The notes under the pieces: model-generated | What the model was told of the DNA's origin: nothing | Database searches by the model: none | What the model saw: the letters and a program-made list of their open reading frames with translations, nothing else | Position numbers and translations under genes: made by a program | Source of the DNA: Nibricoccus sp. | Lineage (GTDB): Bacteria > Verrucomicrobiota > Verrucomicrobiia > Opitutales > Opitutaceae | Length of the DNA: 64,000 nucleotides | Reading direction: 5' to 3' | NCBI GenBank assembly: GCA_047602425.1 | Contig: JASGHG010000001.1 | Span: 2,656,001 to 2,720,000, forward strand | Shown here: in pieces, positions 1-64,000 of the stretch | How positions within the stretch are numbered: position 1 is the stretch's first letter | Layout of the letters: the number at the start of each line of letters is the position of its first letter

Positions 1-1552
1 CGTCGGCGATTTCGCGATCACTGCGGCAACGGGGCATCTTGCTTTGGCCGCCCCATTTTCCGTGGGCGCGCATCCACTGCTCAAAAGTGCCAGATGCAAC
101 GAGGCGAATGACAGGCGGCTCAAGGCCGAGGCCTTTGCGCTTGGCCTCGTAGTCGTCGTTCAAGCGGATCAATTCGGCGTCCAGTTCGGCGGCGAAGATG
201 GCGGTTATAGATGGTTCGGGTAGCGTCTTGAGCTCAATCCACCATTCGTGGCTGCCGCGATTTCTTCCCGTGGCGGCGTCGACGAAGAGCGGAGCAACAT
301 GAAAATTGACAGGCGTCCAGCCATGGCGCTGGCAAACGATGGCGAGAGCATCAGTGAGCTCTTTTTCGATCACATGTTCGCCAAAGGCGCTGAGTTGCAG
401 CTTTGTGCGGCCCGCGTAGACGAGCCTCGGAATGTCGGTGGAGACAAACCGTACGACATCGCCAATCACATAGCGCATCAGCCCGGCGGGTGTGGTGAGA
501 ACGAGAGCGTAATCGATGCCGGCCTTCACGCCTTCGAGCGGTACTGCCTTGGGCCCGAGTTCGCCGAGTCGCGTTTCGTCGAATTCGTTGAGCGGCAGGA
601 ATTCGAAAAAAAGGCCGACATCGGTCATGAGCCGAAGTCCGAGAGCGGCGTCGGCATCTTGCGTGGCAATAAAGCCTTCGGATGCGGGATACACTTCATG
701 GAAATTGACGCCGGCGCCGAGGGTGGCGCGCAGTTCTTCGGCAAAAGGCGCGATGGGTACGCCGCCGTGGATGAGGCATTCGAGATTTGGCCAGACGGCA
801 CGGAGATCGGCGGACAATGCCGAACCTTTTGCGGCGCGCTCTCGTACGGCGGCGGCAAGGATGAGCACCCAGCTTGGGATTCCGGCGACAAGTCGAAGGT
901 CGCGGTTGTGCGTGCGTTCGGCGATGGCTTTGATTTTTTCGGGCCAATTGCCGATCTGTGCGACGTCCGCACCCGGTTCATAGAGGTAATGATTCACCCA
1001 ACCGGGCATGTGCGTGGCGGTGATTCCGCTGAGGTCGCCCGCCCAGGCCTCGAAGGGCTTCGACTCTTCGATGTATGCGAGGGCGGTGGAGCCGCCGAGG
1101 AACAATTGTTTACCGCTAAAGACCGAAGTGCTGCCGGTTCGTGCCGCGTAGTAAAGAAGCGAATCGAGTCCGGCCTGTCGGAAGTGTGCGAGCATTGCAT
1201 CGGTGATCGGCAGATATTTGGTGCGACCGGCGGTCGTGCCGGACGAAACGGCGTAGTATCGACAGCGACCGGGCCAAAGCACGTCAGCCTCGCCACGTTT
1301 CATGCGCTCGATGGGAGCGATGAAATTTTCATAAGTGCGCAGAGGAATTTTTGCCTGAAACTCCGTGTACGTAATGCCCGGATGAAGACCGTTTTCGCGT
1401 CCGAAACTACAGCGAGCCATCGCACTCGTGAGCCGCGCGAAAGTTTTGTGCTGGGCGGGCAGGATACGCTGCGGGTCCCGCAGGCGGCGGGTCGTTCGTA
1501 CGGTTAAGAAACGGGCGCCTATCGTAAGCAGGCTTCGAGGCAGGACCGGCAT
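1..1552 (-). CDS. GH3 auxin-responsive-promoter family acyl-adenylate/amide synthetase (3' end just beyond window edge)
   Basis: Manual minus-strand translation of both ends from ATG at 1552: MPVLPRSLL...IPLRTYE...VLWPG..YYAVSSGTTAGRTKYLP ... YAGRTKLQLSAFGEHV ... NDDYEAKR ... GKWGGQSKMPRCRSDREIAD. Ends are in the same frame. Absent from the ORF track because there is no stop in the window. Confidence 0.9.
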   Translation of the reverse strand, partial: MPVLPRSLLTIGARFLTVRTTRRLRDPQRILPAQHKTFARLTSAMARCSFGRENGLHPGITYTEFQAKIPLRTYENFIAPIERMKRGEADVLWPGRCRYYAVSSGTTAGRTKYLPITDAMLAHFRQAGLDSLLYYAARTGSTSVFSGKQLFLGGSTALAYIEESKPFEAWAGDLSGITATHMPGWVNHYLYEPGADVAQIGNWPEKIKAIAERTHNRDLRLVAGIPSWVLILAAAVRERAAKGSALSADLRAVWPNLECLIHGGVPIAPFAEELRATLGAGVNFHEVYPASEGFIATQDADAALGLRLMTDVGLFFEFLPLNEFDETRLGELGPKAVPLEGVKAGIDYALVLTTPAGLMRYVIGDVVRFVSTDIPRLVYAGRTKLQLSAFGEHVIEKELTDALAIVCQRHGWTPVNFHVAPLFVDAATGRNRGSHEWWIELKTLPEPSITAIFAAELDAELIRLNDDYEAKRKGLGLEPPVIRLVASGTFEQWMRAHGKWGGQSKMPRCRSDREIAD

Positions 1553-1583
1553 GGAGGCGATTCAGGAGAATCGGGCTATCAGG

Positions 1584-2708
1584 TCAACGGCTCGCAAGGG
1601 CTGGCTGCGCCTTGGCGTTTTTTACTTTGCGATAGAAGTCGGCGATGACGGGCAGAAAATTGAAGTAATGGAAAATCAGCGAAGCATGCTGCACGGGACT
1701 GCCGCGATGATTGGTGATGATCCGGTACTGGCTCTCTGGAAAATAGGCCTGGCGTGCGGTTTCGAGTGCGAAGCGCGTGGGCGAATGATCGGCGATGACC
1801 GAGCTTTCTTTTTCCGCGTAGAGAATGAGCGTCGGCGCTTTGGTGAGCGGGAGAAGTATCTGCGAGAAATACGAAGAGGGCGGCTCAAGATGCCTCAGCG
1901 CCTGCACACGTTCGCACGCTCCATCGGCTGAGATGGTTTGAATGGTTGCGGTAACGGCTTCGTGCAATTGACGGAGTTCGCCGCGGGTCATCAGAACGCG
2001 GAGCGATTCTTTGTTTTGCGCGCCGGACTCGTACATCTTGGTGAAAATTGCACGGGATTTTGCCACCGTTTGTTCATCGGCGCGTTTATTGGGATCGACG
2101 TAAGGCTTGATGGCCCGCCCGAGCAGCGTAGTCGGCTTCGCTTCGCCGGGAGCGAGCAGGTCTTCCACGCAGGCGACGGGACTGACGAGGACGAGGCCGC
2201 GCAATTCGATCTGGCGGCCTTCGCGGCGGGCGCGTTTGAGCCATTCCATCACGAGGCCCACGCCAAAGCTCACGGAAAAAATCATCGGCAATTGGCCGTG
2301 CGTCTCGGCGAGTTCTTCGACCAGATCTTCGAGTTGGGCGAAGAGCATCTCGTTGGAAAAACCATGCCGGGGATAGTTGATATAATAGACGCTGCCATGC
2401 TTGAGCAAAAAGCCGCGCAGAAGGAAAACCTGTTCGGTGGCATCGGGAATGAAACCGCCAAGCACGATCGTGGGCGAAGCGCCCTTGCGTTTTTCGTAAA
2501 GAATATTGCTCGCTTGATGAACGCCCGCGATGCCGCTCAGCAGCACCGATTCCTGTCGCTTGCGAATGGTTGGAGTGAAGGGAACCGGGCGGGGCGGCCT
2601 GAGCTTGTAATCGGTGGCCCGGATGAAGGTCTGAAGGGGCTGGGCCGGCGACATCCGGGTGAATACATTTAAAAAGGAGAGGGCGGGGGCGAGGCTGATA
2701 GCTGGCAT
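1584..2708 (-). CDS. Putative alpha/beta-hydrolase fold protein
   Basis: VLGGF oxyanion-like strand, S-V-S-F-G nucleophile-elbow-like motif, LVLVSP strand, PTLILYA strand and C-terminal QHASL His. Start codon uncertain. Confidence 0.55.
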   Translation of the reverse strand: MPAISLAPALSFLNVFTRMSPAQPLQTFIRATDYKLRPPRPVPFTPTIRKRQESVLLSGIAGVHQASNILYEKRKGASPTIVLGGFIPDATEQVFLLRGFLLKHGSVYYINYPRHGFSNEMLFAQLEDLVEELAETHGQLPMIFSVSFGVGLVMEWLKRARREGRQIELRGLVLVSPVACVEDLLAPGEAKPTTLLGRAIKPYVDPNKRADEQTVAKSRAIFTKMYESGAQNKESLRVLMTRGELRQLHEAVTATIQTISADGACERVQALRHLEPPSSYFSQILLPLTKAPTLILYAEKESSVIADHSPTRFALETARQAYFPESQYRIITNHRGSPVQHASLIFHYFNFLPVIADFYRKVKNAKAQPALASR

Positions 2709-2863
2709 GACTTTAGTGGTTTAAGTGAGACCCGGGTTAAAGGAGTGCAGCAAAGGGAATCGGGTGTCGTAACGCGGATTTAACCAGTCTGAGACATGGG
2801 TGTTACTTTAAGGTGCCGAGAAAACCGTTTGCTCCCGCCGGGAGATTTCCCGCAAAGTAGGTC

Positions 2864-3646
2864 ATGGGTTTGCCTGACATCGTTTTCGAGGATGAGACAA
2901 TGATCGCTTTTGACAAGCCTAGCGGTTTGTTGGTCGCACCCGACCGTTGGGACAAAAAACGCGTGAACCTCATGGGCCTTATCCATGAGAAAATGGGCCA
3001 TCACGTGGCCAACGTGCACCGCCTGGATGCCGATACCAGCGGCATCCTGCTTTGCGCCAAAACGAAGCCCGCGTTGGATTTTTTGAGCGGACAATTTCAG
3101 GGCAAAACAGTGGCGAAAACCTATCATGCGATTGTCGCTTTGCTGCCTCCAGAGCGTGCGATGAAATTGGCGACGCCGGTTGTAGCACGTGAATCCGACG
3201 GCAGCCTGCCTGCCAACTTCGTGGTCGACCTTGCGCTCGGAGAAGACGAACAACAGCTGGGCCGAATGCGCGTGTTTCGCAAGCGCGGGGGCAAAGCCAG
3301 CGTCACAGAGTTTCGTGTGCTGGAACGTTTTGGCGGTTTTGCCTTGTTTGAGTGCAAGCCGCTCACGGGCCGAACGCATCAAATCCGCGTTCACCTGGCC
3401 GCGGCAGGCGCGCCGGTCCTCAACGATCCGTTTTACGGCGATCCCGAGGTGAAGCTTCTGCTTTCGGGACTGAAGCGCCGCTACAAAGGCCGCGACGAGG
3501 AGAAACCGCTGATTGACCGCCTCGCGCTGCATGCAAGCGAACTCGTGCTCAAGCATCCAACGACGCGCGAGCTGTGCACGATTCGCGCTGGCCTGCCGAA
3601 CGAGTTCGAAGTCGCCCTCAAATACCTTCGAAAGTTTTCGCGGTAA
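2864..3646 (+). CDS. RluA-family RNA pseudouridine synthase
   Basis: DKPSGL, HRLDADTSG (catalytic Asp), TGRTHQIRVH, LALHA motifs. Confidence 0.95.
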   Translation: MGLPDIVFEDETMIAFDKPSGLLVAPDRWDKKRVNLMGLIHEKMGHHVANVHRLDADTSGILLCAKTKPALDFLSGQFQGKTVAKTYHAIVALLPPERAMKLATPVVARESDGSLPANFVVDLALGEDEQQLGRMRVFRKRGGKASVTEFRVLERFGGFALFECKPLTGRTHQIRVHLAAAGAPVLNDPFYGDPEVKLLLSGLKRRYKGRDEEKPLIDRLALHASELVLKHPTTRELCTIRAGLPNEFEVALKYLRKFSR

Positions 3647-3667
3647 GAGAAGGGCACCGCGCCGGGC

Positions 3668-4234
3668 TCAATGTTTTGCAGCGCGAGCGTGGCGCAAGGC
3701 GGCGAACTTACGCAATGCGGACCGAACCGGATAATAGATACCAGCGACAAGGAACGGGACGCTTACCAGCCAGACCAGCACGCCGCCGAGGAAAACCAGG
3801 CCGAAATGTCCCCAGAATTCCGCGCTCAAAAGACTGTCGAGTCTTTCGCTCCACGTGGGGCCCGGCGTGAGGACGCGCATGATGCCCCTGAGGTTTTCGT
3901 GACGGTCGAAAATCTTTGCTCCAAGCCCAAGGTAGAACGGAATGGCCGGAATATGAATTGGCCATAGCAGCTGGTTGACGATTTGGATAATCGGATGGTT
4001 CAACTTGAACGCGAAGGCGGCCGCCAGGCAAAGAATCCAGGTGCCAAGGCAGGGGAAAAGGCCGCAAGCCACGCCAACGGCAAGAGTAAGCGCGATTTTG
4101 TCGGGGGTGACACCTTGCGTAAGCTGGGCAACGATCGGATCGCGGACTCGTCGTTGCCAGGCATTGCTGGATGACGGTGCGTCGGAAGTTGATTGGTTCG
4201 GCTTTGAGGTGTCGGCGGTCATTCTTTTTTCCAT
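3668..4234 (-). CDS. DUF2062-like membrane protein
   Basis: TPDKIALTLAVG...FP..G...LN.P...N pattern; hydrophobic helices. Confidence 0.75.
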   Translation of the reverse strand: MEKRMTADTSKPNQSTSDAPSSSNAWQRRVRDPIVAQLTQGVTPDKIALTLAVGVACGLFPCLGTWILCLAAAFAFKLNHPIIQIVNQLLWPIHIPAIPFYLGLGAKIFDRHENLRGIMRVLTPGPTWSERLDSLLSAEFWGHFGLVFLGGVLVWLVSVPFLVAGIYYPVRSALRKFAALRHARAAKH

Positions 4235-4360
4235 CGGGCGGAAGCGCGAGGACGAGTGGTCAGCAAAACAAAAACCCCGGCTTTGCCCAGCAAAAGAATG
4301 GAGCTTGCGCGAAGAACCGCGATGGAAAGTCCGACGCGGCCGCCCCCTGGCGCTCTATTT

Positions 4361-4552
4361 TTAGAGCTTCGTCTTTGTAAAAGCCAATCCGAGCGCGACG
4401 CCGACACCGATGCCGAGCGCGATGCCAAGACCTACGTTGTGCAAAGAGACCCCCATTGCGGTGCCGACGCCCGTCCCGAGAGCCATACCCACGCCTAGCC
4501 CAAGTGCCTTGGATTGCTGTTTTGGTTCTTTATTGTTGTTTGGTATATTCAT
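4361..4552 (-). CDS. Small glycine-zipper membrane protein
   Basis: 63 aa with GxxxG repeats (GLGVGMALGTGVGTAMG...GIALGIGVGVALG). Confidence 0.6.
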   Translation of the reverse strand: MNIPNNNKEPKQQSKALGLGVGMALGTGVGTAMGVSLHNVGLGIALGIGVGVALGLAFTKTKL

Positions 4553-4631
4553 AGTACTCTGATGTCACGCGAGATGTGGGGTGCAACGCGCGCAACGATA
4601 GCAGACATTGCCGTGATGACAAACGGAGCGC

Positions 4632-4667
4632 AAAAAAGCCCGGCGATGCGGGCCGGGCTCTTTTTTT
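4632..4667. terminator. Intrinsic terminator, potentially bidirectional
   Basis: AAAAAAGCCCGGC-GATGCGG-GCCGGGCTCTTTTTTT, downstream of the minus-strand DRE-TIM gene. Confidence 0.8.
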
Positions 4668-4687
4668 GGGAGTTTTCGTTCCAGAAT

Positions 4688-5683
4688 TTACGGCTGCTGC
4701 ACGGCGTCGTCGTAGAATTTGACGATATTGCGGAAGTCGTCGCCTTCCATGAACTGCATTGCCGCTTTCGGATGCTGGTTCAGGTAGCCGGTTAGCATGT
4801 ACGGAATGGCGAAACCCCAGCGAAGCGCTTCACGGTGTGGTTCCACGGTGTTCTGGATGGCTTCGAGGATCGGGCGCATCTTGAACTTTGGGTTGTGCAA
4901 GAAACTGAGGGCGAGTTCCAATGGGCAGTTGCCGGCGCCGCGGCCAAGGCCGGCGATGCTCGCATCAACGTAATTACAACCCAGCACGATCGCCTCGATG
5001 GTATTGGCGAAGGCGAGTTGGAGATTGTTGTGCGTGTGAATGCCGAGCTCCTTTTTTGCTGGCACAGTGAATTTTTGGAAGCGCTGGACGAGGCCGCGGA
5101 TCTGCTCACTGTAGAGCGTGCCAAAGCTGTCGACAACGTAGAGAATGTTGACGGGGCTCTGCACAATGATCTCGAGCGCGCTTTCGAGTTCGCTCTCGGG
5201 TACCGTGGACACGGCCATGATGTTGAGCGCAGTCTCGTAGCCTTTGTTGTGGGCGTCGTTGACGATCTCAAGGGCCGAGGGAATCTGATGGATGTAAGTG
5301 GCGACGCGGACCATGTCGACGACGCTCTTTTCGCGGGGGAGGATGTCGTTGAAATCGGTGCGCTCGGCATCGGCCATGACGGAGATTTTGGTGGCGCCCT
5401 TCTTTTCGCCGATGGCGCGGCGCATGTTTTCCTCGGTACAGAATTTCCAGAGACCGTATTGAGTCTTGGGATACATGCTGGCCATGCCCTTGTAACCAAT
5501 TTCCATGTAGTCGACACCCGCGGCACAATCGGCGGCGTAGATTTGCTGCACGAATTCGAGCGGGAAATTGTGATCGTTCATCAGGCCGCCATCGCGAACG
5601 GTGCAGTCGACGACCTTAATCTCGGGACGATAGCCGACCCAGCCTTTATTGCCGGTGGCGTGTGTAGTGGCTTCTTTGCTCAT
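4688..5683 (-). CDS. DRE-TIM metallolyase (HMGL-like / 4-hydroxy-2-oxovalerate aldolase-like)
   Basis: DCTVRDGG, HTHNN, GLGRGAGNCPLE motifs; start at MSKEAT chosen (ORF is open to 5713). Confidence 0.85.
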   Translation of the reverse strand: MSKEATTHATGNKGWVGYRPEIKVVDCTVRDGGLMNDHNFPLEFVQQIYAADCAAGVDYMEIGYKGMASMYPKTQYGLWKFCTEENMRRAIGEKKGATKISVMADAERTDFNDILPREKSVVDMVRVATYIHQIPSALEIVNDAHNKGYETALNIMAVSTVPESELESALEIIVQSPVNILYVVDSFGTLYSEQIRGLVQRFQKFTVPAKKELGIHTHNNLQLAFANTIEAIVLGCNYVDASIAGLGRGAGNCPLELALSFLHNPKFKMRPILEAIQNTVEPHREALRWGFAIPYMLTGYLNQHPKAAMQFMEGDDFRNIVKFYDDAVQQP

Positions 5684-5809
5684 GGGGGTTGGTGGTGGGT
5701 GAAAGACCTTCATGCTGCCCCCTTGCGTGGCATGCGGGCAACGAGAATTACACCGCGTTTTTTGACATGCGTTAGTCTCTGACCTCGAGCGGCCATTGAA
5801 GCTTGCTGG

Positions 5810-6487
5810 TTACCGATGCGCGTTGGCCAACGGTTTGGTGTTGGTCAAATAGTTGGCGAGTTCGCTGATGGTGAGGAAGACGGCACCGTTGCGTTTGAGG
5901 TCGGCGAGGATGGCGGGCATTTGTTCGAGCGTTTCTTTGCGCCATTCGTGGAAGAGGATAACGGTGCCGTCCTTCACATTGGTCAGGGCATTTTTGCGGA
6001 GTTGGTCGGCGGAAACAGAAATGTCCCAGTCACTGGAGGAAACCAAATGCCCGGGGCGAAAAATTTTCATCGTGGTTTTAGCGACAGTTTTTTCGAGATC
6101 GGGCGTGATTTCGACGAAGGGCGGCCAGTACCAAGTCGGACGAACGCCAATTTTGGTTTCAAGGACGTCGAGAGCCGCGAGCACTTCGTGGTCGAGTGCT
6201 TTTTGGTCGAGGCCGGCCGGATGCAGATGCTCGTAAGAATGATTGGCAATTTCGTGTCCTGCGGCGATGGCGGTTTTGGCAGGTTGTGGATGAGCTTCGA
6301 CGTTTTTGGCAACGAAGCTGAAGGTGGCGTGGATTTTCTCGCGCTTGAAGAGTTCAAGGAATTTTTCCAACTGGTCGGGAGTCGGACCGTCGTCGATCAA
6401 CAGCGCGATGTGCATGGGCTTGGGTGTTTGGGCGGGAAGGAGCGAAACGCAGAGCAGGAAAAGAAAGGGTAGAAAGAATTTCTTCAT
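5810..6487 (-). CDS. Secreted polysaccharide deacetylase (CE4/NodB-like)
   Basis: Signal peptide; DDGP, HEIANHSYEH, SSDW, GTVILFHE motifs. Confidence 0.9.
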   Translation of the reverse strand: MKKFFLPFLFLLCVSLLPAQTPKPMHIALLIDDGPTPDQLEKFLELFKREKIHATFSFVAKNVEAHPQPAKTAIAAGHEIANHSYEHLHPAGLDQKALDHEVLAALDVLETKIGVRPTWYWPPFVEITPDLEKTVAKTTMKIFRPGHLVSSSDWDISVSADQLRKNALTNVKDGTVILFHEWRKETLEQMPAILADLKRNGAVFLTISELANYLTNTKPLANAHR

Positions 6488-6554
6488 GGGGCGAAGGCTT
6501 AGTCGGTTCCTGGAGGGAAGCGGATAGGGCAGTTAACGGCAATGTTTCAAAGCA

Positions 6555-7106
6555 TCACCTTGATTTTGTGAACGCGAGTTTGGCGGAATGGGCGCGGATG
6601 CGGCGAATTTCGGCGGTAGGGATGCCGAGGGATTCGAGGAAATCCTGATGGGCGGGCGGAGATTGTTTTTCGAACGCAGCGTGCCACTGCATCATCTCGG
6701 TGTCGTTCAGGCCGATGGAGCGAAGGAGATGGACCCATTTTTCTTTGGTCATGGCGCGGGCGAGGCGGTCGTGGCCTTTTCGCGGAAGCAGCTTGAGCAC
6801 AATTTCCTGCTGGCGGCGAAGCGCGGCAATCTCGTGATTGAGTTCGGTCAGGCGTCGGTGAAGAGCGGCGGCGATGCGAGTGCGCGAGGGGCGGGCGTCT
6901 TCGAGGAGGCGCTTGATAGCCGCGAGAGGGAGGCCGGTTTGGCGATAGCGACAAATTCGGCGCAGGCGGGATTCGTCTTCGGTCGAGTAGAGACGATAGC
7001 CCGCGGCGGTGCGATAAGTCGGGCGGACCAGGTTCAGGCGGTCGTAATAAAGCAGGGTGCTGCGCGAAAGGCCGAATTTTTTCCCAATGGCGCTGATGGG
7101 TTGCAT
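6555..7106 (-). CDS. MerR-family transcriptional regulator
   Basis: ATG at 7106: ISAIGKKFGLSRSTLLYYD...P.R...GYRLY HTH, coiled coil, C-terminal WH..FE...P.AH..FL..LG domain. Confidence 0.9.
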   Translation of the reverse strand: MQPISAIGKKFGLSRSTLLYYDRLNLVRPTYRTAAGYRLYSTEDESRLRRICRYRQTGLPLAAIKRLLEDARPSRTRIAAALHRRLTELNHEIAALRRQQEIVLKLLPRKGHDRLARAMTKEKWVHLLRSIGLNDTEMMQWHAAFEKQSPPAHQDFLESLGIPTAEIRRIRAHSAKLAFTKSR

Positions 7107-7170
7107 GGCGAGGGCGGAGATGAAAACGCGCCAGCTGCGAGAGTTCAACCGGCGCGTGAGGAACGGGAAC

Positions 7171-7359
7171 TCAAGCCTTTCGCGAGTGAGTGCGGATTTC
7201 CTGAATCGCCGCGGCGGGCAGGCCGAGGAATTCGAGGAAGCTTTGGTGCGCGTCCGGGTGACGTTGTTCGAAGAGCGCGTGGAGGCGCTGTTTTTGCGAG
7301 TCGGAGACGCCAGCTTCATTGAGCAGGGCGACGAATTGATCTTTGGTGATTCTCTTCAT
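7171..7359 (-). CDS. 62-aa protein homologous to the C-terminal domain of the downstream MerR
   Basis: MKRITKDQFVALLNEAGVSDSQKQRLHALFEQRHPDAHQSFLEFLGLPAAAIQEIRTHSRKA aligns without gaps to the MerR C-terminus. Confidence 0.8.
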   Translation of the reverse strand: MKRITKDQFVALLNEAGVSDSQKQRLHALFEQRHPDAHQSFLEFLGLPAAAIQEIRTHSRKA

Positions 7360-7406
7360 GGCGATGTGCGTTGGTTGTGGCCGGTGGTTTTCACCGGCGA
7401 AAGCAC

Positions 7407-7437
7407 AGCATGCACTATGAAGCTGTAGACGACTCAA
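7407..7437 (-). promoter_or_regulatory. Candidate MerR-type promoter with 19-bp spacer
   Basis: TTGAGT-N19-CATGCT on the minus strand; weak CTA-N8-TAG dyad in the spacer. Confidence 0.45.
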
Positions 7438-7513
7438 AACGGTTTTTGCGCGGCATCCTATTTTTGGGCGCGCGCGGGAGTGGAATTTTCGCCCGGTAGT
7501 CGGGACAAGGCTT

Positions 7514-8722
7514 TTACTTCCGCATTGCCTTGGTCACGACATCGACGGTGAAACCGCCTACGGGTTTGTCGGAGAGCAAATACATCCAGTCTTCGATTTC
7601 GGCTACGGGAATGCTGATTTTGTCATTCAACTTGTAATCGCCAAGGTTCACCGGATCGTTGCCGATACGGCCGCGGATGATATCGTCTTCGATTGCTTCC
7701 ACTGAGATCCAGATATGTTCAGTGTGTTCGCCCGACGTGAGGGGAGCTTTGACCGAGAACATGTGTTCTGGGTGACGTTTCGAAAAGGCGGCGACAAACT
7801 CCGGCCACCGCGCGCGTGCCTGGGCGATTGCGGCCTCCATATCTTCGTTATCCGGGCTGATCGGTACGACCGGCGCTAACAGATTTTCTTCGAGGGCGTT
7901 CAATCCATCGCCGGACTTAAAAGCTTGTTCCAATTCGGGCGACCACGCGAAAAAGCGCCCCGATTCCGGGTGAAAGAGGCCGATGGTGCCGGGTCCGGAG
8001 AGCTCTGCAATCAAACGGCCAATTTCCCGGTAGATGGTTTCACGGGTTGAAGAGGGGTCGAACGGATCGCTCAACAAATCCACGGAAAGCCACGCCTGGT
8101 GTTCTTCGATGGCTTTACGTATTCGCAGGTTCTTGGTCGACTCAGCAGCGGACTTTGTGTCTTCGAGATATGGCTGAGCCTGGTTGTGAATCATATACAT
8201 CCCGGAAGGCGACTTGACCATGAAGACGGGTGAACTGCCGACCACAAAGCAGGCGGCATCCTCGTCTTGCCGCGTGTATTCTCCCGGCCAGGCCGAACTA
8301 ATGATTTGAGCTAAAATGCGGTCGTCGAGCATGCGCGGCGCGCGTTCCCAGAGCACAAAGGAAAGCATGGGCTTGTCGGCTTCGCGTGAGGCTTTGCGAC
8401 GGGCGACGATCTCTTTGATTTGCAGCCAGCTGCCAATGGCGCAGGCGGCCAGTCCGCCCGCACATGTCCACCCGAAGCCCTTGAAATACCACATCAGGCC
8501 CAAAAAACCTGCACCAAAAATCGCGAGGCCAAAGGAGGCCCAACCCGACCAGGGGTAACCTCTCCACTGGCCGTAGTAAGTCACGGTGACCACGAGGCCC
8601 AATAAAACGAGAAAAACCGATTTTTCCCAGCCGCCATAGGCCGCCAGCACAGCGCCGCCGATGGCGAAGAGCAGGTCCGACAAATCGCCTTTTTCAGAAG
8701 TCTCACCGGGAGGGGAATCCAT
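7514..8722 (-). CDS. Membrane protein with C-terminal DUF2314 (YegJ-like) domain
   Basis: About 4 N-terminal TM helices; MEAAIAQARA, FSVKAP, EHIW, GRIGNDP, IEDWMY motifs. Confidence 0.8.
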   Translation of the reverse strand: MDSPPGETSEKGDLSDLLFAIGGAVLAAYGGWEKSVFLVLLGLVVTVTYYGQWRGYPWSGWASFGLAIFGAGFLGLMWYFKGFGWTCAGGLAACAIGSWLQIKEIVARRKASREADKPMLSFVLWERAPRMLDDRILAQIISSAWPGEYTRQDEDAACFVVGSSPVFMVKSPSGMYMIHNQAQPYLEDTKSAAESTKNLRIRKAIEEHQAWLSVDLLSDPFDPSSTRETIYREIGRLIAELSGPGTIGLFHPESGRFFAWSPELEQAFKSGDGLNALEENLLAPVVPISPDNEDMEAAIAQARARWPEFVAAFSKRHPEHMFSVKAPLTSGEHTEHIWISVEAIEDDIIRGRIGNDPVNLGDYKLNDKISIPVAEIEDWMYLLSDKPVGGFTVDVVTKAMRK

Positions 8723-8826
8723 TCGCTAGGACTAGCGAAACGGTTGCCTTCTGCAAGACCAGGGCACGCCGAAGATGCCGCCGTCTGTTTTGTGGTCGCC
8801 CCATTTTGCCTGCAATTTCGCGAGAC

Positions 8827-8841
8827 CGGCAAATCTTGCCT
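8827..8841 (+). promoter_or_regulatory. Putative sigma54 enhancer (ftr-like) upstream of flhB
   Basis: CGGCA-AATCT-TGCCT, ending 108 bp before the -24 GG. Confidence 0.6.
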
Positions 8842-8947
8842 TGGGGGGTTGGCCTTAGACGAAAATCGGGAGTCAGCTACGGCAGACGAGTGAAATTACT
8901 TTTTTAAGTAATTATAGAGTAGTTGCTAATGCGCTAATTGCAGGGGG

Positions 8948-8963
8948 TGGCATCCGCTTTGCA
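8948..8963 (+). promoter_or_regulatory. sigma54 promoter of flhB operon
   Basis: TGGCATCCGCTTTGCA = GG-N10-GC. Confidence 0.8.
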
Positions 8964-8983
8964 TCTGAGCATGCCACCCTTCC

Positions 8984-10120
8984 ATGTCCGATACCGACCA
9001 AGACTCAAAAACAGAGCAGGCGACCGACAAACATTTGTCGGAAGCGCGGTCAAAGGGTCAGTTCGCGAAGTCGCCGGAAATTTCGGTGGTGGCAATGCTG
9101 ACCGCGACGTTGGGCGCCTTGGCGTTAACGATGGGGACGGCGGCGAGCGAACTGGGTGGTCTGGCCGTAAGCATTTTTTCCAATTTGGGCTCGGCGCAAG
9201 TGACGACCGGAACGCTGGCTTCGCAACTAGGCGATATCATGCTGGTGATTGGGAAAGTTCTCGGTCCGATCATGGCGGCGGCGGTATTGGCCGCATTGAT
9301 TTCGGGTGGCATCCAAAGCGGTTTTCATTTCACGCCGGAGGTGCTGGGTTTTCACATTGAAAATTTGAATCCGGCGTCGGGCTTTCAAAAGCATTTTTCC
9401 AAAGCTGTATTCGTGCGCGCGGGCGTGGATTTGCTCAAATTGGTATGTATCGGAATGGTTCTATGGGTGGCGGCACGGAGCCTGTTTCGCGATCCGATTT
9501 TCACTGCGCCGGTCGAAGTGGTTTACGTCGGGCAATTCCTCGGCCGTGCGATGAAATCATTTATGTCTCGGCTCATTCTCATGCTGAGCGTGATCGCCGC
9601 GATCAGCTACTTCTACGAGTTCTACAAGACGAAAAAGGACATGATGATGACGCGTGAGGAAGTGAAGGAGGAGCACAAGCAGTCTGAAGGCGACGGCATG
9701 GTGAAAAGCGCGATGCGTCGCATGGCGCGTCGACTCGTGCAGAAGCAGATGCTGGCCAAGGTTCCAACCGCCGATGTCATCATCACCAATCCGACCCACT
9801 ACGCGGTGGCGTTGAAATACGAACGCGGCCTCGACAAGGCGCCAATCGTATTGGCGAAAGGGGAAAATCAATTCGCCCGCCGCATCAAGGCGCTCGCTGC
9901 GGAGCACGGTGTGCCAATGGTCGAGAACAAGCCTGTCGCCCGCATGCTTTATGCGCTGGGTCGCGTCGACGAAACAATTCCCTCCGAGCTATATCAGGCC
10001 GTGGCGGAGATCCTGGCCTTCGTTTATCGGACGCATCGTTACTATTTCTACCGCCTGAAATCCCGCCGGGCCGAAGCCGCCGCCGCGACACCCACGGTTG
10101 CCGAAACCGCCGGCAACTGA
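8984..10120 (+). CDS. flhB: Flagellar export switch protein FlhB
   Basis: KTEQAT...ARSKGQ N-terminus, TM helices, NPTHYAVAL autocleavage motif. Confidence 0.97.
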   Translation: MSDTDQDSKTEQATDKHLSEARSKGQFAKSPEISVVAMLTATLGALALTMGTAASELGGLAVSIFSNLGSAQVTTGTLASQLGDIMLVIGKVLGPIMAAAVLAALISGGIQSGFHFTPEVLGFHIENLNPASGFQKHFSKAVFVRAGVDLLKLVCIGMVLWVAARSLFRDPIFTAPVEVVYVGQFLGRAMKSFMSRLILMLSVIAAISYFYEFYKTKKDMMMTREEVKEEHKQSEGDGMVKSAMRRMARRLVQKQMLAKVPTADVIITNPTHYAVALKYERGLDKAPIVLAKGENQFARRIKALAAEHGVPMVENKPVARMLYALGRVDETIPSELYQAVAEILAFVYRTHRYYFYRLKSRRAEAAAATPTVAETAGN

Positions 10121-10149
10121 CCCGAACCAGTTCAATTTCCTAAAAATCC

Positions 10150-12351
10150 ATGCCAGCCGCCGCCCCCACCGCCAACGCCGCCGTATCGAGCTCCGATTCC
10201 GCCCCCGTGCTGAACAATCTCCTGAAGCGCGCCGACCTGATCTTTACCGCCGCGCTGTTCGGCACGGTGATGCTGCTGATCGTCCCCGTGCCGCCACTCG
10301 TGCTCGACATGCTGCTCGCGCTCAGCATCGGCCTGTCGCTCATGGTGCTGCTGGTGATCGTCTACGTGAAGGATCCACCGGAGTTCTCGGGTTTTCCCAC
10401 GATTTTGCTCGGGCTGACGCTCTATCGTTTGGCGCTAAATATTTGTTCGACCCGGCTCATTTTGACCAAGGGCCACGCAGGCAATATCATTGAATCGTTC
10501 GGTCACTTTGTGATTCAGGGCAACTACATCGTCGGCTTCGTGGTGTTCCTGATTCTGATTGTGATCAACTTCGTGGTTATCACCAAGGGCGCCGGCCGCA
10601 TCGCCGAAGTAAGCGCGCGTTTCACCTTGGACGCGATGCCGGGCAAGCAGATGGCCATCGATGCCGAACTCAATGCCGGCATCATTGACGAGTCCACCGC
10701 AACGTCGCGTCGTCTGAAAATCCAGAAAGAGGCCGATTTCTATGGCGCCATGGACGGTGCTTCGAAATTCGTGCGCGGCGACGCCATCGCGGGCATCCTC
10801 ATCACGCTGGTCAACGTCATTGGCGGTTTTGCGATCGGCGTTTTCCAAATGGATCTTTCGCTCGCCGAAGCGCTTCAAAAATTCACCCTTCTCTCCATCG
10901 GTGACGGTCTCGTGGCGCAAGTCCCCGCATTGATCATCTCCGTCGCGGCCGGTATCCTCGTCACCCGCGCTTCCGACAACACGAATCTCGGCATGCAAAT
11001 TGGCCGGCAGTTCGTGAAATACCCACGGGCGCTCGGCATTGCCGCTGTGATGCTGGCTGTCTTCGGCGTGATGCCGGGCATGCCCATCCTTCCATTTTTC
11101 CTGCTGGCCAGCACGCTTGGTTATGTCGCCTGGTTGCTCAAAAAGCAAATGCCTGAAGAAGCGTCCGAGGCTACGCGCGGCGGTCCTGTCGCCGCCAAGG
11201 GCAAGGACGGCAAGCCTCTTCCCGCCGGGCAACAACCTGCGGCCACCGGCAAGACCGGCCATTCCGCCACCGACGACTTACGCAAGCTCATCGACCTCGA
11301 CGTTTTTGCCATCGAGATTGGCTACGGCCTGCTTCCTCTGGCGGATGCGGCCAAGGGCGGCGATTTGCTTTCCCGCGTGACCGGTGTCCGTCGTTCGCTC
11401 GCGAAGGATCGGGGCATCGTCATGCCGCCGGTTTCGGTGCGGGATAATCTCGAACTCGAGCCGAACGACTACCGTTTCCTCCTCCGGGGAAAGCCCATTG
11501 CTCGCGGCAATGTCCATCCGGGCCGCTGGATGGCCATGAACGTTTCCGGCAGCAACGTGCGCTTGCGCGGTGTGCCAACCCGTGAACCTGTTTTCAATCT
11601 CGAAGCCACTTGGATCGAGGAAAACGAGAAAAAGACCGCCGAACTCAACGGCTACACGGTCGTCGATCCGTCGTCGGTCATGATCACGCACCTTTCGGAA
11701 TCGCTAAAATCCGTCGCCCACTTGTTGCTAGGTCGTCAGGACGTGCAAACCCTCGTCGATCACGTGAAGGAAACGAATCCCGCACTCGTCGCCGAGTTGT
11801 TGCCCGACTTGGTCAATCTCGGCGTTATCCAGCGCGTTCTCCAGAATCTGCTGCGCGAAAATGTTTCGATCATCAACCTACCGCTCATCCTGGAATGCAT
11901 CGGCGACTTCGCCTCGCTGACGAAAAATCCCGACGACCTCAGCGAACTCGTTCGCCGCCGGCTCGGCATGTATTTTGTTCCTGAATACGAGTACCGTCCT
12001 GGCGCGATCAAGGCCCTCACGCTCGACCCGCGCCTCGAACAAATTCTTGCGGGCAAAATCCATCGCACCGCGAGCGAAGTCGGCCTCGCGCTCGAACCCG
12101 CCACCGGCCACCATTTGCTCAACGAACTCAATCAGCGCACGACCGAACTCGTGCAGCAGGGCCTGCCTGCGGCGCTCGTGGTTTCGGCGGAGATCCGTCT
12201 GCCGGTCAAACGCTTCTTCGAGCCGTCGCTCCCGCGTTTGGTTGTCCTCTCTTTCCAGGAATTGCCTAGCTCGGTCGAAGTGGAAAACGCCGGCTTCATC
12301 CCGCTGCCCGCCCACCTAAACCGAGTCGAACCCGCCAAAGTCGCCGCCTGA
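10150..12351 (+). CDS. flhA: Flagellar export gate protein FlhA
   Basis: RIAEVSARFTLDAMPGKQMAIDAEL, FYGAMDGASKFVRGDA (FHIPEP family). Confidence 0.97.
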   Translation: MPAAAPTANAAVSSSDSAPVLNNLLKRADLIFTAALFGTVMLLIVPVPPLVLDMLLALSIGLSLMVLLVIVYVKDPPEFSGFPTILLGLTLYRLALNICSTRLILTKGHAGNIIESFGHFVIQGNYIVGFVVFLILIVINFVVITKGAGRIAEVSARFTLDAMPGKQMAIDAELNAGIIDESTATSRRLKIQKEADFYGAMDGASKFVRGDAIAGILITLVNVIGGFAIGVFQMDLSLAEALQKFTLLSIGDGLVAQVPALIISVAAGILVTRASDNTNLGMQIGRQFVKYPRALGIAAVMLAVFGVMPGMPILPFFLLASTLGYVAWLLKKQMPEEASEATRGGPVAAKGKDGKPLPAGQQPAATGKTGHSATDDLRKLIDLDVFAIEIGYGLLPLADAAKGGDLLSRVTGVRRSLAKDRGIVMPPVSVRDNLELEPNDYRFLLRGKPIARGNVHPGRWMAMNVSGSNVRLRGVPTREPVFNLEATWIEENEKKTAELNGYTVVDPSSVMITHLSESLKSVAHLLLGRQDVQTLVDHVKETNPALVAELLPDLVNLGVIQRVLQNLLRENVSIINLPLILECIGDFASLTKNPDDLSELVRRRLGMYFVPEYEYRPGAIKALTLDPRLEQILAGKIHRTASEVGLALEPATGHHLLNELNQRTTELVQQGLPAALVVSAEIRLPVKRFFEPSLPRLVVLSFQELPSSVEVENAGFIPLPAHLNRVEPAKVAA

Positions 12352-12358
12352 GCCAGCC

Positions 12359-13477
12359 ATGAACACCCAAGATCAACCGTCCACGCTGCAACCCGGCGCC
12401 ACTTACCGTTTTGTCGTTCGCTCGGCCGAGGAGGCCGTGCAAACCATCCGCGAACGCCTCGGCGAAGACGCCCGCGTGCTCTCTGTCCGACAGTTGAAAG
12501 GCGAGGGGCTCGGCGGACTTTTTGGCCGGGCCAAGCTTGAAGTCGTCGCGCAAGTCGCGATTCCCGAACCGAACCTTTTGCCATATCCACCGGGAGGCGT
12601 TTCCGCCGGTACGGCTGGCGCCGCGGGCGAAGCCGCTTCGGAGGATTCGACGTTGTCGTCCCGTCTGACGGATTACGCCACGGCTCGAGCCGCCGCTGCT
12701 TCGGTGCAGCGCGATGTGCCTACGCGTCTGCCTGAACTTTTGCGTCGCGCCGGATTCTCAGAATCGGCTTTGGCTCGCTTGCAATCGCTGCCGGTTTTTG
12801 CCGCGCAGTCAGAACAACCTTTGCACCACGCCATCGCCGAGGTCGGCCGAGCGCTGCGCCAGATCGTGGAAAAGCGTCCGGCCCGGCCGCTGCCGATGCG
12901 CGTCGCCTTTTTGGGCACGCCCGGAGTGGGGCGCACGACGGCCCTCTGCAAGTGGCTTTCCCGTGAAGTTTTTTCGAAGAAGAAAATGGCGCGCGTGCTG
13001 AAGGCCGAGTTTGACCGGCCCAATCCTGCCGAGGGACTCGCGGTGTTTTGCGAGGCGCTGGGTGTGACGCTCGATTACCACGCGCCTGGCCAGGACGACG
13101 CCGGGTATGCGCCCACCGGCGAAACTCAAGGGTCTTTGTTTGCCGATTTGCCCGGTCTTTCGCTGCGCTCGCCTTCGGAAAACGCCGCCCTTGCGAAATT
13201 CCTGGATCGCGGACGCTTCACTGGCCGCGTGCTCGTGCTCAATGCCGCTTACGATGCTGCCATGCTGCGCCGTGCCTACGCCGCCGGTCGCGATCTTGGT
13301 GCGACCCACCTCGTTTTCACGCACCTCGACGAACTGGAACATTGGGGCAAGCTCTGGGACTTGCTGCTTGAGGGCGAAATGACCCCGCTGTTTCTCGCGA
13401 CCGGTCCGAGCCTCTCCGGCGATTGCGAGGAAAACCTCCTCGACGCCATCCTGCGCCGCACGCTGCCCGGAGCTTAA
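12359..13477 (+). CDS. flhF: FlhF-like SRP-family GTPase with degenerate motifs
   Basis: Position after flhA; N-terminal EAV..IR..LG.DA.VLSVR; GTPGVGRTT, DLPG, THLDE. Confidence 0.85.
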   Translation: MNTQDQPSTLQPGATYRFVVRSAEEAVQTIRERLGEDARVLSVRQLKGEGLGGLFGRAKLEVVAQVAIPEPNLLPYPPGGVSAGTAGAAGEAASEDSTLSSRLTDYATARAAAASVQRDVPTRLPELLRRAGFSESALARLQSLPVFAAQSEQPLHHAIAEVGRALRQIVEKRPARPLPMRVAFLGTPGVGRTTALCKWLSREVFSKKKMARVLKAEFDRPNPAEGLAVFCEALGVTLDYHAPGQDDAGYAPTGETQGSLFADLPGLSLRSPSENAALAKFLDRGRFTGRVLVLNAAYDAAMLRRAYAAGRDLGATHLVFTHLDELEHWGKLWDLLLEGEMTPLFLATGPSLSGDCEENLLDAILRRTLPGA

Positions 13478-13512
13478 TTTTCCATCCAGACAACCGATTT
13501 TAAAAACCCGTC

Positions 13513-13782
13513 ATGCGCTTCATCTTTCTCATTGGTGGTTTCGTTTGTTTCGTGCTCGTCTCGCTCGGCGGCTGGCTGGCCGATCGTGCGATCGACAACA
13601 TCCTGCGCGATGCGGCGATCGCGGCGCTGATCGGCGGTTTTCTTTTCCGCTGGTTCTGGTCGATTTTCGTGAAACTCCTGAGTCAGGCCGTACGCGCAAA
13701 ACGCGCCGCCGAAAAGGCGCGCGAAGACGCTGCTCATGCCGCCGCGAAGGCCGCAGCCAACGCCGCCCTGAAGCGCACCTAA
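13513..13782 (+). CDS. Small two-TM hypothetical protein
   Basis: 89 aa, two hydrophobic helices and an Ala/Lys-rich tail; co-oriented in the operon. Confidence 0.7.
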   Translation: MRFIFLIGGFVCFVLVSLGGWLADRAIDNILRDAAIAALIGGFLFRWFWSIFVKLLSQAVRAKRAAEKAREDAAHAAAKAAANAALKRT

Positions 13783-14017
13783 ATTTTTGCCCCGCTCATT
13801 CCTTTCTCGCGCCATTTGCTGAAGCAGGGATTGCCGGGGTGGATTTGCCTTGCTGGCGATGGGGTAAACCCGTTGCACCACCGCACAACTTTCACTGGAG
13901 CAACGGGATATGTCGCTACAGTTTTGAGATTTTGCGTCGTTATATATTTTGTCGAACGAGCTATTCGACGTGAGTTGCCCGGATCGCGGACCCGGGAAAT
14001 CTCGGTTGGACGGAGTG

Positions 14018-14032
14018 GGGAAAATTTTGCCG
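14018..14032 (+). promoter_or_regulatory. Putative sigma54 enhancer (ftr-like, imperfect) upstream of fliA
   Basis: GGGAA-AATTT-TGCCG, ending 108 bp before the -24 GG. Confidence 0.5.
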
Positions 14033-14138
14033 AGAGCCGTTTGGCTCTGGCGGCGACTTCGAGAAATTTGGCGGTTTTGCATGAAATAAATTTTTTAACC
14101 CTCTGGTATTAGCCGGGTAACGGCTCACTTAGGGTGCT

Positions 14139-14154
14139 TGGCATCACGCATGCG
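14139..14154 (+). promoter_or_regulatory. sigma54 promoter of fliA
   Basis: TGGCATCACGCATGCG = GG-N10-GC, preceded by an AT-rich tract. Confidence 0.65.
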
Positions 14155-14271
14155 ATAGGGAGATCCGTGAAGTTAGCCCACGTCCAAAACACCATAGCGA
14201 CCCTCCGGTTGCTTGCCTCCTGAAAAGTTAGCCTCCCTCGCATCTCAATCGCTCCCCAACCCTGCCGCCCT

Positions 14272-15069
14272 ATGAAAAATGCTTCCTCCGCCGCCCTCGC
14301 CACTGAACCCACACACGCCGCCAGCGCTTGGAGAATCTATCAGGGTGCCCAGTCTGAACACCTCGATGAGAAAGAGCTCATCGAGCGTTATCTCCCCCTC
14401 GTGCGCAACGTGGTTGACCGTATCAAGCTCAACCTGCCGCCGCACGTCGACGTGGAAGACCTTTACTCCGTGGGTGTTACTGGCTTGATCGCCGCCGTCC
14501 GCCGTTACGATCCCGAGCAGGGCCACACTTTTGCCGGCTACGCCACGACCCGCATTCGCGGCGCCATTCTCGACGAACTCCGCCGCCTCGACTGGTGCCC
14601 GCGCCGTGCCCGCGCCAAGGCCAAGAAGCTCAAGGAGTCGATCAACGAACTCGAACAGAAGCTCGGCCGCGCCGCCAGCGAAGAGGAAGTTCGCCAGCAC
14701 CTGAATCTCACGCCCAAGGAATACGCCAAATGGATGGAGGAAGCCCGTCCGGTTTGTTTCGTCGCGATCGACCAGACCGCCGAAAATGAAGATTCCGAAG
14801 GCGCTTCGCTTCACGAGCTGATCGCTGACGAGTCCGATGTTTCCGTTCGCGACCGCATGGAAAAGGAAGAGCTCATGCAGATGGTGGCCACCCGCATCGC
14901 CGAGCTCCCGGAAATTCCGAAGAAGATCCTCGCCATGTACTACTTCGAAAACATGCGCTTGGCCGAAATCGCCGCGGTTTTCGATCTGACGGAGTCCCGT
15001 ATTTGCCAGATTCACGCGCAGACCGTGATTGGTCTCCGCGCTTACATCCAGCGCATGCGCAGCCGCTAA
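14272..15069 (+). CDS. fliA: Flagellar sigma factor sigma28
   Basis: RIRGAILDELRRLDW, region 4 LAEIAAVFDLTESRICQIH. Confidence 0.96.
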   Translation: MKNASSAALATEPTHAASAWRIYQGAQSEHLDEKELIERYLPLVRNVVDRIKLNLPPHVDVEDLYSVGVTGLIAAVRRYDPEQGHTFAGYATTRIRGAILDELRRLDWCPRRARAKAKKLKESINELEQKLGRAASEEEVRQHLNLTPKEYAKWMEEARPVCFVAIDQTAENEDSEGASLHELIADESDVSVRDRMEKEELMQMVATRIAELPEIPKKILAMYYFENMRLAEIAAVFDLTESRICQIHAQTVIGLRAYIQRMRSR

Positions 15070-15100
15070 GCAGCAATTTTTTCCTGTTATGCATTCGAAG

Positions 15101-15133
15101 GACCCCCGTTTTAGCGACCGGGGGTCTTTTTTT
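15101..15133 (+). terminator. Intrinsic terminator after fliA
   Basis: GACCCCCG-loop-CGGGGGTC followed by T7. Confidence 0.85.
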
Positions 15134-15192
15134 GCCGTCGGGATTTTTCCCACTGGGCGATGCATGTTTCTGTTACGTTGCGTGATGGAGGC

Positions 15193-15220
15193 TAAAGAGA
15201 CGGCACAGATGAGCCGTTAG
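15193..15220 (+). promoter_or_regulatory. Candidate sigma28 promoter of motAB
   Basis: TAAA-N16-GCCGTTAG located between the terminator and motA. Confidence 0.55.
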
Positions 15221-15243
15221 GGTAAAACACCCGGTTAACCAAT

Positions 15244-16119
15244 ATGTTGATCCTTGTCGGAGCGTTTATCGTTTTTGCAGCGACCCTAGGCGGCTTTATG
15301 TACGCCGGCGGGAAGCCCGTTTTGCTCCTGCATCTCTCGGAGTTCATGGTCATCGGCGGCATCGCGTTGGGCGTTCTCGTGATCGCGAGTCCGACCCACA
15401 TGCTCAAGGAAATCATCCACAAGGTGAAACACGCCGTGCTCGGCAAACCGACCAGCAAAGCCGAATATTTCGATCTCCTGAAAATGCTGTACGAGATTTT
15501 CATGGTCGGCCGCCGCAACGGTCTGATTGCGCTCGAAGAGCACGTGATGAATCCCGGCAGCAGTTCCATCTTTGCGAAGTACCCTTCGTTCACTGCCAAC
15601 CACGAACGCATGCAATTTCTCATCAACGGACTCAAGCCCGTGATCGACGGCAAAATCAAACCCGACCAGCTCGAAGACTTGATGTACACCGAACTCGAAG
15701 CCAAGGGCGAGGAAGGCGACCATCCCGTACATCTGCTTCAACTCGTGGGCGATTCCTTGCCTGGCATCGGCATCGTTGCCGCTGTGCTCGGTATCATCAA
15801 CACCATGGCTGCCATCGCCGATGGACCCGAGGCCGTGGGTGAACGTGTGGCGGCCGCGTTGACCGGCACATTTCTTGGCGTGTTTTTCGCCTACGGTTTC
15901 ATCAACCCGATGGCCAATCGCGTGAAATTCAACAACGCCGCCGAGATGACCTACATGAAGTGCATTCTCGCCGCGGTCGCCGGTTTCGCCAAGGGCCTCG
16001 CCCCGCTGACGGCCGTCGAAGTTGCCCGCCGCTCCCTCGATAGTGGCGTCCAGCCTGCCGCCGATGAACTCGAGCAAACCCTCAAGTCCATGCCCGCCCC
16101 CGGTAAATCCCAGGGCTGA
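15244..16119 (+). CDS. motA: Flagellar stator MotA
   Basis: RRNGLIALEEH, DSLPGIGIVAAVLGII, AALTGTFLG. Confidence 0.96.
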   Translation: MLILVGAFIVFAATLGGFMYAGGKPVLLLHLSEFMVIGGIALGVLVIASPTHMLKEIIHKVKHAVLGKPTSKAEYFDLLKMLYEIFMVGRRNGLIALEEHVMNPGSSSIFAKYPSFTANHERMQFLINGLKPVIDGKIKPDQLEDLMYTELEAKGEEGDHPVHLLQLVGDSLPGIGIVAAVLGIINTMAAIADGPEAVGERVAAALTGTFLGVFFAYGFINPMANRVKFNNAAEMTYMKCILAAVAGFAKGLAPLTAVEVARRSLDSGVQPAADELEQTLKSMPAPGKSQG

Positions 16120-16145
16120 TCCCCATCGGCTGATCGGAGTCTCGC

Positions 16146-17048
16146 ATGTCCAAGAAACATCGCAAAAAAAAGGGCGACGGCCACCACGGCGGAGCGTGGA
16201 AGGTGGCCTTTGCCGACTTCATGACCGCGATGATGGCTTTGTTTCTGGTGCTTTGGATTTCCGCGCAGGAGAAAAAAATCCTCATCGCCACCGCGCGCTA
16301 TTTTCAAAATCCCTTTTCCTCGCCGATCGACCGCACCTCGGGCGTCATGCCCTACGATCAGAACAAACCGAGCAAGCCCCACGGCGACGATTCCGGTGCC
16401 GACGAACCCCAGACCAGCAAGCGCGACATCGATCTCAATTACCTCAACTCCCTCGCGAAGGACTTTTTCAAGCTCCTGAATCTCGATCAGGATCTCGCGG
16501 AAAAACCGATCGACATCCAAGTCACCAGTGACGGCCTGCGCATCATGCTCTACGACCGCGCGCGCAAACCACTCTTTGTCGACAAAACCGCTGAGTTTAC
16601 CGAGTGGGGCCAATTCGTCATGCAAAGCCTTGCCTGGATGATCGACCGCCAGAAATTCCGTGTCGTTATCGAAGGCCATACCCGCAAGGGCCTTGATCTG
16701 CCCAAGGCCGAGTACACGGCTTGGGAACTCTCCGCCGACCGCGCGAACGCCGCCCGCCGTTTGCTCACGCTTTACGCGGTGGATGAAGCCCGCATCGAAC
16801 GCGTGACCGGTTACGCCGACACGCGCCCCATGCCTTTCCAAACGCCCGATTCCGAGTCCAACCAACGCGTCACCCTCAGCCTCACCGTGAGCCAGCGTAC
16901 CAAAGAGCTTAGGGACAAAACCCACGACGCCAAAACACCTTCCGCCGCCCCCGCGGTGACTCCCGCTCCTGAACCCAAAAAACCTGCCGAAACCTCCGCC
17001 TTGCCGCCTAAGCCCGGCACGCGCGCCGGCCTCGCTGACTTCCGATGA
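16146..17048 (+). CDS. motB: Flagellar stator MotB
   Basis: GGAWKVAFADFMTAMMA with the ion-binding Asp; OmpA-like domain WELSADRANAAR. Confidence 0.95.
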   Translation: MSKKHRKKKGDGHHGGAWKVAFADFMTAMMALFLVLWISAQEKKILIATARYFQNPFSSPIDRTSGVMPYDQNKPSKPHGDDSGADEPQTSKRDIDLNYLNSLAKDFFKLLNLDQDLAEKPIDIQVTSDGLRIMLYDRARKPLFVDKTAEFTEWGQFVMQSLAWMIDRQKFRVVIEGHTRKGLDLPKAEYTAWELSADRANAARRLLTLYAVDEARIERVTGYADTRPMPFQTPDSESNQRVTLSLTVSQRTKELRDKTHDAKTPSAAPAVTPAPEPKKPAETSALPPKPGTRAGLADFR

Positions 17049-17281
17049 AACCCTTCCTCACTGGCCGCACCCAGGTCAAATCCGCCACGCTCCAACCCAT
17101 TCCCGGCCTCGGTGCCGCCGAAGCCGTCGCCCGCGCCGTCGCCACGCATAAACATTCGAAAGAAGGAAGCGGCCCCACCGTCGAGACCATCAAGCAGGGC
17201 GACAAAGTCGTCCGCCTCGTCGTCACCTGCTCCTGTGGGGAACGCATCGAAATCGACTGCCTTTATCCCGCCGGAGGTTGA
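17045..17281 (+). CDS. Small Cys-containing hypothetical protein, translationally coupled to motB
   Basis: ATGA overlap with the motB stop; VTCSCGERIEIDC. Confidence 0.7.
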   Translation: MKPFLTGRTQVKSATLQPIPGLGAAEAVARAVATHKHSKEGSGPTVETIKQGDKVVRLVVTCSCGERIEIDCLYPAGG

Positions 17282-17466
17282 AGGGGCGGGGGGAGTGCCC
17301 GCGCTTTCCTTTGCCTCTGTTGACCGGTTTGGCTTGCGTGACGAACAGTTTTGCCTCTGAGTCACGGCATGCAGCGCGAAATAACCAACGCGGGATTTAG
17401 GTGGTTGCTCCTGGTTGCCGCCAGGTCTGATTCCGCGCCGATCATTGGCTGCACCAAAACCGACTC

Positions 17467-17814
17467 ATGAAAAACCTCGCCTTGTTCATTCTCGCATCGG
17501 CGCTCGTCTCCGGTGCTTTTGCCCAGTCCTCGACGCGGCCCCCGCAGTCGCAACCGACCGACAAGGAGGTTGCCGTTCAGTCCGAGGTCAAGGACCTTGC
17601 CCGCGGTTACGCGCTCGCGTTTTCGCAGCTTTCACGGCCGCCGCTCACCCTCGTTTTTCAACGGGAAGGGCAACAGCGCGTGCTCGAGGACGTCAAAGCC
17701 GTGCGCGCCGCTGAAGGCGTGTTGGTGGTCGAAGTCGGCCGCGGCCTGATCTACGTGATCAACGCCAAGGACGTGCTGTACCTGACTGACGGCGGAAAAC
17801 TCGTGAACAAGTAG
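17467..17814 (+). CDS. Secreted hypothetical protein
   Basis: Signal peptide MKNLALFILASALVSGAFA; 115 aa. Confidence 0.75.
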   Translation: MKNLALFILASALVSGAFAQSSTRPPQSQPTDKEVAVQSEVKDLARGYALAFSQLSRPPLTLVFQREGQQRVLEDVKAVRAAEGVLVVEVGRGLIYVINAKDVLYLTDGGKLVNK

Positions 17815-17833
17815 TTCGCGACACCGCGGGACT

Positions 17834-17860
17834 TCAGAAACCCGCCGAGTGGGCCGATAA
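17834..17860 (+). promoter_or_regulatory. Candidate sigma28 promoter of sugar-binding protein gene
   Basis: TCAG-N15-GCCGATAA (perfect -10 element). Confidence 0.5.
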
Positions 17861-17903
17861 ATTGATGGTCGGCAGCCGTTTTGTGCGACCGACCTTCAAC
17901 CCT

Positions 17904-18830
17904 ATGAAAAAGCTCCTGCTTGCCTTTTTGGGCCTGCCCCTCGTGGCGATGGCTCAATCCTACACCGTTGCCGTTATCCCGAAGGGAACGAGCAATTTCT
18001 GGAAAACCTACGAAGCCGGTGCCAAAAAAGCCGCAACCGAACTTGGCATCGAAATGGTGGTGCGCGGCACGAAATTCGAAAGCGATGTCGAGGCGCAGAT
18101 TCAGATCGTCGATTATTTCCGCGAGAAAAAAGTCAGCGCCATCGTCATCACTCCCTTGCACAAGGATCAGTTGATCGCACCCGTCGAGAAAGCCATCGCG
18201 GAGGGAGTTCCCGTGGTCGTTACCGACTCCGCGCTCAACAGCACCAAGACAGCAGCATTCATCGCCTCCAACAATGTTCAGGCCGGCCAGCTGGGCGGCG
18301 CCGCACTCGCCGAGGCCCTTGGCGCAAACGCGACGGGCGAAGTCGCGCTTTTGCGCTATCTCAAAGGCAGCGAATCCACCGAAAAGCGCGAAACCGGCGC
18401 GCTCCAGGAATTCAAGTCCAGCTTGGCCAAAGCCACCATCTTGGACACGTATTACAGCGGCACCGTCTTGGGCGATGCCAAGCGCAACTGTGACACTCTT
18501 TTCGACGAACATCCCGGTCTCATTGGCGTCATGGCGGTTTCCACCATCTCCACCAAAGGACTGCTTAAGTCCGTCCAACAACGTGACCTTGCCGCCAAAG
18601 TCGCCATCGTCGGGGCCGGTAGCGACGAAGATATTCTTCAGGCGCTGCGCAAAGGGGAAATCAAGGCGCTCGTGCTCCAGAACCCCTTCGAAATGGGCTA
18701 CCGCGGCGTCAAAACGGCCGTCGCCGTCCTCAAAGGCGAAAAGGTGGAAAAACAATCCTTCACCGATGTCATCCTCGTGACCGCCGCCAACATCGACAGC
18801 CCCGAAGTTCAACGCCTCGTCAGCCCTTAA
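17904..18830 (+). CDS. Periplasmic sugar-binding protein (RbsB-like, type I PBP)
   Basis: Signal peptide; AVIPKG..FW, GVPVV..DS, IASNN..AG, R..G, LVLQNPFEMGY. Confidence 0.9.
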   Translation: MKKLLLAFLGLPLVAMAQSYTVAVIPKGTSNFWKTYEAGAKKAATELGIEMVVRGTKFESDVEAQIQIVDYFREKKVSAIVITPLHKDQLIAPVEKAIAEGVPVVVTDSALNSTKTAAFIASNNVQAGQLGGAALAEALGANATGEVALLRYLKGSESTEKRETGALQEFKSSLAKATILDTYYSGTVLGDAKRNCDTLFDEHPGLIGVMAVSTISTKGLLKSVQQRDLAAKVAIVGAGSDEDILQALRKGEIKALVLQNPFEMGYRGVKTAVAVLKGEKVEKQSFTDVILVTAANIDSPEVQRLVSP

Positions 18831-18861
18831 AAAGCTCTATTTCCACCACGGACGCCGCTCA

Positions 18862-18887
18862 GGTGTCTTCAGAAACATGAAGACACC
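18862..18887. repeat. 10-bp inverted repeat
   Basis: GGTGTCTTCA-GAAACA-TGAAGACACC. Confidence 0.6.
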
Positions 18888-19016
18888 CGTGCAAACTCCA
18901 CCCGCTCACCGCCCCCGTCACCGTTACGCCGCCGGGGGTGCGCCTAAAAAAATTCTAAGATGTCTTCGGGAGAGAAAAATGATCGCGGACGATGAGAGGC
19001 GAATTTGTGTCTCAGA

Positions 19017-19045
19017 CCGTTTGTCATCTAATAGATGACAAACGG
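19017..19045. repeat. 29-bp palindrome (14-bp perfect arms, 1-nt centre)
   Basis: CCGTTTGTCATCTA-A-TAGATGACAAACGG. Confidence 0.9.
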
Positions 19046-19242
19046 CGCGTAGGGACGGCCTCGGCTGCATCTCTGTCGAATGTTGGTACTTGGTGGTTCT
19101 GGATAGACCGATCTTAGCTCTGGGGCGGTTAAAGCTTTTCCGCGATGATAGGAACCGGAACCGTCCTTTTGGCGGGAAGTACGTAACTTTCGAGGCGCGT
19201 GTAGCCGGTTGCGCACCTTACTCGCACCTCGTTACAGGCGCG

Positions 19243-19293
19243 CGGCAATTGCTGCCGCCGTGGGAGAAACTCCTAGATCGGCAAAATGTGCCG
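19243..19293 (+). promoter_or_regulatory. Two perfect CGGCA-N5-TGCCG elements upstream of flgF
   Basis: CGGCAATTGCTGCCG (19243-19257) and CGGCAAAATGTGCCG (19279-19293). Confidence 0.7.
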
Positions 19294-19342
19294 GGATAAG
19301 ATTTGGCGGTTTAACATCCTTGTAAAACAGCAGTTAGGTAAC

Positions 19343-19358
19343 TGGCATTGCCATTGCT
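19343..19358 (+). promoter_or_regulatory. sigma54 promoter of flgF operon
   Basis: TGGCATTGCCATTGCT = GG-N10-GC. Confidence 0.8.
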
Positions 19359-19375
19359 TAGGGTACAGACCCCAG

Positions 19376-20119
19376 ATGAACATCGGTTTATACCAGAGCG
19401 CCGCTTCACTCTCCGCGTTGGAACGCTGGCAGGAAGCCGTCGCACAAAACATTACCTCCAGCCAGATCCCTGGTTTCCGTAAGCGCACGGTGGAATTCAC
19501 TTCGGTTGACCTTGGGCATCTTCAAATCGATCCCAAAGGCAAAGGCCAGGAAGGCGCGCCAGCCGCTTTTCCGAGCACCACGCTGGGCGTCAGTTTTTAT
19601 CCGGGTGAAACGACGCCGACGCGCCGCGAACTCGATGTTGCGATTTCCGGCGATGGATTTTTCGAAGTTCAGCAACCGGATGGCAGCCGCGCTTACACGC
19701 GGGCCGGGCAGTTTCATATCAATTCGGAACGCACCATCGTCACGCAGGACAACATGCCGGTGCTTTCCTCCGCAGGCACACCCATCGTTCTTCAGCCCAC
19801 GGGGGAACCACTTGCTATCGCTCCCGATGGTGCCCTCACCCAAGGCGACCGCCAGCTGGGTAAGCTCAGCGTCGTCCACTTTGCGGACAACCAGAAGCTT
19901 TTGCCTGCCGGCGCCAACATGTACGCCGCCCCGGAGGGCATGGACGCTGCGCCGGTTGAACGCCCTTCCGTCCTTCAGGGCTACATCGAAGCGAGCAATG
20001 TCACGCCGCTGCGCGAAATGATTTCCCTCGTGCAAATCGCGCGCGCCTACGAAGCAAACCAAAAGATCATCACCAGCCGCGACCAGAATCTCCAGAAGGC
20101 CATCGAGGCCCTGGGCTGA
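19376..20119 (+). CDS. flgF: Flagellar basal-body rod protein FlgF
   Basis: Start at MNIGLY; LDVAISGDGFF, YTRAG.F, QGYIEASNV...EM..L....RAYEANQK; precedes flgG. Confidence 0.88.
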   Translation: MNIGLYQSAASLSALERWQEAVAQNITSSQIPGFRKRTVEFTSVDLGHLQIDPKGKGQEGAPAAFPSTTLGVSFYPGETTPTRRELDVAISGDGFFEVQQPDGSRAYTRAGQFHINSERTIVTQDNMPVLSSAGTPIVLQPTGEPLAIAPDGALTQGDRQLGKLSVVHFADNQKLLPAGANMYAAPEGMDAAPVERPSVLQGYIEASNVTPLREMISLVQIARAYEANQKIITSRDQNLQKAIEALG

Positions 20120-20156
20120 GCCGCCTGTATCCAAAATTTAAACACAACCCGCCGCC

Positions 20157-20939
20157 ATGAACCTCTCGCTCTACTCCGCCGCTTCAGGCATGGAAGCCCA
20201 GCAGCTCAACCTCAACACCATCGCCAACAACCTGGCGAACGTGAACACCCCGGGCTTCAAGCGCAGCCAGATTTCCTTCCAGGATCTGCTCTACCAGCGT
20301 CCGCGCGCCACCGGTTCGCAGGACAGCGGCGGCAACATCCTGCCCACCGGCATCGAGGTCGGCAACGGCACGCGCGTCGCCGCGACCGGAAAGATTTTCA
20401 CTCAAGGCGAACTCACCTCGACCGGCGAAAAGCTCGATGTCGCGATTCAGGGCGACGGTTTCTACGAAGTGCAGCGTGCCGACGGCACCTCCGCTTACAC
20501 GCGCGACGGTTCCCTCAAAATTTCTCCCACCGGCCAGGTCACGACCAATGACGGTTTGCCGGTACTTAGTGGTTTCCAAGCCGTGCCGACCGGTACGACC
20601 GGCATTACCATTTCGCAGGACGGCCAGGTGACTTACACCACCGCCACGGGCTCGCAAACTTTCCGCATCCAACTCACGCGTTTCGCGAATCCCGCCGGCC
20701 TCCAAAGTTTGGGTGGCAATCTTTATTCCGAAACAACCGCCAGCGGCACGCCGGAAACCGGCAGTCCCGGCGAGCAGGGCTTTGGCATGACGATGCAGGG
20801 CTATGTTGAAAGCTCCAACGTCAACATCGTGCAGGAAATGGTGAATCTCATCACCGCCCAGCGCGCCTACGAGATCAACAGCAAGTCCATCCAGACTTCC
20901 GACGAGATGCTCCAGAACATCAACCAGATGAAACGCTGA
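20157..20939 (+). CDS. flgG: Distal rod protein FlgG
   Basis: ANNLANVNTPGFK, FQDLLYQ, EMVNLITAQRAYEINSK. Confidence 0.96.
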   Translation: MNLSLYSAASGMEAQQLNLNTIANNLANVNTPGFKRSQISFQDLLYQRPRATGSQDSGGNILPTGIEVGNGTRVAATGKIFTQGELTSTGEKLDVAIQGDGFYEVQRADGTSAYTRDGSLKISPTGQVTTNDGLPVLSGFQAVPTGTTGITISQDGQVTYTTATGSQTFRIQLTRFANPAGLQSLGGNLYSETTASGTPETGSPGEQGFGMTMQGYVESSNVNIVQEMVNLITAQRAYEINSKSIQTSDEMLQNINQMKR

Positions 20940-21679
20940 TGAAACTGCGCGCGATCATTTCAATTTGCTCCTTGCTGCTGGTTTCGGCCATGTCCGCCGC
21001 CGCGCAGGTTCTTGCCTCGGCCAGTCCCGCGACCATCGCGGCCGCGCCTGCCACACTCACTCAGGAGGAACTTCTCGCTTCGGTTTCGCGCCAGTTGACG
21101 GAGCGCTTTCAATTGCGCGGCGAGCTGCAGCTCGAACTCCAACGCCAGTGGCTCGCTCCCACGCCTGTGGCGGGCGGCATCGAAGTCGTGGTTCTCGAAT
21201 ATCCTGCGCGCCTTGCCTCCACGCTTTTGCTTCGCGTGAAACTTCAAACCGCCTCGCGGTCGTTGGGGGAGCAGACGCTTCCGTTGCACGTCCAATTGCA
21301 CCGCGATGTCTATGTTGTGCGCACACCTTTGCTGCGCGAAGCCGCCTTCGATGCCTCTCAACTCGACATTCGCCGCGTGGACGTCTTGCGCGAACGCGAC
21401 GTAGTCGCCGTCGACGATTGCACGGGCGACTACACTTTTGCGACCAGCGCGTCCGCTGGACGCCTGCTCACTTGGCGCGATCTCACCCGCCGCACCCTCG
21501 TGCGCAAAGGCCAGGTTATCGAGGTCGCCGCCATCGACGGCACCATGACGATCACCACCAAGGCGCTTGCCATGGAAAACGGCGCCGCCGGCGACTCCAT
21601 TCGTGTCCGCAATCTTACCTCCAAACGGGACTTCACGGCCAGCGTCGTAGCCGAGGCGCGCGCCCAGGTCCAATTCTGA
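20939..21679 (+). CDS. flgA: P-ring chaperone FlgA
   Basis: Signal peptide; LVRKGQ.I...ITTKALAMENGAAGDSIRVRNL.S. Confidence 0.9.
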   Translation: MKLRAIISICSLLLVSAMSAAAQVLASASPATIAAAPATLTQEELLASVSRQLTERFQLRGELQLELQRQWLAPTPVAGGIEVVVLEYPARLASTLLLRVKLQTASRSLGEQTLPLHVQLHRDVYVVRTPLLREAAFDASQLDIRRVDVLRERDVVAVDDCTGDYTFATSASAGRLLTWRDLTRRTLVRKGQVIEVAAIDGTMTITTKALAMENGAAGDSIRVRNLTSKRDFTASVVAEARAQVQF

Positions 21680-21681
21680 CC

Positions 21682-22296
21682 ATGAAAAAATTCCAGGCCA
21701 TTGTCTCAGTCTTATTGTTCGGCGCGGCTCTTTCCGCCCAAGCCGATTCGCTCTGGACCTCGCCGACCAATGCCGAGCGTTCCATGTACGCTGACCGCAA
21801 AGCCGCTCGCAAGGGGGACATTCTTACCGTGGTCATCGCCGAGCAGGTGGCTCAGTCTTCTTCGCAAAGCAAGAAATCGGGTAAGTCCTCCACGGTCGAC
21901 GCCAGCGTTTCCAGCTTCCTTTTCCCCTCGAGCGGCATGGGCAAGCACAAGGGCGAACTTCCCGTCACCGGCCTTTCGGCCAGCAACGACTTTTCCGGAT
22001 CAGGAGAGGTTAGCAACACCCAGAGCATCACCGGCCGCGCCGCCGTGCTCGTTGCAGATGTGCTGCCAAACGGTAACCTCGTGATCGAGGGTGCACGCGT
22101 GATCACTTTTTCCGGCGAAACGCAGTACGTTGTCCTGCACGGCATCGTCCGCGCCGACGACGTCACCTCCGCCAATACCGTTACCTCAACCAACATCGCT
22201 GATGTGCGCGTCGAATTTATCAGCGAGGGCGAACTGACCGACGCACAGAAACGCGGCTGGCTCACCAAGCTCGTCGACCGCCTCCGTCCGTATTAA
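21682..22296 (+). CDS. flgH: L-ring protein FlgH
   Basis: D.KA...GDILTVVI.E, V.DVLPNGNLVIEG, GIVR..D....N.V.S..IAD; true start MKKFQA. Confidence 0.93.
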   Translation: MKKFQAIVSVLLFGAALSAQADSLWTSPTNAERSMYADRKAARKGDILTVVIAEQVAQSSSQSKKSGKSSTVDASVSSFLFPSSGMGKHKGELPVTGLSASNDFSGSGEVSNTQSITGRAAVLVADVLPNGNLVIEGARVITFSGETQYVVLHGIVRADDVTSANTVTSTNIADVRVEFISEGELTDAQKRGWLTKLVDRLRPY

Positions 22297-22312
22297 AATT
22301 TCAACTACTCCC

Positions 22313-23422
22313 ATGCTTCGCTTTGGAAAAATTATTTTTCTTCTGGCTTTCGCCACCAGCTTCCTCGGTGGAACTGCGCAAGCCGCCCGCATCAAGGACC
22401 TGATTCAGGTCGAGGGCAGTCGCGATAATCAATTGGTTGGTTATGGGCTCGTCGTCGGTCTCGCGGGCGACGGCGACAGCAATGCCATCACCACACTGCG
22501 CACTATCGGCAATGCTCTTCAGCGCTACGGTCTGACTCTTCCCGCCGACCAGATCAAATCGAAGAATGCCGCGGCCGTCATGATCACGGCCGACATCGCC
22601 GCATTTTTGAAACCGGGCAGTCGCATCGACGTGACCGTCGCTTCGCTCGGTGATGCAAAAAGTCTCCAAGGCGGCGTCCTCCTGCAGACTCCTCTCGTCG
22701 GTGCCGACGGGCGTGTCTACGCGGTCGCGCAGGGTGCGATCTCCGTAGGTGGATTCCTTGGCGGTTCCGGCGGCCCTGGCGGCGCCACGGTGCAAAAGAA
22801 TCATCCCACGGTCGGCCTGATCTCGAATGGCGCCATCGTCGAGCGCGAGATCCCGTCCTCCATCTCGGTCAATGGCGTATTCACGCTGCAATTACAGGCG
22901 CCCGATTTCACCTCGGCTGCCCGCATGGCCCGCGCGATCAACGCCTATTATCCCGATGCCGCGTCTGCGCGCGATGCAGCCACGGTCTCGGTCAAACTGC
23001 CGCCCACCTACACGGGTCGCGAGGTCGCCTTCATCTCGGATCTCGGCTCGATCGAAGTGAATCCCGACACGCCCGCGCGCATTGTCATCAACGAGCGCAC
23101 GGGCACGATCATCGCCACCACGACGGTGCGCATTTCGCAGGTGGCCATCAGCCATGGTTCTCTAACCATTACCGTCACCCAAAATCTCGCGGTTTCGCAG
23201 CCCAATTCTTTCAACAACTCCGGCCAGACCACCGTCACGCCTTCGACGCAGACCGGTGTCGTGGAAACGAAGGGACGTTTCGTTGTCTTTAACGAGGCTC
23301 CCACGGTCGATCGCCTTGCCGCCGCGCTTAACGCCCTCGGCGTTTCCACGCGCGAAATGATGTCGATCTTCCAGACCCTCAAGCGATCGGGCGCCCTCCA
23401 GGCCGAACTCATCATCAACTGA
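22313..23422 (+). CDS. flgI: P-ring protein FlgI
   Basis: RIKDL...G.RDNQLVGYGLVVGLAG.GD, GDAKSLQGG.LL.TPL. Confidence 0.97.
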   Translation: MLRFGKIIFLLAFATSFLGGTAQAARIKDLIQVEGSRDNQLVGYGLVVGLAGDGDSNAITTLRTIGNALQRYGLTLPADQIKSKNAAAVMITADIAAFLKPGSRIDVTVASLGDAKSLQGGVLLQTPLVGADGRVYAVAQGAISVGGFLGGSGGPGGATVQKNHPTVGLISNGAIVEREIPSSISVNGVFTLQLQAPDFTSAARMARAINAYYPDAASARDAATVSVKLPPTYTGREVAFISDLGSIEVNPDTPARIVINERTGTIIATTTVRISQVAISHGSLTITVTQNLAVSQPNSFNNSGQTTVTPSTQTGVVETKGRFVVFNEAPTVDRLAAALNALGVSTREMMSIFQTLKRSGALQAELIIN

Positions 23423-23423
23423 T

Positions 23424-23834
23424 ATGAACATCGCCGCCATCAGTTCTTCGAATTCCGCCGCCAATCTGGCCTCGCTTCAGCAACTGAGGACAGAACTTTT
23501 GGAAAAAGGGGTTAACTCCTCACCATCGGCAAATTCCAGCCGCGACCCCGCTGCGATCAAGAAGGCGGCCGGTCAGTTCGAGGCGATTATTCTCCGGCAG
23601 CTTCTCGCGCCGACTGTCGAACCCATTATGAATGGCGGACTTGGCGGTTCGGGCGACTCTGGCGGCAGCATCTACGGCTACATGCTCACCGACACCCTCG
23701 CCAGCAGCCTCTCCAAGGGCGGCGGCCTGGGCCTAGGCGCCATGCTCGAAAAGCAACTCTCTCCACGCGTTCCGCGCGTCGATAACAAGACTGGCGGCAA
23801 CACCGCCGCCCAATCCTCAACTTTCATCCGCTAA
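23424..23834 (+). CDS. flgJ: Single-domain FlgJ (rod-binding only)
   Basis: KAAGQFEAIILRQLL ... GGGLGLG.ML.KQL; no muramidase domain. Confidence 0.8.
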   Translation: MNIAAISSSNSAANLASLQQLRTELLEKGVNSSPSANSSRDPAAIKKAAGQFEAIILRQLLAPTVEPIMNGGLGGSGDSGGSIYGYMLTDTLASSLSKGGGLGLGAMLEKQLSPRVPRVDNKTGGNTAAQSSTFIR

Positions 23835-23840
23835 ACCACC

Positions 23841-24335
23841 GTGAACATCTCTTGGGAATTTATCACCGAATGCCTGCGCAACGAGCTGCAGGAATACGGC
23901 GCCCTGCTCGCCCTCTTCGAAGAACAGCAGGCCAACCTCCTCCGCCGCGATGCCGATCAGGTCGCCGCGCTGGCCCTCTCCATCGAGGAGCAGGCCCGCA
24001 CCACGAACATCTGCCGCGAGCGCCGCGAAAAATGCGTCAGCGAATTCGCCCTCAAGCAGCGCTGCGCACCCGACACCAGCCTGCGCCAGCTCCTTCCTCA
24101 TTTCCCCGTGGAGGTCCAGCCATTGCTCGGCGCCCTGATTGCGGAAATCAATCATCTAATTCATCGCATCCGCCGAGACGCCCGCCAGAACCAAATGCTC
24201 CTCTCCCGCGCGGTCGAGGCCCATGACGAGGCCTTGCGCGCGCTGATGCCGGAAACGTTCAAGTCCCGCACTTATTCCGCGCGCGGTGCCGTCACCGCCG
24301 GCGCCACCATCTCCGGATGGCAGGCCGCAGGCTAA
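23841..24335 (+). CDS. flgN: FlgN-like export chaperone
   Basis: Helical, L..E...Y..LL.L..E.Q..L ... N..LL pattern; immediately upstream of flgK. Confidence 0.75.
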   Translation: MNISWEFITECLRNELQEYGALLALFEEQQANLLRRDADQVAALALSIEEQARTTNICRERREKCVSEFALKQRCAPDTSLRQLLPHFPVEVQPLLGALIAEINHLIHRIRRDARQNQMLLSRAVEAHDEALRALMPETFKSRTYSARGAVTAGATISGWQAAG

Positions 24336-24365
24336 ACCAGTTTCAACCTCTAACGCGATTCTACC

Positions 24366-25796
24366 ATGAGCGGACTATTCGGCGAACTGGCCAACGGAGT
24401 CAAAGCCCTCACCGCGGCCTCGCGCTCGATTGAGACCGCGGGACGCAATCTTGCCAACGTCAACAATCCGAACTTCGCCCGCCAGCGCGTGATTTATGGC
24501 GATCGCGGCTCCGTGCAGACCGAGCTCGGTGTTCAGTCCCTTGGCGTCGAGGCCCGGCAAATCCAGCAGTTGCGCGACAGTCTTCTCGACGGCCAGGTGG
24601 TTCGTGAAATCGCGCTTCTTGCCTCGTTCGAAACCGAGCAGGACGCTTATCAACGTGCCCAGGCCAGCCTCGGCCAGTCCGTCGATCGTTCGGGCGCCAC
24701 GAGCCAGACCGGTTCCGAAGGCAGCACGAACGGCATTGCCCAGGCGCTTTCCGATTTTTTCAACGCGTTCCAAAGTTTCTCCGCCAGCCCCACCGATTCG
24801 GGCGAACGTCTTGCTCTCGTTCAGAAAGCCGGCATCCTCACCGATGCCCTGAACGAAACCGATTCCCGCCTTGTTCAGCTCCAGGCCGATCTCACGACGC
24901 AGGCCACCAGCGATATCGGTGAAATCAATGGCATGCTTGCCACCATCGCCGACCTCAACGGTCAGATTGGTCGCCTCGAAATCAATCAGCCCGGTGCCGC
25001 CGTCGATCTCCGCGACCAGCGTCAGGCCGTCGTCGAAAAGCTCGCCGAAAAAATGTCCATCGAGACCCGCCCCGATCCGGCTTACGCTGGACAGATCCAG
25101 GTCTTCAGTCGCGACGCCGCCAATAATCCCGTTCAGCTCGTCAACCTCGCGGTCACAACCGGGCCCGTCACCCTTTCCGGCTCCACAGTTTCCGCCGGCA
25201 CGCCCGCGACCGCGTTGGCTCTTAAAGGTGGTTCTCTCAACGGGCATCTTACGGCACGCGACGGCGCCATCACCGATCTGCGCAACAATCTCGACGCGCT
25301 TTCCCGCCAATTGGTGACTTCCGTCAACGCCGCCTACAATCCAACCAATGCCGCTAGCGGCTACTTCTTTGCGCCTGTCCCTCCCGCTACCGCTACGGCT
25401 GGAACTATCGCCGTAGCTAGCACGGTCACTGCCGCCAACCTCAAAGCCTCCAACGGCGGTGCCGCCGGTGACAACACCATTGCCCTCGCCGTGGCGGCCC
25501 TCGCCAACGCCACTTTCACCACTCCTGCCGATGCCATCAACGGCAGTTTCAGCCAATTCTACACCCGCACCGTCACCGACCTGGGTCAGGCACTAACCAC
25601 CGCCAACACCCACGTCGCCAGCCAGACCTCCATTGAGACTCTCGTGCGGGGGCAGCGCGACGCCATCAGTGGCGTCTCGCTCGACGAGGAAATGGCCGAC
25701 CTTATCAAATATCAGCGCGCCTTCCAGGCTACCTCGAGAGTCATTCAGGTTATCGACGAACTGCTCGACGCCGTCGTCAACCGCCTCGGCTCCTGA
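24366..25796 (+). CDS. flgK: Hook-associated protein FlgK
   Basis: NLANVN.P..ARQ, DLRDQR, SGVSLDEEMADL..YQRAFQA. Confidence 0.95.
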   Translation: MSGLFGELANGVKALTAASRSIETAGRNLANVNNPNFARQRVIYGDRGSVQTELGVQSLGVEARQIQQLRDSLLDGQVVREIALLASFETEQDAYQRAQASLGQSVDRSGATSQTGSEGSTNGIAQALSDFFNAFQSFSASPTDSGERLALVQKAGILTDALNETDSRLVQLQADLTTQATSDIGEINGMLATIADLNGQIGRLEINQPGAAVDLRDQRQAVVEKLAEKMSIETRPDPAYAGQIQVFSRDAANNPVQLVNLAVTTGPVTLSGSTVSAGTPATALALKGGSLNGHLTARDGAITDLRNNLDALSRQLVTSVNAAYNPTNAASGYFFAPVPPATATAGTIAVASTVTAANLKASNGGAAGDNTIALAVAALANATFTTPADAINGSFSQFYTRTVTDLGQALTTANTHVASQTSIETLVRGQRDAISGVSLDEEMADLIKYQRAFQATSRVIQVIDELLDAVVNRLGS

Positions 25797-25843
25797 GTCG
25801 TTCCAAAACTCTTTTCCATCGCCAACTTCGACCCTGTCCTCCC

Positions 25844-26740
25844 ATGCGCATCGCCACCAACACCGTCTCGGAGTCCGTGCTCGTTCAGATCCAAAAGCTC
25901 AGCACGCAACAATCGACCCTGCAAAACCAGCTCGCGACCGGGCAGAAGATTTTCCAGGCCGAAGACGACTCCGCCGCCTTCGGACGCATCCTGACTCTAG
26001 ACAACGAAAACCGGGAAATTCTCCAGTTCAAGACCAACACCAATCGCGCCCTCGAAGTTTCCCAAGCTACTTATGCCGGCCTCCAGGATATTAAGAAACT
26101 TTCCGATCGTGCGGGCGAAATCGCGACCCTCGGTGCAGGCGCCTCCAGTCCCGACGCCTATCGGGCGTACGCGAAGGAAGTAAACCAGCTCATCGAACAG
26201 GCTCTGCAATTGGGAAACACCCGTCTGCGCAACGACTATCTTTTCTCTGGGACTGCCCTCACCACGGCACCGCTCACCGCCACGCGCAATGCCGCCGGCG
26301 ATATCACCGCGGTCGCCTACGCTGGCGATGCTGCTCAGACCAGCATCCAGATTTCCGAACTTTCCAGTCTTTCCCCCGGCACGACCAATTCCACCAACAC
26401 CGGTCTCGCCTCTTTCCTCAACAACCTCGTAGCCCTTCGCGACGCCCTTAACACCACGACGAGCACCTCCGTCGCCGCTGTACAGCCCAGTCTCGAAGCC
26501 TCGGAAAATCTCCTTGTTAACGCCCTTTCCGAGCAAGGAGCCATTCAGCTCCGCATCGAAGTGGCTCAAAGCCAGCAGGACAATCGCGCCACGAATATTG
26601 AGGCCCTTGTTTCCAAAATGACCGACGCCGACATGGCTACCACCGCGGTCAAACTCAGTCAGACTTCCACCGCTTACGAAGCTGCGCTCTCTTCCGCCAC
26701 CAAGATTCTGCAAATGTCTCTGCTCGATTATTTGAAATAA
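25844..26740 (+). CDS. flgL: Hook-associated protein FlgL
   Basis: MRIAT...QLATGQKI....DD, YLFSG, MSLLDYL. Confidence 0.93.
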   Translation: MRIATNTVSESVLVQIQKLSTQQSTLQNQLATGQKIFQAEDDSAAFGRILTLDNENREILQFKTNTNRALEVSQATYAGLQDIKKLSDRAGEIATLGAGASSPDAYRAYAKEVNQLIEQALQLGNTRLRNDYLFSGTALTTAPLTATRNAAGDITAVAYAGDAAQTSIQISELSSLSPGTTNSTNTGLASFLNNLVALRDALNTTTSTSVAAVQPSLEASENLLVNALSEQGAIQLRIEVAQSQQDNRATNIEALVSKMTDADMATTAVKLSQTSTAYEAALSSATKILQMSLLDYLK

Positions 26741-26774
26741 AAGACTTCTTTTAAACAGCTTCACGCCCCAACTC

Positions 26775-27236
26775 ATGAAAGTCAGTCCCGACACCACTCC
26801 GACCGAACCGGTGCCCGCCGGCAATGGGCAAACCCTGCGCCTTCCCGAAGGCCTCGTTGGTTTTCCCGAACACAAGAGCTTCGAGCTTCTCTACGTGCCT
26901 GACCAGCTCCCATTTATTTGGCTGCGCCTCCACGGCCCCGATGTTCTCCATTTTGTCGTCATCGAACCCGCCGGCATTATTCCTGACTACGAACTCGAAT
27001 TGTTCGACGAGGATGCTGCAATGGTCGGCATCACCGATCCAACCGACGCGATGGTCCTTAACATCGTCACCGTAAAGCCCGGCACTCAGGCCACCGCCAC
27101 CGTCAATCTCGCCGGCCCCATCATCGTCAATCGCCGCACGGGCATTGCCAAACAATGCGTGCTGGCCAATTACTCTCGCTACAGCGCGCATCACCCGCTG
27201 GTCGACCAAAACGCCAACGCCGGCCAAACGAAGTAA
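26775..27236 (+). CDS. fliW: Flagellar assembly factor FliW
   Basis: PEGLVGFP, PF.WL, F.VIEP..I.PDY, TVNL.GPIIVN. Confidence 0.93.
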   Translation: MKVSPDTTPTEPVPAGNGQTLRLPEGLVGFPEHKSFELLYVPDQLPFIWLRLHGPDVLHFVVIEPAGIIPDYELELFDEDAAMVGITDPTDAMVLNIVTVKPGTQATATVNLAGPIIVNRRTGIAKQCVLANYSRYSAHHPLVDQNANAGQTK

Positions 27237-27242
27237 ACCGCC

Positions 27243-27500
27243 ATGCTCGTACTCACCCGCAAAGTAAACGAATCGATCGTCATCGGCGGCAATATCGAGA
27301 TCAAAATCACCCGCATCGACGGTGACCTCGTCAAGATCGGCATCGATGCGCCGCGCGATATCCCTGTTTTCCGCAAGGAAGTCCTCGCCGAAATCGCGGC
27401 CAACAATCAGGCCGCAACGCTCAACCCCGGCGCCGCCCTGCCCAAGCTTCCCCGGCCTCCCAAGCCCGCTGCGCCGCCGCCTCCAAAACCAGCCCTTTGA
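27243..27500 (+). CDS. csrA: Carbon storage regulator CsrA (with Pro-rich tail)
   Basis: MLVLTRK..ESI.IG..IEI....[13 protein letters not shown]. Confidence 0.95.
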
Positions 27501-27509
27501 TCCAGAACC

Positions 27510-28388
27510 ATGAGCAATCTCAACGTCAGGTCCCAGACCCTTGCGGATGCCCGCGGACTCGGTAGCATCAACACCCTTCTCGGCCGCTCCCTCGGTCGAC
27601 TCAGCTCTGGCAACCGTCTTGCCGGACTGGTGACCGATCCTTCCGCTGTCGGCGCCGTCGGCCGGCTGGATGCCCAGCAAAAGCGCGCCCAGGCCGCCTC
27701 GGTCAATGTTCAGAACGCCGCTTCGTTCGTGCAAAGTTCGGTTGGCCTCATGGCCAGCGTTGGCAACCTCCTTTCGCGTATGTCCGAACTTTCCCAGTAC
27801 GCGACCGACGGCATGAAGAACGCTGGCGACATTGCCCTCTATCAAGACGAGTTCGAAAAACTCCAGGATCAGCTCCGCCAGACCATCGGGGGAACGATCG
27901 CCGAAATCGGTGGCCTCACTGACGTCAACAACCCAATGGGCACCTTTAATGATGTCCCGCTTTTCGGCGCCAACCCTACTGGCACCAGCATCGCGTCCAG
28001 CTCCAAGGCGGGCGACACGATCAATATTCCCGAGACCAATTTCCGCGACGGCGCCATGCTGGAACTTTTCCGCCAGGACGCCGCGGGGAACTATGTGCTG
28101 ACCGTCACCGATCCGACGTCCATCGCCAAAGTGACCGCCGCCATCAGCGATCTCTCGGACGAGCGCTCGGTGCTCGCCGGTGTGGGCAGCCGCCTTGAAT
28201 TTGCCTTCAACACGCTCACCGTCGAAAAACAGAACATTTCCGCGGCCGTTTCGCGCATTCAGGATGTCGACGTTGCCACCGAATCCACTCGTTTGAGCAA
28301 GCTCAACATCCTCTACGAAAGCGGCACTGCGATGCTCTCGCAGGCCAACCAAGCCCCTCGCGCCGTCCTCAAGCTCCTCGAAGCCTGA
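27510..28388 (+). CDS. Short divergent flagellin
   Basis: RLSSG.R, L.RMSEL, SRIQDVDVATE......IL...G.AMLSQANQ.P..VLKLL. Confidence 0.92.
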   Translation: MSNLNVRSQTLADARGLGSINTLLGRSLGRLSSGNRLAGLVTDPSAVGAVGRLDAQQKRAQAASVNVQNAASFVQSSVGLMASVGNLLSRMSELSQYATDGMKNAGDIALYQDEFEKLQDQLRQTIGGTIAEIGGLTDVNNPMGTFNDVPLFGANPTGTSIASSSKAGDTINIPETNFRDGAMLELFRQDAAGNYVLTVTDPTSIAKVTAAISDLSDERSVLAGVGSRLEFAFNTLTVEKQNISAAVSRIQDVDVATESTRLSKLNILYESGTAMLSQANQAPRAVLKLLEA

Positions 28389-28623
28389 GTCGTAGAAGCG
28401 CTGCAAGGGTAGGGGTTATCGTTTCGCTGAATTCCCTTTCCAAAACTCAATTGGCGATAAGCGATAGTTTAGTTGGTGTCGCCCGTCTATTGCCAAATTT
28501 AAAGGTAGGGGCAATGCTCCGTCATTGCCCAAAGACATTTGGCAGGATTCCCGCCCTTGCTTCCATCTCAAAATTCGAGTTGTGGCCCGACCCAACCAAG
28601 TAAGACGCAATAAAATCGTGTGA

Positions 28624-29643
28624 CTACGCGGCTGTCTCGACTTCTTCCGTTTCTCCCGCGGACTCGGAAACATTGTCCTTCGCCTGTGAGATGCGCATGG
28701 AAACTTCCTCTGTGTTTCTCGAAACCTCGGTGATCGTGTTGCTGATCTCGGTCGTGGCTTGAACCTGTTCCTTGATGGAAATGGCAATGTTGGAAGCGGT
28801 CTGGTGCACGCCGTCGACCGTTTTGCTGATCTGCGAAATCAAACGCGTCACTTCGGCGACGGTGGCCTGCACGTGTTTCACCTCTGCGCTGATTTCATCC
28901 GTGGCATGATGGGTTTCGGTCGCGAGCGCTTTTACTTCGGAGGCGACGACTGCGAAGCCCGCGCCTTGGTCCCCGGCGTGCGCGGCCTCGATCGAGGCGT
29001 TGAGCGCGAGAAGATTCGTCTGCATGGCGACGTTGTTGATCACGTCAACAACGCGGTCGATCTTGCCGACGGCTGCGGTGAGTTCCTCCAGCGTACGATT
29101 GATTTGCGCCATATCGCTGACCGCCTTGCGGGCGGTGTTGGCGGCATCGTTGGTCTGGCCGGAAATCTCCGTCGTGGTGGCGCTCATCTCTTCGCAGGCC
29201 GCAGCCACACGGCAGACGCTTTGCGCATTTTCGGCGGCTTGCCCGCGAACGAACGCGATGTTGTCGCTGCTCTCTTTCATTTTCAGTCCGGCGGTGTTGA
29301 TGATGCCGGCGCTTTGTTGGTACGCACCTTTGAGACCGCGTTGAAGAATGGGGCGGTGAAAACGGTCGCGACTGCAATTTTCCATCGCGGCGGCGGCTTC
29401 GCGCACAAACGAGTCGGCCATGTCGAGCGTCTCATTGATCGCCTGGCACATTTTTCCGAAGCGGGTGCGCGTGCCCATTCCGGTGATGCGTGCTTCAAGG
29501 TCGCCGGCGGCCGCGCGTTTGCAAATGGTGGTGACCTCGGCGGTGCGGCTGCGCAGGAAGGGGCGGATGGTTCGCCAGCAGCGTCGCAGAAAACTGGATA
29601 CTCCGCCGGTGGGGCGACCTGGCGTGCGGTGACCGTTTCTCAT
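28624..29643 (-). CDS. Soluble methyl-accepting chemotaxis protein (HAMP-like + signalling domain)
   Basis: ATG overlaps the PAS gene stop (ATGA); QTNLLALNASIEAAHAG..GAGFAVVASEVK.LA; no TM segment. Confidence 0.9.
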   Translation of the reverse strand: MRNGHRTPGRPTGGVSSFLRRCWRTIRPFLRSRTAEVTTICKRAAAGDLEARITGMGTRTRFGKMCQAINETLDMADSFVREAAAAMENCSRDRFHRPILQRGLKGAYQQSAGIINTAGLKMKESSDNIAFVRGQAAENAQSVCRVAAACEEMSATTTEISGQTNDAANTARKAVSDMAQINRTLEELTAAVGKIDRVVDVINNVAMQTNLLALNASIEAAHAGDQGAGFAVVASEVKALATETHHATDEISAEVKHVQATVAEVTRLISQISKTVDGVHQTASNIAISIKEQVQATTEISNTITEVSRNTEEVSMRISQAKDNVSESAGETEEVETAA

Positions 29644-30194
29644 GCGGAAGCCTCCAGTCGGGTGTGGCGCGAAAGGCTGAAAACGAACTGGTCGTAATCG
29701 ACTTTCTGGCTCGCAAGCAGTTCGAGCATCAAGTTGAAGCCGGCCTCGGCCGCATCGCGGCGATTGGCATATTTGGCCTCCTCGGCGAGCAGGGTGGAGT
29801 AAAGTTCTTTCACACGGGGCAGCGCGTCGGAATAGGGCACACGGCGATTCGAATGATAGCCGACGAGCTGGCCTTGGAGATCGTAACTGGGTGTGACATG
29901 GGCGAAGACCCAATAACCCAAGCCATCCTTCGCCAGATTGAGCACGTACGCGAAAATTTCCTTCTCCGCATGCAGCGTGTCCCAGAGCAGTTTGAAGACA
30001 CAGCGCGGCATCGCAGGGTGGCGGATAATGTTGTGCGGCGCGCCCATGAGTTGCCGCTCCGAATAGCCGGAAACGCGCACAAAAACGTCATTTACGTACG
30101 TGATGACACCGCGCAAGTCAGTCTTGCTGACGATGATCTCATTTTCGCCAAAAGATTTTTCCCGACTGGAGAAGACGGTGTTGGAGCTTGGCAC
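29640..30194 (-). CDS. Stand-alone Aer-type PAS sensor
   Basis: IVSKTDL.G.ITYVN..F...SGY...L.G.PHNIIRHP.MP..VF..LW. Confidence 0.9.
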   Translation of the reverse strand: MPSSNTVFSSREKSFGENEIIVSKTDLRGVITYVNDVFVRVSGYSERQLMGAPHNIIRHPAMPRCVFKLLWDTLHAEKEIFAYVLNLAKDGLGYWVFAHVTPSYDLQGQLVGYHSNRRVPYSDALPRVKELYSTLLAEEAKYANRRDAAEAGFNLMLELLASQKVDYDQFVFSLSRHTRLEASA

Positions 30195-30224
30195 GGCGTT
30201 GGAAGTGAAAGAGGATTCCCCCTA

Positions 30225-30251
30225 TTATCGGCCCGGGATGGTTCTCATTTA
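30225..30251 (-). promoter_or_regulatory. sigma28 promoter of PAS-MCP operon
   Basis: Exact consensus TAAA-N15-GCCGATAA. Confidence 0.88.
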
Positions 30252-30388
30252 ACGAAAAAGCGCTCGAAGCTCCTTATTACTGCTTTGCATGCAGCAGCAT
30301 GCGGAAATTATATCGCCGCCATTCGCCTGTTTCCAAAGTTTAGCGCCGCCGAGTACATACAGGCAAGCGTCGCAACTGCGAGTTGGCC

Positions 30389-31927
30389 TTAGGTTTTTGC
30401 GGCCAGCCGTGCCTTCACCGTGCGGCGGTCGAGATCGAGGCGGCGGGCGGTTTCCTCGACGGTGCCGGCTTGCGCGTGGACGAGCTGCGTGTAGCGGCGG
30501 AGCAATTGCTCGGCGGTCAACGCGCCTGTTTCGATGATCGTGTTCCAATCGTCTGAAGCGGCGCGGACGAGCGGTCCGGCCGGTCGGTAGTTACCGCGCA
30601 GAATCAGGCTGCGTAGGCATTGTTCGAGTTCGCGGAAATTGCCGGGCCACGCGTAAGCATCTCCGAGATTTTTGCCGATCCAGCCGAGCGCTTCGCGCGT
30701 AAATGGTTCGGCTTCGTCGGCACCGAGCATCTTTTGCGCGATGTGACGCGTCATCGTGAGCAAATCGCCGGGTGCATCGTCGAGTTGTTCCCGGAGTGAC
30801 GGGGTTTCAATCTGGTCGGAACAAAGCCGGTAATAGAAATCCTCGCGAAAACGCCCGGCGCGAATTTCCCCTGGCAGGTTGCGATTGGTTGCGGCGATGA
30901 TTTTGCCCTGAAATTGCAAGCTGTCAGTGCTGCCGAGCGGCTGAAACATCCGCGATTGAAGCACGCGCAGCAATTTCACCTGGATGCCGGTGTCGACTTC
31001 GCCAATTTCGTCGAGGAACACCGCGCCGGTGGGCGGGCAGACTTCCATCCAGCCCGCACGATCGCCGAGCGCGCCAGTGAATGCTCCGCGGCGATGACCG
31101 AAAAGTTCCGACTCGATCAAGGTGGGCGAGAGCGCTGCGAGATTGAGCGGATAAAAGCCGCGCGAAAAGTCGTCATGGAAACCGCCGCGCTTCGGTTCGT
31201 AGGGAATATAGCGCGACATCGCGAGCGCCCGGGCGACGAGTTCCTTGCCGGTGCCGGAGGGGCCGGTGATGAGCGTTGAAAAATCTCCCATGCGCGCGAA
31301 CAGCACGCGGCGGTAGCGACCGAGATTGTGCGTGCAAATCGACTGCCAGATCGCGGCCCGAAGCTGCGCCATCGGTTTCGAACCACCAACGAGCGACAAA
31401 AAGATGTTGTGAAAAGCGCGCCGGATTTGAAACGCGCAGGCAAACAAGTGCGGCGCCGAGTGGGTCTCCAGCACGCGCATGCCGGGCAGGCCGAAGCAAC
31501 GCTGCACGTCGTCGCGAAACGCCGCAAAGAATTCCACACGCCCGCCTTCGCCTTTTCCCGCGAGAGATGCGAGAATCACACGATCGAAGCGCGGCGCATA
31601 GCTTTGATAGAGCCAATAGCCGGCGATTTCTTCGTAGAGCGCGAGATCGGTGGCGGCCACGCGTCCATCTTTCGGCCAGCGTGTGTGAATTTGAGCGATG
31701 ATTTTTTCGCACCGCCGCATGATCGCGAGAAGGTTGGGATGCGTCGCTTCGATTTCCGGCGGCCGGGTGTTCCATTCAGCGCCGGCTATTTGAAACCCAT
31801 CGCCGAGAGCATCGCGTTCAGCATCGATGCGTTCGCGCAGAAACGGGTTCGACGCGTTAACTTTTGCGATGGCCTCGGCGAAAATGCGGTCTTGCGGTTC
31901 GCTGAAAATCGCGACCTTGGATGACAT
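30389..31927 (-). CDS. sigma54-dependent enhancer-binding protein with unrecognised N-terminal domain
   Basis: GPSGTGKE, ESELFGH..GAFTGA, FLDEIGE, RFREDFYYRL, WPGN.REL, C-terminal HTH; start at MSSKV. Confidence 0.93.
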   Translation of the reverse strand: MSSKVAIFSEPQDRIFAEAIAKVNASNPFLRERIDAERDALGDGFQIAGAEWNTRPPEIEATHPNLLAIMRRCEKIIAQIHTRWPKDGRVAATDLALYEEIAGYWLYQSYAPRFDRVILASLAGKGEGGRVEFFAAFRDDVQRCFGLPGMRVLETHSAPHLFACAFQIRRAFHNIFLSLVGGSKPMAQLRAAIWQSICTHNLGRYRRVLFARMGDFSTLITGPSGTGKELVARALAMSRYIPYEPKRGGFHDDFSRGFYPLNLAALSPTLIESELFGHRRGAFTGALGDRAGWMEVCPPTGAVFLDEIGEVDTGIQVKLLRVLQSRMFQPLGSTDSLQFQGKIIAATNRNLPGEIRAGRFREDFYYRLCSDQIETPSLREQLDDAPGDLLTMTRHIAQKMLGADEAEPFTREALGWIGKNLGDAYAWPGNFRELEQCLRSLILRGNYRPAGPLVRAASDDWNTIIETGALTAEQLLRRYTQLVHAQAGTVEETARRLDLDRRTVKARLAAKT

Positions 31928-31954
31928 AATTTGTCTATAGACCGACAAATTATG
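31925..31954. promoter_or_regulatory. 11-bp perfect inverted repeat; putative enhancer/autoregulatory site
   Basis: CATAATTTGTC-TATAGACC-GACAAATTATG overlapping the activator start codon. Confidence 0.75.
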
Positions 31955-32036
31955 CCAGACAAGCACGGATCGATAGACCTAACGGAATATTTCAAACCAC
32001 AGATTCCCAACGGCTAACGATCAACCGGTCATTTTC

Positions 32037-32052
32037 TGGCCCATGTTTAGCA
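32037..32052 (+). promoter_or_regulatory. sigma54 promoter of VIT-vWA gene
   Basis: TGGCCCATGTTTAGCA = GG-N10-GC. Confidence 0.7.
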
Positions 32053-32085
32053 AGGGAGCACGACGTCGTTTCAAACCACGTCATC

Positions 32086-34110
32086 ATGAAAATAAAATCC
32101 ATCGTTCTTACTGGCGTAGCCGTGCTCCTGTCCGCCGCGGCTTCGCTTTTTGCGGGCGGCACGCTCACGCCGACCACTGCCGCTCAACAACCAATCAAAA
32201 TCAACAATCATCAGGCGAACGTCACCATCAACAACGGCTTTGCTCAGGTCGAAGTGTTGCAGACATTCTTCAATCCCAATCCAACCGACCTCGAAGCTGT
32301 CTATGCGTTTCCGGTGCCGAAGAGCGCCAGCCTTTCCGAAGTCACCATTGTCACGGGTGAAAAGACGCTGAACGGCGAAGTCCTCGCAAAACAGGATGCC
32401 GAAAAGGTCTACGAAGAAGAAAAGCAGGCGGGCAACGATGCCGGCCTGGCGAAAAAAAACAGCTACCTCACCTACGAATTTCGCGTTTCTCCCGTGCGCG
32501 CCAATTCCGAGGTGAAACTGCGCTTTGTCTACTATCAGCCGCTAGAAATCGATTCCGGCGTGGGCCGTTTTCTCTATCCGCTCGAGGATGGAGGCACCGA
32601 CGAGGTCGCGAAGAGTTTTTGGACAACCAATTCCCAGGTGGAAGGAGCGCTCTCGATCAACGTTGAGCTGAAGTCGGCATGGCCGGTCAGCGACGTGCGA
32701 GTGCCGGGTTTCGAAGGTGTGGCCGTCACCAAGAAAATCGCCGAAGGTCACTATCAACTCACGCTCGACCGCCCGGGCGCGAAACTCGATCGCGACTTTG
32801 TTTTCTATTATCGTCTCGCGGACAATTTGCCCGGCCGCGTCGAAGTGATTCCTTATCGAGCTGACAAATCCAAACCCGGCACGTTCATGATGGTCGTCAC
32901 GCCGGGCGTCGATTTGAAACCGATCACTCACGGCGCCGATTACGTGTATGTACTCGATGTTTCGGGTTCGATGCAGGGAAAAATCCACACGCTCGCCAAC
33001 GGGGTTGGTCAGGCGCTTGGTAAGATGCGCCCGAAGGATCGTTTTCGTATCGTTTCATTTAGTTCATCGGCGCGCGAAGTGCTGGATTGGACCGCCGCCA
33101 CGCCGGAAAACGTCACGCGCGCCATTGAAATGGTGAAGGGTCTGAAAACTGAAAGTTCAACCAACCTCTATGCTGGCGTGCAGAAAGGGCTCGAAAAACT
33201 CGATGCCGACCGCGCCACGAGCCTCGTGCTCGTAACCGATGGCGTGGCCAACGAGGGCGTGGTCCAGCCCGCGGCTTTTCACAAGCTGCTGAAAAGTTAC
33301 GACATTCGCGTCTTCGGTTTCCTGATGGGAAATAGTTCGAACTGGCCGCTCATGCGCACGATCACCGACGCAACCGGCGGTTTTTATGCCGGCGTGAGCA
33401 ATGACGACGACATCGTCGGCCAGATCATCCTCGCGAAATCGAAAATCACTTTCGAGGCGCTGCACGACGCGTCGTTCAAGTTCACGGGCGCGCGCGTCTT
33501 TGACACGACGGGGGATTATCCGAACAAAATCTACCGCGGCCAGCAGCTCGTGATTTTTGGCCGCTATGAGGGTGCGGGCCCGGCGACCGTCACGCTCAAG
33601 GCCAAGCTCACCGGCGAGGATAAAACGTACACCACGAACTTCAATTTCCCGGAAACCGACACCGACAATCCCGAAATCGAACGCCTTTGGGCGATGGCGC
33701 AGGTCGAGCAGATCGAGCTGAAGGAGAATATCGGTGTGCTGCCGTCCTCGGAATCGAAGGACGCGATCCAGGCGATCGGTGTCGCGTACCAGATCGTGAC
33801 CGATCACACCTCGATGGTCGTGCTCGATGACGCGACGTTTGCCAAGCGCGGCATCGCCCGCAACAACCAGCAGCGCACCGCCAATGAGCGCGTTGCGCAG
33901 AGTGTCCGGGCCAAGCAGGCGCCGAAGAACTATCAGGTTGATGCGCAGCAGCCGACCTACACCTCGCCTGCGCACCACGTCAGCCATGGTGGCGGTGGTG
34001 GCGGCGCGCTCGATCCGAAAACGGCGAACATGCTGCTCTTCCTTTTCCTTGCTGCGACCAGCTTCTACGCCCGCCGCCATATGAGTGCGGGCAGGCAGCG
34101 CAAGGAATGA
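32086..34110 (+). CDS. Secreted VIT + vWA domain protein with GlyGly-CTERM-like sorting signal
   Basis: Signal peptide; VIT (V.Q.F.NP....EA.Y.FP.P..A); MIDAS DVSGS..T..TDG; C-terminus GGGGGGALD + hydrophobic helix + RR. Confidence 0.9.
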   Translation: MKIKSIVLTGVAVLLSAAASLFAGGTLTPTTAAQQPIKINNHQANVTINNGFAQVEVLQTFFNPNPTDLEAVYAFPVPKSASLSEVTIVTGEKTLNGEVLAKQDAEKVYEEEKQAGNDAGLAKKNSYLTYEFRVSPVRANSEVKLRFVYYQPLEIDSGVGRFLYPLEDGGTDEVAKSFWTTNSQVEGALSINVELKSAWPVSDVRVPGFEGVAVTKKIAEGHYQLTLDRPGAKLDRDFVFYYRLADNLPGRVEVIPYRADKSKPGTFMMVVTPGVDLKPITHGADYVYVLDVSGSMQGKIHTLANGVGQALGKMRPKDRFRIVSFSSSAREVLDWTAATPENVTRAIEMVKGLKTESSTNLYAGVQKGLEKLDADRATSLVLVTDGVANEGVVQPAAFHKLLKSYDIRVFGFLMGNSSNWPLMRTITDATGGFYAGVSNDDDIVGQIILAKSKITFEALHDASFKFTGARVFDTTGDYPNKIYRGQQLVIFGRYEGAGPATVTLKAKLTGEDKTYTTNFNFPETDTDNPEIERLWAMAQVEQIELKENIGVLPSSESKDAIQAIGVAYQIVTDHTSMVVLDDATFAKRGIARNNQQRTANERVAQSVRAKQAPKNYQVDAQQPTYTSPAHHVSHGGGGGGALDPKTANMLLFLFLAATSFYARRHMSAGRQRKE

Positions 34111-34128
34111 TGACAGGTCGATAGAGCG

Positions 34129-34169
34129 AGACGCCGGGCAGTCTCTCCAGCGCTGCCCGGCGTCTTTTT
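34129..34169 (+). terminator. Stem-loop/terminator between target and rhombosortase genes
   Basis: AGACGCCGGGCAG-N11-CTGCCCGGCGTCT-TTTT. Confidence 0.75.
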
Positions 34170-34187
34170 CGGCTGCAAATCAAGATC

Positions 34188-34817
34188 GTGCGGGCCGTTT
34201 CTGCCTCTAAAATCGTGAAAAAATTCCCCTTTATCGCCGTCATTTTTACCGCTTTGGCTTTGTTCGTTTTCCGACTGGCGGGCTGGACTGAGGCATTGGA
34301 AATGAATCGCATTGCCCTCGCGCAGGGCGAGCTCTGGCGATTGTTCACCGGACATCTCACGCATTTTTCGGCCGATCATTTGAAGTGGGACCTCGCGGTA
34401 TTCGTTGCACTCGGCTCGTTGGTGGAATTACGGAGCAGAAGGCATTTCGTGGCGGTTTTGGCGGGCGGTGCACTGGCGATTTCGGTGGGCGTGTGGTGGC
34501 TGCAACCGCAATTTGCCAGCTATCGCGGGCTTTCCGGAGTCGATAGCGCGTTGTTCGGTTATGTCGCGATGGATATTTTTTTGATCGCCTGCGCGGAAAA
34601 ACGGTATGGCACGGTTCTCATCGCTGGTTTGGCACTGATGCTATTTGTGGCGAAAACCAGCTTCGAACTTGTCTCGGGGCGTACGGTTTTCGTCGATAAT
34701 TCCGGTGGTTTTGCTCCTGTACCGCTCGCGCATCTTATCGGTGCAATTGTTGGCGGCGTTTGCGTGGTGAGGGGCCATCGACTGGAGAAAAAACAAGCGG
34801 AGGGCTTGGCGGGGTGA
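34188..34817 (+). CDS. Rhomboid-family intramembrane serine protease (rhombosortase-like)
   Basis: GELWRLFTGHLTH...HL.WDL, YRGLSG (catalytic Ser), AHLIG (catalytic His); start uncertain. Confidence 0.88.
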   Translation: MRAVSASKIVKKFPFIAVIFTALALFVFRLAGWTEALEMNRIALAQGELWRLFTGHLTHFSADHLKWDLAVFVALGSLVELRSRRHFVAVLAGGALAISVGVWWLQPQFASYRGLSGVDSALFGYVAMDIFLIACAEKRYGTVLIAGLALMLFVAKTSFELVSGRTVFVDNSGGFAPVPLAHLIGAIVGGVCVVRGHRLEKKQAEGLAG

Positions 34818-34876
34818 ATCGGCAGCGTCTGGCGGATTCTTGACCGGAGCCGTGTGCGACGTTCAAGTGAGCACGG

Positions 34877-35536
34877 ATGTTGAAAACCCGTTTTGGAATC
34901 TGGTGTTTGATCGTGGCTGTTTTGCTCGTGCCAATTTTGCCGTGGCTTGTCTTCGGGCCGCGGTTGGAGATGTGGGCGCTGGGTTTGGTGAGCGGTGAAA
35001 ATGGATCGAATTTTTCACGCTGGCTGGTGGGTGCGCTGGGAGTGGGCTTGCTCGCGGGAGATAGTTTTTTGCCGATCCCTTCGACGTTGGTGATGAGCGC
35101 GCTGGGTTTGGCTCTCGGCGTGGTGGCGGGCGGCATTGCGGCTTCGTTGGGTGTTTTTCTTTCTGGAACAATTGCGTATCTGGTCTGCCGGCGCTGGGGA
35201 GTCGACATGGCGCGGCGCATCGCGGGCGAAAAAGGTCTGGCGAAATTGGGTGCGACGATGAGCCGCGAAGGGGCATTGCTCATCGCAGTCACCCGTTCGG
35301 TGCCTGTCGTGCAGGAGGCGACCGCCTGTTTGGCTGGAGTCACGAAGATGCCGCCCAGACTTTTTTTCACGGCACTGGGAGCGGGTTGTTTACCCACGGG
35401 TTTTGCCTATGCAGCGATTGGCGCGAGCGCGCTGCGTAGTCAGGCATGGGCCATTGGCCTCAGTCTGGTGGTGCCGCTCGTGACGTGGCTTTTGATTCAA
35501 GCGTTTGTTGGCGCGGTGGATCGCGGGAAAATCTGA
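34877..35536 (+). CDS. DedA/VTT (SNARE-associated) membrane protein
   Basis: D.FLPIPS, Y...R.WG, TRSVPVV.E....AG...M....F. Confidence 0.8.
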   Translation: MLKTRFGIWCLIVAVLLVPILPWLVFGPRLEMWALGLVSGENGSNFSRWLVGALGVGLLAGDSFLPIPSTLVMSALGLALGVVAGGIAASLGVFLSGTIAYLVCRRWGVDMARRIAGEKGLAKLGATMSREGALLIAVTRSVPVVQEATACLAGVTKMPPRLFFTALGAGCLPTGFAYAAIGASALRSQAWAIGLSLVVPLVTWLLIQAFVGAVDRGKI

Positions 35537-35594
35537 CCGAACCACTCGCAAAGGGGGCGAAGTGGTGCACGTTCCGGTGACCCCGGAATATCCC

Positions 35595-38066
35595 ATGACG
35601 AAATCATTTCTTTGGCGGGCGATGGCAACCGTCGCCATTTTGAACGTCTCGAACGCTTCGCTGCGAGCCAGTGAGGCAAACATCAAAATCCCCGACTTCA
35701 GCGGCGTTTCGTTCGACCTCCTCGGTCAGCGAATCAGTGGTCACGGCGTTCTGATGGCTGGCTTGGTGGTATGTGTGCTCGGCTGCTTGTTTGGCGTTTG
35801 GCAATACTTGCAGACGAAGCGCCTGCCGGTGCACGTGAGCATGGCGGCGGTTTCGCAGGTGATCTGGGAAACGTGCAAGACCTACCTCGCGCAGCAGGGG
35901 AAATTCCTAATCGGGCTATGGGGCGTGATCGCAGTCTGTATAGTTTATTATTTCGCCGGGTTGGAAAAAGAGCCGGTGGGCCACGTGGCGATCATTCTTG
36001 CGGCGTCGGTGCTGGGGATTCTGGGAAGTTACGGTGTCGCTTGGTTCGGCATTCGCATCAACACCATCGCCAACTCGCGCACGGCCTTTTCGGCGTTGCA
36101 GGGAAATCCGCTGCGCACGCTCGGCATTCCGCTCCGCTCGGGCATGAGCGTGGGCCTGCTTCTCGTATCGATTGAACTGCTTTTCATGATCTGCATTCTG
36201 GCGTTTGTCCCTCGTGACGTTGCCGGTGCGTGTTTTGTCGGCTTCGCGATTGGCGAATCGCTGGGTGCGAGTGCGCTGCGCATCTGCGGCGGAATTTTCA
36301 CAAAGATCGCGGACATCGGTGCGGATTTGATGAAGATCGTTTTCAATCTTCCCGAAGACGACCCGCGAAATCCCGGCGTGATCGCTGATTGCACGGGTGA
36401 CAACGCCGGCGACTCCGTTGGCCCTACGGCCGACGGTTTCGAGACGTATGGCGTGACGGGCGTTGCGTTGATTGCATTCCTGGCGCTCGCGCTTTCCTCA
36501 GCGGACAGCCAGCCCTTGTGCGCGACGCTGATCATCTGGTTGTTCGCGATGCGCATCCTGATGGTGCTCACCTCGCTGGTTTCATACGCGATGAACGAGG
36601 CGATGAGCAAGCTGCTCTTCGCCGGTTCACGTGACTTTAACCTGGAACAACCGCTAACGCATCTCGTGTGGCTGACGTCGGTCGTTTCAGTGCTGGTCAC
36701 TTTTGCGGCAAGTTACCTGTTGCTCGCCGATATACCGGGGCACGCGGGCATGTGGTGGGTGCTATCGTTTATCATTTCGCTCGGCACGATCGCGGGTGCG
36801 GTGATACCGGAGTTTACGAAGGCCTTCACCAGCACGGAATCGCGGCACGTGAAGGAAATCGTCACTTCGTCACGACAAGGCGGCGCGTCGCTCAATATCC
36901 TCTCGGGCTTCGTGGCGGGAAATTTCTCCGGCTTCTGGATCGGGCTGACGATTCTCGGGCTGATGACGGGCGCGTATTTCTTCAGTCAGAATCCTGCGGT
37001 TTCGGCGATCATGCCGGGCGACATCGGATTTGCGGCACCGATTTTTGCCTTCGGTCTTGTCGCTTTCGGTTTTCTCGGCATGGGCCCGGTGACGATCGCG
37101 GTCGACAGTTTCGGCCCGGTGACGGACAACGCTCAATCTGTTTACGAACTAAGCCAGATCGAGACACGGCCGGGCATCGCGGATGAGATTAAAAAAGATT
37201 TTGGTTTCGTACCCGACTTCGAACAGGCGAAATACCAGCTCGAAAAAGGCGATGGTGCGGGCAACACCTTCAAGGCAACAGCCAAACCAGTGCTTATCGG
37301 TACGGCGGTGGTTGGCGCGACGACGATGGTATTCGGCATCATCCTGATGTTGCAGCAGGTCTACGGTAGCGCCATCGAGAAGCTCTCGCTCGTGCACGCG
37401 GGACCGATCCTCGGGCTGCTGACGGGCGGCGCGGTGATTTACTGGTTCACGGGAGCGAGCACGCAGGCGGTGGTGACGGGTGCGTATCGCGCGGTCGTCT
37501 ACATCAAGCGCAACATGCGGCTCGATGCCACGACGGCGTCGACCGAAGCGTCGAAGGAAGTCGTGCGCATTTGCACGCAGTACGCGCAACGCGGCATGGT
37601 GAACATTTTTGTCGTGGTGTTTTGCTTCGCGCTCGCGCTGGCGTTTTTCGATTCGTTTTTCTTCATCGGCTACCTGATCGGCATCGCGTTTTTCGGATTG
37701 TTCCAGGCGATCTTCATGGCGAACGGTGGCGGCGCTTGGGACAACGCAAAGAAAATCGTCGAGGTGGAGTTGAAGCAAAAGCATACGCCACTTCATGCTG
37801 CGACAGTAGTCGGCGACACGGTGGGCGATCCGTTCAAGGACACGTCCTCGGTTTCGCTCAATCCGGTGATAAAGTTCACGACACTCTTCGGCCTGCTCGC
37901 GGTGGAGATTGCGGTGAAAATGGAAAACCTCACCGTGCGCTACTCCATCGGCGCGGCGATCCTGGCGGTCGCGCTAATTTTTGTTTACCGCAGTTTCTAC
38001 AGCATGCGCATCCCCGAAGACCCGACCGACGACGCTGCCGCGAAGGCGATGATGAAGCCGCAGTGA
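35595..38066 (+). CDS. hppA: Membrane-bound ion-translocating pyrophosphatase (divergent type)
   Basis: GGIFTKIADIGADL, DCTGDNAGD, FGPVTDNA, GNTFKA, GGAWDNAKK, GDTVGDPFKDT. Confidence 0.93.
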   Translation: MTKSFLWRAMATVAILNVSNASLRASEANIKIPDFSGVSFDLLGQRISGHGVLMAGLVVCVLGCLFGVWQYLQTKRLPVHVSMAAVSQVIWETCKTYLAQQGKFLIGLWGVIAVCIVYYFAGLEKEPVGHVAIILAASVLGILGSYGVAWFGIRINTIANSRTAFSALQGNPLRTLGIPLRSGMSVGLLLVSIELLFMICILAFVPRDVAGACFVGFAIGESLGASALRICGGIFTKIADIGADLMKIVFNLPEDDPRNPGVIADCTGDNAGDSVGPTADGFETYGVTGVALIAFLALALSSADSQPLCATLIIWLFAMRILMVLTSLVSYAMNEAMSKLLFAGSRDFNLEQPLTHLVWLTSVVSVLVTFAASYLLLADIPGHAGMWWVLSFIISLGTIAGAVIPEFTKAFTSTESRHVKEIVTSSRQGGASLNILSGFVAGNFSGFWIGLTILGLMTGAYFFSQNPAVSAIMPGDIGFAAPIFAFGLVAFGFLGMGPVTIAVDSFGPVTDNAQSVYELSQIETRPGIADEIKKDFGFVPDFEQAKYQLEKGDGAGNTFKATAKPVLIGTAVVGATTMVFGIILMLQQVYGSAIEKLSLVHAGPILGLLTGGAVIYWFTGASTQAVVTGAYRAVVYIKRNMRLDATTASTEASKEVVRICTQYAQRGMVNIFVVVFCFALALAFFDSFFFIGYLIGIAFFGLFQAIFMANGGGAWDNAKKIVEVELKQKHTPLHAATVVGDTVGDPFKDTSSVSLNPVIKFTTLFGLLAVEIAVKMENLTVRYSIGAAILAVALIFVYRSFYSMRIPEDPTDDAAAKAMMKPQ

Positions 38067-38097
38067 CGAAACGCGAAGTAGCGCACGTTTTTTTTCG

Positions 38098-38265
38098 GAG
38101 TTACACAGAGCGCACAGGAGAAAAACCGGAGAGCAGAGAGGCTCGCTGGTTGGTTTGGAGTCTATCGGACAGACTTCACCCGGAGGATGAAGGGGGTGTG
38201 TTTCTAAATTCCACTCTCCAACTCTCTGTGGCCTCTGTGTCCGAACTCAGTGCACTCTGTGACTC
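38098..38265. repeat. Imperfect long inverted repeat built from CACAGAG/CTCTGTG units
   Basis: GAGTTACACAGAGCGCAC...CAGAGAG versus CTCTCTGTGG.CTCTGTG...GTGCACTCTGTGACTC, between convergent genes. Confidence 0.6.
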
Positions 38266-38283
38266 AACTTCTGAAGCTTGATT

Positions 38284-39435
38284 TCAAACGTTGCTCAGCC
38301 CGGCCTTCATCCGGCGCAAGGCTTCGGTGAGCGTCGCACGCGGGCAGCCGAAGTTGATGCGGATGTGTTTGCCGCGCGGGGAACCGAAAAACGAACCGTC
38401 GGACAGGCCTACGCCATGTTGTTCGAAGTGGGCGATCGGGTCGGCGAGGCCGAGGGCTTCGACGTTGAGCCAGGCGAGGTACGTCGCCTCGATCGGCGCT
38501 TCGATTTTCACACCGGGCAGTTCGCGCGCGAGGAAATCAAAAATGAAATCACGGTTGCCACGGAGGTAACCGAGGAGTTCCTGGCGCCAGGGTTCGCTGT
38601 CGCGATAGGCGGCTTCGCAGGCGGCGAAACCAAGCGTGGTGACTTCGGCGACGATGCCGGCGGTCGCGCGCACGAAGGTGGCGCGGAGTTTCGGGTCACT
38701 GATAATCGCAATCGACGTGCCGAGGCCGGGGACGTTGTAGGTCTTGCTCGGCGCCATGAGCGTGATGGTGCGCGCGGCGATCTCCGGGCTGATGAGGCCG
38801 GTCGGGATGTGCTGGATGTCGTCGAGGATCAGGTCGCAGTGAATCTCGTCGGAGCAGAGGATGAGATTGTGACGCAGACAGAAATTGGCGATGCGTTCCA
38901 GTTCGTCACGGCGGAACACGCGCGCGACCGGGTTGTGCGGGTTGCAAAGAAAAAAGAGTTTCGTGCGTGGCGTAACGGCGCGCTCCATTGCGTCCCAGTC
39001 GATTTCCCACCGGCCGTTGCTCAGCGCCAATGGCACGGTGAGGGCTTTGCGACCGGAGTTGCGCGGTGCGGTCATGAACGGCGGGTAGACCGGCGTGTTG
39101 CAGAGTACTTCATCGCCGGGCTCGGCAAAGGCCTGCGCGGTGACGTTAAGGCCGACGACCAACCCGGGCAGCCAGACGAGCCACGATGGGTCGACGGTCC
39201 AGCCGTAGCGGCGTTGCAGGCCGGTGACGACGGCTTCGACTTCGGATTTGGTCGGACGCGCGTAGCCAAAAATACCATGATCGACGCGACGGTGGAGCGC
39301 CTCGATCACGGCGGGCGGCGAACGAAAATCCATGTCGGCCACCCAGAGCGGGAGGATGTCGCGGCCTTCGTATTTTTGCCATTTCTGCGAATCGGTGCCG
39401 AGGCGTTGCGGGACGGTGTCGAAGTCAAAGCGCAT
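38284..39435 (-). CDS. PatB/MalY-family PLP-dependent C-S lyase
   Basis: LPLWVADMDF, LCNPHNP, SDEIHCD, APSKTYN, ATYLAWL, RINFGCP. Confidence 0.93.
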   Translation of the reverse strand: MRFDFDTVPQRLGTDSQKWQKYEGRDILPLWVADMDFRSPPAVIEALHRRVDHGIFGYARPTKSEVEAVVTGLQRRYGWTVDPSWLVWLPGLVVGLNVTAQAFAEPGDEVLCNTPVYPPFMTAPRNSGRKALTVPLALSNGRWEIDWDAMERAVTPRTKLFFLCNPHNPVARVFRRDELERIANFCLRHNLILCSDEIHCDLILDDIQHIPTGLISPEIAARTITLMAPSKTYNVPGLGTSIAIISDPKLRATFVRATAGIVAEVTTLGFAACEAAYRDSEPWRQELLGYLRGNRDFIFDFLARELPGVKIEAPIEATYLAWLNVEALGLADPIAHFEQHGVGLSDGSFFGSPRGKHIRINFGCPRATLTEALRRMKAGLSNV

Positions 39436-39607
39436 GAAAAGGCATCACGGGTATGACATCGGAAGGCATTGCGCAACCCGGCTCTCTGCAAAGTGTGCCG
39501 CGATTGCCCGGGTGAGACGTCACACTCTTGGACAAATTTTCCCGGCACACTCTGTGGCGGCGAAATCAAGTCGCGGAAATACGGCGACTTGCGCAGCTGG
39601 CTGAGGT

Positions 39608-39623
39608 CGGCATTGCGCGAGCT
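39608..39623 (+). promoter_or_regulatory. Candidate sigma54 promoter of hsp20 pair
   Basis: CGGCATTGCGCGAGCT = GG-N10-GC. Confidence 0.4.
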
Positions 39624-39677
39624 ATAGGGAGAAATCGTTAAAACCAACAACACTTAAAACAACCAGGAGACAATACT

Positions 39678-40133
39678 ATGAGACTCGTTCGTTACACTTA
39701 TCCAACCACCCGCACTTTGGCCCCGGTTTTCGGTTCCGCGTTTCGGAACCCGTGGTCGGGGTTGGAGAGCGAGATTGATCGCATGTTCGAAAGCGCGTTG
39801 GGCGACTTCGTTGGCGCCGCCGCCGCCCCGGACCGTTTCCCGGTCGATTTGTACGAGGACAGGGACAACACCTACGTCCGCGCCGAACTTCCGGGCATCG
39901 ACAAAGCCGATATCAATGTCGAAATGGTCGACGACTTTCTGACCATCAACGCTACTCGCAAAACCAAGGAAGGCGACAAGGAGGAATCCTTTTCCTTCAG
40001 CCGTTCGGTGAATATTCCGGGTGACGTGCAGTCCGACAAGGTCGCTGCCGCGTACGAAAACGGGGTGCTGACCGTGACGCTGCCGAAACGCGAGGAAGCC
40101 AAGCCGCGCAAAATCAGCGTAAACGTCAACTAA
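39678..40133 (+). CDS. Hsp20/alpha-crystallin protein
   Basis: PVDLYE, RAELPG, FSRSV.IP, A.YENGVL.VTLPK, ISV tail; AGGAG RBS. Confidence 0.95.
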   Translation: MRLVRYTYPTTRTLAPVFGSAFRNPWSGLESEIDRMFESALGDFVGAAAAPDRFPVDLYEDRDNTYVRAELPGIDKADINVEMVDDFLTINATRKTKEGDKEESFSFSRSVNIPGDVQSDKVAAAYENGVLTVTLPKREEAKPRKISVNVN

Positions 40134-40179
40134 ACCCAGCGACGACAACCAACGAACTATTAACAAGGAGAAAATTACC

Positions 40180-40584
40180 ATGTCACTGCTCACTTCCATC
40201 ATTCCCTCGCTCAACCGCACTGTCGCCGGCAACGCCAGCGGCGAAACGAAAGCCGCCACGCCGGCGATCAAGCCGCTCTACGAAGTCAAGGAGACGGCCG
40301 ACGCGTTTGGCCTGACGGTTCAATTGCCCGGCGTCGCGAAGGACGGCCTGTCGATCACCGCCGAGGCCGACACGCTGACCATCCGCGGTGAACGCGGTTG
40401 GAAACGTCCGGCGGGCTGGACCTCGCTTTACCGCGAATCGTCTGATCTGGCCTACGAGTTGACGCTCGAACACGACAATTCGGTCGACGTCGACAAGATC
40501 CATGCGGAACTGCGCGATGGCGTGCTTCGTGTTTCGCTGCCGAAGACCGAAGCCCGCAAACCGCGCAAGATCGCGGTCGGATAA
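40180..40584 (+). CDS. Hsp20/alpha-crystallin protein
   Basis: LPGV, I.AEL.DGVL.V.LPK...PRKIAV; AAGGAG RBS. Confidence 0.93.
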   Translation: MSLLTSIIPSLNRTVAGNASGETKAATPAIKPLYEVKETADAFGLTVQLPGVAKDGLSITAEADTLTIRGERGWKRPAGWTSLYRESSDLAYELTLEHDNSVDVDKIHAELRDGVLRVSLPKTEARKPRKIAVG

Positions 40585-40616
40585 ACTCAGACTGAAACCA
40601 ACCCTTATAAACAAAG

Positions 40617-40645
40617 GCCGGCTTCCCTCGGGACAGCCGGCTTTT
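40617..40645 (+). terminator. Intrinsic terminator after hsp20 pair
   Basis: GCCGGCT...AGCCGGC-TTTT. Confidence 0.7.
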
Positions 40646-40683
40646 GCATTGCGGTCGCAGAAGGAGATAGGAATTATCGGAAC

Positions 40684-41325
40684 ATGGATTCCGACGCATA
40701 TCTACCAATTGCGATTTTTGGAGCGGTCATCGTCGCCATAGCATTTATTACGCTTTATCAGACCAAAAAGGCGGGAGAAAATCTGGCGGCGCTGGCCCAG
40801 CGTTTAGGTCTGACTCTCAAAACGACCGGGAAATTTTTTAAGAAGCACTCCTTGGTGGGCGAGCTTCGGGGGAAACAAGCTGAAGTTTTTTCCTATACCA
40901 CGGGGGCCGGAAAATCGCGGCGCACCTGGGCGGCGATGGCGGTCACCGTGGGAAAAACAGGCGGGCTTACCTTTTCATTGGAACGGAGGGTGGCCTTTCT
41001 CGATTTCTTTGCGCGCGCCTTTCGGAGAAACGAAGTGAAGACGGGCGATGAAATTTTCGATCGACAATGGTTGTTGAAGACGAACCGGCCGGAGTTGATG
41101 CAAGCCATCTTGTTGCCGGAATTGCGGCAGAAGCTCACGTCTTTCCTGGGCAGCGGCGCCACCTCGCCGAGTTTCAAACTGGAGACTTATCGGGTCCAAT
41201 ATTCCGAGCAGGGGTCCTTCAGCAGCGATAAAGTGTGTCAGCGCATTGCGACGGGCGCCGACATACTCTGTGAGTTGGCGGACATCGTCGAAGTGACCGC
41301 GGAGATGAAAAATACGACCAATTGA
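40684..41325 (+). CDS. Hypothetical protein with N-terminal membrane anchor
   Basis: 213-aa ORF; single N-terminal TM helix. Confidence 0.7.
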   Translation: MDSDAYLPIAIFGAVIVAIAFITLYQTKKAGENLAALAQRLGLTLKTTGKFFKKHSLVGELRGKQAEVFSYTTGAGKSRRTWAAMAVTVGKTGGLTFSLERRVAFLDFFARAFRRNEVKTGDEIFDRQWLLKTNRPELMQAILLPELRQKLTSFLGSGATSPSFKLETYRVQYSEQGSFSSDKVCQRIATGADILCELADIVEVTAEMKNTTN

Positions 41326-41337
41326 GTAGCGTGTCGG

Positions 41338-41760
41338 GTGGAAGTTTCCGGACCGGTTTTATTTTTCGACGGCGAATGTGGACTTTGTGCACGGTGCGTG
41401 CGGCTGCTGCTGGCGGTGGACCGGAAAAAACGGCTGACGTTCGCAAGGTTGCAGGGCGAGGTCGCGCGGGATTTTTTGCGTGAGCGTGGACTGGCGACGG
41501 ATGATTTCGAGAGCGCGATTTTTGTGAGGAATTGGGAGCTCCGGGGTGACCTGGCGCCGGTTTTTAAAACCGATGCATTGCTCGCCGCGCTTGGTGCGGT
41601 CGGCGGGTTGTGGCGGATTTTCCTTTGTCTGAAACTGCTGCCGCGTCGATGGCGCGACGCGTTTTATGACGCGGTGGCGCGGCGACGTTTGCAGTTTTTT
41701 ACTCCCGTGAACGGCTCGCATTTATCGGCGACGCCTCAACAGGATCGCTTCCTGCCATGA
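41338..41760 (+). CDS. DCC-family thiol-disulfide oxidoreductase
   Basis: FFDGECGLC, LQG, RD.FY..VA..R. Confidence 0.9.
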   Translation: MEVSGPVLFFDGECGLCARCVRLLLAVDRKKRLTFARLQGEVARDFLRERGLATDDFESAIFVRNWELRGDLAPVFKTDALLAALGAVGGLWRIFLCLKLLPRRWRDAFYDAVARRRLQFFTPVNGSHLSATPQQDRFLP

Positions 41761-41827
41761 GAGCGTAGCGCGGCGATCAATGGCCCGGTTGCTGGACAAA
41801 ACGGCGACTTCGCATAGCATGCGGGCC

Positions 41828-42481
41828 ATGAGCAGACTGCTGAACCATTTGTTTGAACAAAACCAAGCGTGGGCGGAAAATATCCGCGCACAGGATCCGG
41901 AGTTTTTTCAAAAACTCTCGCGCCAGCAGTCGCCCGAGTATCTATGGATTGGTTGTGCTGACAGTCGCGTGCCGGCGAACGAAATTGTGAACCTTTTGCC
42001 AGGCGAATTGTTTGTGCATCGCAATGTCGCGAACGTGGTGGTTCATACGGATTTGAACTGTCTGTCGGTGATGCAATTCGCGGTGGATGTCTTGAAGGTG
42101 AAACACATCATGGTGGTCGGGCATTATGGCTGCAGCGGTGTGCGCTCGGCCATGCGCTGTGAGAGGATTGGCCTGGCTGACAATTGGCTGCGTCACGTGC
42201 AGGATGTCTGCGACAAGCATGAGAATTGCCTCCGGGCGTTGCCGAACGAGGCCACCCGCTATGACCGGCTTTGCGAGCTGAACGTCATCGAGCAGGTGCG
42301 CAATGTCACGCAAACCTCGATTGTGCGCGATGCTTGGGAGCGCAATCAGCAGCTTGCGGTGCACGGCTGGATCTACGGCGTCAAAGACGGATTGTTGCGC
42401 GATCTGAAAGTCACCACCACGAAAGCGAGCGAGGCGGACGCAGGCTACCGCATGGCGATTGCGGCGGCCTACACCGGATAG
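41828..42481 (+). CDS. can: Beta-class carbonic anhydrase
   Basis: WIGCADSRVP, GELFVHRNVAN, GHYGCSG. Confidence 0.95.
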   Translation: MSRLLNHLFEQNQAWAENIRAQDPEFFQKLSRQQSPEYLWIGCADSRVPANEIVNLLPGELFVHRNVANVVVHTDLNCLSVMQFAVDVLKVKHIMVVGHYGCSGVRSAMRCERIGLADNWLRHVQDVCDKHENCLRALPNEATRYDRLCELNVIEQVRNVTQTSIVRDAWERNQQLAVHGWIYGVKDGLLRDLKVTTTKASEADAGYRMAIAAAYTG

Positions 42482-42543
42482 CGCGATTTTCTTCGCGCGA
42501 GGAGTTGACTCCACACCCGGGGCGCACACACAAGGGCGTTTCC

Positions 42544-43854
42544 ATGAAACGGCTCAGAATTTTCGCCAGCTGCTTTGTGCTCCTCATTTTGCCGGTTTGC
42601 GCCGGCGCTTTATTCGGTGCGGAAGAAGCCGCAGCTCCGACCCCAACGCCGCCCGCCGCGGATCAAACGGCGGCAATGAACAATGCGGTCGCCGCGGCGG
42701 TGACTTACCCGGTTGCACAGCAGGCGCGGACCGCGCCGGATTTTCTCGAACATCTGGTCGACGTGGTTCTGGAGGCTTTCAACGTCTCCAGCAGCGGAAA
42801 CACCACGATGCACTATGTGATCAGTGTGCTTTTTTTGGTGGGTTCGTTCTTGTTGCGGCACGCGGTGACGAAGATCTTTTTTGCCTTTCTTAAAAAGTTC
42901 GCGGCGCGCACGCAGACGACGCTCGACGATAAACTTTTCCCCGCGTTGGAAGCTCCGGTTGCTTCGTTGATCTCGGTCACTGGTTTGTTTGCGGCGTTGA
43001 AAGTCCTGAAGCTTTCGCCCCAGGCGGATCACGCGATTGGTTATGGTTCGACCGTCGCCTTCTCCCTGGTGATTTTCTGGGGACTGCTGCGTGCGCTCAA
43101 TGCCATGCTCGATCATGCGCACGAAGTGGCGACGCAGAAACAGATGGGCATCGCGGCCTTCATGCCGTGGATCAAGAAGACGCTGGTGGCGATCTTCGTC
43201 GTGGTCGGCGCGCTGATGGTGATCCAAAGCCTGGGCTACAACGTATCGACGTTGCTGCAAGGCTTGGGCATCGGCGGTCTCGCTTTCGCCCTCGCCGCGC
43301 AGGACACGATTGCCAATCTTTTTGGCTCGCTTGTGGTGGCGACCGATCAGCCATTCAAGCTCGGCGAAACCATCCGGGTATCGGGACACACCGGCACGGT
43401 CGAAGACATTGGCCTGCGTTCCACAAAAATCCGGCTCGCCGACAAATCGCTCGTGGTGGTTCCCAATAAAATGATGGCAACCGAGGCGATTGTGAACCTC
43501 TCGCGTTTCACCCAGCGGCGCGTGGAGGTGGTCGTTGGTTTGACCTATGACACGACACCGGAACAAATGGAGACGATCTTGGCGGATCTACGCGCGCTGT
43601 TGGCGGCGGAAGAGGGCGTGGTGAAGGACACGTTCGACGTGTATTTCACCGAGTTCGGTGGGTCGTCGATGAACATCCAGATGATTTTTCACACGGCCAA
43701 CCCGGATTACCGGAAACACCTCGCGTTGCGCGAGCGCCTCAATTTGAAAATCCTGCGCGCGGTCGCCGCACGCGGTTTGTCGATGGCATTCCCTACGCAG
43801 ACTGTGATCCTCGACGGCCCCGTGGCAAAGCAACTGGCGGCAAAGAAAGACTGA
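42544..43854 (+). CDS. MscS-family mechanosensitive channel
   Basis: GLGIGGLAFALAAQDT, PFKLG..I, G.VEDIGLRST, VPN. Confidence 0.93.
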   Translation: MKRLRIFASCFVLLILPVCAGALFGAEEAAAPTPTPPAADQTAAMNNAVAAAVTYPVAQQARTAPDFLEHLVDVVLEAFNVSSSGNTTMHYVISVLFLVGSFLLRHAVTKIFFAFLKKFAARTQTTLDDKLFPALEAPVASLISVTGLFAALKVLKLSPQADHAIGYGSTVAFSLVIFWGLLRALNAMLDHAHEVATQKQMGIAAFMPWIKKTLVAIFVVVGALMVIQSLGYNVSTLLQGLGIGGLAFALAAQDTIANLFGSLVVATDQPFKLGETIRVSGHTGTVEDIGLRSTKIRLADKSLVVVPNKMMATEAIVNLSRFTQRRVEVVVGLTYDTTPEQMETILADLRALLAAEEGVVKDTFDVYFTEFGGSSMNIQMIFHTANPDYRKHLALRERLNLKILRAVAARGLSMAFPTQTVILDGPVAKQLAAKKD

Positions 43855-43906
43855 GCCGCTGGATTAAAGACTGGTTGGTTCGCAATCGGTCTTTTAAAAC
43901 ATCCCG

Positions 43907-45289
43907 ATGATTCCGCAGGCCCAGGTCAAAAACGAGATCGCCGCGCTGATTGCCCGAAAGGATTTTGGCGGGCTCAAAAAATATTTGGAGCCCTGGCTGC
44001 CCCTCGATCTGGCGCCTTTGCTGGCGGAACTTACCGTGGAGGAATTGGCGGCATTGTTTCGTTGCTCAACGAAAGAAGTCGCCGCGGCGACGTTTGGGTA
44101 TTTGTCGACGGAGGGTCAGCACAAGTTGATCAAGTTGCTGAGCCAGGAACAGGCCGCGGCGTTGTTGAACGCGCTGCCTCCCGACGACCGCACCGCTTTT
44201 CTCAACGAGATGCCGCTCGACGTGGCGATGCAGATGCTGTCGTTGCTCTCGCCCGAGGAGCGGCAGGTTGCCCAGGAATTGCTCGCCTACCCGGAGAATA
44301 GCGTCGGGCGCATGATGACCCTCGATTATGTCGCGGTGCGGCCCGAGTGGACGGTGCGCGAGGCGCTCGAATACATCCGCACCCACGGTTACGACCGCGA
44401 GACCCTCAATCTCATCTACGTCGTCGATGAACACGGACGTTTGATAGACGACATTCGCGTGAGGCGGTTCCTGCTCGCCTCGCCGGAGACGCCCGTTGCG
44501 AAACTCATGGACGGAAATTATCCCATGCTTTCCGCCACGGACGACCGGGAGAAAGCGTTGGAGCTTTTCAGGAAATTCGACCGCGTCGCTTTGCCGGTGA
44601 CGGATGATTCGGGTCGATTGGTGGGCATCGTTACATTTGACGACATTCTCGATGTCGCCTCCGAGGAGGCCACGGAAGACATCCAAAAGTTGGGCGGCAG
44701 CGAAGCCCTCGATGAGCCGTACACAACGATCTCGCTCGCCAAGATGGTGAAGAAACGGGCGAGTTGGCTGGTGGTTTTGTTTCTCGGCGAAATGCTGACC
44801 GCCACGGCGATGAGCTATTTCGAGGACGAGATCGCCAAGGCCGTCGTTCTCGCGCTCTTTGTTCCTCTGGTGATTAGTTCGGGTGGCAATGCCGGATCGC
44901 AGGCCGCGACGCTGGTCATTCGTTCGCTCGCGCTTGGCGAATTCACCTTGGGACAATGGTGGCGCGTGATGCGCCGCGAACTCGCGGCGGGCTTCATGCT
45001 CGGCGTGATTCTGGGTTTGATTGGATTTCTGCGGATCGTGATCTGGTCGCGATTTAGTGACATCTACGGTCCTCACTGGCTTCTCGTCGGAGCGACGGTG
45101 GGCTGCGCCTTGGTGGGCATCGTGCTTTGGGGTTCGCTCACAGGATCGATGCTGCCGCTGTTGCTCAAGCGCCTGGGTTTCGATCCCGCAACATCTTCCG
45201 CGCCCTTTGTGGCTACGCTGGTCGACGTGACGGGTCTCGTCATTTATTTCTCGGTCGCCTTTTTCTTCATGCGCGGCGTGTTGCTTTAA
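43907..45289 (+). CDS. mgtE: Magnesium transporter MgtE
   Basis: N-domain + CBS pair; GGNAGSQ, DPA..SAPFVATLVD. Confidence 0.95.
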   Translation: MIPQAQVKNEIAALIARKDFGGLKKYLEPWLPLDLAPLLAELTVEELAALFRCSTKEVAAATFGYLSTEGQHKLIKLLSQEQAAALLNALPPDDRTAFLNEMPLDVAMQMLSLLSPEERQVAQELLAYPENSVGRMMTLDYVAVRPEWTVREALEYIRTHGYDRETLNLIYVVDEHGRLIDDIRVRRFLLASPETPVAKLMDGNYPMLSATDDREKALELFRKFDRVALPVTDDSGRLVGIVTFDDILDVASEEATEDIQKLGGSEALDEPYTTISLAKMVKKRASWLVVLFLGEMLTATAMSYFEDEIAKAVVLALFVPLVISSGGNAGSQAATLVIRSLALGEFTLGQWWRVMRRELAAGFMLGVILGLIGFLRIVIWSRFSDIYGPHWLLVGATVGCALVGIVLWGSLTGSMLPLLLKRLGFDPATSSAPFVATLVDVTGLVIYFSVAFFFMRGVLL

Positions 45290-45295
45290 AAACGA

Positions 45296-45322
45296 AAGCC
45301 GGCTCTCGCGAGAAAGCCGGCC
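45296..45322. terminator. Hairpin between convergent mgtE and RRM gene
   Basis: AAGCCGGCT-CTCGCGAGAA-AGCCGGC. Confidence 0.6.
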
Positions 45323-45347
45323 TCGGTTCTGCAAAATCCTGCGCGCT

Positions 45348-45687
45348 TCAACGGCGGAAATTCCGCTCGTTGCGTGGACTGCCGCGGAATCCTGAACGCG
45401 AATCGTTCCCACCCGAGAAGGCTCGTGCCGGACGGTCTTCGCGTGGACGCGCTTCATTGACGGTCAGGTTGCGTCCGCCAAGATCGGCGCCGTTGAATTT
45501 TTCGACGACTTTGCGCGCATCCTCCGGCGTCGCCATGCTCACGAAGGCGAATCCGCGAGGGCGGTCCGGTGAACTTGTCGAAAACCATTTCGACCGAGGA
45601 CACTGCGCCAGTGGCACCAAACAAGTCTTCAATTTCCTGGGCGGTCGTGGAAAACGGCAAGTTTCCCACGTAGAGCTTGCTAGTCAT
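45348..45687 (-). pseudogene. RRM RNA-binding protein split by a one-base insertion (probably a sequencing error)
   Basis: RNP2 LYVGNL in one frame and RNP1 RGFAFV in another; removing one G at 45563-45564 gives [13 protein letters not shown]. Confidence 0.85.
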
Positions 45688-45953
45688 ATATCAGAATGAA
45701 TGCCGCTGCGTCCCCCGCCGTTCCCGACCATCGAGTTTCAAACCGCCACTGAACATCCGCTCACCGACAATTTCCGTGCCGGGGATGCCGACGACATGCG
45801 AACAGGCTGGTTGGATCGTCGATCGCAGGCAAGGCCGCAAAACGCCGTTATTTTGCAGCCGGAGTGCGCGTTGGGCGAAATTTAGGAAACAATTTTGCGT
45901 CCATCGCGTCTCTTGACGAGGTGCATGCTCCCTGTAGATTGACCGTCCACCCC

Positions 45954-46562
45954 ATGAAAATCACCCGCGATATTTCCCGTATTGCCGGCCTGTTGCTCGC
46001 CCTCGGCTTGGCCACATCGCTGAATCGGGTGCATGGGGAAGTGATGAGCATCTCCACGAACTCGCCCTTTCTCCTTCGTTCAGGCGCGGGTGTCGCGCCG
46101 ACCACGGAAAATACGCCCGTCGAATTGTACGGAATCATCAAAGGCGAAGCAGGCTCCAGCCCGCAGTTTGCTTTTTATGACGCGACCAAAAAGCAGGGTG
46201 GTTGGGCTAAGTTGAACGAACCCAACAAGGATTTTCCGATCACGGTGCGCAACTACGACGCGGCCAACGAAGTTGTCTCCGTCGAATATCAAGGACGTTC
46301 GCTGAATCTTCAGCTAAAAAGCATCAAGATCGCTGCCGCGCCGGCCATGGCGATGGCAGGGCCGCCGCGTCCCGTGCCCATGCCTGGCCAGCCAGCCGTA
46401 GCGCAAGCGCCCTCGGCTGACGATACCCGCCGTCTTGAAGCGGTGGCAGCGGAAGTTGCCCGGCGTCGTCAGGCCCGACAAGCCGCCGCCCAGCAGCAGC
46501 CGCAACCTCCGGCCCAGCCACCGCCGCAGGTCACGCCCAACGTGCCGAACCGGCAGCGTTAA
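45954..46562 (+). CDS. Exported hypothetical protein with Pro/Gln-rich C-terminus
   Basis: N-terminal hydrophobic segment; sigma70-like TTGACG-N16-TAGATT at 45913-45940. Confidence 0.7.
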   Translation: MKITRDISRIAGLLLALGLATSLNRVHGEVMSISTNSPFLLRSGAGVAPTTENTPVELYGIIKGEAGSSPQFAFYDATKKQGGWAKLNEPNKDFPITVRNYDAANEVVSVEYQGRSLNLQLKSIKIAAAPAMAMAGPPRPVPMPGQPAVAQAPSADDTRRLEAVAAEVARRRQARQAAAQQQPQPPAQPPPQVTPNVPNRQR

Positions 46563-46615
46563 GTTATTTCGGTCGCTTGGTTGCGGTCCGTGCGCGGATG
46601 GTTTTTATGGGCGCG

Positions 46616-47365
46616 ATGAGGTGTTTTCTTCTGACGTTCACCCTGTTGGTTGTTGCCAATTTCCTGCGCGCACAAGGGAGCCCGCCATTTTTCACGGACG
46701 ATACCGCAACCGTTTCCAAGCGACAATGGGAGCTCGATCTCGGTTTTTCAACGGACCGCAGCCGCACAGGCGATCATTCGTGGACGGCGCCATCGGTCGA
46801 TCTGGCCTTTGGGCTGACCGACGCGCTTGAGCTGGACTACGGCACGAGTTGGCTGGGCCTCCATCCCGTCGACGAAGCATCGAGAAGTGGCTTGGGAAAT
46901 TCCGTCGCGGGCGTGAAGTGGCGTTTTTTTGAGGACGAGGCGTCGGGATTTTCCCTCGCGGTGAGCCCGCATGCCGAATTCAACAACCGGGCTTCGTCGC
47001 ACCGCCGTGGCTTGGTGGAAAAAGGCACCGAATTCGTGCTGCCTTTTCAAGTGGCGAAGACTTTTGGCGACATCACGACCGCTCTCAATGTCGGTCGCAG
47101 TTTCCATTCGCGTGATCGGCGCGAATCTGATGGCTGGCTCGCCGGCATCGCGGCGGGGCGCAAAATTTCGGAAAACCTGTGCGCGGGCTTCGAAGTTTAC
47201 GGCGAAACGTCGCGACGTTTTGATCGCGGATGGATGGTCTTCAATATGGGTGCGTACTATCAGGTGAACGATTGGCTGTCGTTTTCCGCATCGGCCGGCC
47301 GCGGTTTTGCAGGAGCAGACCGGCCCGATTACGTGGCGTTTTTGGGCGTGCAGCTCTTGCGTTAA
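46616..47365 (+). CDS. Putative outer-membrane beta-barrel 'transporter' protein
   Basis: Signal peptide; PPFFTDD, G.G....GVKWRF, alternating amphipathic strands. Confidence 0.7.
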   Translation: MRCFLLTFTLLVVANFLRAQGSPPFFTDDTATVSKRQWELDLGFSTDRSRTGDHSWTAPSVDLAFGLTDALELDYGTSWLGLHPVDEASRSGLGNSVAGVKWRFFEDEASGFSLAVSPHAEFNNRASSHRRGLVEKGTEFVLPFQVAKTFGDITTALNVGRSFHSRDRRESDGWLAGIAAGRKISENLCAGFEVYGETSRRFDRGWMVFNMGAYYQVNDWLSFSASAGRGFAGADRPDYVAFLGVQLLR

Positions 47366-47434
47366 GGACGGCTTCGGAATGTCCGGAGAAAACGCGTGTA
47401 TACGGCGGGCGCATCGCTACGCTGCTGAACGATC

Positions 47435-49330
47435 ATGGCTGCGCCGACCACAAACGATATTCCCAGCACGCTTTCAAACTGGGCGTTGGTTCGGCGGCTT
47501 TTCGGACTGGCTTGGATGTACCGTGCACGCTGTTTGCAGGTGCTCGGGCTGCAACTGGTGTTGCTCACCTTCGGCTTGAGCGGTCTCAGCCTCACCGGGC
47601 TGGGCATCGACTACATCCGGCATATTCTTTCTCAACGCGGTACAATCGCGCCTGGAGTTCCTTTTCCCGCGGGAAAATTTGGGCTGAATTTGCCCGCGAA
47701 TTGGGAGCCGAGCCACGTGTTGCTCCTTATCGCGGGCGGTATCCTCGGACTGGCGCTGATGCGCGCGGCGCTCAACTATGTTTACACCATTTCCATCAAT
47801 TTGCTGGTTCAGCAAAAGCTCGTGGTCGACCTGCGCGGCGAAATCTACGACAAGCTTCAGCGGTTGAGTTTTCGATTTTTCGATGCCAACACCACGGGCT
47901 CGATCATCACGCGCGTGACGGGCGACGTGCAATCGGTCCGCATGTTCCTGGACCAAGTGCTGATCCAGAGCGTGATCATGGTGATTTCGCTCACGGTGTA
48001 CGTGATCTACATGAGCCACCTTCACGCCGGGCTCACGCTTTCATGTCTTGCCACCACGCCGCTGTTGTTGGTTCTGGCTACCCGTTTTTCCCGCCGGATC
48101 CAGCCGGCTTATGCGCAAAATCGCACGTTGGTCGAAAAGATGGTGCAAAACCTCACCGAAAGCGTGCAGGGCATACAGGTCACCAAGGGTTTCGGCCGTG
48201 AGCGCGAGGACCGCGAGCGTTTCGAAAGCAGCAACCGCGAAGTTTTCGTCCAGCAACGGAGTATTTTCTGGCAGGTGAGTTTGTTCAGCCCGACGGTCGG
48301 CTTTCTCACGCGGGTCAACATGATGGTTCTGCTCGGTTATGGCGGCTGGCTCGTGACGCAAGGCCAGTTGCCCTTCGGCGGCGGATTGGTGGTTTTCGCT
48401 GGTTTGCTCGAACAATTTTCCGGACAGGTCAACCAGGTGGCGACGCTCGCCAACAGCGTGCAGCAGTCGCTCATCGGAGCGCGGCGTGTCTTTGAAATTC
48501 TCGACGCGCCGGTTGAAGTGCAAAATTCGCCCAAGGCGATTCGTCGACAGCGATTGGAGGGGGCGGTTCGCTTCGAAAATGTTTCGTTTTCCTATGCCGG
48601 CACGCATGAGGTGGTGCGCAACATCGATCTGGAAGTGAAGCCCGGCCAGTGCGTCGCGATCCTGGGTGCGACCGGCGCAGGTAAAAGTGTTTTGATGAGT
48701 CTGATCCCGCGATTCTTTGACGTAACATCCGGTCGGATCGAAATCGATGGCATCGATGTGCGGAAATTGAACCTCGACGACCTGCGGCGAAACATCGGAC
48801 TCGTTTTCCAGGAAAGTTTCCTCTTCAGCCACACCGTTGCGGCCAACATCGCCTTCGGGCATCCCGAGGCGACCCAGGCGCAGATCGAGAAGGCGGCACG
48901 CATCGCGGCGGCGCACGATTTCATTATGGCTCTGCCGAAAGGTTATGAAACCGTGCTCGGCGAGAGCGGCATGAGCCTCTCCGGCGGCCAGCGCCAGCGG
49001 CTGGCGATCGCGCGTGCGGTGCTGTTGGAGCCGTCGATATTGCTGCTCGACGACCCGACAGCCGCGATCGACTCGCAGACCGAACATGAAATTTTTGAGG
49101 CGTTGGAAAATGCCATCGCCGGCCGCACGACCTTTATTGTCGCGCACCGGCTCAGCACCCTGCGACGCGCGGATTTTATCATCGTGATGGAAAACGGCCG
49201 CATCGTTCAGACCGGCAGGCATGAAGAATTGATGCGCGTTCCGGGCCCGTACTTGCACGTGGCGAATTTGCAGCTGGTCGACGGCCGAGATCTGCAGGCG
49301 GCCGCCACAACCGGGGAGGGTGCGAAATGA
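47435..49330 (+). CDS. ABC exporter half-transporter (TMD+NBD), degenerate Walker B
   Basis: GATGAGKS, LSGGQ, LLLDD. Confidence 0.95.
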   Translation: MAAPTTNDIPSTLSNWALVRRLFGLAWMYRARCLQVLGLQLVLLTFGLSGLSLTGLGIDYIRHILSQRGTIAPGVPFPAGKFGLNLPANWEPSHVLLLIAGGILGLALMRAALNYVYTISINLLVQQKLVVDLRGEIYDKLQRLSFRFFDANTTGSIITRVTGDVQSVRMFLDQVLIQSVIMVISLTVYVIYMSHLHAGLTLSCLATTPLLLVLATRFSRRIQPAYAQNRTLVEKMVQNLTESVQGIQVTKGFGREREDRERFESSNREVFVQQRSIFWQVSLFSPTVGFLTRVNMMVLLGYGGWLVTQGQLPFGGGLVVFAGLLEQFSGQVNQVATLANSVQQSLIGARRVFEILDAPVEVQNSPKAIRRQRLEGAVRFENVSFSYAGTHEVVRNIDLEVKPGQCVAILGATGAGKSVLMSLIPRFFDVTSGRIEIDGIDVRKLNLDDLRRNIGLVFQESFLFSHTVAANIAFGHPEATQAQIEKAARIAAAHDFIMALPKGYETVLGESGMSLSGGQRQRLAIARAVLLEPSILLLDDPTAAIDSQTEHEIFEALENAIAGRTTFIVAHRLSTLRRADFIIVMENGRIVQTGRHEELMRVPGPYLHVANLQLVDGRDLQAAATTGEGAK

Positions 49331-51204
49331 AACCACCGGCCACCACCAAAGATGCGGGCGTGCCCATGCTTGTGCAGCGGTTGCGCGACGAGGATGACGA
49401 CGAGCCGCAGTTCAAGCCGCTGGAATGGGGCATCATTCGCCGGTTGATTGGTTACACGCGGTTGCATGGCGCGAAGCGGAACTGGCTCGTGATCCTCACG
49501 ATCATGCGTGCCGCGCAATTGCCCTCGCTCGTCTGGCTCGGCGCCGAAATTATCACCGGCCCGATCGCGGGGCATGAAACCAGCCGGCTTTTCTGGTGGA
49601 TCGCCGGCTACTTTGCCCTCGCTGTATTTACGGACGGATGTTTCCACTTCCGCCAGCGCTTCGCACTCGAATTGGGCGAGCTGATGGTGAATCACCTCCG
49701 CTCGGAAATATTTTCGCACGTGCAGCGCATGCCGATGAGTTTTTTTCATCGCGTGAAGCTCGGACGCATCATCAGCCGCGTGACGTCCGATATCGAGGCG
49801 ATCCGACTGGGCGTGCAGGATTCGCTTTTCGTCAGCATCGTGCAGATCGGCCAGATGTTTTTTGTCGGTGGCGTCATGTTGTGGCTGAACTGGCGGCTCT
49901 TTTGCATCGTGCTGGCGCTCGCACCGGTGCTTTGGTCGATCAACCGCCGTTTTCGCATGCGACTGAGCCGCGACTCGCGGGCGGCGCAGGAAAGTTTCAG
50001 TCGGGTAACGGCCACGCTTGCCGAGTCGGTCAATGGCATCCGGGTAACGCAGAGTTTCGTGCGGCAGGAAACGAACGCGGGACTTTTTCGCCGTCTGCTG
50101 GCCGATCATTCGCGTTACAGCATCGCGCTGGCGCGGACCTCGGCCGTGCTCACGCCGTTGCTGGAATTGAACAGCCAGTTCTTCGTGGCGATCCTATTGA
50201 CCGTCGGCGGCTGGGGCGTGCTCCATCACGGTGGCGATATTGGCGTGCTGATTAAGTTCTTCCTGCTGGCGAACATGTTTTTTGCCCCGATCCAAGTGCT
50301 CGGCAACCAGTACACGCAGGCGCTGATTGCGATGGCCGGCGCGGAGCGCGTCTTTCGTTTGCTCGACATGAAGCCCGACTGGCAGGATGCGCCGGATGCG
50401 GTGGATCTTCCGGATCCGCGGGTGAACCTCAAAACGCCAAAGGAACAAACGGCAAAAAACACCGGAGCCAAGGTGGAGTTTCGCAACGTGTCGTTTGGTT
50501 ATGAACTCGGCCGGCCGGTGCTGCGTGAGATCAGCTTTTCGATGGAACCCGGCCGCATGGTCGCCTTGGTCGGCCACACCGGCAGCGGCAAAAGCACGAT
50601 CGTCAATCTTGTATCCAAGTTCTACCTACCGAGCGAGGGAGAGTTGTTCATCGACGATCGCGAGGTGCGCACGCTGACGAGTCATTCGTTGCACCGGCAG
50701 ATGGGCATGGTGCAGCAGCAGAATTTTCTCTTTGCCGGCACGGTGCTCGACAACATCCGGCTGGGCCGCCCCGAGGCGACCGATGACGAGGTGCGCGACG
50801 CGGCCCGCCGATTGGATTGTCTCGATTTGCTTGAGGCCTTGCCGCAAGGGCTGCTCACCGAGGTGGGCGAGAGGGGAGGCGGGCTTTCCGTGGGACAGCG
50901 GCAGCTCGTGTGTTTCACGCGGGCGCTGCTGGCCGATCCCCGCATCCTGATTTTGGACGAGGCGACGAGTTCGATCGACGCCATAACCGAGGCACGTCTC
51001 CAAAAGGCGCTGGTGGCATTGTTGCGGGGCCGCACGAGTTTTGTCGTTGCCCACCGGTTAAGCACCATCCGGCACGCGGATCTCGTCTTGGTTCTTGATG
51101 GTGGTTTTATCGTCGAGCGGGGCACGCACGCGGAGCTGTTGTCGTTGAAAAAACATTACGCCGCGCTGCACCGGCAGTTCGTTCAGGTGGACGCGCAGCC
51201 CTGA
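49327..51204 (+). CDS. ABC exporter half-transporter (TMD+NBD), partner subunit
   Basis: GHTGSGKS, LSVGQ, LILDE; ATGA overlap. Confidence 0.95.
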   Translation: MKPPATTKDAGVPMLVQRLRDEDDDEPQFKPLEWGIIRRLIGYTRLHGAKRNWLVILTIMRAAQLPSLVWLGAEIITGPIAGHETSRLFWWIAGYFALAVFTDGCFHFRQRFALELGELMVNHLRSEIFSHVQRMPMSFFHRVKLGRIISRVTSDIEAIRLGVQDSLFVSIVQIGQMFFVGGVMLWLNWRLFCIVLALAPVLWSINRRFRMRLSRDSRAAQESFSRVTATLAESVNGIRVTQSFVRQETNAGLFRRLLADHSRYSIALARTSAVLTPLLELNSQFFVAILLTVGGWGVLHHGGDIGVLIKFFLLANMFFAPIQVLGNQYTQALIAMAGAERVFRLLDMKPDWQDAPDAVDLPDPRVNLKTPKEQTAKNTGAKVEFRNVSFGYELGRPVLREISFSMEPGRMVALVGHTGSGKSTIVNLVSKFYLPSEGELFIDDREVRTLTSHSLHRQMGMVQQQNFLFAGTVLDNIRLGRPEATDDEVRDAARRLDCLDLLEALPQGLLTEVGERGGGLSVGQRQLVCFTRALLADPRILILDEATSSIDAITEARLQKALVALLRGRTSFVVAHRLSTIRHADLVLVLDGGFIVERGTHAELLSLKKHYAALHRQFVQVDAQP

Positions 51205-51233
51205 GTCGCAGGGGAAGGCAAGCAGTTTTCGAG

Positions 51234-51271
51234 GATTTCTCCTCTGAAAAATGCGATTTCTCCTCTGAAAA
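51234..51271 (+). repeat. 17-bp direct repeat with 21-bp period
   Basis: GATTTCTCCTCTGAAAA at 51234-51250 and 51255-51271. Confidence 0.85.
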
Positions 51272-51315
51272 TTTCATTGCATTCGTAAAACGGTCCAGTA
51301 GACCCAAATTCCGTT

Positions 51316-51588
51316 ATGGCAAAAAAATCCGCTCGTAAACCCAACGCTGCATTCCTTAAGCCGGTTCAACCTGACGCCGACCTCGCGGTCATCGTCGGTT
51401 CGAAACCCCTTCCTCGTACGGAGCTCACCAAAAAGCTCTGGGACTATATCAAGAAAAATGGCCTTCAGGACAAGAAGGTGCGCACTCAGATCAACGCTGA
51501 CGACAAGCTGAAGCCCGTTCTCAACGGCAAGAAGTCCGTTAGCATGTTCGAGCTCACCAAGCTCGTCTCTGGCCATTTGGTCAAGTAA
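51316..51588 (+). CDS. Stand-alone SWIB/MDM2-domain protein
   Basis: LA.IVG..PLPRTE.TKKLWDYIK..GLQD....I.AD.KL ... MFE.TK.VS.HL. Confidence 0.92.
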   Translation: MAKKSARKPNAAFLKPVQPDADLAVIVGSKPLPRTELTKKLWDYIKKNGLQDKKVRTQINADDKLKPVLNGKKSVSMFELTKLVSGHLVK

Positions 51589-51615
51589 GACAACACCCCA
51601 AAGTTTTTAGACTTT

Positions 51616-51648
51616 AAGCCGTCGCGAATTCGTTCGCGGCGGCTTTTT
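51616..51648 (+). terminator. Intrinsic terminator after SWIB gene
   Basis: AAGCCGTCGCGAA-TTCG-TTCGCGGCGGCTTTTT. Confidence 0.85.
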
Positions 51649-51876
51649 CGTTTTTGGAGCAAGCAAATGGAACGGTTGCGACGGGGCGATCGACCGAACA
51701 GGACGCAGTTTGATGCAGCAGCGGGCGCTCAACGCGATCTTGGAAGGCCAAGGCGGTGCATTACCCGGTAAAATTCGTCAAATACTGGTAACTTATTCGT
51801 TAGAAATGCCTTCGGCCGTGTGTTAGTTTGCGTGCTGGATACCGTGGACTATTCCACACCCAGCCTTGATCAGGTC

Positions 51877-54042
51877 ATGACCCTTCCCCCCAACCGGCTG
51901 AAACTTTTGCTCTCTTGGAGCGGCTTGGTGCTGCTCTGGTTGGTTGTCGGCTTGTGGGCGGCTTCGGCGGCACAGGTTTCCACCTTTTGGTTTGTGATCC
52001 TGGTCTGGCTGTTGCTCGGGGTGCCGCTCGCGACTTGGGCTTGGTTGTATCAACGCTCGGAAGCCGATGCTTTTGTCCGAAAGCTTTATGGCGCAATTGA
52101 GCAGAGCGAATCGGCGACGCTGATTGTCGATTTGGAGAACCGCATCGAATACGCCAACGATGGCATTTGTCGCCAGACGGGTTACTCGCGCGAGGAACTG
52201 ATCGGGCGGGCTTGGTGGGATTTCCGCAGCGAAAAAAAACTTCCCGTCGAAGTCGCCGAAATCACGGCTCGCGTGAAAGTGGGTCTTTCGTGGGAAGGGC
52301 AGGTAATGAATTCGCGAAAGGATGGTCAGACCTATCCAGCCCGCGCCGTCGTTTCGCCGGTGAGAGCCTCGGATGGGAAGGTCGCGGGTTTCATCGCGGT
52401 CTTCACCGACATGACGGATTCGTTGCGCAAAGAGCGCGAGTTACGCGATGCGAAGGAGCAGGCCGAAACAGCCGATCAGGCCAAAGGTCGTTTTCTCGCC
52501 ACCATGAGCCACGAAGTTCGCACGCCGCTGAACGGCATCGTCGGCTTCACGAGCCTGCTGCTCGACACGAAACTGACGCCTGAACAACGCGAGTACGTGC
52601 AGACCATCCGCAATAGCGGCGAGGCGTTGATTCATCTCACGGGAGATATTCTGGACTTTTCGCGCATGGAATCGGGCAAGCTTCAACTCGATGCCATGCC
52701 CTGTGACGTGCGGGCCAACGTCGAAGACGCGCTCGATCTCTTTGGAAATCGCGCCGCGGAAAACGGCGTGCAGTTGCTCCATTGGATCGAACCCGATGTG
52801 CCTTCGCAGCTCGTGATCGATGGCGGACGGTTGCGGCAAGTGGTGATCAATCTTGTGGGCAACGCCGTAAAATTCACCGCCAAGGGCGAGATCGAGGTGA
52901 CCGTGCGCAAGTTGACGGGCAAGTCCGTCTCGGTCGCACCCTTTGACGATGTTGCACACGGCCAGATGGTGGCAGAATTTGACGATGGCGGTTTGACCTT
53001 GGAATTCGAAGTGCGCGACACCGGCATCGGCATTGCGCCGGAGGATAGCCAGAAACTTTTCCGTCCCTTCACGCAGCTCGATGCGTCGACGGTTCGGCGT
53101 TACGGCGGTGCGGGCCTCGGCTTGGCGATTTCGCGCCAACTCGTGCGTTTGATGGGTGGCGATATTCGCGTGGAAAGCGAATTGGGACGCGGTTCGAAAT
53201 TTATTTTCACCGTCCGTGCGCGTCCCGCGGGCTCGGAGCCGGAGGTGGTTCCTGACAGCCGACTTTCCGGACGGCGGGTTGCGCTGATCGTCACCCATCC
53301 CGGACTGCGCGCCGAAGTTGGACATTTGTTGCGATTGGCCGGAGCCAAAGTGCTGGACTACACTTTGGACCAATTGCCCTCGGCCGGCTGGGATCTGGCG
53401 GTCGCGGATTGCGATGCCGTGTTATTGGAAAAGGCGGGCACACCCGTCCTCAATCAGCATCCGTCCGAGCGGTTGATCGGCCTTGTAGCGATCAATCTGA
53501 ACGCCACGCAACGCCAGGCGCTGCGTCACAATTTCCATCTTCTGCTGAACCGGCCCGTCCATCATCGCACCTTCCTCGATTTGCTGGCCAAGGCGGCGGA
53601 CGGCCTCACGAGCCGCACGCGTCCACCGGTTTCGCCCGTGGCCAGCGGACTCACGGTTCTCGTGGCAGAGGACGAATCGGTATTGCAACGACTTCTCGTC
53701 AGCACCCTGACGACGCTTGGCTGTAATTGCCGGTTCGTTGCCGAGGGTCGCGCCTGTTTGGAAGAAGTGAAAGCGGGCGGTTGCGACGTGGTCTTGATGG
53801 ATTTGCACATGCCGGAAGTCGATGGACTCACCGCGGTGAAACAAATTCGTGCCGGCGAGGCGGGTGAAGCGATGCGCGACATTTGGATTATCGCGATTAC
53901 TGCCGATCATCGCATCGAAATGCGCGAAATGGCGCTGGCGGCGGGCGTGAACGATTTTCTGGCCAAGCCGGTCAAGCTACCCGACCTCGAAGAGGCGCTC
54001 CGCCGTTATAAAGTGGCGCCGGCCGGACGAGTATCGGGCTGA
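51877..54042 (+). CDS. Membrane-bound hybrid sensor histidine kinase (2 TM-PAS-HisKA-HATPase-degenerate REC-REC)
   Basis: MSHEVRTPLNG, NLVGNAVKFT, DTGIG, GAGLGL, VLMDLHMPEVDG, LAKP. Confidence 0.93.
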   Translation: MTLPPNRLKLLLSWSGLVLLWLVVGLWAASAAQVSTFWFVILVWLLLGVPLATWAWLYQRSEADAFVRKLYGAIEQSESATLIVDLENRIEYANDGICRQTGYSREELIGRAWWDFRSEKKLPVEVAEITARVKVGLSWEGQVMNSRKDGQTYPARAVVSPVRASDGKVAGFIAVFTDMTDSLRKERELRDAKEQAETADQAKGRFLATMSHEVRTPLNGIVGFTSLLLDTKLTPEQREYVQTIRNSGEALIHLTGDILDFSRMESGKLQLDAMPCDVRANVEDALDLFGNRAAENGVQLLHWIEPDVPSQLVIDGGRLRQVVINLVGNAVKFTAKGEIEVTVRKLTGKSVSVAPFDDVAHGQMVAEFDDGGLTLEFEVRDTGIGIAPEDSQKLFRPFTQLDASTVRRYGGAGLGLAISRQLVRLMGGDIRVESELGRGSKFIFTVRARPAGSEPEVVPDSRLSGRRVALIVTHPGLRAEVGHLLRLAGAKVLDYTLDQLPSAGWDLAVADCDAVLLEKAGTPVLNQHPSERLIGLVAINLNATQRQALRHNFHLLLNRPVHHRTFLDLLAKAADGLTSRTRPPVSPVASGLTVLVAEDESVLQRLLVSTLTTLGCNCRFVAEGRACLEEVKAGGCDVVLMDLHMPEVDGLTAVKQIRAGEAGEAMRDIWIIAITADHRIEMREMALAAGVNDFLAKPVKLPDLEEALRRYKVAPAGRVSG

Positions 54043-54066
54043 GCGCGGCTCTTGTTACGGGGGGAA

Positions 54067-54539
54067 TTATTTCGTTCCGGGAACCGGGCCGTATTTATTC
54101 GGACCTTTGTCGCTGCGACCGAAGAGCAGAATGACCAGGCCAAAAATGATGAATACACTGAAGACTCCCCACCACCCGTTGTGACCCATGTCCCGAGCTC
54201 GTTTGCCTGCGGAGACGAACAACACGAATAACCCTAAACAATACGAGATCACAACGAGCGGCAAAGCGGGCGCCGAAGAGGGACTTAAAATCGCCGGGAC
54301 GAATCTGAAAGCCAGGCTCACGGCGAAAAGCACGGCGAAATCGGCGCGCGTGATGCGATGATGCAAAGAAAACATCGTTGAAACGAGGAAGGAGCGGCGG
54401 AATTGCCAAATGATTCGGCCAGGCGCTCTTCGTCGGATTGCACGAGGACGACACTTTCAGGCCGCATGGTGAAGCATCCGCCGCAAATGCCGCTCACTTC
54501 TTTGTTTTCGTTACCGCATTTCGGGCAAAGCCAGATCAT
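54067..54539 (-). pseudogene. Zinc-ribbon + DUF805 membrane protein, apparently split by a one-base deletion
   Basis: CPKC-X10-CGGC ORF overlaps the DUF805 ORF (FS...RI.R..F, KR.RD.G.NGWW, GPNKYG). Adding one base to the A-run at 54381-54383 fuses them. Confidence 0.65.
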
Positions 54540-54571
54540 AAGTTTGGGGCGTTATGAATGGTTTTACTGCC

Positions 54572-56059
54572 TCAACCCGTCGAAAGCGCCGCTTCGATTT
54601 GTTTGGCGGCGGTTTTTAGGATGGTGAGGCGGGCGTGGCGTTTATTGTTGGCGGGGATCAAATGCCACGGGGCGTTGGGCTTGTCGGTGAGGGCAAGCAT
54701 GTCGCCCACGGCGGCTTCATAGCCGGCCCATTTGCGGCGGTTGCGCCAGTCCTCGGCGTTGATCTTGTGACGCTTGTAGGCGGTATGGGTTCGTTCGTTA
54801 AAGCGCCGCAATTGCTCCTGCTTGCTGATCTGTAGCCAAAATTTAACTACAATAATGCCGTGGTCGGTGAGTTGTTCCTCGAAATCGTTCATCTCGTCGT
54901 AGGAGCGCTTCCATTCCTCGGGCGTGGCAAAGCCTTCAAGGCGTTCGACGAGCACGCGGCCGTACCAAGAGCGATCGTAGATCGCGACTTTGCCCGCGCG
55001 GGGCACGTGACGCCAGAAGCGCCAGAGATAGTGGTGGGCTTTCTCCTCTTCGGTCGGTTTCGCCACGGGGATGACACGATAGTGGCGGGCATCGATCGCG
55101 CTCGTGAGGCGGCGAATGGCGCCACCCTTGCCGGCGGCGTCCCAACCTTCGAAGACAAAAACCACCGAGCGGCCGGCGGCTTGCGCGGCGCGTACGGATT
55201 GGTTCAGTCGGCCGAGCCATTTTTCGCGCTTCTCCTCGTACTCGTCGGCGGACAGCGACTGATCGAGCGGAAGAGCGCGCAGGCGTTGCAAGCCGCCGGG
55301 CCGGAGCGGATGGGAAACGTCGATCTTGGAGGTGGAGGAAGGTTTCTTTTTTATCCGCCGCAGATGGGCGTGAAAGTGGGTGAGGATGAGTTTTGCCACG
55401 GCGACATTGCGGGTGCGCTCATGTTCGGCATCGACAATGGTCCATTTGGCATCGGCGCAGTCGGTGGCTTTGATAATGCGGCGCGCGGTCCGGGCAATGC
55501 GGTCGTAGTTGCGGTAATGATACCAATCCTCGGGCGTGACGCGCCAAGCGGTTTCCGGAGTCGATTCAAGCGACTGAAGGCGTTCGCGCTGGGCGGATTT
55601 TGACAGGTGCAGCCAGACTTTGACGATAAGCGTATTATTGTCGGAGAGGAGCTTTTCGAAATGTTGGATGCGCTCGAGTTCGTGGCGGGTATCGCCAGCA
55701 GATTTCCGGCTGAAGGTTTCCTCGCGGAGGGCTTCGGTGTACCACGAACCAGCGTAGATGCCGATCCGGCCGTTGTTGGGCAGGCTGCGCCAGTAGCGCC
55801 ACATGAACGGACGTTCGCGTTCCTCGTCAGTGGGTTCCTGAATGGCGAAAGTTTCGAGGCCGCGGGGATCGAGCCAGCCGCTCAGCGTGTTAATAACATC
55901 GCCACGGCCGGCGCCTTCGAATCCGGCGATGATGAGAAGAATTTTAAACGGCGCTTCCTTTAGTGCGACCTGCAATTGAACAAGATCCTCGCGCAATTTG
56001 GGCACGCGGGCTTCATATTGCTTACGCGTGAGTCGGGTGTTGCTCGTGGGCTTGGGCAT
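54572..56059 (-). CDS. pap: Polyphosphate:AMP phosphotransferase (tandem PPK2 domains)
   Basis: Two PPK2 domains: GFEGAGRG/GSWY (degenerate) and FEGWDAAGKGG/DRSWYGRVLVER. Confidence 0.92.
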   Translation of the reverse strand: MPKPTSNTRLTRKQYEARVPKLREDLVQLQVALKEAPFKILLIIAGFEGAGRGDVINTLSGWLDPRGLETFAIQEPTDEERERPFMWRYWRSLPNNGRIGIYAGSWYTEALREETFSRKSAGDTRHELERIQHFEKLLSDNNTLIVKVWLHLSKSAQRERLQSLESTPETAWRVTPEDWYHYRNYDRIARTARRIIKATDCADAKWTIVDAEHERTRNVAVAKLILTHFHAHLRRIKKKPSSTSKIDVSHPLRPGGLQRLRALPLDQSLSADEYEEKREKWLGRLNQSVRAAQAAGRSVVFVFEGWDAAGKGGAIRRLTSAIDARHYRVIPVAKPTEEEKAHHYLWRFWRHVPRAGKVAIYDRSWYGRVLVERLEGFATPEEWKRSYDEMNDFEEQLTDHGIIVVKFWLQISKQEQLRRFNERTHTAYKRHKINAEDWRNRRKWAGYEAAVGDMLALTDKPNAPWHLIPANNKRHARLTILKTAAKQIEAALSTG

Positions 56060-56164
56060 GGCGGGCAGTTTTAGAGCACGCTGTGTGCGAGGCGAGCGGA
56101 GTTTTTAGAGAAGTTGTTTCAAACACGTGACAAATTCCGCCCGATCGGCGAGGCCGGGGTGTCG

Positions 56165-57499
56165 CTACGGCTGGGTTGTGGCGGTGGCGGGTGGTTTTGG
56201 ACGCGGAGCGACCGGTTTTGAGGAGTAGCTGCTGCCGGTCGGGCCGAAGGTGACGGTGTTGCCGCTGGCCACGCGGTTGATCCATTGCATGTTGGTTTTC
56301 AGGTAGGCATCGCCGATTTCCTGGCCGAGTGCATTGCGCACCTGGGTGCGTGCTTGATTCGCGAGATCGGAGAGGGCGGCTTTTTTCTGTTCCGGAGTCA
56401 GGCCGCTGTTGTTGGCGATATTGAGAGTCTCGGCAGAAATGCTGTTTCGCAGGCCATAGACTTGCTCGATGGTTTGCTGGGGAAGATTGAAGCGGGTGGC
56501 CGCGGCCTGGAGCATGCGGTAGTCGTAATCCCCGGTGCGGTTGTATTCGGCGTAACGTTCGTCGCCCAGAAGGGCACGCGCCTGCTCATCACTTTTGGCG
56601 CGGACTTCGCGCTGGGCTTTGAGCTGCGCGATTTGCTCCTGACTCAGAGGCTGGTTTGGCGTGAAATTGCGGACGGCACTGTTGGCGCTGGAATCATAGA
56701 CGGGCTTGTAGATATCGAAGAGCGCGCGAAATTCGCTGTCGGATACGGTGAGATTGGCGAGGCGGTTGCGCAGCGTGGAAGCGGTGTTGGAATGGCGCAG
56801 ATCGTATTCGGCGAGTTCGGCGGGAGAGAGCAAGGACTCGATGTCCTTGCGGCGTTCCTGTTCGAGCAATTTCAATTTTTGATCGTCACTGGCGACGCGG
56901 AAACGGCCAATCTCCTCGTTGAGGTCGGTGCGCATCTCAGCGTAGTCGCGATTGATCTGACGGAGTTGATCGGCCTTGTCGTGGGGCAAGTAGTTATAGC
57001 GAAGGTTTTCAAGATCGGGTTCGGCCGAGGTTGAGCCGAACAGCGCTTCCGCTTGCCGGGCGCCCTCGCGGGAAAGGGTGCGAAGCTCGGCACGTTCCTC
57101 CTTGGTCAAACGACTGGAGTAGGATTCGCCGCCGACGAGATCGGATTTTTCGTTGCTGTGTTGCGCGAGCATGGCGCGGTATCGGGCGTAATAGGGCTCC
57201 AGAAGAATCGTCCGGACCATGCGGCGCACCACCTCTTCGGGCAGGCCGAGTGCGCGCAGTTGGTCGCGCAACGTCGCGGGATCGCGGCTCGCAATGGCAT
57301 TCGCCAAAGCGCTCGGAGCTGCTTCCACCGACGCCGAGCCGCCTGTCGCGGATGAAGCAGTGGCGGACTGGCTGCGGGCGGGGGTTTGTTTGGAGAGGAA
57401 CGGCAGGGATTTGACCGAATCGCGTCCCAGGACGAGAACGGTGACAAGAAGCGCGTTGGCAGCGATTGAAGCGGCCAAGACCAAAGCGAGGGGTTTCAT
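56165..57499 (-). CDS. Exported helical hypothetical protein
   Basis: N-terminal anchor MKPLALVLAASIAANALL; repeated 'LL(S/G)..E.AEY' helices. Confidence 0.75.
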   Translation of the reverse strand: MKPLALVLAASIAANALLVTVLVLGRDSVKSLPFLSKQTPARSQSATASSATGGSASVEAAPSALANAIASRDPATLRDQLRALGLPEEVVRRMVRTILLEPYYARYRAMLAQHSNEKSDLVGGESYSSRLTKEERAELRTLSREGARQAEALFGSTSAEPDLENLRYNYLPHDKADQLRQINRDYAEMRTDLNEEIGRFRVASDDQKLKLLEQERRKDIESLLSPAELAEYDLRHSNTASTLRNRLANLTVSDSEFRALFDIYKPVYDSSANSAVRNFTPNQPLSQEQIAQLKAQREVRAKSDEQARALLGDERYAEYNRTGDYDYRMLQAAATRFNLPQQTIEQVYGLRNSISAETLNIANNSGLTPEQKKAALSDLANQARTQVRNALGQEIGDAYLKTNMQWINRVASGNTVTFGPTGSSYSSKPVAPRPKPPATATTQP

Positions 57500-57539
57500 G
57501 GCAACGTGCCGCGGGGTGAAAACTGGCGGTTGGGGGTGG

Positions 57540-57971
57540 TTATAAAATTTCTTCGAGACTCGAGGCGACGGAGGCCACGCAGCAGGCGCAGGTGGCCTGC
57601 TTGAGGCCGCGCTTTTTGAAATCGGCCTTGCCGGCATCGGTCTGCAAATCGCAGCCTCCGAGCAATTCCTTGCAGCGGACTCCGCCATGACGTTTTTGAA
57701 AACGGTCTACGAGGTCGCGTACCTGTGCGTAGAGTGCACCAGCATCGGGCGAAGGCGATTTTGCCGTGCGTACATGGCGGACCGAGAGCGCAAGAATGCC
57801 GCCCGCCAGCGCGCCGCAGACATCGTGGCGGCCACCGCCAAAACCACCCGCCATCTTCATGGCTTGCTCGCAGTCGAGCGAAAGCCGGCCGCACGCAGCC
57901 GACAACACGGCTTGCGAGCAATTGCAGCCGGATTCGAACTTGGCGGAAGCGGAGGCGCTCAAGGTTTTCAT
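57540..57971 (-). CDS. C-GCAxxG-C-C family putative redox protein
   Basis: NCSQAVL, GFGGG, VCGALAGG, C.ELLG, C..CV. Confidence 0.85.
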   Translation of the reverse strand: MKTLSASASAKFESGCNCSQAVLSAACGRLSLDCEQAMKMAGGFGGGRHDVCGALAGGILALSVRHVRTAKSPSPDAGALYAQVRDLVDRFQKRHGGVRCKELLGGCDLQTDAGKADFKKRGLKQATCACCVASVASSLEEIL

Positions 57972-58029
57972 CGAACGGAAAGGCGACTTTTCAAAACCAA
58001 ACCGGGGTCGTTGACGAGTGAAATGGGTT

Positions 58030-58753
58030 TCATGCCGCGCTCTGGCCTGCGGGGTTCGTAGGATTTTCCTTTTTCGCGAGATACGCGAGCAGCAGGGTGA
58101 AGAAGCAAAGTACGAGATTGAATAACGGGATCTGCAGTGTGCTCGGTAGTGAATAAATGATACACACGGTTGGCACCCAGACACCAAGATTGGAAATCAG
58201 CATGGGCGGAACCCGGCGACGATACCAGCCCGGCGCACGCCAGTCGGCCACGACGGCGGCGGTGTCGAAACGGCTTTCGCACCACGCATAGACGAGAACC
58301 GTCAAAGGAACGAAAAACAGCGGGCACATGACGAACTGATCGAGAAACATTTTGATCAACACGGTTTTCATGTCCGTGCCTTCGCCGACGAAACGTACCA
58401 GCACGCGGTACCAGAAATCGACTTCGACGCCCTTGTAGGCCCAGAACACGACGAGCAGGAGATTTTGTTTGAAGTTATACTGGTTGCGCGTGGACGGATT
58501 GAGCTTGAGATACAGACAGGGCAGCAAGCCGCCGAAGAGCGAAGTCGAAACGCAACTGTAGATAAAGCCCTGTTCGGCACGAAAGGCCGCCAGTTTTTCG
58601 CACCAGGCACGTGTCGCGTCGTGATGATAATACGCCAGCACCAGTGCGAGCGCGAAGGATTGCAGAATGAGGCCCGGTACAAGGTTGGCTCGAGCACCTC
58701 GCAGAGCCGGTGACCCAAGGCGCTTCAGACGGGGAATTGGCGGCGATGGACAT
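58030..58753 (-). pseudogene. Mpv17/PMP22-like membrane protein with a one-base insertion near the N-terminus
   Basis: K...DQFV..P, W.P....IY.LP motifs; removing one base at 58705-58706 gives MSIAANSPSEAPWVTGLRGARANLVPGLILQ...LAYYH. Confidence 0.7.
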
Positions 58754-58864
58754 GAACGGCCATGTTCATGCGGTTGTGCGAAGTCGGCGAGTGAAAAGCA
58801 GGTCCAACATTACCCATTGACACCAATCCTCCTGCCCGGTCCGCGTCGCGCGCAGAGGCGGCGG

Positions 58865-59131
58865 TCAGAACATCGTAATCGCGTTTGCGCTCTCGATGAT
58901 GATCCAGGCGGCGCCAGCGATCAGGCCGGTCAAAAGGGCGGCTTTGGCAAGCTTGCGGCGACGCAGTTTCGACTCGTAACGGTCGGTACAGAACGGAGCG
59001 AGGCTCTCGCTTTGCGACATAAAGCTGACGAACTGGGCGTTCCGCAGCCGTGTTGTCTGTATAAGAGTGTTGTCGACGCGACCCATACGGATCGCGGGAC
59101 GATGAAACAGACTCTTAATGGCGTACAACAT
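58865..59131 (-). CDS. Small hypothetical protein with C-terminal TM helix
   Basis: 88-aa ORF divergent from lysA. Confidence 0.6.
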   Translation of the reverse strand: MLYAIKSLFHRPAIRMGRVDNTLIQTTRLRNAQFVSFMSQSESLAPFCTDRYESKLRRRKLAKAALLTGLIAGAAWIIIESANAITMF

Positions 59132-59223
59132 GGCGGGGGTGTGGACTTATATCGGAAAAAAGAGTTCGTTTTTTCAATGTGAAATCAGCAGCCTCATCGG
59201 TTTTCACGTCGTTTTCACTGGTT

Positions 59224-60528
59224 ATGCATCGCTTCAATTATATAGGGCAAAGTCTTCATTGTGAGTCCGTCGATCTCGCCACCGTCGCGCAATTATACGG
59301 AACTCCCACATACGTCTATAGTACCGGAACCATCTCCGATAACTATAACCGGCTCGCGAAGAGCCTTTCGGGTTTGGATGTGCAGATTTGTTATGCCATG
59401 AAGGCAAACTCGAATCTCGCTCTATTGAAGCATTTTGCGAATCTTGGAGCGGGCTTCGACTTGGTGAGCGGCGGCGAAATCCGTAGGGTGATCGCCTCAG
59501 GCGCCGATGTGAAGAAGAGCGTGTTTGCCGGCGTTGGTAAGACTGAGGCGGAGATCAAGTTAGCGCTGGAAAACGGTATTTTTTCCTTTCATGTCGAAAG
59601 CGAACCCGAACTGGCTCGTATCGACCACGTGGCTGGTAAAATGGGTGTAAAGGCGCCCATTGCGATTCGGGTGAATCCCGATGTCGACGCTCGCACGCAC
59701 GCCAAGATCACGACCGGCAAGAGCGACAACAAGTTTGGCATCCCCTTCAAGTACGCTCTCGCGGCTTACGAAGCTGCGGCCAAGTTTAAGAATATCCTGA
59801 TCAAGGGCGTGCAGATCCATATTGGCTCGCAACTCACCGAGATCACGCCGTTCGTCGAAGCCGTTGAAAAGCTCGTGCCGTTTGTCACTGAGCTGAAGGC
59901 GAAGTTTGGCGTCAGCTATTTCTCGATCGGCGGCGGCATCGGCATCGTTTATCAGGACGCACTCGCTAGCGGTCAAAAAGCTTGGTGGGACGCTCAGCCC
60001 GAGGAAACCCGTCCGATCACGCCCGAAGCTTATGGCGCGGCGCTTCGTGGTTTGCTCAAGCCGCTTGGCCTCAAGATCCTTCTCGAACCCGGCCGTTTCA
60101 TGGTCGGCAACGCCGGCGTTTTGCTGGCGCGCGTCGAATACGTGAAGCGCGGCCATGGCAAGAACTTCCTGATCCTGGACGCGGGCTTCAATGACCTCGT
60201 TCGCCCGGCCATGTACGAAAGCTATCACGAGATCGCGCCGCTCCATCGCGACACCACCCGTCGTGCGCTGACGGCCGATATCGTCGGTCCGATCTGCGAA
60301 AGCGGCGACTGCTTCGCCAAGGACCGCCAGATCCAGGAAGTCGGCGAGGGCGAATTCGTCGCCTTTATGAGCGCCGGCGCCTACGGCTCGTCCATGTCGA
60401 GTCGCTACAATTCCCGGACGCTGCCGGCCGAGGTGATTGTGCATGGTTCGGTGTTCGAACTCGCCACCGCCCGCGAAAGCTTTGAGGCAATGATTGCGGC
60501 CGAGAAAGTTCCCGGTTTCCTTCGCTGA
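59224..60528 (+). CDS. lysA: Diaminopimelate decarboxylase
   Basis: YAMKAN (PLP Lys), HIGSQ, EPGR, GPICESGD, GAYG..M.S.YN. Confidence 0.96.
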   Translation: MHRFNYIGQSLHCESVDLATVAQLYGTPTYVYSTGTISDNYNRLAKSLSGLDVQICYAMKANSNLALLKHFANLGAGFDLVSGGEIRRVIASGADVKKSVFAGVGKTEAEIKLALENGIFSFHVESEPELARIDHVAGKMGVKAPIAIRVNPDVDARTHAKITTGKSDNKFGIPFKYALAAYEAAAKFKNILIKGVQIHIGSQLTEITPFVEAVEKLVPFVTELKAKFGVSYFSIGGGIGIVYQDALASGQKAWWDAQPEETRPITPEAYGAALRGLLKPLGLKILLEPGRFMVGNAGVLLARVEYVKRGHGKNFLILDAGFNDLVRPAMYESYHEIAPLHRDTTRRALTADIVGPICESGDCFAKDRQIQEVGEGEFVAFMSAGAYGSSMSSRYNSRTLPAEVIVHGSVFELATARESFEAMIAAEKVPGFLR

Positions 60529-60529
60529 T

Positions 60530-61318
60530 GTGAAAACCACCACGCACACGCTCCGAAAACTGAAAGGTCAGCGCCCGATCGTCTGCGTGACGGCCTACGA
60601 CGCGATCACCGCGCGTTTCGCGAGTGAGGCCGGTGTGGATGTGATTTTGATCGGCGATTCCGTCGGCAACACCGCGCTCGGCTATGAAAACACCGTGCCC
60701 GTGACGCTTGACGACATGTGTCATCACACGGCGGCCGTGGCGCGCGCAAAGCCGGAGTCGATGGTCGCGGCCGATGTGCCGTTTGCCGAGGCGCACTACG
60801 ATTTTGAACGCGTGCTCCGCGCCTGTCAGCGGCTCATGCAGGAAGCCGGCGCCGAGGCCGTGAAAATCGAGGGCGGCGCCGTGCTCGCGCCCACCGTGGC
60901 GCGTCTCGTCGAGGCTGGCGTGCCGGTTTGGGGTCATATTGGACTCAAGCCGCAGCAAGTGCACGCGCTTGGGCGTTACAAAAAGTTCGGCACCACTCCG
61001 GCCGAGGCCGAAGGCTTGATGGCGGATGCGCTGGCGCTGGAGAAAGCTGGAGTTTTTGCCCTGCTGATCGAAATGGTTGACCATGGCTTGGCGCGCACGT
61101 TGAGCGAGACCGTGAAAGTGCCGGTCATCGGAATCGGCGCAGGACCGCACTGCGATGGCCAGATTTTAGTCTACACGGATATGCTCGGACTTTCGGGCGG
61201 TTACGTGCCGGGTTTTGCCCGGAAGTTTGCCGATGCCGGCGAGCAATTCAAAAAAGGCTTCTCGGCCTACGCCGACGCGGTGCGTCACCGGAAATTCCCT
61301 GAAACCGAGACGAAATAA
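60530..61318 (+). CDS. panB: 3-methyl-2-oxobutanoate hydroxymethyltransferase
   Basis: TAYD, IGDS, AVKIEGG, GHIGL.PQ, IGIGAG..CDGQILV. Confidence 0.96.
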   Translation: MKTTTHTLRKLKGQRPIVCVTAYDAITARFASEAGVDVILIGDSVGNTALGYENTVPVTLDDMCHHTAAVARAKPESMVAADVPFAEAHYDFERVLRACQRLMQEAGAEAVKIEGGAVLAPTVARLVEAGVPVWGHIGLKPQQVHALGRYKKFGTTPAEAEGLMADALALEKAGVFALLIEMVDHGLARTLSETVKVPVIGIGAGPHCDGQILVYTDMLGLSGGYVPGFARKFADAGEQFKKGFSAYADAVRHRKFPETETK

Positions 61319-61332
61319 CCCTTACCGCCAAA

Positions 61333-62334
61333 ATGAATTTTGCCGTCATCGGAGCCGGAGCTTGGGGCACTGCGTTTGCCGTGCATCTGAGCCGGCTCGG
61401 CCACACCGTGACGCTCGTGCCGCGGCGGTTTGAGCAGGCGCTGGCGCTTTCAACGGCACGCGAAAATGCCGAGTATCTGCCAGGCATTGTGCTGCCGCCG
61501 AGTTTGCAGATCGGCCACGAACTTGCCCCGGTTTTGATGGAGGCTGAAGTCGTCATGCTGGCTTGTCCGGCGCAAGCGTTGCGCGAGACGTGCGTTCGGA
61601 TCCGCGAAGCGTCGGCGCTGGCGACGCAGTTGAAATTTGTCGTCAGTCTGGCGAAAGGTTTGGAACTCGGCACTTATCTGCGTCCGACGGAAGTGATTTC
61701 TGCGGTGTTGCCAAACTACGCGGCTGCGGCGCTGACGGGGCCGACCAATGCGGCCGAAGTGGCCAAGGGCAAGCCCTCCGCCATGACGCTTGCGACGGCG
61801 CGGATCGATGACGCGACCGAGGCCGTGCAGGCGGCGCTGAGCGGGCCGACGCTGCGTGTTTACACCAGCGGTGACGTGGCTGGCGTCGAGTTTGGCGGCT
61901 GCCTGAAGAATATTTATGCCATAGCGGCTGGTTGTTGCGACGGTTTGAAGCTGGGCGACAACAGCAAGGCGGCGCTGCTCACGCGTGCTTTGACCGAAAT
62001 GGTGCGGGTCGGGCAAGCCTTGGGCGCGCGGCCGGAGACGTTTTACGGGCTGAGCGGTTTTGGCGACCTCGTGGCGACCTGTCACGGTGGCTGGAGCCGC
62101 AATCGCGAATTCGGCCAGCGAGTGGGCGAGGGCAGGACCGTGGCCGAACTCTTTTCTGGAAGGAAAACCGTCGTCGAAGGCTACAAGACCACGCAGGCAT
62201 TTGCCGAACTCTGTGCGGCCAAAGGAATCGAAGCGCCGATTTTGAGTGAAATGCGCGTCATGCTTTTCGAGGGAAAATCGCCCTCGCAAGTGCTCACGAG
62301 CTTGATGATGCGTGAGCTGAAGCGGGAGAGCTGA
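61333..62334 (+). CDS. gpsA: NAD(P)H-dependent glycerol-3-phosphate dehydrogenase
   Basis: GAGAWGTA, KG, GP..A.EV, LKN.YAIA.G, GL.G.GDL.ATC...SRN. Confidence 0.96.
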   Translation: MNFAVIGAGAWGTAFAVHLSRLGHTVTLVPRRFEQALALSTARENAEYLPGIVLPPSLQIGHELAPVLMEAEVVMLACPAQALRETCVRIREASALATQLKFVVSLAKGLELGTYLRPTEVISAVLPNYAAAALTGPTNAAEVAKGKPSAMTLATARIDDATEAVQAALSGPTLRVYTSGDVAGVEFGGCLKNIYAIAAGCCDGLKLGDNSKAALLTRALTEMVRVGQALGARPETFYGLSGFGDLVATCHGGWSRNREFGQRVGEGRTVAELFSGRKTVVEGYKTTQAFAELCAAKGIEAPILSEMRVMLFEGKSPSQVLTSLMMRELKRES

Positions 62335-62453
62335 GTCCGTATCCCGCAATCGCTCCACGCAGGCCCGAGAAGTCCGAAAAGGTGCGACGCACCCAACCGT
62401 GTTGCTTGCGCTCCAAGCGCAAAGTCAATGCGCGCCCCGTCGGAGGTTTTGGC

Positions 62454-62867
62454 CTACTTTTTCTTCCCAAACATCTTTTCGAACAAACCGGGCTTCTTGG
62501 CCTTGACGCCTAATTCGGGGATTTGGGCAAGGGCTTCGTCGGGGAGTTGCTCGGCGATATAACTGCGGAGCTGGTCCATGTCGGCAAAAGGGACGTAAAT
62601 AGGGTGCCGGTAATGCTGGCCGCGGAGGCGATTGGCGAAAATTCCGAAGCCGAGCTGGGTCATTTGGTCGGCGATTTTGTTGAGCTTGTCCATGCCGAGC
62701 GGTTCGGGCACAGGGTTGGCCTTGACGGCGTTGCGGACCTGGCCTTCGAGATCCATGAGTTCCTGGGTGAGGCGCGTGCGCTCGGAGGGATCGACCGATT
62801 GTTTCCGTCGCGCGGCGAGTTCGTGGTATTTGTCGATGAGGGCCTTGGTTTGGTCGGTATCGCTCAC
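62454..62867 (-). CDS. Hypothetical protein
   Basis: 137-aa ORF with GC3-rich codons; GTG start. Confidence 0.7.
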   Translation of the reverse strand: MSDTDQTKALIDKYHELAARRKQSVDPSERTRLTQELMDLEGQVRNAVKANPVPEPLGMDKLNKIADQMTQLGFGIFANRLRGQHYRHPIYVPFADMDQLRSYIAEQLPDEALAQIPELGVKAKKPGLFEKMFGKKK

Positions 62868-62998
62868 ACCTCTAATTTCGGCAGGAAGTGGCGGGATTCA
62901 AGTGCCATCCGTGTAACTTTGCAGTCCCGGCTTGAAGCTTTGGTGTTTTTGCATCCTGTACCGGGATGCCCCCCACATTAGAGCCCCTAAAACACCCT

Positions 62999-64000
62999 AT
63001 GAGTAATCCGGTAAACGACTCTTCCCTAGATCGTAAACATAAGCTTGTTATCTTCGCCTCATCCCTCGGAACGGTTTTTGAGTGGTACGACTTCTACATC
63101 TACGGGACGCTCGCGGTGTTTTTCGGGAAACTGTTTTTTCCGCCGGGAAATGAGACGGCGGGATTCTTGTCGAGTCTGGCGCTCTTCGGCGTGGGGTTTT
63201 CCGTGCGGCCATTTGGCGCGCTGGTTTTCGGGCGCATCGGTGACTTGGTGGGGCGCAAATATACGTTTCTCGTCACCATTCTGGTGATGGGCCTGTCGAC
63301 CGCGTTTGTGGGACTGCTTCCAACTTATGCGCAAATCGGCTGGCTGGCACCGATTATCTTGGTCGTGCTGCGCTTGGCTCAAGGCTTAGCACTCGGCGGC
63401 GAATACGGCGGTGCCGCAACCTACGTCGCTGAGCACGCGCCGAAGGGGAAACGAGGGGCTTTTACGAGCTGGATTCAAACGACCGCGACCCTGGGCTTTT
63501 TCTCTCGCTCGCGGTGATCCTCGGGGTGCGCTCGCTGCTCACGACCGAGCAATTTGGCTCGTGGGGCTGGCGTCTGCCGTTTCTTGTCTCAATCGTCTTG
63601 TTGGGTGTCTCGGTCTATATTCGGCTGAAACTTCATGAGTCGCCCGTGTTCGCCGAAATGAAGGCGCAGGGGAAAACATCGAAAGCGCCATTGACCGAAA
63701 GTTTTGCCCGCTGGTCCAATGCGCAACTAGTCTTGCGCGCCCTCTTCGGCGCGACTGCGGGGCAAGGCGTGGTCTGGTACGCCGGCCAATTTTACGCGCT
63801 GTACTTCCTAACCACGACACTGAAGGTCGACTATGTGAACGCCTACGTGCTGGTGGCGATTGCGCTGGTGATAGGCACGCCGTTGTTTGTCGTGTTCGGA
63901 CGTTTGTCGGACCGCATCGGTCGCAAGAAAATCATGCTCACGGGCTGTCTGCTTGCGTCGCTGACCTACATGCCGATCTTCCGCGAACTCACAAAGGCGG
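62999..64000 (+). CDS. MFS metabolite:H+ symporter (MHS family); one-base deletion near 63500; runs off the window
   Basis: GTVFEWYDF, RP.GA.VFG.IGD..GRK, LRL.QGL..GGEYGG; continues in another frame as LSLAVIL...WGWRLPF...ESP.F...SDRIGRK. Confidence 0.9.

Follow-up and report, generated by a model that had tools for sequence, protein, structure and literature searches.

The closest described systems are TipAL/TipAS of Streptomyces lividans and AlbA of Klebsiella oxytoca, in which a MerR activator is accompanied by a free copy of its ligand-binding domain. MerR proteins dimerise by a long helix, and the two effector domains of the dimer usually sit at opposite ends. In other systems (GolS/GolB, CueR/CueP, and PbrR/PbrD), a MerR protein induces a separate small protein that binds the inducer. 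These regulators use Cys-based metal sites and, unlike the protein described here, GolB, CueP, and PbrD are to our knowledge not copies of the regulator's own sensing domain.

TipAS is an in-frame short product of the TipAL gene and sequesters the ligand, according to the available part of the source (PMC7762955), which agrees with the statement in an earlier note on this DNA that TipAS arises from an internal start in the same gene. AlbAS is a 221-aa tandem domain made from an in-frame start; in the available portion of the preprint it sequesters the ligand and is proposed to damp activation (bioRxiv 10.64898/2026.09.21.753095).

We analyzed a 64,000-nucleotide stretch of a Nibricoccus sp. 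genome (the window), in which a small gene that codes for a stand-alone copy of a MerR effector domain directly precedes the merR gene itself. The arrangement resembles TipAL/TipAS in its MerR activator, a free effector-domain copy as the apparent output, and a long-spacer promoter. The N-terminal half of the regulator matches TipAN (Z 14.2, rmsd 4.7, 100 aligned) and also MtaN. It differs from TipA in that the domain is ~60 aa, has a His-Glu-His triad, and has no Cys and no TipAS Pfam match. The free domain also has a gene to itself, which diverged long ago and is bounded by its own hairpin, whereas TipAS comes from a second start codon, as far as the available text describes it (PMC7762955). 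AlbA is similar in being a self-induced MerR with a 19-bp spacer and a free, all-helical ligand domain, but the 221-aa AlbAS tandem is made from an in-frame start, as described in the available portion (bioRxiv 10.64898/2026.09.21.753095), and here a single ~60-aa unit has a separate gene. A sequence search found no match between AlbAS and the domain. The locus appears to work like TipA and AlbA but to be a member of neither, since it uses another domain and supplies the free copy from a separate gene.

The earlier note did not recognise a described system, and no description of the pair, the domain, or the promoter was found in the literature covered, mostly from outside subscription journals. 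The CDD 'HTH_Cfa-like' MerR subfamilies presumably have a MerR HTH that in some members is fused to a SAM methyltransferase, as in loci L046, L053, and L069. These are sequence-only HTH models, and we know of no effector domain, promoter, or small partner described for them; a literature text search on their labels found nothing relevant. The cassette is a real, widespread, and apparently undescribed variant of a known strategy on a new domain. Two regulators were considered as possible known members, Vibrio cholerae VCA0056 (PMC5241685) and MliR (PMC9478572); the available parts of these texts give no link to the family.

Locus structure

All elements lie on the minus strand, in the order promoter-like element, 7-bp hairpin, 62-aa open reading frame (ORF), 12-bp hairpin, and merR.

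7407..7437, minus strand: predicted MerR-type promoter/operator (putative function), with -35 TTGAGT at 7437-7432, a 19-nt spacer with a conserved core, and -10 CATGCT at 7412-7407
7380..7398, minus strand: 7-bp hairpin in the predicted 5' leader (folding energy -13.9 kcal/mol), possibly an mRNA-stabilising stem
7171..7359, minus strand: small gene, 62 aa, ATG start; stand-alone copy of the MerR effector domain, four helices, H27-x3-E31-x6-H38, predicted homodimer
7126..7157, minus strand: 12-bp intergenic hairpin with a short U-rich tail (-21.7 kcal/mol, z -3.9), with a putative role in transcript balance
6555..7106, minus strand: merR, 183 aa; winged HTH at ~1-70, long helix at 75-106, linker, and His-Glu-His domain at 119-176
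6579..6752, minus strand: MerR C-terminal effector domain, from in-frame Met119; 48% identical to the small protein, with invariant H142, E146, and H153

The promoter-like element and the 7-bp hairpin (7398-7380) claimed in the earlier note were both located. Its gap-free alignment of the 62-aa ORF to the MerR C-terminus was reproduced by BLASTP, with 28 of 58 residues identical to MerR 119-176 (48%, no gaps, E 8e-19). The 12-bp intergenic hairpin at 7157-7126 is an element absent from that note. The gap between the small gene and merR is 64 nt. An 88-aa form of the small ORF with a TTG start is unlikely; this start falls inside the promoter, and relatives are mostly 62 aa.

The regulator is a member of the MerR family. 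Its N-terminus matches Pfam MerR_1 (PF13411, 54.7 bits against a cut-off of 21.6, E 1e-14), residues 1-112 give the fold matches to MtaN and TipAN, and the long helix after the HTH is predicted with high pLDDT. No Cys ligands occur in the domain of the small protein or of MerR. Every NCBIfam score for the two proteins is far below cut-off, which places neither in the Cys-based metal/redox class (MerR, CueR, ZntR, CadR, and SoxR). The TipAS domain PF07739 gave no match to either protein at E<=1 and is not among the best 25 of the 75 Pfam families listed for 84 relatives.

The adjoining genes code for a DUF2314 protein and a polysaccharide deacetylase (Pfam) and are not common to related loci. 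A flagellar cluster with FlhB-, FlhA-, FlhF-, FliA-, and MotA-like ORFs was recognised by eye at 8984-16119 of the window. At 4361-4552, on the minus strand, is a 63-aa, glycine-rich, and hydrophobic ORF without a significant Pfam match.

The gene pair across genomes

A profile search with the 62-aa protein, as the earlier note had suggested, gave 627 clusters at E<=0.001, with stand-alone and MerR-fused forms both present. All 58 candidates from a word-based search are relatives, most of them 62 aa long and all within 65-100% identity; those with names indicate a verrucomicrobial, Opitutaceae-like host. A pattern scan of GTDB genomes gave at least 121 stretches, from which one duplicate and one divergent merR were dropped; the remaining stretches listed include 79 with the pair, 12 with the small gene alone, 10 with too little DNA, and 18 without a stand-alone gene. 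Among these listed matches, the small gene lies directly before merR in 79 of 91 evaluable loci, a count from a scan pattern that favoured stand-alone forms and so not the share of merR genes that are paired. Paired loci occur in eight phyla (Thermodesulfobacteriota, Verrucomicrobiota, Pseudomonadota, Acidobacteriota, Myxococcota, Kiritimatiellota, Lentisphaerota, and Nitrospirota). The co-occurrence with this MerR subfamily that the earlier note proposed to check is borne out, and judged by gene order the small gene and merR are a conserved cassette. Where the small gene is alone, merR was found elsewhere in the genome in four of the five cases tested.

Distribution of the domain is patchy. 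It was found in 22 of 151 Opitutaceae genomes, occurring twice in 20 and as an adjacent pair in 17 of the 22, and in 19/351, 18/351, and 13/400 genomes of three further samples. Genes flanking the paired loci are heterogeneous and give no clue to the ligand. The Pfam matches of the 81 flanking ORFs scanned include no recurring metal-handling family, and many of these ORFs are without a family and probably wrong-frame picks from crude gene calling. No relatives were found in viral contigs, and an Rfam search gave a single match at chance level. At one locus (L106), merR runs in frame into ABC permease-like sequence to form a 1063-aa ORF, possibly by a lost stop or an assembly artefact.

Promoter and transcript structure

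The 19-bp-spacer promoter of the earlier note is conserved with the pair across phyla. The motif (TTGACC, a conserved-core spacer of 19 nt, and a TANNNT -10) was found in 91 of 103 upstream regions of the listed loci, and within the -10 element A2 is invariant and T6 usual. A matrix was trained on those 103 regions, two of which are merR-internal and none of which is the window's own site. The window promoter scores 33.7 bits and is the top site in the 5.16-Mb genome. The runner-up scores 16.0 bits (G000:3280917) and was rejected as a second site, as it overlaps a probable start codon. Because there is a single strong site, the small protein looks like the regulator's only output in this genome, with the reservation that degenerate sites could escape a motif search. 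A generic sigma-70 scan gave no promoter at the locus because it allows only 16-18 bp spacers. Dyad symmetry in the promoter is weak in the window and clearer in a soil clade described below. Some Opitutaceae loci (L007, L009-L012, L042, and L105) have a -35 that has drifted to TGGAGG with the spacer core kept. A palindrome, GTCAYGGCCRTGA, occurs just after the -10 in 33 of 77 paired loci (L033-L153), mostly outside Opitutaceae, and may be a 5' hairpin or a second operator.

Leader structure is partly conserved (z<-1.5 in 24 of 77 loci), and a strong intergenic hairpin (z<-2) is present in 56 of 70 paired loci. The 12-bp intergenic hairpin is a probable leaky terminator or 3' stem that favours the small protein over MerR. 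The small gene would then be the main transcript, with merR read through at a lower level. The 64-nt gap has no evident room for a separate merR promoter, and one inside the small ORF may exist.

Other targets of the promoter

Among the matches listed, 118 merR loci were sorted after six truncated or aberrant ones had been dropped. Of these, 79 have the pair, in 13 the promoter immediately precedes merR itself, and in 26 it serves some other target. The 26 comprise 15 SRPBCC-like proteins, five MFS transporters (one with a weak site only), two EamA, two winged-helix, and two hypothetical proteins. Seven of the SRPBCC-like targets were scanned and match PF10604 (E 3e-8 to 0.014); the others were recognised by a shared motif. 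A Sporomusa locus has promoter sites before a C45 acyltransferase and before an MFS transporter, and in five loci (L046, L053, L069, L198, and L207) MerR is fused to a SAM methyltransferase. As these alternative outputs serve binding, efflux, and modification, the small-gene slot would also be a detoxification output, and for the same reason the ligand is somewhat more probably organic than a bare metal ion.

Further observations concern individual targets. The SRPBCC-like subfamily, with its conserved FPLLCPVRE motif, is the commonest alternative target (L045, L086, L091, L103, L173, L178, L180-L186, L205, and L220). The methyltransferase of L053 closely resembles uncharacterised proteins from structural genomics, 3kkz among them (E 4e-50); the substrate of the fused methyltransferase would hint at the inducer. 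In L200 (2440-2850) and L203 (2633-3049), the promoter stands before a winged-helix protein, beside a Fur/FeoA-like gene recognised by eye. These two targets recall what we take to be the N-terminus of MerB; they match only generic HTH families in Pfam, and a PDB search gave no support for the likeness.

The His-Glu-His domain

In an alignment of 84 sequences, hand-picked from the protein matches, H27, E31, H38, and L42 are invariant, and the MerR counterparts H142, E146, and H153 are invariant in 45 MerR proteins. H58 is rare (14% of 116 stand-alone and 9% of 88 MerR-fused domains). Of the three aligned His to which the earlier note pointed, H27 and H38 are thus conserved and H58 is not, and the site is His-Glu-His. 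This residue pattern suggests metal binding by the small protein, in whose model zinc was placed without a score.

Structure prediction of both domains, also proposed in that note, gave four helices for the small protein (pLDDT 93.5), alongside the MtaN- and TipAN-like N-terminal fold of MerR. H27, E31, and H38 sit on helices 2 and 3 of the model. Modelling predicts that two copies of the small protein intertwine as a homodimer, with helix 1 of each packed against helices 2-3 of its partner. The homodimer model with zinc added scores 0.74, against 0.02 for the best control, and the runs have at least 92% contact agreement and a pLDDT of at least 88. Among solved structures, 20 of 30 pairs attain this mark, as does 1 of 23 single chains; these counts are only roughly applicable here.

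The small protein belongs to no Pfam or NCBIfam family, and the 84 relatives gave scattered weak Pfam matches only. A PDB sequence search with the domain profile had a best E of 0.04. A fold search with the small protein, using a monomer model of what is probably an intertwined dimer, gave no Foldseek match at E<=0.001 and a best Z of 4.4 in a wide search. The Atlas gave three unnamed clusters at 0.91-0.92 for the small protein and no named match for the MerR domain. If the sense-and-sequester reading proposed below is right, the domain would be a ligand-binding domain absent from Pfam, NCBIfam, and solved structures.

Self-driven merR genes and probable internal starts

Among the listed loci, 7 of 13 self-driven merR genes have an in-frame start codon where the domain begins, with a ribosome-site energy of <=-5; the same is true of 3 of 79 paired genes and 5 of 26 others. 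A targeted metagenome search gave 80 loci, or 71 distinct merR genes after removal of eight duplicates and one locus without the motif. These soil genes are close kin (67-93% identical to the query) and count as one clade's trait and not as independent cases. The promoter lies directly before merR in 68 of the 71, and the codon at the domain start is ATG in 70 and GTG in 1. A purine-rich tract precedes this codon. Ribosome-site energy there is -5.1, compared to -3.7 for synonymous resampling, than which it is stronger in 56 of 71, and to -1.3 for background. A single-gene version, in which an internal start yields the free domain, thus probably exists in this sister clade.

The internal ATG is kept in 2 of 21 paired Thermodesulfobacteriota, and an in-frame ATG occurs at the domain start in 13 of 17 Opitutaceae pairs. 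Only 4 of the 17 Opitutaceae small genes have a ribosome site, and the ribosome-site test is uninformative in that family, where Shine-Dalgarno sites are rarely used. A short isoform from Met119 is possible in this window too. In one locus (L102), the stand-alone domain is of the fused type and has a promoter of its own, suggesting that the separate gene arose a second time.

Proposed mechanism and alternatives

We propose, with somewhat better than even confidence, that the locus is a minimal sense-and-sequester circuit like those of TipA and AlbA, with a His-Glu-His domain and a trap supplied by a separate gene. MerR would be sparingly made, probably from transcripts that read through the intergenic hairpin, and would sit on the 19-bp spacer. 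A harmful small ligand would bind its His-Glu-His domain and activate the promoter in the usual MerR way, with a short mRNA for the 62-aa free domain as the main product. The free domain would dimerise and bind the same ligand stoichiometrically, lowering free ligand until the circuit is switched off, a feedback. The likeliest ligand is an organic toxin or metal-bound compound, which would be recognised via a metal held by H27/E31/H38.

This sequestration is favoured because, among other points, free and fused domains share one invariant set of three polar residues, and because there is precedent in TipAS and AlbAS, whose in-frame short products sequester ligand in the available descriptions. 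The earlier note's idea of a sponge gains from two further results: the same promoter drives binding and efflux proteins where the small gene is absent, and the sister clade seems to produce its free domain by starting translation within merR. Two points count against it. A 62-residue domain is small for a drug pocket, and the positions of the modelled dimer interface are conserved in the MerR domain, which would make inhibition by a heterodimer structurally equally possible. Given the predicted self-pairing surface, a heterodimer is a plausible added layer.

A metal-dependent mini-enzyme, or a metal buffer or chaperone, is an unlikely alternative. H27/E31/H38 would then form a two-His-one-carboxylate site that destroys the inducer or binds free Zn, Ni, Co, Fe, or Cu. 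The invariant triad on helices 2 and 3 fits this, as do H27 and E31, which are not listed in the dimer interface and so fit an intrachain site, and the few alternative targets that are near Fur/FeoA-like genes or presumably MerB N-terminus-like. The commonest other outputs (SRPBCC, EamA, methyltransferase, and C45 acyltransferase), however, act on organic molecules, metal-handling families do not recur in the flanks, and the domain lacks Cys ligands. Sequence cannot separate a buffer or mini-enzyme from a sponge.

Similarly unlikely, and ranked next, is an anti-activator of the microprotein type, with the small protein pairing with the MerR C-terminal domain by way of the intertwined interface common to both and blocking activation as direct negative feedback. 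Its predicted self-pairing uses positions 4, 12, 13, 16-18, 26, 30, and 41, which are similar in the MerR domain, and identities of free and fused domains co-vary across loci (Spearman 0.48, non-independent pairs). The AlbA preprint, in its available portion, also proposes that short isoforms are negative regulators (bioRxiv 10.64898/2026.09.21.753095). With one strong site in the genome, however, a pure inhibitor would leave the regulator without an output, and where loci lack the small gene, pumps and binding proteins occupy its slot behind the promoter. The small protein is also without the long helix used for MerR dimerisation and keeps its ligand-type residues invariant.

Improbable is a co-activator, in which the MerR half-domain must pair with a free copy to sense or activate, a positive feedback. 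The predicted intertwined dimer and the usual placement of the two MerR effector domains at opposite dimer ends would fit it, but many merR genes are without a neighbouring small gene or internal start (e.g., L178, L180, and L182), and the genomes of those genes gave a single domain match.

A more far-reaching form of the sense-and-sequester reading seems to us possible but doubtful. It would make the locus part of a MerR subfamily that is so far undescribed, has a dimeric His-Glu-His sensor of new fold, and displays a full evolutionary series: an internal start, an independent gene (at least two origins, with L102), and replacement by a pump or enzyme under one promoter across eight phyla. 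Such a free domain would have two roles at once, trapping a toxic ligand widespread in soil and sediment as a sponge and pairing directly with the regulator's domain as a microprotein inhibitor. If the sense-and-sequester reading is right, the locus would be about the smallest possible inducible detoxification circuit, one regulator and a 60-residue trap, and gene duplication would be a second route, besides alternative starts, to the TipAS/AlbAS strategy. A simple screen with a reporter on the conserved promoter could then reveal the inducer directly, and the module might be of use as a compact biosensor.

Origin and selection of the small gene

Judged by dN/dS, the small gene is under purifying selection. 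The median is 0.15, with values <0.5 in 47 of 54 locus pairs picked independently by MerR similarity. Values against two same-genus relatives are 0.04 and 0.09. An all-pairs estimate has a median of 0.58 over 708 pairs picked by synonymous distance and was discounted because saturated distant pairs are among them. On a weakly resolved tree of 202 domains, built from 56 columns, 6 changes suffice to account for the stand-alone label, compared to 66 in shuffles. A single group (SH-aLRT 86) takes in 112 of 114 stand-alone copies and three fused rows. Each of 64 small proteins compared is at least as close to another small protein as to its own MerR. Because of this and the tree grouping, the duplication is taken to be old and not a case of local decay. 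A decaying local duplication without function, which the earlier note had tied to a lack of homologues or of purifying selection, has virtually no probability left and is excluded by these comparisons: only the high all-pairs estimate speaks for it, against the many homologues, the low dN/dS of the MerR-picked pairs, and the separation of small proteins from their own MerR.

In one sediment metatranscriptome study, a 195-nt contig (depth 2.5, ~95% identical) covers 7171-7358. The contig, which could be DNA and in which the absence of merR cover is uninformative, agrees with expression of the small gene. Copies of the small gene without the promoter motif were seen in Geomonas (L036:3445-3657) and Citrifermentans (L071:3445-3648), in a shared housekeeping context, and the Citrifermentans genome holds a normal pair besides its motif-less copy.
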